Shown here: positions 1 to 27,717 of the stretch, one piece after another | How the letters are laid out: each line of letters opens with the position of its first letter | How positions within the stretch are numbered: position 1 is the stretch's first letter | DNA from: a virus | Taxonomy: Duplodnaviria; Caudoviricetes | Strand: one strand, 5' to 3' | Virus record (IMG/VR): IMGVR_UViG_3300046167_000610 | Coordinates: 1 to 27,717 of that record | DNA length: 27,717 nucleotides | Program-made: the position numbers and the translations under genes | The notes under the pieces: generated by a model | What the model was told of the DNA's origin: nothing | Databases searched by the model: none | The model's input: only the letters and a program-made list of their open reading frames with translations

Positions 1-252
1 GGTAATGCAGGTATGGTAGGTAAAACAGGTACTGCTAAAAAAGCTACTGCTAAAAAAACTACTAAAAAACAAGGTTATAACGATCGTCTTGACGAATCAC
101 TAGGAATGAGAAGAGGTAAAGCTTCTACTAAGACACAAAGCATGAAGTCTCGCAGAGATGAAAGCAAAGGTGCTAAGAAAGCTGCTGGTAAAAGAGCATA
201 CTCTGGTAACAGATCTAGCGCGCAAGGCAAAAGAGTTACAAGAAAAAGATAA
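1..252 (+). CDS. Small highly basic (Lys/Arg-rich) hypothetical protein, possibly 5'-truncated
   Basis: Frame is open from base 1 (GNAGMVGKTG...); ATG at 13; TAA at 250-252; K/R/A-rich (KKATAKKTTKK). Confidence 0.65.
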   Translation, partial: GNAGMVGKTGTAKKATAKKTTKKQGYNDRLDESLGMRRGKASTKTQSMKSRRDESKGAKKAAGKRAYSGNRSSAQGKRVTRKR

Positions 253-254
253 TT

Positions 255-662
255 ATGGGATACCAGCAACCGTTTAAATTTAATGACGGGGAATCACCTT
301 TTGCAAGAAGAACTAAAGCTGAAAGACAATCAGCAAGAGCTTCTAGAAAAGCAAATCGAGTTGCAAAACGAGAAGCTAGAAAAGGTGCAGAACCTAGAAG
401 AACGATTGGCCCAGGTAAAAATTTCAATAAAGCAAATCCAACAGGAACTGGTGGAGCTGCCGGCGGTGGTATGACACAGAAAGGTGTTAATGAATATAAA
501 CGTAAAAACCCAGGCAGTAAATTAAAAACAGCAGTAACTACACCTCCTTCTAAATTAAAAAAAGGAAGTAAAGCTGCTGGTAGACGTAAATCATTCTGTG
601 CAAGATCACGAGGCTGGACCGGTGAAAGAGGTCGAGCAGCTCGTCGCAGATGGAACTGCTAA
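255..662 (+). CDS. Basic hypothetical phage protein with RRKSFCAR...WNC C-terminus
   Basis: 135 aa ORF. The C-terminal MTQKGV..Y.RKNPGSKLKTAVT...AAGRRKSFCARS...RRRWNC pattern is one I recognise from aquatic phage hypotheticals; function unknown. Confidence 0.7.
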   Translation: MGYQQPFKFNDGESPFARRTKAERQSARASRKANRVAKREARKGAEPRRTIGPGKNFNKANPTGTGGAAGGGMTQKGVNEYKRKNPGSKLKTAVTTPPSKLKKGSKAAGRRKSFCARSRGWTGERGRAARRRWNC

Positions 663-669
663 AATAATA

Positions 670-691
670 AAATTAAATTAAATCAAATTAA
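670..691 (+). promoter_or_regulatory. (AAATT)4-AA-ATG leader, probable translation initiation element upstream of groEL
   Basis: aaatt aaatt aaatc aaatt aa ATG; same layout at 7731-7752; no SD motif. Confidence 0.5.
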
Positions 692-2269
692 ATGGCACAA
701 TTCGGAGGCCCTAAGCTTGTCAAGGCTTTATACTTTGACAGTGAGGCAAAAGAACAATTAGTAAAAGGTATAAATAAGATAGCTGATGCAGTTAGCTCTA
801 CATTAGGAGCTAGCGGTAGAACTGTAGTTATAGAAGACGATTTTGGTAACCCATATGTTACTAAAGATGGTGTAACTGTAGCTAATTCTATAATGCTCAT
901 GGATCCAGTGGAAAACTTGGGCGCATCGATGATGAAGCAAGCAGCACAACAGACAGCCAATATAGCCGGGGATGGTACCACCACCTCTATAGTGCTAACT
1001 CAGGCTATTATTGACTGTTATAACAAATTAAAAGCAAAACAATTTTCATTCAGAGATATTAAGAGCGGAATTAATAAATTTAAAGATAACGTTGTAAAAC
1101 TACTAGAATCCAAAGCGATTGATGTAGATGATAAAAAACTAGATGACGTATCTATAATTTCAGCCAACAACGATAAGAAGCTTGGTCTGCTTATCTCTGA
1201 TGCTTTTAAAAAAGCTGGTGAAAATGGTATTGTTACCATGGAAACCTCATCAACAAGCGATACTTATGTAGATGTAGTTGAAGGTACTAGAATAGGTTCT
1301 ACTACTAAATCACCACATTTTTTTACTAATAAAGAAAAAGAGTTATCAGAGCTTGATAATCCACTTATTTTTATTAGTGCTACAGATATACCTAATGTAA
1401 GAAAAATTCAGGACATCTTAGAGCATGCTATTAAGTCAAATCGTAGCATACTACTTATTGCTCCCCTAGAGTCGCAGCCGCTAACGGCATTAGCGATGAA
1501 TATGGTTAAGGGTAATATTAAGGTCAATGTAATAGATCCACCTAGCTTCGGACTTAAGCGTAAGGACATACTTGAAGATCTAGCATTGCTTGTCGGGGCT
1601 AAAGTTTTTGACGAAAGCCTCGGGGACTCGATTGATTCGATAACCCCCGACATGTTAGGAGAAGCTGATAAAGCTATCTCAGATAAAGAAGGTACAGTAC
1701 TTGTTATTTCAGAAAAATCAACAGAAGTAACAGAGCGTATCAAATATTTAAAAACTGCTCTTGGTAAAGAAGATCATCATGTGCTTACTAAGCATTTAAA
1801 TGATCGTTTAGCTTTATTATGTGGAGGTGTGTCTATTATATATGTAGGTGCTGACACAGAAGTAGAATTAAAAGAAAAGCAAGACAGAGTAGATGATGCT
1901 ATCCATGCGGTTAAGGCTGCAAGGAAAGAAGGCATACTACCAGGCGGAGGATCTGCATTAGCATATGCAGCAACTATGGACTGGCAGCATGAGCTTAATC
2001 AAGGCGAACTAGCTGGGCTAAATGTACTAAAAGATGCATTAGTGGCACCATATACAAAAATATTAACGAACGCGGGTTTAGATACAAAATCTTATAAACT
2101 ATCTAAATGGGGTGAAGGTATTGATGTAACTTCTGGTACTAAAAAACAAATGATAAATACAGGTATCATTGATCCGCTTCTTGTAACAAAGAGCGCACTT
2201 AATAATGCAATATCTGTAGCAACTACTATTTTATCAACTGATTGTGTAATTTCAAACGTAAGAGAATAA
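692..2269 (+). CDS. groEL: Group I chaperonin GroEL (Cpn60), phage-encoded
   Basis: 525 aa with STLGASGR, VTKDGVTVA, AGDGTTTS (ATP binding), ISANND, VGADTEVELKEKQDRVDDA, EGILPGGG and GIIDP motifs; lacks the GGM tail. Confidence 0.97.
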   Translation: MAQFGGPKLVKALYFDSEAKEQLVKGINKIADAVSSTLGASGRTVVIEDDFGNPYVTKDGVTVANSIMLMDPVENLGASMMKQAAQQTANIAGDGTTTSIVLTQAIIDCYNKLKAKQFSFRDIKSGINKFKDNVVKLLESKAIDVDDKKLDDVSIISANNDKKLGLLISDAFKKAGENGIVTMETSSTSDTYVDVVEGTRIGSTTKSPHFFTNKEKELSELDNPLIFISATDIPNVRKIQDILEHAIKSNRSILLIAPLESQPLTALAMNMVKGNIKVNVIDPPSFGLKRKDILEDLALLVGAKVFDESLGDSIDSITPDMLGEADKAISDKEGTVLVISEKSTEVTERIKYLKTALGKEDHHVLTKHLNDRLALLCGGVSIIYVGADTEVELKEKQDRVDDAIHAVKAARKEGILPGGGSALAYAATMDWQHELNQGELAGLNVLKDALVAPYTKILTNAGLDTKSYKLSKWGEGIDVTSGTKKQMINTGIIDPLLVTKSALNNAISVATTILSTDCVISNVRE

Positions 2270-2523
2270 TGGAAGCAATTGGTAATTATATAGTAATTGA
2301 AGAGATTCATGAAAACATCAAAAAGACTGATGGCGGTTTAGAACTCACAGAGAAGCTTATGGAGGACATTAGGTACCGGAAAGGTGTTATTATCTCTTCT
2401 GGTCCAGAGCTTCTTAAAAATGGCCAGAGGATACTCTATGATCGCGTAGCGGGCTTTCCTGCAGAGTTTGATAATAAAATATACAAAGTTGTCTCGTTAA
2501 GAGATGTTGTAGCAATATTATAA
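2269..2523 (+). CDS. groES: Co-chaperonin GroES (Cpn10)-like protein
   Basis: Likely start is the ATG overlapping the groEL stop (TAATG at 2267-2271), giving 84 aa: MEAIGNYIVIE...KKTDGGLEL (mobile loop)...KGVIISSG...GQRILY...YKVVSLRDVVAIL. Confidence 0.85.
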   Translation: MEAIGNYIVIEEIHENIKKTDGGLELTEKLMEDIRYRKGVIISSGPELLKNGQRILYDRVAGFPAEFDNKIYKVVSLRDVVAIL

Positions 2524-2972
2524 TGGAAAGATCTGATTTCGCACAACGTGGGGAATTAAAGGTTGATTTCCTAAAATATTATAGACTAGTATCTAGATGG
2601 GCTACAAAAAACAATGATTTAAATGTAGCTGATCTAGAGCTATTGTTTTATTTAGATCCAATTGTTTATTTTACTATAGAAGACTTTAAAACAGGTACAT
2701 TATTTTATACTTGGGATAAAGATAGATTTTATAGGTTACAAAAAAACGGTTGGATAAATAAAATGCACGTAGGAAGAGGTATAAGAGGTGATCACAATAA
2801 ATATAAAGTAAGCCAAAAAGGTAAATTACTTATAACGAAAATATATCGTATTTTAATTGGCGAAGAAGACTTGCCTTATTCAGCACGTAGAAATAAAATA
2901 ATGAAACGTGAAACGTATATAGATAAAGTATACAGCCAAGCTATAAAAGAATTTAACAAACAAAAAAAATAA
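2523..2972 (+). CDS. Hypothetical protein, possible winged helix-turn-helix (MarR-like) DNA-binding protein
   Basis: 149 aa; LNVADLELLFYL...RFYRLQKNGWI...YKVSQKGKLL resembles a wHTH pattern; TAATG-coupled to groES. Confidence 0.5.
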   Translation: MERSDFAQRGELKVDFLKYYRLVSRWATKNNDLNVADLELLFYLDPIVYFTIEDFKTGTLFYTWDKDRFYRLQKNGWINKMHVGRGIRGDHNKYKVSQKGKLLITKIYRILIGEEDLPYSARRNKIMKRETYIDKVYSQAIKEFNKQKK

Positions 2973-2974
2973 AA

Positions 2975-3532
2975 ATGGCAAAAGTAACAATGACTACTAC
3001 AGTCAACACACAAACAGGTACACCTATAAATACATTTGCAATAGGTAATACAGACACTATAAAAGCTGTAGTACTAAGAACTAAGATGTGTGCAGGTGCG
3101 TATATGTATACTCAAGAAAATTTATCGCTTACAATAGCCGATGGATCTCAAACAACTGCTACTATTCCTGGAAGTGACCCAACACCTATAGCCGGAAGAG
3201 GTGCAACTATGACTGTTGAATCTTCTGATACATCAGCTGCTACTCTTATAGAAGGTATAGACTTTACAATAAGTGCTAAAACTATAACATTTACAACAGC
3301 TTATACAGGTAATAACAAAGTAACAACAATAACTTATGATTACTATGATACTGATGCTGCTAATTTAGTATATGATGTACCAGTTTATCCATCTAACACT
3401 AAAGGAACAATAACAATTGATGGTTTAAAATTAGTTGTTTGGAATGAAGGTATATTAGCACAAGAGGTTAAATCTTGGGCAACCTCAGGAACAGCTAATG
3501 GAGTAGTTCAAGCTTTAATAACAGACGCGTAA
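2975..3532 (+). CDS. Hypothetical Thr-rich beta-strand protein, probable virion/tail component
   Basis: 185 aa, T/A/G/I-rich; LIEGIDFTISAKTITFTTA..G...TITYDY resembles Ig-like structural repeats. Confidence 0.6.
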   Translation: MAKVTMTTTVNTQTGTPINTFAIGNTDTIKAVVLRTKMCAGAYMYTQENLSLTIADGSQTTATIPGSDPTPIAGRGATMTVESSDTSAATLIEGIDFTISAKTITFTTAYTGNNKVTTITYDYYDTDAANLVYDVPVYPSNTKGTITIDGLKLVVWNEGILAQEVKSWATSGTANGVVQALITDA

Positions 3533-3543
3533 TAAAAAACAAA

Positions 3544-3690
3544 ATGAAAAAAGGATTAAAAATTACACCAGAAAATGTATTTACGAAGCCTCTAAAAGTA
3601 GAGCAAGCTCCGATTACAAACCCAAATCAATCAATGCCTATTACTCAGAAAGTTAAAATGAGTAGCGGTGGAACTAAATTAAAAGGATAA
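3544..3690 (+). CDS. Small hypothetical protein (48 aa), not in ORF track
   Basis: A-rich leader, then MKKGLKITPENVFTKPLKVEQAPITNPNQSMPITQKVKMSSGGTKLKG*; fills the gap between neighbours. Confidence 0.6.
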   Translation: MKKGLKITPENVFTKPLKVEQAPITNPNQSMPITQKVKMSSGGTKLKG

Positions 3691-3691
3691 G

Positions 3692-5806
3692 ATGGCTAAA
3701 ATCAGTACATATACAATAGACTCTACTATAGAAGGTGACGACAAGTTACTTGGTACTGATTCTGCATCAACCTCAGCACTTGCTACAAGAAACTATACAA
3801 TTGACAGCTTAAAGGCTTATATTCAAACTGGATCTCCTGCTAATATTACAGACACAATACCTTTAGGTTTTGCACTTACTGTAAATAGAGAAGGTACAGA
3901 ATATGAAAGAGCTTTAGTGAGAACCCTTGCGGGATCTACTCTTACTAATGTTGTTCTTAAAAGTGCTACAGTTAATACAGGTTCAGATATATATTTAAAT
4001 ACACTTGGCTCCGGTCAAGTTTTTTTAATTATAAGGGATTACAACAATGGCCAGTTTGCTGTTGATTATGACTTAGCAGATTTTGCAGCTAACTCAGCAA
4101 CATGGTCAGGAACAATAGGCGGTGTTGCACATACAGGTACAGTTACTACGTTTAATGCACCTAATTTTTCAAATGCTAGTCCAGCAGCTAATGATACTCA
4201 ATATGTAGGCTCTGGTTCAACTAAATATACAGACTGGGCATTTAATGTAACATTAGACGCAGGTCAAACATATACAGGCGGTCAAGTAGCATTTACAGAA
4301 TTTACTTTTTTAACAGGTGCTACACAAATTGAAACTCAAGCTGTAGGTACACTTAAAGTAACGCGTAACATTGAAGTGCCAGATGGTGATGTAACAATAG
4401 GTACGGTAACACCTACAACAGATCCACATAACCTTACAGTGTATGGTGATATAAAACTACCTACATCTGAAAGTCGTATAAAGTTTGGTGGTGATACTAA
4501 CAATGTGCTAATGAGCACAGATGGTAATGATCTTACTATTTCAGGAACTGGAACTGGATCTAACCTTGTTGCTAACAGCACTAGATTTACACAAGATATT
4601 ATAAAAGATACTAATAATATTTCTACTGATGGTAGAACTATTATGGGTCAAAATACATTTACAGCTATTAACACTGATGGCACTAGAGGTGTGCTTTCTA
4701 ATCAAGGAGTTGAATTACAAAACTCTTCAGGTGTAGCTTTATCTGAACAACAAGTATCAGGTAACGCACCTCAAGGTAGTTTAACAAATCAAGGTTTTCT
4801 TACGTCTATAAAAGTAGATAATAACTGGTTTTCACTGCCAACATTATCTGCAGGTGTAGCAGAAGCTTTACCAGGACTTAGTGAAACTTTAGCTGGTCCA
4901 CCTACAAACATAACTACAGGCCGTTTATTTTACGGTACACAAAATGCTGCAGGAGCTCTTTTCCAAGCAGTAACATCACCAACATCTTTAACCACAGGCG
5001 AGTCTATTGCTCAGAATGCTACATCATTTATTTTATCAAGTGGTAATAGAACTGACTTTGCATCTATATTTGCAGCTGTACCTACAGGACAAAATTTATA
5101 TTTTGTTGATAGTACATATACAACTGCTTTTCCATCTGCTGGTGGTCAAATATTAGATCAATCTGTAAATATATATTTAGTTGTAGCTTATAACACTACA
5201 ACATATGTAGCTACATTTGGTAGACAAGGATTTGGTACTATAAATATATCAACAAGTACTTTTAATATTGATTCAGAAACTGTTAAATTAAACAGTATAC
5301 CACAAGCTGCTAAAGCAAATTATTTATATTACGATACAGCTACTAAAGCTATATCTCATAATCCTCTTAGTGTACTTGGATCAGCTAATGGTGCTACATA
5401 TGACTTTGGTGGTAATACTGATGTACCTGTTGTATCAATAGATTTTGATAACTTAGTTATATCAGCACCTGCTAATGGTGTTGTAACTTTAAAACAAGGA
5501 CATACTTACGGAGGCGCTTTAACAGCAGATACAACTGCTGTAAATTATAATCATTATATATTAAGCAATATAACAGCTGATAAAACTTTAACTCTTCCTG
5601 CAGGAACTGTAGGCGACAGCATAAAGTTAACTAATATGTCTTCTTTAGATGCTTCTGGCGCGTATGTACAACCATCATACATTTGGTCTATAGCAACTAA
5701 TGGTTCAGATAAAATAATGCGAGCTAATAGTTTAACTCTTGATGCTTCTACAGAATCTTTTGAACTATTATATACAGATGCTGCTAACGGATGGGTAATA
5801 AATTAA
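3692..5806 (+). CDS. Putative tail fibre / structural protein
   Basis: 704 aa, T/S/G/N-rich. N-terminus is paralogous to the 9152 protein; C-terminal TLTLPAGTVGD...NGSDKI...ELLY...GW domain is shared with other fibre genes here. Confidence 0.7.
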   Translation: MAKISTYTIDSTIEGDDKLLGTDSASTSALATRNYTIDSLKAYIQTGSPANITDTIPLGFALTVNREGTEYERALVRTLAGSTLTNVVLKSATVNTGSDIYLNTLGSGQVFLIIRDYNNGQFAVDYDLADFAANSATWSGTIGGVAHTGTVTTFNAPNFSNASPAANDTQYVGSGSTKYTDWAFNVTLDAGQTYTGGQVAFTEFTFLTGATQIETQAVGTLKVTRNIEVPDGDVTIGTVTPTTDPHNLTVYGDIKLPTSESRIKFGGDTNNVLMSTDGNDLTISGTGTGSNLVANSTRFTQDIIKDTNNISTDGRTIMGQNTFTAINTDGTRGVLSNQGVELQNSSGVALSEQQVSGNAPQGSLTNQGFLTSIKVDNNWFSLPTLSAGVAEALPGLSETLAGPPTNITTGRLFYGTQNAAGALFQAVTSPTSLTTGESIAQNATSFILSSGNRTDFASIFAAVPTGQNLYFVDSTYTTAFPSAGGQILDQSVNIYLVVAYNTTTYVATFGRQGFGTINISTSTFNIDSETVKLNSIPQAAKANYLYYDTATKAISHNPLSVLGSANGATYDFGGNTDVPVVSIDFDNLVISAPANGVVTLKQGHTYGGALTADTTAVNYNHYILSNITADKTLTLPAGTVGDSIKLTNMSSLDASGAYVQPSYIWSIATNGSDKIMRANSLTLDASTESFELLYTDAANGWVIN

Positions 5807-5810
5807 CAAC

Positions 5811-6125
5811 ATGGGACTAACAATAGATTTACCAAGCGCTGGACTCCTAGGGATATCAGGCGCACAAGCATTTGAAATAACAGCTAATACCACAATGGGT
5901 ATTAACAGAATATATGTTTGTAAACAAGCACCAGACTTTACAATAACACTTCCAACAACAATAACTGCTGATGGAGGTGAAGTACTTGTAAAAAAAGTAG
6001 GTTCACAAACTGTAACAGTAACCGCGGCGCTTATCGAGGGTACTAATCAATCACTAACAATAACTAACAACCAAGCAGTAAGATTTGTATATATCAATGC
6101 TACCTTTGGTTGGTTAATAACTTAA
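5811..6125 (+). CDS. Small tail-associated protein (single TITLP...VY...GW domain)
   Basis: 104 aa; FTITLP..ADGGEVLVKK...IEG....LTI...AVRFVY....GW. Confidence 0.65.
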   Translation: MGLTIDLPSAGLLGISGAQAFEITANTTMGINRIYVCKQAPDFTITLPTTITADGGEVLVKKVGSQTVTVTAALIEGTNQSLTITNNQAVRFVYINATFGWLIT

Positions 6126-6128
6126 GCT

Positions 6129-6338
6129 ATGCCAGACGTTAAAACATTTTATCCAGGCGCAACAGCAGGAAATCCAATAAACAATGCTACTGACGCTGTA
6201 AATTCAACAACAGCAACAGTAGGTGATTCTATAGATGATCAAAATCAAACTCCAAACGCTCTTGTTTGGACAGGTACAGCTGCTGAGTATGCAGCTCTAG
6301 GTGCTAAAGATGCTAATACACTTTATTTCGTAATATAA
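6129..6338 (+). CDS. Small tail-fibre adaptor-like protein
   Basis: 69 aa ending WTGTAAEYAALGAKDANTLYFVI, a motif common at phage fibre/minor tail protein C-termini. Confidence 0.7.
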   Translation: MPDVKTFYPGATAGNPINNATDAVNSTTATVGDSIDDQNQTPNALVWTGTAAEYAALGAKDANTLYFVI

Positions 6339-7726
6339 TGCCAATATACAAAGGAAGTAATGAAGTTACCAGTGGTAACCTTAGAAAAGGTTCAACAAAC
6401 ATTGAGAATGGTTACAAAGAAACAAGTCCGTTTTATACTAATACAAATGGTATAACAATAAACTTTGTTGATGCTATTTCTGGTGCTACAATGGATACAA
6501 CTCAGTTTTCTTCTGTAGGTGTACCAGGCGCTTCTTTTTCTTCTTTCAGTAGAACTATTACAGTAGACTCAGGTAGAATATTTTCTACAAATCCTACTGT
6601 TTCCGAATCTGGAGATAGTGGTAATAATGTTACTACATCTATAAGTAGTCAAACATCTACTTCAGCGGTATTAAACGTAAGCGGTACATATCCAACAAGT
6701 GGTGCCACAGTTACATTAACTATAAATGGTGCAACACAAGTACAATTACCAAACCTTGTTGTTACTCAAAATGGAAATTATCCATTAACAACAACTGGAG
6801 ACAGTGCAGCTTTAGGAACATACAACTGGTCTGTGAGTAATAGTTCTGGTTGTGTTGGTGGAACTTCAGGTTCAGGTACAGCTAGTGGTAGCGGTAGTGA
6901 TAGTAGTGATACTTATTATAGTTATAGTAGACCTAATTTAGCAGGTGGACCTTATGGCAATGGATGTGGCGTAACGTGTAGTAGTTCTTTTAGTTCTAGT
7001 AAATCTGGATATAATTCGGGAAGTACTACTTTTACTCAAACAGGATCATATCCTCAAGCAATGTATTCATGTAACGTTACTGCTTCAGGTTTTAGGACAG
7101 AGACTATTAACCAGGTTGTTACTTCATCTTCATGTGTAGATAATACTCCTGCATACTATGGAAGTTCTTTGACGCCAAGTGGCGCATGTGTTATAACAGA
7201 TACTGTTAGTTTTGGGCAGGGTAGTTCTGTTTGTGTTAATGGTTTTACTTGCAGTGGAACAGTCTCTGCAACTTGTCCAGCTGGAACCATACCTAAAAAC
7301 GGATCTTCTACAGTATCAGGTAATACATGCGCAAGTAGAAGTTATACATCAAAAAACGTAACTGGCAGCTTTTCATCTAGTAAAGGATTGTCAGGATCAA
7401 CCTATTTTTATATAAATACAACCGGCTCTATAACTATAACATTAAACAACGATCCTAATTCAATAGTTAGTGCATATGTCATTACAACTTGTAGTAATGG
7501 TAGAGGAGGTAGTAAGACGGACTCGGAATATATGGGTGGTGGTAATGGACAAGGAACAAACCCTATAAATATAAGTGATAATCAAAATTTTAGTTCAAGT
7601 GGATGGGGTACAACACCAGGTTTACAAGCAGGAGATAATATATCTTGTAATGTAAATTATGAAGCAAGAGCTTCTAATTATAGTACAAAAAATTTAGGAA
7701 GCAGTGGAGTGTCGTTTACCCTTTAA
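6338..7726 (+). CDS. Ser/Thr/Gly- and Cys-rich putative receptor-binding/distal fibre protein
   Basis: 462 aa, TAATG-coupled to the preceding adaptor; 12 Cys in the C-terminal two-thirds. Confidence 0.65.
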   Translation: MPIYKGSNEVTSGNLRKGSTNIENGYKETSPFYTNTNGITINFVDAISGATMDTTQFSSVGVPGASFSSFSRTITVDSGRIFSTNPTVSESGDSGNNVTTSISSQTSTSAVLNVSGTYPTSGATVTLTINGATQVQLPNLVVTQNGNYPLTTTGDSAALGTYNWSVSNSSGCVGGTSGSGTASGSGSDSSDTYYSYSRPNLAGGPYGNGCGVTCSSSFSSSKSGYNSGSTTFTQTGSYPQAMYSCNVTASGFRTETINQVVTSSSCVDNTPAYYGSSLTPSGACVITDTVSFGQGSSVCVNGFTCSGTVSATCPAGTIPKNGSSTVSGNTCASRSYTSKNVTGSFSSSKGLSGSTYFYINTTGSITITLNNDPNSIVSAYVITTCSNGRGGSKTDSEYMGGGNGQGTNPINISDNQNFSSSGWGTTPGLQAGDNISCNVNYEARASNYSTKNLGSSGVSFTL

Positions 7727-7730
7727 TAAT

Positions 7731-7752
7731 AAATTAAATTAAATTAAATTAA
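7731..7752 (+). repeat. (AAATT)4 pentamer tandem repeat immediately upstream of ATG
   Basis: aaattaaattaaattaaatt-aa-ATG seen directly. Confidence 0.8.
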
Positions 7753-7983
7753 ATGGAAATAAAAATTTTTACAAAAGACGATTGCAATTTTTGTGATCAA
7801 TTAGATATACCTAAAAAAATAGAAACAACTGTATTTAATATAGATAGCAAGAAATACAGAGGATTTATACCAGAACAAGTGCCTACTTTACAATATGATG
7901 GCTTAAGTTTTCAAGGTCCAGAGGTTATAAATAAAGTTTTAAACTTAGTAAGAAATGCACAAGATGATTACTATAAAAAGTAA
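7753..7983 (+). CDS. Glutaredoxin/thioredoxin-fold protein (CxxC)
   Basis: 76 aa; IKIFTKDDCNFCDQL N-terminal CxxC plus QVPTLQYDG (cis-Pro loop) pattern. Confidence 0.7.
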   Translation: MEIKIFTKDDCNFCDQLDIPKKIETTVFNIDSKKYRGFIPEQVPTLQYDGLSFQGPEVINKVLNLVRNAQDDYYKK

Positions 7984-8119
7984 AGGCTTTGGCGATACTG
8001 TAGAAAAGTTTACATCAGCCACAGGAATAAAGACAGTTGTAAAAGCTGTCTTTGGTGATAATTGCGGATGCAATGAACGTAAAGAATGGCTAAACAAAAA
8101 AATACCATATAAAAATTAA
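7964..8119 (+). CDS. Small hypothetical protein with CGC motif (51 aa; alternative start 7955), not in ORF track
   Basis: MITIKSKGFGDTVEKFTSATGIKTVVKAVFGDNCGCNERKEWLNKKIPYKN*; the KG.GDTVEK..ATGIK...CGC..RK..LN pattern is familiar from aquatic phage hypotheticals. Confidence 0.75.
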   Translation: MITIKSKGFGDTVEKFTSATGIKTVVKAVFGDNCGCNERKEWLNKKIPYKN

Positions 8120-8122
8120 AAA

Positions 8123-8278
8123 ATGGCAAATTTAACAAACATAATAGGTGGTCAACCATACTACGATGCTACTAATGCAAACTCAGAATCTTTATTAAAT
8201 TTCTGGAAAGGTACACAAACTCAATATGATGCTATAGGTACTAAAGACCCTCAAACATTATACTTAATTACAGCATAA
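8123..8278 (+). CDS. Small tail-fibre adaptor-like protein (51 aa), not in ORF track
   Basis: MANLTNIIGGQPYYDATNANSESLLNFWKGTQTQYDAIGTKDPQTLYLITA*; paralogous to 6129..6338. Confidence 0.75.
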   Translation: MANLTNIIGGQPYYDATNANSESLLNFWKGTQTQYDAIGTKDPQTLYLITA

Positions 8279-9142
8279 ATGCCTATAAACTTATTCAATA
8301 ATCCTTTAGCCTCAATTAAATTGGGAGCCAATGATATTTTAAAAGGATATATTGGTAACAGTCAGATATTTCCTAATGATGCGGAAATAACGGCAGCAGC
8401 ATTTACTAATGCTAATATAGCTAATACAGGAGGCAATACTCCTTATGTTGTATCTGGTGAGATAGGTGCTTCGTTTACTTTAACAGGTAGTACAGGAGCT
8501 ACAGCGCCTTCAGGAACACAAGTTATATCAACTAGTCCTACGACATATCAAATAGCTATAGCTGATCAATCTACAACATGTGGAGCTTTAGCAAGAAACT
8601 CTCAAGTTTTAATAACACCTCAAGGTAATACTACTTTAGCTAGCGGTTTAAGTAATACAGACACTATAACACAAGCTGCTGGACCTGCGTTAACTAATAA
8701 CACAGGTATAGCAATGACAGCTAGTATAACAGGTGTTGGACCAACGGTTACAGTTGGTGGTGTATTAAAATGGACTGCTGGAGCATACTTTGATGTTACA
8801 TTAAACTATACAGGGTATGGTAGTCAAGGCCAAACAGCTTTAGATTACATACAATTTACATGTGAAGATGATAGTGGTAATCATAATGTACTGACACCTA
8901 GTAATACAACAAGTCCTTATTATTATGTAACAGGTTCTGGTTTTTCAAGTAATGGTATTTTAAGATATGGAGGCGTTAATGGAGCTGCAGGCGGTAACCC
9001 TGCAACACAAACTTATAAGTTTAGATTAACTTTAAACGCTGGTCAAACAACTAGATATGTTTTAGTTAATATGGCTTATGGAAATGCTACGTGTATAAAT
9101 ACTACACCAGCACCACCATCTGCTTTACAAAAATTCCCTTGA
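8279..9142 (+). CDS. Putative receptor-binding/distal fibre protein
   Basis: 287 aa; N-terminal SIKLGANDILKGYIGNSQIFP motif follows the adaptor gene; T/G/A-rich. Confidence 0.65.
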   Translation: MPINLFNNPLASIKLGANDILKGYIGNSQIFPNDAEITAAAFTNANIANTGGNTPYVVSGEIGASFTLTGSTGATAPSGTQVISTSPTTYQIAIADQSTTCGALARNSQVLITPQGNTTLASGLSNTDTITQAAGPALTNNTGIAMTASITGVGPTVTVGGVLKWTAGAYFDVTLNYTGYGSQGQTALDYIQFTCEDDSGNHNVLTPSNTTSPYYYVTGSGFSSNGILRYGGVNGAAGGNPATQTYKFRLTLNAGQTTRYVLVNMAYGNATCINTTPAPPSALQKFP

Positions 9143-9151
9143 TAAAATAAT

Positions 9152-9849
9152 ATGGCAAGAATAAAATTATATCCCAATGATACCACCATTGAAGGTGGTG
9201 ATAAATTAGTTGGGACTGATATAAACGGTAATGCTACAAAAAACTACCAGATAGAAGAACTTGCTCAATATTTTGAACAAACAGGTAATGCACTTTTTCA
9301 ATATAACTTTGCTGGTACATATACTAGCGAGACTATTGATACTGGTGAATATAGATATCAAGTTGATCCTTCAGCACCAACTGTTTATGGTTGGGCTAAT
9401 ATAACTGGTATTGCTATAAGTAGATATAATAGAAATGGTGAGGATGTAACTCCTATGATACCTTTTTTAGTTAATCAGCTTATTAAAATTACTGATATAG
9501 GTACATCTGAAAGCTTAGGGTATGGTCTTTTTAAAGTTAAAAGTTCTACAACACTAAGTAATGGTGCTGCATACTTATTAACATTTACATTTAAAGGCGG
9601 CTTCTAGCACTGTTGGTAACAGTGTTATATCAATACAGCCCTTTTGGTGGTCAAGACTATGAATATGATGAGCATTTTCCAGTAGCAGCATCAACATGGG
9701 TAATAGAACATAATTTAGGTAGATTTCCAAGTGTAACTACAGTAGATTCAGCTGGTAGTGAAATTACTGGCGCTGTAACTTACGATAATGAAAACAAAAT
9801 AACAGTAGTATTCAATTCCGCAACAAGTGGTAATGCATATTTAAACTAA
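9152..9849 (+). CDS. Tail-associated structural protein, probably one gene split by indels near 9598 and 9636
   Basis: ORFs 9152..9607 and 9613..9849 are bridged by third-frame ASSTVGNSVISI (9600-9635). N-terminus is paralogous to the 3692 protein; C-terminus has a WVIEHNLGRFPSV...SGNAYLN domain. Confidence 0.6.
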
Positions 9850-9854
9850 ACAAA

Positions 9855-11219
9855 ATGGCAATAAATTTTTTAAACAATCTTGATCTAAACAAGAATCAGC
9901 TACAAAATGCTGTAATACAGGTTTTAGGCACAGCGCCTTCAAACCCTGTATCTGGCCAGATATATTATGACTCTTCAGATAATAATATATATTACTATAA
10001 TGGTACTGCGTGGACATCATTCTCTGGTGATATTACTGAGATTACAACAAGTACAGCAAATCAGTTAACTGTAACAAATGGCGCTGGCCCTATAGTACAA
10101 TTAGCTATAGTAACAGCTACAGTTGCAAACAACAGTACAGCACTTGCTACAGGTGATCAAATATATGACTTTGTAATAGGTACACCTATAAGTTCACTAT
10201 CAGCTGCAACTGCTAATGTAGACATGGGTAGTAATAAAATTATTAATGTTACTGATCCTTCAGCAGCACAAGATGCCGCAACAAAAGCATATGTAGATAA
10301 TGCTGTAGTAGGCGGTTTAACATATAAAGGTGGTTATGATGCTACAACAAACTCACCTGACCTAGATTCATCTACAAGTGCAGCTACATACACTATTACA
10401 GTTTCAAATGCTTCTGGCGCTAATAAATACTATGTAGATGGTATACAACAACAAACATTAACATTAATACCTGGAACTACATATACTATAAATCAAGATG
10501 ATGCTAGTAACGCATCACATCCTTTAATACTAAGTACATCAGCTGTTGCAGCTGGCAACTATAGCACAGGTGTTACGTATGAATTAGATGGATCTACAGT
10601 AACTTACACAAACTATATAAGTGGTTTTGCTGCAGCAACCCAAAGAAGACTTAGCATAACATTACAATCAGGTCATCCTAGCTTAAACTATATATGTTAC
10701 TACCATCAAAATATGGGTAATAATGTAAGTGCTGGTAATATAGCAATAGCTGTTGGAGATACTTATACTGTAACTGCAGATGGTTTATTCTTTACTGAAC
10801 AAGTAAGAGTAGGAGACTTTTTAATAGCAGAAACAGCTACAGCTGCGGGTGCGGGTAGTGCGCTAGCAAATTGGACTGTAGTACAAAGTAATATAGATGT
10901 AGCAACAGCAGCGGCAACATCAGGAGCAGCTGTAAAAGGTATATCAGGTTATGATTCTGCAGATTTTACAGTTGATACAGCTGGTTGGGTGCAACTTGCA
11001 AATAAAACATTTACAGCATCTATTGGTAATGGCTCAGCTACTTCATATACGGTTACACACAATTTAAATAGTTTTGATGTTATAGTACAACTTTATGATT
11101 TATCAACATATGATACAGTATATGCTGATGTTGTAAGAACTAGTGCTAATGTTGTTACAGTAAGCTTTACAACAGCACCAACTACAAATGATATAAGAGT
11201 ACTTATTCAAGAAATATAA
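9855..11219 (+). CDS. Tail fibre protein with inserted cupredoxin-like domain
   Basis: 454 aa; NKIINVTDPSAAQDAATKAYVD fibre motif, HPL...YICYYHQNMG segment, C-terminal VTHNLN domain. Confidence 0.75.
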   Translation: MAINFLNNLDLNKNQLQNAVIQVLGTAPSNPVSGQIYYDSSDNNIYYYNGTAWTSFSGDITEITTSTANQLTVTNGAGPIVQLAIVTATVANNSTALATGDQIYDFVIGTPISSLSAATANVDMGSNKIINVTDPSAAQDAATKAYVDNAVVGGLTYKGGYDATTNSPDLDSSTSAATYTITVSNASGANKYYVDGIQQQTLTLIPGTTYTINQDDASNASHPLILSTSAVAAGNYSTGVTYELDGSTVTYTNYISGFAAATQRRLSITLQSGHPSLNYICYYHQNMGNNVSAGNIAIAVGDTYTVTADGLFFTEQVRVGDFLIAETATAAGAGSALANWTVVQSNIDVATAAATSGAAVKGISGYDSADFTVDTAGWVQLANKTFTASIGNGSATSYTVTHNLNSFDVIVQLYDLSTYDTVYADVVRTSANVVTVSFTTAPTTNDIRVLIQEI

Positions 11220-11222
11220 TTT

Positions 11223-13727
11223 ATGGCTTCAAAGTTTAAAAGTTCAGTAGAAATTGATGGTTATCTATCAGTATCAAGCGGGAACTGGATACAAGTACCA
11301 GATGGTACTACTGCCCAGCGCCCAGGCTCGCCTACAGTTGGTATGTTTAGATACAACACTACTACAGCTGAATTTGAAGGTTACTTTGGCTCAACTCCAG
11401 CTTGGGGTGCAATAGGTGGTGGTGGTGGAACTGTAACTGAGGCATTTAAAACATTTGCAGTATCAGGACAATCAAGCATTGTAGCTGATGGCCCTACAGA
11501 CACTTTAACTGTAGCTGCTGGTAATAACATTAGTTTAACTACAGACGCCGCAACAGATACCCTTACAATTGCTTCTACAGGAGGAGGAGGTGGAACTGTA
11601 ACAATAGAAAGAAATAATTATACTGGCGATGGTTCAACAGTTGCGTATGGTGTTTCTTCTACAATATTATCTGAAAATAATATACAGATATATTTAGACG
11701 GTGTTTATCAAGATAAAGATGGTTTTAGTACCTCTGGTAGTACAGTAACATTTAGTGTGGCACCACCAACAGGAACTGCTATTGAAATAATGCATTATGT
11801 TGCAGTTGATGGTGTTATTGAAGTTGATGAATTTGTTGGTGACGGTACACAAACTGATTTTTCTACATCACTATCCATCATAAATGAAAATGCTACATCA
11901 GTATTTGTAAGTGGTGTTTATCAGTCTAAGTTAACATATCAAACTACAGGTAATGTAGTATCATTTACAACAGCACCACCAAATGGCGCTAATATAGAAA
12001 TAGTCCATGTAAAAGCTTTAGCTTTAAGTGGATTTAATAAGAATAACTTTACAGGTACAGGTTCTCAAACAGCATTTACTTTAAATACAACTGTTAACGA
12101 AGAGAATATGACCTTTGTGTTTTTAGAAGGTATATACCAAGATAAAAGCACGTATAGCATATCTGGATCAACACTTACTTTTGCAACAGCACCTCAAAGC
12201 GGTTATAATATAGAAGTGATGGTACTAGGTGCTATATCAGCATCGACTAATGCTTTATATACAGATACTTTTACAGGGGATGGATCAACAACTGATTATG
12301 CTCTTGGTATAACACCAGTAGATTTAAATGCTATTGAAGTATATTTAAATGGTTTATATCAAAACGTAAGCACTTTAACATTAACAGGTAATACAGTTAC
12401 ATTTGCTACAGCACCACCTAGTGGTGTTGTAATAGAGATTAGATCTGTGGGGTTTTTAAACTCAGGTGGTACATTAGCCCCTGCAACTTTAACAGGTGGC
12501 GTAGGTATTAATGTAACTACAAATTCTCCTAATAACTTCACAATAGCTAATACTTTAGGTGGTGGTGTTGATTGGGATACAAATATTAAAACAGCAACAT
12601 TTTCAGCTAACCCAGGTCGTGGTTATATAGTTAATACAACAGCTGGTGAAGTTACAATAAATTTACCAGCAGGTGTTCCAGGTAATATTGTTGCAGTGCA
12701 AGATTATGCAGGTACATTTGATACTAATAAACTAATTATAAGTTCAAATGGATCTGAAGCGATACAAGGTTCAACTACTATAGACGGTGAATGTACTACT
12801 GAAAATGCCACAGTATATTTATTATACCAAGATTCAACTCAAGGATGGACATCACAAGACGTTAGTTTAATTCCACAAACAATAAATGTTAGTTATTTAG
12901 TTATTGCAGGAGGTGGAGGCGGCGGAGGAATATATGGAGGCGGCGGTGGCGCTGGAGGATTAAGAAGTTCTGTAGATTCTTCTGGTGGCGGACAAGCGGC
13001 TGAAACAGAATTAACTTTAAATCCTGCAACAAATTATAATGTTACTATAGGAGCAGGTGGTGCGGGTGTTGTAAATTACACTACAGCAAATCCAGGGACT
13101 AATTCAATTTTTTCTACTATTACAGCTACAGGCGGTGGTGGTGGAGCACATTATACTGGCAATTCTGGAACTGGTAATACGGGTGGTTCTGGTAGCGGAG
13201 GCTCAATAGGGAATAATGTTGGCGGAGCTACTTTAGGAGGTGCTGCAGTTACAAGTCCAGTAATACAAGGTTATGCTGGAGGAGGTGGATATCACGGAAA
13301 CAGCGCTGCTTATACTTGTGGCGGTGGTGGCGGTGCGGGAGCTGTAGGACAAACACCAACTCAAGGAAGCTTTACTGGCGGCAACGGAGGAGTAGGTTTG
13401 GCTGTTTCTATTACAGGAGGATCAGTAACTTATGCCGGTGGTGGCGGTGGAATGGGACAAACTACAGGGGGCACCGGAGGTTCGGGGATTGGAGGAAATG
13501 GTGGTACAGGAGCAAGTCCAGCCGGAAGTTCAGGTAATCCAAACACAGGAAGCGGCGGTGGCGGTTCAGAATCTGGTCTTACTTCGGGTTCAGGCGGTTC
13601 AGGTGTTGTTATACTTCGTTATCCAAGTAGTTATACAATATCAGGATTATCAGGTACAACAACCACTGTAGGATCTGACAAAGTCACAACCTTTACATCA
13701 GGAACAGGAAACATACAATTTAACTAA
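11223..13727 (+). CDS. Multidomain tail fibre protein (four ~70-aa repeats plus Gly-rich C-terminal domain)
   Basis: 834 aa; VPDGTTAQRP...GMFRYNTT..EFEGY; 4x (F/Y)xG(D/T)G...GvYQ...F..AP..G..IE(I/V); VSYLVIAGGGGGG...GSGVVILRYP. Confidence 0.8.
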   Translation: MASKFKSSVEIDGYLSVSSGNWIQVPDGTTAQRPGSPTVGMFRYNTTTAEFEGYFGSTPAWGAIGGGGGTVTEAFKTFAVSGQSSIVADGPTDTLTVAAGNNISLTTDAATDTLTIASTGGGGGTVTIERNNYTGDGSTVAYGVSSTILSENNIQIYLDGVYQDKDGFSTSGSTVTFSVAPPTGTAIEIMHYVAVDGVIEVDEFVGDGTQTDFSTSLSIINENATSVFVSGVYQSKLTYQTTGNVVSFTTAPPNGANIEIVHVKALALSGFNKNNFTGTGSQTAFTLNTTVNEENMTFVFLEGIYQDKSTYSISGSTLTFATAPQSGYNIEVMVLGAISASTNALYTDTFTGDGSTTDYALGITPVDLNAIEVYLNGLYQNVSTLTLTGNTVTFATAPPSGVVIEIRSVGFLNSGGTLAPATLTGGVGINVTTNSPNNFTIANTLGGGVDWDTNIKTATFSANPGRGYIVNTTAGEVTINLPAGVPGNIVAVQDYAGTFDTNKLIISSNGSEAIQGSTTIDGECTTENATVYLLYQDSTQGWTSQDVSLIPQTINVSYLVIAGGGGGGGIYGGGGGAGGLRSSVDSSGGGQAAETELTLNPATNYNVTIGAGGAGVVNYTTANPGTNSIFSTITATGGGGGAHYTGNSGTGNTGGSGSGGSIGNNVGGATLGGAAVTSPVIQGYAGGGGYHGNSAAYTCGGGGGAGAVGQTPTQGSFTGGNGGVGLAVSITGGSVTYAGGGGGMGQTTGGTGGSGIGGNGGTGASPAGSSGNPNTGSGGGGSESGLTSGSGGSGVVILRYPSSYTISGLSGTTTTVGSDKVTTFTSGTGNIQFN
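11610..12450 (+). repeat. Four tandem ~70-aa intragenic repeats
   Basis: YTGDGS..YLDGVYQ..APPTGTAIEI; FVGDGT..VSGVYQ..APPNGANIEI; FTGTGS..LEGIYQ..APQSGYNIEV; FTGDGS..LNGLYQ..APPSGVVIEI. Boundaries approximate. Confidence 0.85.
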
Positions 13728-15244
13728 TGGCATTAACAAAATTAACAAAGAACTTAATAGACGGAACTTTTGGTACCGAATGGGTATCAACCATCCAGAC
13801 AAGTAATTTTACAGCTGAAGCTGCAAAAGGTTATTTTGTTAATACTACAGCTGGTACTATAACAATTAATTTACCTGCAGGTGTTGTAGGTACTGAAATA
13901 GTAATACAAGACTATGCTGGTACTTTTGCAACTAATAAGGTTTTGTTAAATCCTAATGGTTCTGAAAAAATTCAAGGAAATTCATCTTTACAAGGCCAAA
14001 TAACAACTAACAATGCTACTGCAACATTAGTATACCAAGATGCTACTAAAGGATGGACATCACAAGATGTAACTTTAGATACAATAGATATTTCTTGGGG
14101 AACACCAACAGGTCAAGGTTTAACATATACTGTACCTTCTCCTCAAAGTTCAAGCGGATATACTGGTAACGCTTTTCCTACAACAACATTTACAGCTACA
14201 ATATCAGGAACTACAATAAGCGGAACAGCTAATTTTGCTGGACTACCTTCTGGTATAACAGCAACTCAATCTTTAAACAATTCTAATCCAGGAAATGTGC
14301 TTACTGTAACACTTGGTGGAGTTTATCCATCTGCAGATTCATTAAACACTATAATAACTTTATCAGGATTAACATTGATAACGCCATTAGCAATTGAATA
14401 TTTAGTTGTTGGTGGAGGAGGTGGCGGTGGTCATGTAGGAGGCGGCGGTGCTGGCGGTTATAGAACAAATTACGGAGGAACTAAATTAACTCTTGCTGTA
14501 GCAACAAATTATGGTATTACTGTTGGCGCTGGCGGAAATGGGTCTACATCAACTGTAAGTCCTGCAAATGCTACATCAGGAAGTATTAGTGTGTTTTCAA
14601 ATATAACATCAGCTGGTGGTGGTTATGGAGGTGCTAATACAGCCGCTCATACTAATGGAATAGCTGCAGACGGTGGTTCTGGTGGTGGTGGCGGATGGGA
14701 CGGCGGAGCGGTAGCAGACGCAGGAGGTGATGGTAATACTCCTTCTACAAGTCCTTCACAAGGGAATAATGGTGGTTCTGGAGGTTATGCACATCCTTAT
14801 TACGCTGGAGGAGGCGGTGGTGGTGCTAATACTGTAGGTCAAGATAAGCAAGTATCAGGTGGTGCTACAGGTGGTGCAGGTGGTGATGGATTACAAAATA
14901 ATATAACAGGAAGCTCTGTCATTTATGCAGGTGGTGGTGGTGGACAAGCAATGCAATGGACAAGTGGTCCTTCTGGCCGCACAGGTGGTGCAGGTGGTGC
15001 AGGTGGTGGTGGACAAGGCGGTGGTTCTACAACTCCTACAAATGGAGGGATTAATTTAGGTGGTGGTGGTGGATCTCCAGGTTATTTAACAACAGGTATA
15101 GGAGCAGGCGGTTCTGGTATAGTTATACTTCGTTATCCATCTGGATACACTATATCTGGACTCTCTGGAACAACAACTACAGTAGGTTCTGATAGTGTAA
15201 CAACCTTTACAAATGTAGGAACAGGAAATATACAATTTAACTAA
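13727..15244 (+). CDS. Gly-rich tail fibre protein, paralogue of the C-terminal half of 11223..13727
   Basis: 505 aa; shares VNTTAG.(I/V)TINLPAGV...QDYAGTF.TNK...GWTSQDV and VILRYPS.YTISGLSGTTTTVGSD.VTTFT..GTGNIQFN. Confidence 0.8.
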   Translation: MALTKLTKNLIDGTFGTEWVSTIQTSNFTAEAAKGYFVNTTAGTITINLPAGVVGTEIVIQDYAGTFATNKVLLNPNGSEKIQGNSSLQGQITTNNATATLVYQDATKGWTSQDVTLDTIDISWGTPTGQGLTYTVPSPQSSSGYTGNAFPTTTFTATISGTTISGTANFAGLPSGITATQSLNNSNPGNVLTVTLGGVYPSADSLNTIITLSGLTLITPLAIEYLVVGGGGGGGHVGGGGAGGYRTNYGGTKLTLAVATNYGITVGAGGNGSTSTVSPANATSGSISVFSNITSAGGGYGGANTAAHTNGIAADGGSGGGGGWDGGAVADAGGDGNTPSTSPSQGNNGGSGGYAHPYYAGGGGGGANTVGQDKQVSGGATGGAGGDGLQNNITGSSVIYAGGGGGQAMQWTSGPSGRTGGAGGAGGGGQGGGSTTPTNGGINLGGGGGSPGYLTTGIGAGGSGIVILRYPSGYTISGLSGTTTTVGSDSVTTFTNVGTGNIQFN

Positions 15245-15248
15245 CAAT

Positions 15249-15620
15249 ATGGCACATTACGCATTTTTAGATATGGCTAACGTAGTAACCGAAGTAATAG
15301 TAGGTAGAGACGAAGGCGATACAAATACAAACTGGGAATTAGAATACCAAGATGTAAGAAAACAAGTTTGTAAAAGAACTTCTTATAATACACATGGTGG
15401 TGTACACTCAGGTGATGGTACTCCATATAGAAAAAATTATGCAGGTATAGGATATACTTATGACTATGCTCGCGACGCATTTATTCCACCTAAACCATAT
15501 GCTAGCTGGACGCTAGATGAAACATCATGTTTATGGCAAGCACCAGTTGAGTATCCAGACGATGGAGAAAGATATGTTTGGAATGAAGAAAATCAAGAGT
15601 GGGATTTAATAACAGAATAA
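15249..15620 (+). CDS. Conserved acidic protein following Gly-rich fibres, putative fibre assembly chaperone
   Basis: 123 aa; MAHYA.LD..NVVT.VIVG...KRTSYNT...RKNYAGIGYTYD..RDAFIPPKPY.SW.LDE; function inferred from position. Confidence 0.6.
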   Translation: MAHYAFLDMANVVTEVIVGRDEGDTNTNWELEYQDVRKQVCKRTSYNTHGGVHSGDGTPYRKNYAGIGYTYDYARDAFIPPKPYASWTLDETSCLWQAPVEYPDDGERYVWNEENQEWDLITE

Positions 15621-18412
15621 ATGGCTCAAACTAAACCTAAGGCAGCACAATTTTATGGCGTATCAGATAATGGTACAGATGGTCAGTTTTTAAAGACTGA
15701 TGGTACAGGTGGTATGTCTTGGGATAGCCCAATAACCAACCCTACACTAACATCTATTGATTATCCAGGTACAGCAACAGCAGCAGATCCTGCGGGTGGT
15801 GAAAGTGTTATTATTAATGGTACATTATTTGCTTCAGGAATAACTTGTACTGTGGGTGGTACATCAGCAGTTACAGCTTTTAATTCTGCTAATCAAATTA
15901 CAATTACTACACCAGCAAAAGCAGCTGGTCAATATACTATTGCTGTAACAAACCTAAATGGAGGTACTGCTTCACAAGCAAATTTTATACAATATAGCGG
16001 CGTACCCGTGTGGTCAACAGCTTCAGGTAGTTTAGGTAGTGTTCAAGAAGGAGCTTCTGCTTCTTTTCAAGTAACAGCTACTGAAGGCAGTGATACAATA
16101 GAATATGCAGTAACTACAGGTACTTTACCAACAGGTTTATCACTTAATACAAATACAGGAGCTATAACAGGTACAGCACCTTCTGTGTCAGCAGATACAA
16201 CAACAACATTTAGTATTACAGCTACAGATGATGAAAATCAAACTAGCTCTGAAAGATCTTTTAGTATAACTGTAACTAATGATAATCCTAGTAATCACTT
16301 TAATACTGTTTTATATACAGGTAATAATACTACAAACATAATAAATACAGTAGGTTTTGAGCCTGGATTAGTATGGGTAAAAACTAGGGATGATAACAAA
16401 AATCATGTTTTAGTAGATACTGTAAGGGGAATTAGCAGTGTGTTAGAGGCTGACACAACAGCTGCTGCTGTTACAGGATATACAGATTTTACAAGTTTTG
16501 ATCCAAACGGGTTTACTTTAGCAGCAACTAGTGCTGTTTATATGAATCCGGCTGGGATAAATATGGTTTCATGGAACTGGAAAGCTGGTGGTACACCTAC
16601 AGCAACTAATTCAGAAGCGGCAGGGGGCGTACCAACTAGTGGAAGTGTAATGATAAACGGAGTAGCTTCTACAGCAGCCTTAGCAGGTAATGTAGTAGCT
16701 AAAAAAATGTCAGTTAATACTTCTTTAGACTTTTCGATAGTAGATTTTACTAGTGTTGCGGGCTCAACTAATCAAGTACCACACGGACTTAGCGGTACTC
16801 CTGATTTATTTATATTTAAAAGAACTGATGCTGCTCAAGATTGGTATGTATATACAGAAGTAATAGATGGAAGTTTAGATTATTTAGTTCTTAACTCTAA
16901 TGCCGCAAAATCAGACTCAAGTGAAACAGCACCTACAGCTACTACGGTTTATCAACCAACAAGTACAGGTTCTAGAGATTATATACTTTATTCTTTTAAA
17001 TCAAAACCAGGTTTTAGCAAAGTAGGTTCTTACACTGGAAATGGTACAAGTCAAAACATATCTACTGGGTTTAAAGTTGGTTTTGTTCTTATAAAATCCG
17101 CAACATCTACACAAAATTGGATGGTGTATGATTCAACGAGAGGGTGGTAATAAATATTTAATAGCTGATTCATCAAGTGCAGAAGGAACGTCTGGATCAA
17201 ACTTAGTTAATTTTTATACAAACGGTTTTGGTGTTTTAAGTAGTAATAGTGAAAATCAAAGTGGTCAAACTTTTATTTATCTAGCTTTTGCAGCTGATCC
17301 TTCTACAACAACACCTAGCTTAGCTAATAGTTTTGATATACAACACTTTATGCTGGATCATGCTAGGACTCCATTCAATCTATAACTGGCACTAGGATTT
17401 GAACCTGACTTTATTCTGGGGTAAAAGCAAGAAACGCATACATGGTCAAATGGTCGTTTTAGCTCTGTAATGCCTTCATGGTGTTAACGGCGGTAGTTAA
17501 CAATAGTTTATTACCTTACGCAACTAGTGCGGATGTTGATCCTAGATCTCTGCGGAACTTCAACTTGGACCTTATAATGGTTGGACTTCTAAATGGCGGT
17601 ACAGTTGGACCGGTAGTTCTGCTCACTGTTTTTGGCGCAGGTGCTTATAATCATGTTGCATCGTGGTACTGGAAAGCAGGGGGATTAGCTTCTATAAACA
17701 CAGACGGATCTATTACAAGCGTAGTTTCAGCAAATCAAGCGGCTGGATTTAGTGTTGTGAAGGTATGACAGGCACGTGGCAGTAATGCAATCTATTGGAC
17801 ACGGTCTTGGCTGCTGCCCCTCAATTAGTTATTCAATAGAGCTTAAAGTGTATCAGGGCGGCAGGCTATTGGTTGGTCTTTATATGCTGCACCTATCAGG
17901 AATGGGTACAGGTAAATATTTAACTTTAAGATTAGTACTGCAAACAGTTGCAGATGTTTACTGCTAGTTTCTTTGTTCGTGCAGTTGGTAGCAGTACAAT
18001 AACAAGTTATTATACAAGTAGTTCTCAAAATCATATAGCATATTTTTTCACATCAATAGCAGGTTATAGTAAAGTGGGCTCTTATACTTGGACAGGAACT
18101 TCTTATACAGCAGGAACTTTAGTAACAGGACTTGGATTTACTCCTAGTTTTGTTATGATTAAAGGTACGGATGTCACTTCAAATTGGATGATATATGATA
18201 ATCAAAGAGTTTCAGGTACACAAAGTTACAGACTTGCTGCAAACTTAGCAGCCGCAGAAGACACGTCAGGTTATCAAGGAATAATATTGGATAGTAATGG
18301 CTTTAGTGCAGGTACAGGTGCAGATGGTAACGTAACAGGAAGTGATGGTTTAAATAAAAATGGTAGTACTTACATCTATTTAGCAATAGCATTAGCAATA
18401 AAAGAAAATTAA
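15621..18412 (+). CDS. Large tail/receptor-binding protein (IPT/TIG-like + Ig-like + two FNTVLYTG-type repeat domains), frameshifted in this sequence
   Basis: ORFs 15621..17150, 17128..17385, 17478..17768, 17776..17967 and 17948..18412 carry consecutive parts of two copies of the domain FNTVLYTG..GFEP..W.K...WxWKAGG...HGL...SKVGSY...W..YD..R...YLA. 17340-17990 is indel-rich. Confidence 0.65.
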
Positions 18413-18418
18413 TAAAAA

Positions 18419-18862
18419 ATGGCTTTAACAAAAGTAACAAGTAACGTATTAAATGACGACGCAGTCACAACATCAAAAATAGTTAATGCTAATGTAACTT
18501 CTAGTAAATTAGCTGCAGCTAGTGTTACTAGTACTAAAGTAGGTACTGAATTTACAACAGCTACTGCTTTAACACCAGCAGCTACAATTGATGTAAGCTA
18601 TACAGCAGCTCAGGTATTTACATTAACACCTAATGCTAATACTACACTTAATATAACTAATCCTGTATTCGGTGTAACTAAAGCTATAGTTGTAACCGGT
18701 GCAGGTGGTTCATATACATTAGGTTTTACAGTAGGCGGATCAGCAGGTACATTTAATAAAATATCTGGTGACTATAGTGATACTGCAGCTGCTAAAAATT
18801 TTATACAAATCACATGTGTAGGTGCCACTGAGTTTTGGTATACTATATCTCAAATAGCTTAA
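18419..18862 (+). CDS. Small tail fibre-associated protein
   Basis: 147 aa; MALTKV N-terminus (cf. MALTKL at 13727) and 10-aa repeats AVTTSKIVNA/NVTSSKLAAA/SVTSTKV. Confidence 0.65.
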   Translation: MALTKVTSNVLNDDAVTTSKIVNANVTSSKLAAASVTSTKVGTEFTTATALTPAATIDVSYTAAQVFTLTPNANTTLNITNPVFGVTKAIVVTGAGGSYTLGFTVGGSAGTFNKISGDYSDTAAAKNFIQITCVGATEFWYTISQIA

Positions 18863-18865
18863 AGT

Positions 18866-21800
18866 ATGTTTGGACAAAGTCTGTTATCAGCTTTTGGAAT
18901 TGCGTGTACAACGGACACAGACCAGTTATTTACAACTAATCTAACAGATACATGCACAGCTACATATCAATTAAATAGTGGATGGTAGTTCTATCCCAAG
19001 TAATACATATCCTTTAACTACAAATGGAATAACATTTGCAAGTGGTAAATTTGGAAATGCAGCAGGATTTTCTTCAGGTAATGCATCTACGGGTGATTAT
19101 ATGAAAGTTTCAAATTCTATTTATGGCTCATCAACTACAGTTTTTTCTTGGTCTTTATGGATAAAATGTGACAATACAACAGGCACAGGTATTAACATAA
19201 TGGGTAATGGAGCATTAGCAGGAGGTCAAACGGGGTATACTGTTTATTTATATAACGGTAGATTAGCATTAAGTACATTGCAAAGCAGTGATCAATATTT
19301 TCCAAATCCTGAAAGCAATGGTACTTTGATAAATGATAATCAATGGCATAATATTGTGCTTACTTATAATAATGGTTCTTTTGTTTTATATTTAGATGGC
19401 TCACCTAATCAAACAGGAACTTCAAGTAATTATATAAATAATGCAACACCTGCAAGTGATACATACATAGGTAATTCATTTCAAAGAGGTATTTCTGACG
19501 GTATAGTAAATGGACAAATAGACCAGGTTAGGGTGTTTGGTGGAACAATATTAAATCAAGATGCAGTAACTGCATTATACAACGAAACAACTACAACAGC
19601 TACTTATCCTTATATTACTACTGAAGTTGCTAATCCTAATAGCATTGCATACTACAAAATGTCAGATGCTACAGATCAGCTTGGTAATTACAATGGTACA
19701 GCCACTAATGTAAACTTTAATACTGAAGGTAAGTTTGGATTTGCTGGAGCGTTTAATGGTAGCAGCAGCAGAATAATTTTAGGTACTTCACAAGATTTTT
19801 CTGTAACAAAAACAGGTGAAATAAGTTTTAGTTTATGGATAAAAACAACAACCTCAGGTACTGGTTATGTTTTTTCCAAAGGTAATGATGCTACTGTAGA
19901 ATATGAATATTTTTTAGAATTATTACAACCAAGTGGCAAATTAAATTGGAGAGCTGTTAATAATAGTGATCTTGTTGCTGCACAAGTTAACTACACCCTC
20001 AAGTACTTTTACAGCAGGTACTTGGTATCACGTAGTTGTAACAAAAAGTTCTACATCAGGAAGAAAATTTTATGTAAATGGATCTGTAGTAGCAACTGAT
20101 TCGGGAAATAGTAATTCAGGAAGTAGTTCGGGTGGTAGAAATTTACTTGGAGCATATTCATCAAGTGGAAATCCTACCTCTACAGCATTTGAATTTGATG
20201 GTAAATTAGACCAAATAAGAATATACGACTCAGCTATATCAGCAGCTGATGTAACTACACTTTACAGAGAAGTTGAATGTGAGCCAGCGGCTATAAATGC
20301 TTTAAATCAATTTAATACTGTTTTATATACAGGAGATGGTAGTAATGGTCATTCAATTAATACAGTAGGATTTAAACCTGATTTTACTTGGATAAAAACA
20401 AGAACCGATATAGGAGGTTCAAATCATTTTCTTTTTGATAGCATTAGAGGTGCAACAAATAGAATTTTTTCAAATCGAAATCTTGCAGAAGCAGCAGATC
20501 TTGATTCTTTAGTATCATTTGATACAGATGGAATAACTGTTACTGATGATGCCGCAGGTAATTATGCAGTAAACGGTAATAATGAAACATACGTAGCTTG
20601 GAACTGGAAAGCACCTTTAGCTAATTTATCAACTAGCTTTAACGGGAGTAATAGTACAATAACAATAGCTAATAATGCAGTGTTTAATTTTACAACTCCT
20701 ACAAGTTTAAGCGTATGGGTTAATAGAAATACAACAAGTAGGGATTTTATCATAGATAAAGGTAATGGTTCAAGTGGAAGCTATGGTTGGCAGTTTGAAT
20801 ATTATAACTCAGAATATGTTTTTCAATTAAACAATACTGTGGGGGGAATTATGGATATTCGAGCAACTACTACTTCTGGTACTGGAATTTGGGACCATGT
20901 TGCAGTTACTTACGACTCAAACCAAGTTGGAAAAATTTATTTAAATGGAGTATTAAAGGCTACAGATACGATGTCAGGAACTGCATCCTTTAATACAAAT
21001 GGGTGTAACAATAGGGAAATATAGTTTAGCTTCTGGATATGAGATGTGATGGAAAGTTAGCCAAGTAGTTTCTTTAGGATTAACACTATCAGTCAGAAGT
21101 ATCTGATCTATACGCAGAACCAGCAGCAAGTAATAATACGTTAAACTATCCTGCAGGTGCAGGCTGTATCGCAGCTTATCCATTACAAACAAATGCAGTA
21201 GATTTAAGTGGTAATTACAGTGGTGCATCTAGTAATGTAACATTTGGTCAGCCAGGTTATTTAACTCAGTAATACTGATGGCGCAATACCAAGCACAGTA
21301 GCCGCTAATGTAGAAGCTGGATTTAGTATTGTGAGCTATACCGCTACAGGCTCTACCGCAACTGTAGGACACGGTCTAGCAGCTCCCCCTGATTTAATAC
21401 TTGCAAAAACAAGCAATCAAGCTTATAATTGGATAGCATATTCATCTGCTTTAGGTTCATCAACACAATTACTCCTTGATCTGGCAATGGCAGCTCAGAC
21501 AGGTTCATCTATTATGGCTAGCACAGACCCTACGAGTACAGTATTTACAGCAGGTGCAGGAAATAATCTTAATTATGCAAATGGCAATACAATAATAGCT
21601 TACTGTTTTAAATCAATAGCAGGTTATAGCAAAGTGGGCTCTTATACTTCAACTTATCCAAGTACAACCTCTGTATACGTTGGCTTTCAACCAAGATTTG
21701 TTATGATTAAAAGTTATAATCAAGCAAGAAATTGGGTTATACATGATTCCGCAAGAGGAGCTGATGAACAATTATATGCAAATTTAAATAATGCAGAAGG

Positions 21801-21912
21801 TAATACGGGAACAGATTTTCAATTTACTTCAACAGGATTTAATGTAAGCGGTGGTGGTAATGATTTAGATGGTGGTCCATCTTATAGTTATATATATTTA
21901 GCAATAGCATAA
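18866..21912 (+). CDS. LamG/concanavalin A-like lectin domain tail protein (3 LamG-like domains + FNTVLYTG-type domain), frameshifted in this sequence
   Basis: Likely start MFGQSLLSAFGIACTTDTDQLF at 18866. LamG motifs SLWIK...WHNIVLTY...LYLDG...GQIDQVRVF recur three times. Frame breaks near 18978, 19990, 21000-21100 and 21270. Confidence 0.7.
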
Positions 21913-21922
21913 ATTAAATAAA

Positions 21923-22348
21923 ATGAGTGAAAAAAAGAAACCCTTTAAAGATACAGGTGTCGGACGGTTTTTAATCGAAAAGGCACCAAGTATTCTAGGA
22001 ATGGTCGGCGACGCAATATTGCCGGGAAATGTAATATCAGAACTAATTAGTGGTAACTCTCAGCTTTCAGAAAGCGATAAACAAGTTGCACTAGAAAAGT
22101 TAAGAATAGAAAGAGCCGAAATTGATGGCACAACCAAAAGATGGGTCGCAGATGCTCGAAGCGGAAACTGGCTTGCGTCCAATGTCCGACCATTGGTTCT
22201 TGTATTTTTAACAATATCATATGTTATAGGGTGGTACGCCGGCTATTCACTGGAATCAGTGACTTCATTATTAACTATCGTAATAGGAGGCTATTTTGGA
22301 TCTCGCGGCGTGGAAAAGGTATTTGGAAATAATAAACATAAACAATGA
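21923..22348 (+). CDS. Putative holin (3TM-type family)
   Basis: 141 aa; RWVADA...WLASNVRPLVLVFL(TM)...SLLTIVIGGYFGSRGVEK; lies upstream of the endolysin. Confidence 0.75.
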   Translation: MSEKKKPFKDTGVGRFLIEKAPSILGMVGDAILPGNVISELISGNSQLSESDKQVALEKLRIERAEIDGTTKRWVADARSGNWLASNVRPLVLVFLTISYVIGWYAGYSLESVTSLLTIVIGGYFGSRGVEKVFGNNKHKQ

Positions 22349-22497
22349 TTGAACAAGATTTAAAAATCTTTGGAATTAACGTAGGAGCAATGATATTTTC
22401 AGTAATACCTGAAATAAACACAGTACTACAGACGGTAGTTTTATTGTTATCAATAGGATACACAATATTAATGATAATAAAAAAAGCAAAAGAATAA
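22345..22497 (+). CDS. Small membrane protein (50 aa) in lysis cassette, not in ORF track
   Basis: ATGA overlap with the holin stop; MIEQDLKIFGINVGAMIFSVIPEINTVLQTVVLLLSIGYTILMIIKKAKE*; two hydrophobic stretches and a basic tail. Confidence 0.75.
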   Translation: MIEQDLKIFGINVGAMIFSVIPEINTVLQTVVLLLSIGYTILMIIKKAKE

Positions 22498-22501
22498 TAC
22501 A

Positions 22502-22846
22502 ATGAAATATTTTAATGAATCTGAATTTAATAACTTTGACAAAATGGACCCTAAGCTTCTTGAGATGTTAGATAATCTTAGAGAAACATATGGATATCCA
22601 ATTACATTAACGTCAACATATAGATCACCTCAGCATCCAATAGAGGCGCGTAAGTCTAGTCCAGGTGAGCACACTTATGGTGCCGCTGTAGATATAGCTT
22701 GTGTAGGAGGTGAGGCTACTTATAAATTAGTAAAAGCAGCTATTGAAGTAGGTTTTACTAGAATAGGTATAAGTAGAAAAAACAATTTTGTTCATGTAGG
22801 TATAGGCTATGACGGTGCTCCACCTATGACAATATGGACATACTAA
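22502..22846 (+). CDS. Peptidase M15A-family (Zn D-Ala-D-Ala peptidase fold) endolysin
   Basis: 114 aa; MKYF..SEF, LL..LD.LR...G.PI.LTS.YR, EHTYGAAVDI (H-x6-D) and FVHV Zn ligands. Confidence 0.85.
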   Translation: MKYFNESEFNNFDKMDPKLLEMLDNLRETYGYPITLTSTYRSPQHPIEARKSSPGEHTYGAAVDIACVGGEATYKLVKAAIEVGFTRIGISRKNNFVHVGIGYDGAPPMTIWTY

Positions 22847-22856
22847 ATTTAATTAA

Positions 22857-23078
22857 ATGGCAAAATTAATACGTAAGATCAGTATAGGTACTGATTACAA
22901 AAACGAAGCAATGCATTACTCTGTAGGTCAGGAAGTTTATGGAGGTCATACTATTTCAGATATATTAGAAGAAGATGGTGCTTATAAAATATTTATAACT
23001 AAAAACAAAGAGGTATTACCTTGGAAACATTTTAATTCTAATATGGCTGTATCTGTTGAATATAACTTAGATTATTAA
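22857..23078 (+). CDS. Conserved phage hypothetical protein
   Basis: 73 aa; LIRKISIG.DYKNEAMHYSVGQEVYGGH.I...WK.FN.NMAVSVEYNL; AAATT-type leader. Confidence 0.7.
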   Translation: MAKLIRKISIGTDYKNEAMHYSVGQEVYGGHTISDILEEDGAYKIFITKNKEVLPWKHFNSNMAVSVEYNLDY

Positions 23079-23680
23079 TGCAAGCACTTTTTGATTATAT
23101 TATATCTACTGAAAATCGTTACAATAACGTAGTTGATGTTGATGACAAAAAATTAGTTGTTAATACAGAAATTACAGAGAGAGATTACATGTTCGTTAAC
23201 AGGATAGGTAAAGTTATTAGTGTTCCAGCTGGTATAAAAACAGAAGTAAGTGTTGGAGATGAAATAATAGTTCATCATAATGTTTTTAGAAGATGGTTAA
23301 ACCAACAACAAGAAGAGCGTAATTCAGCTAGTTATCTTGATGAAGATAAATACACTGTTGCGGCGGATCAAGTTTTTGCTTATAAAAAAGATAAAAAATG
23401 GATTGCACTTCCTGGATATTGCTTTGTAGCGCCAATAAAAATACAAGACAAATGGGCTCTTGATACAGATGAAAATTTAAAAGGGGAACTAGTATATACT
23501 AATAGCCAATTAAGTTCATTAGGAGCGTCTATAGGAGACGTGGTGGGGTTTACACCTAACTCTGAGTATGAGTTTAATATTGATGGTCAAAAACTTTATA
23601 GAATTTTATCAAATCATATAACTATTAATTATGGACCGAAGAAAAAGAATAATACAAGCAGCGGAAAAAGCATTAGTTGA
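23078..23680 (+). CDS. Divergent tandem GroES-like co-chaperonin
   Basis: 200 aa with two GroES-like halves: MQALFDYII...IGKVISVP...VSVGDEIIV and ALPGYCFVAPI...KGELVY...SIGDVVGF...EFNIDGQKLYRILSNHI. Confidence 0.6.
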   Translation: MQALFDYIISTENRYNNVVDVDDKKLVVNTEITERDYMFVNRIGKVISVPAGIKTEVSVGDEIIVHHNVFRRWLNQQQEERNSASYLDEDKYTVAADQVFAYKKDKKWIALPGYCFVAPIKIQDKWALDTDENLKGELVYTNSQLSSLGASIGDVVGFTPNSEYEFNIDGQKLYRILSNHITINYGPKKKNNTSSGKSIS

Positions 23681-23873
23681 GCTTGAAAAAGTTATTAAAC
23701 AAAATATTGATTTATCTGAATTAGATCCTGAAAAAGCTAAAACAGCAGCTCAAGCCAAATGGGTTGCAATAGAAGATTCATTAAAGATTATAGAAAAAAT
23801 TGAAGAGTTATCTGATAAAAAATCTAATACAGAATCTAAAACTTTTTTAGGTGTTGAAAATAGAATCAAATAA
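23631..23873 (+). CDS. Putative terminase small subunit / helical hypothetical protein
   Basis: 80 aa, charged and helical; TAATG-coupled to TerL; assignment is positional only. Confidence 0.45.
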   Translation: MDRRKRIIQAAEKALVELEKVIKQNIDLSELDPEKAKTAAQAKWVAIEDSLKIIEKIEELSDKKSNTESKTFLGVENRIK

Positions 23874-26105
23874 TGTACAAACAAACGCTTTATAAAATAC
23901 ACAATGCTCATTTATCTGATAAAAAAATTAAACATCTTAATAAACATAAGAAGTTTGAATATGGATATAATGAAGAATTAGACTGTGTTGTAATAAGTAA
24001 AGATGGTACAATAGGTGATATATATGAAATACAAGGTCTTAAGGTAGCAATACCTAAAACTCCAAACAAAATAGATGGAGAAGACTTAAAACAAACAGAT
24101 CAATATTTTAGAATAAAAAATAAACCAGAATCTTTAAATAACATAAAAAGCATATATGATTTTCAATCTTACCCAGAGGATATTAAAGAAAAATACTACC
24201 AATATATTGATAGTGAGTTTAATTATCGTAATGATGGGTATTGGTTCATGTGCAACGGTGCCCCGAACTACATTACAGGATCGCACTATGTCTATTTATC
24301 CTGGACAAAGATCGACGTGGGAGCACCAGATTTTAGGCAGGCAAACAGGATATTTTACTACTTTTGGGAGGCGTGCAAGGCAGATAAGAGATCTTATGGA
24401 ATGTGCTACCTTAAGAACAGACGGTCTGGCTTTAGCTTCATGGCATCCTCAGAGACTGTTAACTTGGCAACAACTTCCAAGGACTCTAGATTTGGGGTCT
24501 TATCTAAAACTGGAGCAGATGCGAAGAAGATGTTTACAGACAAGATTGTACCCATATCAATCAACTATCCATTTTTTTTCAAACCAATACAGGATGGGAT
24601 GGAACGACCAAAGACGGAGTTATCCTATAAGATACCGTCAAGAAGACTTACCAGAAACGCCATCAAAGAGACCTATAGTCAAGAGGAATTTGGGAAGGGG
24701 CTCGATACAACAATCGATTGGAAGAACACGGGAGACAACTCGTATGATGGAGAGAAATTACAACTCCTCGTCCATGATGAATCCGGTAAATGGGAGAGGC
24801 CGGACAATATACTCAACAACTGGAGAGTCACGAAAACGTGCCTCAGGCTCGGTGCCAAAGTAGTAGGTAAATGTATGATGGGATCTACATCTAATGCTTT
24901 AAATAAAGGTGGAGATAACTTTAAAAAATTATTTTATAATTCAGATGTCACAAATAGAAACCGCAATGGCCAGACTACAAGTGGACTATATTCTTTGTTC
25001 ATACCTATGGAGTGGGGATACGAAGGGTTTATTGACAAATACGGATATCCTGTCTTCGATACACCATCAGACCCGATTGAAGGAATTGATGGGGAAAAAA
25101 TATTTACGGGAGTCATTGATCATTGGGAAAATGAAGTAGAAGGATTAAAAAAAGATAGTGATGCTTTAAATGAATATTACAGACAATTTCCAAGATCTGA
25201 AAAGCATGCTTTTAGAGATGAAACAGTTAATTCATTATTTAATTTAACTAAAATATATGAGCAAATAGATTTTAACGAAGAAATGGCTATTAAAGGTTAT
25301 GTTGTTCGTGGAACTTTTGCTTGGCAAAATGGTATAAAAGATACTAAAGTTATATGGGTTCCTAGTAAAAATGGTAGATTTAAAATATCATGGATACCGC
25401 CAGATAACATACAAAATAATATAATCATAAAAAATGGTATTAAATATCCTGGTAATGATGGCTTCGGAGCCTTCGGGTGTGATAGTTATGACATCAGCGG
25501 TACTGTTGGGGGTGGTGGGTCTAATGGTGCTCTTCATGGATTAACTACTTTTTCTATGGTAAATGACGTGCCTAATACTAAGTTTTTCTTAGAATACATA
25601 GCACGACCACAAACAGCAGAAATATTTTTTGAAGAAGTTTTAATGGCATTAGTTTTTTACGGTATGCCTATACTTGCTGAAAACAATAAACCAAGATTAT
25701 TATATCATTTAAAAAGAAGAGGTTATAGAGGTTTTTCTATGAACAGACCTGATAAACTTTTAGGTAATTTATCTAAAACTGAAATAGAATTAGGTGGTAT
25801 ACCAAATACATCTGAAGATATAAAACAAGCTCACGCAGCTGCTATTGAATCTTATATAGAAGATTATGTTGGCGTAAAGAAGATAATCATGGTAATATGT
25901 ATTTTCAAAGAACATTAGAAGACTGGGCTAAATTTGATATTAATCAAAAGAACAAAATTATGATGCATCAATAAGTTCAGGTTTAGCTGTTATGGCTTGC
26001 CAAAGGCATTTGTATGCATCTAAAACCAAACGTGAAGTTAAAAAAATTGATTTTGGTTTTTCAAAATATAATAATAACGGAATAAATAGTAAAATACTAA
26101 AATAA
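23873..26105 (+). CDS. terL: Terminase large subunit (C-terminus broken by small indels near 25878 and 25945-25960)
   Basis: LKNRRSGFS (Walker A-like), LLVHDESGKW (Walker B), MMGSTSN (motif III), FGCDSYD and AENNKP (nuclease). Continues off-frame as EDNHGNMYFQRTLEDWAKFDIN then YDASISSGLAVMACQ...SKILK* ending 26105. Confidence 0.9.
24156..24863 (+). CDS. Candidate overprinted gene in +1 frame of terL, putative lipoprotein
   Basis: 235 open codons; basic n-region, hydrophobic ILIVSLIIVMMG and IGS-C (Cys32 at 24249); coincides with a local GC rise. Confidence 0.5.
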   Translation: MIFNLTQRILKKNTTNILIVSLIIVMMGIGSCATVPRTTLQDRTMSIYPGQRSTWEHQILGRQTGYFTTFGRRARQIRDLMECATLRTDGLALASWHPQRLLTWQQLPRTLDLGSYLKLEQMRRRCLQTRLYPYQSTIHFFSNQYRMGWNDQRRSYPIRYRQEDLPETPSKRPIVKRNLGRGSIQQSIGRTRETTRMMERNYNSSSMMNPVNGRGRTIYSTTGESRKRASGSVPK

Positions 26106-26106
26106 C

Positions 26107-27717
26107 ATGGCAGAAGCTAAAGTATCTACCCAATTTCCCAGCCAGACTGTAAAGGACTCTGTAAAGAAGACTAAAGAATACGGAATGGAAGTGGCAAAAG
26201 GAATACAAAGTGAATGGTTCAAGAAAAATTCTGGAACTGGGCGTTTTGTACAGAACCAAAAAGAATTCCATAAATTACGGCTGTATGCTAGGGGTGAACA
26301 ATCAATCCAAAAATATAAAGATGAATTTTCAGTAAACGGTGATTTGTCTTATTTAAATTTAGATTGGAAACCGGTTCCTATTATTCCAAAGTTTGTGGAT
26401 ATTGTAGTAAACGGTATGCAAGACAGATTGTTTACTATAAAAGCATTTGCTCAAGATCCTACATCTATAAAAGAAAGAACTAAGTTTGTTGAAGGTGTAC
26501 AAGAGGACATAGCTTCTAAAGCTTACATTGACGAAGTATCTAAAGAACTTAATTTAGATATAAGAAGTATCAAAGACCCTAACGCTCCTAAAACTACAGA
26601 AGAGTTAGAGCTTTACATGCAAATAAGCTACAAGCAGTCTATAGAAATAGCACAAGAACAAGCTATAGATAATGTTTTTAAAAGAAATAAATATTTTGAA
26701 ACTAAGAAAAGATTAGACTACGACCAAACGGTTTTGGGTATTGCTTGTGCAAAACACGGATTTAACAACACAGATGGTGTATCTATAGAATATGTAGATC
26801 CAGCTAATCTCGTTTACTCTCACACTGAAGATCCTAATTTTGAAGACGTTTATTATTTTGGTGAAATAAAGCAAATTAAATCAAACGAGCTTAAGAAAAA
26901 ATTTCCTGGCTTATCTAAAGAAGAGTTTGAAGAAGCTATCTCTAAATCAGGAGATAGTAGTTTATACGATTACAATTCAAATTTAGATAATGGAAAAGAT
27001 TCAAATACTCTTTCTGTAATGTATTTCAATTGGAAAACGTGGGAAAGTAGTGTTTATAAAATAAAAGAAACTTCAACAGGTGCTAGCAAAGCTATAAAGA
27101 AAGACGATAATTTTAATCCACCTAAAGATCAAAGAACTAGATTTGAAAAAGTTGCACAAGCTAGAGAAGTGATATATGAAGGTGTTATGGTATTAGGAAG
27201 TGATAAGCTACTAAAATGGGAAAAAGCTTCTAATATGGTTCGTCCAGAGTCAAATATTAACAAGGTAATGATGAATTATGTTGTTAGTGCACCTAGAATG
27301 TATAATGGGCGTATAGAAAGTCTGGTAAGTAGAATGGTTACTTACGCGGATTTAATACAGCTTACTCATCTTAAGCTTCAGCAAGTAATACAGAGAATGA
27401 CACCTTCTGGTGTTTATCTAGATGCTGATGGTTTAGCGGAAATAGATTTAGGCAACGGAACTAATTATAATCCTCAAGAAGCTTTAAATCTTTATTTCCA
27501 AACAGGATCTGTTATTGGTAGGTCTATGACTGTTGATGGTGAAATGAATGGAGGTAAAATACCTATTCAAGAACTACCTGGAGGTGGCGGTCAACAATCC
27601 CAAATGTTAATAGCAGCGTATAACTATTACTTGAATATGATTCGCGATGTGACTGGATTAAACGAAGCTAGAGACGGTTCGGATCCAGATCCATATGCTC
27701 TAGTTGGCGTGCAAAAA
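26107..27717 (+). CDS. Portal protein (3'-truncated by window end), not in ORF track
   Basis: ATG at 26107 directly after terL, frame open to the window end: MAEAKVSTQFPSQ...LRLYARGEQSIQKYK...YLNLDWKPVPIIPKFVDIVVNGM...MIRDVTGLNEARDG. Confidence 0.85.
   Translation, partial: MAEAKVSTQFPSQTVKDSVKKTKEYGMEVAKGIQSEWFKKNSGTGRFVQNQKEFHKLRLYARGEQSIQKYKDEFSVNGDLSYLNLDWKPVPIIPKFVDIVVNGMQDRLFTIKAFAQDPTSIKERTKFVEGVQEDIASKAYIDEVSKELNLDIRSIKDPNAPKTTEELELYMQISYKQSIEIAQEQAIDNVFKRNKYFETKKRLDYDQTVLGIACAKHGFNNTDGVSIEYVDPANLVYSHTEDPNFEDVYYFGEIKQIKSNELKKKFPGLSKEEFEEAISKSGDSSLYDYNSNLDNGKDSNTLSVMYFNWKTWESSVYKIKETSTGASKAIKKDDNFNPPKDQRTRFEKVAQAREVIYEGVMVLGSDKLLKWEKASNMVRPESNINKVMMNYVVSAPRMYNGRIESLVSRMVTYADLIQLTHLKLQQVIQRMTPSGVYLDADGLAEIDLGNGTNYNPQEALNLYFQTGSVIGRSMTVDGEMNGGKIPIQELPGGGGQQSQMLIAAYNYYLNMIRDVTGLNEARDGSDPDPYALVGVQK

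Follow-up and report, generated by a model that had tools for sequence, protein, structure and literature searches.

The locus and its terminase gene

The window, by which we mean the whole stretch of 27,717 nucleotides that was analysed, is a phage fragment containing GroEL and GroES, tail-fibre-like genes, a holin, a peptidase M15 endolysin, terL and a portal gene (Table 1). The neighbours of terL are a GroES-like gene, an 80-aa gene and the portal gene. The TerL protein is 30-44% identical to those of Elemovirus, Pachyviridae and Pervagoviridae isolates of flavobacteria, and Bacteroidota-labelled bins hold 28 of the 50 matches in a genome collection, the others being scattered over unrelated bins; from these two lines we infer a flavobacterial host. 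Marine Flavobacteriaceae phages bearing GroEL have been described (PMC5332604), and those of Group 2 share with the window the terL family and the order GroES-like gene, terL, portal. In the window, GroEL is accompanied by a 93-aa GroES (692-2523), and the second, GroES-like gene of 200 aa (23078-23680) precedes terL; these genes are present in 12 of the 12 genomes compared. Two small, very basic, Lys/Arg-rich ORFs (13-252 and 255-662) precede groEL, the second of which matches PHROGs of unknown function. The 50-aa hydrophobic ORF between holin and endolysin is a candidate second holin or antiholin.

As assembled, the terL of the window is shorter (681 aa) than that of its relatives (746-748 aa), and its last codons look frameshifted. 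The terL product of one relative, L001, has 746 aa and is identical to the window TerL over 670 aa, and contigs of all four sequencing runs compared with the window carry inserted bases at 25869-25888. The terL end in the window (25869-25960) is thus probably an assembly error. The tail-fibre-like coding region (17128-21912) is split into several overlapping ORFs, perhaps through further indel errors.

Table 1. Features at the terL locus, with the stand-alone u-spanin-like genes of distant loci. Positions are those of the window unless a locus is named.
Feature	Position	Strand	Remarks
Holin	21923..22348	+	phrog_3427, E 1.5e-13 (PHROG-only prediction)
50-aa hydrophobic ORF between holin and endolysin	22345..22497	+	homologs in 15 loci
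Peptidase M15 endolysin	22502..22846	+	PF08291, E 2.8e-15; phrog_894
terL, host frame	23873..25918	+	phrog_6681, E 2.8e-154; 681 aa as assembled
Overprinted +1 ORF, 235 aa + stop	24156..24863	+	ATG to TAG; second TAG 24864-24866
Predicted Sec signal peptide, residues 1-31	24156..24248	+	basic n-region; uncharged h-region ~24204-24245; I-G-S before Cys
Cys32 codon, predicted lipid-attachment site	24249..24251	+	made by TerL Met126-Cys127
Retained core, ~100 residues, to TerL codon 225	24252..24548	+	mild residue constraint; extent of the shortest form
Polar tail of variable length, dispensable and predicted disordered	24549..24860	+	relatives' stops at TerL codons 225-330
Presumed TerL Walker A-like motif, overlapped by +1 ORF	24413..24436	+	position computed
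Presumed TerL Walker B-like motif, overlapped by +1 ORF	24764..24793	+	position computed
Stand-alone u-spanin-like genes	L090:2594-3013, L142:612-1109, L162, L163, L164		lipobox, C-terminal hydrophobic helix

A long +1 frame lies within terL

The sequence-only reading of this DNA had described a stop-free +1 frame across the Walker A and Walker B region of terL, together with a local rise in GC, and both descriptions hold. The frame is open for 238 codons (TerL codons 92-330), the ORF itself occupying codons 95-330 and overlapping two motifs that we take to be the Walker A-like and Walker B-like motifs of TerL. The GC counts made by hand (27, 29, 14 and 14 of 60) proved exact on recounting. 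In 40-codon windows the GC3 of TerL is 0.40-0.60 inside the ORF and mostly 0.05-0.25 outside; the overall values are about 0.5 for the ORF and 0.12-0.15 for the terL sequence on either side. The 19 other genes of the window have a GC3 of 0.10-0.33, and none of them holds a +1 open run longer than 80 codons.

The length of the frame was set against a null model, as had been proposed. Synonymous recodings of TerL hardly ever matched it: a +1 run of 235 codons or more arose in none of 5000 trials with the codon usage of the window (mean 52 codons, maximum 172), and in 1/5000 each with the region's own usage and with uniform usage. When codons were shuffled within the region, a mean of 7.3 stops appeared and 0/5000 shuffles were stop-free. 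The reverse frames and the +2 frame are closed. The +1 frame is therefore longer than chance under the codon usage of its host gene, as an overprinted gene should be, and the ORF is real rather than an accident of composition. A further +1 ORF of 76 codons (24909-25139) was discarded, since it shows no group-specific GC3 shift and closed relatives hold a similar open stretch.

The ATG at 24156 stands in an A-rich context resembling that of other genes in the window. Contigs from two RNA-library runs cover the ORF, although such contigs carry no strand, level or frame information. A programmed frameshift out of TerL was considered as a source of the +1 product and set aside as unnecessary, because start codons and leaders are conserved.

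T5 Llp and Cor are receptor-blocking lipoproteins. Searches with the ORF returned no family of this type: there was no match in PHROGs, only DUF7657 below the cut-off in Pfam (E 0.034), and in the ESM Atlas a best score of 0.85, which is a lead only, with none at 0.9. When a profile was run against 1.84 billion representatives, HMMER returned 132 matches. They have the look of terL +1 frames or of frameshift chimeras: a TerL-frame segment is carried by 34 of them, and the TerL-forced positions match at 508 of 577. These searches make no stand-alone ancestor of the nested ORF evident, as would be expected of an overprinted gene. No description of this gene was found in the literature listings searched.

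The open frame is confined to part of the terL family

From 80 terL loci on viral contigs we left out one frameshifted locus (L017), which gave 79 near relatives. In 44 of these the +1 frame stays open across TerL codons 114-224, and in the other 35 scattered stops close it. Among distant terL genes it is closed in 86 of 86. These include six named records (Elemovirus, Pachyviridae and Pervagoviridae isolates among them), and in all six, as examined, the frame is closed and no nested gene is annotated. The range of the +1 frame is thus narrower than that of its host frame, again as in overprinted genes. The sequence-only reading had named observations that would speak against a gene. Scattered stops in close relatives were one, and the +1 frame of the close relatives holds none. 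Another, a GC-rich block in which the frame is open by chance, mostly falls away, since distant terL genes with a GC3 of 0.58-0.63 are still closed and hold 9-11 +1 stops.

Two scans of sequence collections used patterns neutral to synonymous choices, 80 loci being examined per scan among the matches listed. Within the clade of the window (clade A), 78 of the 80 loci so listed are open and the other two are cut by the end of the locus; in the wider group, 33 of the 80 listed are fully open and four more are cut by the contig end. A tree built only from the C-terminal part of TerL unites the near relatives, open and closed, in a single clade (support 98), and on this tree the closed members require at least four changes. 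We read this as one birth of the +1 frame followed by several losses, to which recombination could contribute. An 83-aa gene ahead of a 75-aa gene (flanks of the L022 type) is frequent among group B, closed and distant loci and absent in clade A.

The stops that end the open frame range over TerL codons 225-330 among relatives, and the composition of terL follows them. Of the 24 loci whose ORF stops ahead of codon 300, 23 have a higher GC3 (L, I, V, M and W codons removed) before their own +1 stop than after it; closed controls show no such step (0.23 vs 0.25). Taken together, the comparisons indicate that the +1 frame is kept open by selection.

Selection on the leader and the Cys

The third base of each TerL codon is the second base of a +1 codon and therefore sets the hydropathy of the +1 product. 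It had been cautioned that +1 frames in this DNA may be hydrophobic by default, and this was tested on the lipoprotein-like leader, which we find as described, with a basic n-region, a hydrophobic block and I-G-S before a Cys at residue 32. In clade A the leader (TerL codons 111-125) has a mean KD of 2.26 and is free of charged residues in each of the 19 loci, whereas the 35 closed frames average -0.04 and 4.2 charges; a basic n-region followed by an uncharged hydrophobic h-region is what a Sec/signal peptidase II substrate has. The lipobox itself agrees with the consensus [LVI][ASTVI][GAS]C at -3, -1 and +1 and departs from it at -2, where a Gly is forced by TerL Trp124; deviating boxes are also listed in the source of the consensus (PMC6139136).

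The Cys is present in 19 of the 19 clade-A loci that cover the site. The combination that makes it, TerL Met126 followed by a T-starting codon, occurs in 0/25 group B, 0/35 closed and 1/81 distant loci. The residue before it is Ser in 64 of the 80 clade-A loci listed and Leu in the other 16. Ser arises from Phe125 written as TTC (64/80 loci; 21/25 distinct ones), a codon with a frequency of 0.22 outside the ORF. The ATG at codon 95, with the frame open from there to the Cys, is found in 58 of 68 clade-A loci.

Group B has its leader elsewhere. There, a hydrophobic block lies at codons 131-138 (KD 3.27 vs 0.61, clade A having -1.03 at these positions), and both leader and Cys lie 16 codons downstream of their clade-A positions. 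A start at codons 105-120 is available in 25 of 25 group B loci, and also in 17 of 35 closed ones. Among the matches listed, a second Cys at codon 142 is present in 32 of 33 open loci against 16 of 47 others; it is preceded by Thr, so that this lipobox is non-canonical at -1. Selection thus falls mainly on the export features, and the clade-A product is probably exported by Sec as a lipoprotein that can do without its lipid anchor.

A retained core and a free tail in the predicted mature chain

The shortest complete ORF stops at TerL codon 225, which divides the mature chain into a core and a tail. The tail has a hydropathy H of 0.354 against a boundary of 0.458, given by a charge-hydropathy formula, and is predicted to be disordered. 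A transmembrane-like window (KD19 of at least 1.6) is found in the mature chain of 0/96 open loci and in 29/35 closed frames, as expected if stop-transfer segments had been purged from an exported chain.

Suppressed synonymous variation, the sign of constraint that had been proposed for inspection, gives a mixed picture. Third-position divergence was measured in 25 disjoint clade-A pairs, with codons 131-225 as core and 226-290 as tail. Pooled values are 0.142 for the core, 0.205 for the tail and 0.148 outside the ORF; closed pairs give 0.303, 0.284 and 0.241, respectively. The clade-A core is less diverged than the tail in 19 of 25 pairs but less than the outside in only 12 of 25. Over the first ~100 mature residues any suppression is mild, the divergence there not being clearly below that outside, and in the tail there is none. 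Residue-level constraint is, then, mild in the core and absent in the tail, and becomes visible only against the closed controls and the tail. A few sites that TerL leaves free are nevertheless held (Ala84 in 29/31, Gly90 in 28/31). Cys83, Cys126 and several Gly are invariant as well, but there TerL dictates the residue, through Met and Trp codons in the case of the two Cys. The ORF product has a pI of 11. A selected cationic character was rejected, as the net charge per 100 residues (+11.0 in clade A, +8.3 in group B) is similar in closed (+7.7) and distant (+10.0) frames and is the default of this frame.

A proposed change of export route and its probable spread

The 16 clade-A loci with Leu read G-L-C in place of G-S-C. 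In 14 of them Ala-Gln follows 3-4 residues later, a pair found at this place in 0 of the 64 G-S-C loci; the remaining two have no A-Q, no usual ATG and the shortest ORF, and may be decaying. Signal peptidase I follows a small-x-Ala cleavage rule. In Bacteroidetes the enzyme mostly exposes an N-terminal Gln (the Q-rule; PMC5837995). A-Q would accordingly be a signal peptidase I-like site that replaces the lipid anchor in this sub-lineage, and the switch hints that export, rather than the lipid, is the feature that counts.

On the TerL tree the A-Q loci occupy two separate places (a single clade is rejected, p-AU 0.000135), and two independent origins were at first sight a candidate explanation. 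It was dropped in view of the segment identities of one locus, L215: its flanks are closest to L009 (0.86 and 0.93-0.94), but its ORF segment finds its nearest match in the L192 clade (0.85-0.89 over codons 127-180). The terL genes of L215 and L008 are mosaics in which the segment with the nested ORF comes from another lineage than the flanks. The A-Q switch was therefore probably a single event that then spread by recombination, and its two places on the tree do not count as independent replication. Mosaics were seen in 2/43 clade-A, 0/23 group B, 0/34 closed and 1/75 distant representatives, too few to make the alleles a recombination hot spot, an idea that we rejected.

As a separate observation, two clade-A genomes with a G-L-C nested ORF carry lipoprotein-like ORFs of 59-68 aa (G006, at ~13263 of L295; G007, at ~16388 of L293), and G005, which has G-S-C, carries none; with two genomes against one, this is only a hint.

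Lysis genes and spanins

The sequence-only reading had offered the ORF as an outer-membrane lysis or exclusion factor, noting that the lysis cassette has no recognisable spanin. We likewise found no recognisable spanin in the window or in three near-complete clade-A genomes. Stand-alone u-spanin-like genes, with a lipobox and a C-terminal helix, lie near the lysis genes of five distant loci; none were seen in the flanks of open-frame loci. A profile built from these five genes was run against 11 records and the window (G006 and G023 covered to base 59000; G009 and G010 71-77% complete). It matched strongly in G023 (L319) only, weakly and without a C-terminal helix in G013 and G006, and not at all in G021, G022, G014, G015, G005, G007, G009, G010 or the window. 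A u-spanin was thus found in 1 of 6 closed or distant near-complete genomes, and a trade-off between the nested ORF and a stand-alone spanin was rejected. Among the genes listed in the genome comparison, no membrane gene specific to closed genomes was seen. Published annotations place u-spanins in two Cellulophaga phages, with no mention of overlap (PMC8776804). A scan for sigma-70-like promoters gave 20 sites against 30 expected, with a consensus that is wrong for this host group. Two closed-frame genomes (G014, at ~9301 of L305; G015, at ~10428 of L308) encode an outer-membrane-barrel-like protein of 346-366 aa with a lipoprotein-like leader and a C-terminal Phe, and a secreted protein of ~610 aa nearby.

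Discussion

We put the probability that the +1 ORF encodes a real, exported protein at about 0.8. To judge from sequence comparison, it is likely a de novo gene whose product is exported by Sec and, in this phage, predicted to be lipidated at Cys32. Translation would start at ATG 24156 on the terL message, late in infection; the leader would pass through Sec, and Cys32 would be lipidated and the leader cleaved by signal peptidase II, or, in the A-Q sub-lineage, by signal peptidase I instead. A polar working core of ~100 residues would then face the periplasm, with a disordered tail that is disposable. The product may act as a dispensable accessory, most likely one that blocks a receptor or an incoming competitor phage rather than one that fuses membranes. 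We advance such an exclusion or receptor-blocking job tentatively, at less than even odds, by analogy and from the patchy retention and the dispensable anchor. Patchy retention, anchor loss and fast change would be less surprising in an accessory for host interaction than in an essential part of lysis.

The exported protein might instead be a non-essential helper or timer of lysis that weakens the outer membrane from the periplasmic side or binds holin or endolysin, in a role like that of T4 RI or a disruptin. We rate this as only a little less probable than exclusion. The ORF shares its strand with holin and endolysin and follows them at a distance of 1.3 kb, no terminator-like site separates these genes from terL on the + strand, and no spanin is recognisable in the window or in the three near-complete clade-A genomes; T4 RI, a periplasmic antiholin that is membrane-tethered at first, is a precedent (PMC6832632). 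However, the closed-frame genomes G013-G015 also have no recognisable u-spanin, and no replacement gene was seen among their listed genes; the holin prediction rests on PHROG only; the cationic charge is the default of the frame; and the product is not a small amphipathic peptide like the 56-aa disruptin gp28 of phiKT (10.1101/515445).

An improbable alternative is that the effect lies in cis, translation and export of the +1 chain tethering terL transcripts to the Sec translocon or tuning TerL output, with a largely inert product. Selection on leader, hydrophilicity and minimum length more than on residues, and a tail free to vary, would suit this; the selected Cys or A-Q site and the mild constraint on the core (Ala84, Gly90) imply that the processed product matters, and the repeated losses show that TerL works without the +1 frame.

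That the ORF is a true spanin, either an Rz1-like o-spanin or a unimolecular one, is very unlikely. Its +1 embedding and N-terminal Cys recall Rz1, the lipoprotein embedded in the +1 frame of lambda Rz (PMC6139136), and no counterpart of the stand-alone u-spanin-like genes of the five distant loci was seen in open-frame flanks. By the definitions of that paper the ORF is nonetheless no spanin, because it has neither an i-spanin partner nor a C-terminal TMD, its C-terminus is free and its anchor dispensable. An o-spanin gene is embedded in, overlaps or adjoins an i-spanin gene, and here the host frame is TerL; an o-spanin always keeps its lipid anchor, and in the 14 loci with G-L-C and A-Q the lipobox Ser is lost and a signal peptidase I-like site gained, so that the anchor appears to be dropped. 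A u-spanin has a C-terminal TMD, and here the C-terminal KD15 is -0.6, no KD19 window reaches 1.6 in 96 open loci, and the C-terminus varies over ~100 residues (codons 225 to 330). The absence of a presence/absence trade-off and the lack of a recognisable u-spanin in closed-frame genomes also speak against the spanin reading. That there is no protein at all, the open frame having arisen instead from a GC-rich recombinant block or from a constraint at the RNA or DNA level, is equally hard to credit: recombination within terL does occur (2/43 clade-A representatives) and divergence inside the ORF is not below that outside, but GC3 drops at each locus's own +1 stop, GC-rich distant terL genes are closed, the own-usage null gives 1/5000, hydrophobic leaders stand at two positions in two groups, and the reverse frames are closed.

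The exported protein that we favour resembles several known phage products in part. As with lambda Rz1 within Rz, a lipoprotein-type gene lies in the +1 frame of a phage gene, and the mature chain is polar and, by prediction here, largely unstructured; unlike Rz1, the nested ORF has a terminase ATPase gene rather than an i-spanin gene as host, its mature chain is 100-205 aa with a free C-terminus, its anchor appears dispensable and its frame is lost in many relatives. Like T5 Llp and Cor and like T4 Spackle, a small, exported, non-essential envelope protein made early (PMC7677548), it is predicted to be a small exported, non-essential envelope protein, but those are stand-alone genes, whereas the nested ORF is overprinted in a packaging gene, and no sequence similarity to them was found. 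With T4 RI it shares a predicted periplasmic location and membrane tethering at the start; RI has a holin partner, and the nested ORF has a selected Cys or A-Q cleavage site. With phiKT gp28 it shares a cationic product in a phage without a recognisable spanin; unlike that disruptin, it has 235 aa and an export leader, and its charge comes with the frame. As in overprinted viral genes generally (PMC8227390), the new frame is confined to a sub-clade of the old gene's range, and the overlapping exclusion genes of Pseudomonas phage Fc02 (PMC9936078) show that an overlap can carry such functions; unlike those cases, the old gene here is the packaging motor of a dsDNA phage. What sets the terL ORF apart from other overprints is that three leader designs, length variants and losses are traceable in hundreds of loci. 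This analysis adds the two leader positions, the switch from Ser to A-Q (qualified by the recombination noted above), the purge of transmembrane-like windows, the default origin of the charge and the spanin test on whole genomes.

In outline, and with somewhat better than even confidence, we suggest that a whole clade of abundant marine phages of flavobacteria overprinted the catalytic core of its packaging motor with a new envelope protein, moved the export signal by 16 codons, turned a lipoprotein into a secreted protein, trimmed it, exchanged alleles of it by recombination and repeatedly lost it, the changes being mostly silent in TerL. To our knowledge, spanin pairs supply most of the long overprinted genes described in tailed phages. 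The present one, a gene of 130-235 codons, lies inside the packaging gene that is most conserved, in a marine group that is widespread and uncultured, and is missing from the annotations examined; it offers a sequence-resolved record of gene birth, relocation of a signal peptide, change of export route and loss, and the nested frame biases terL codon statistics in the clade. It can be knocked out without altering TerL, and it suggests that phages have a so far unrecognised function in the cell envelope of flavobacteria that degrade blooms.
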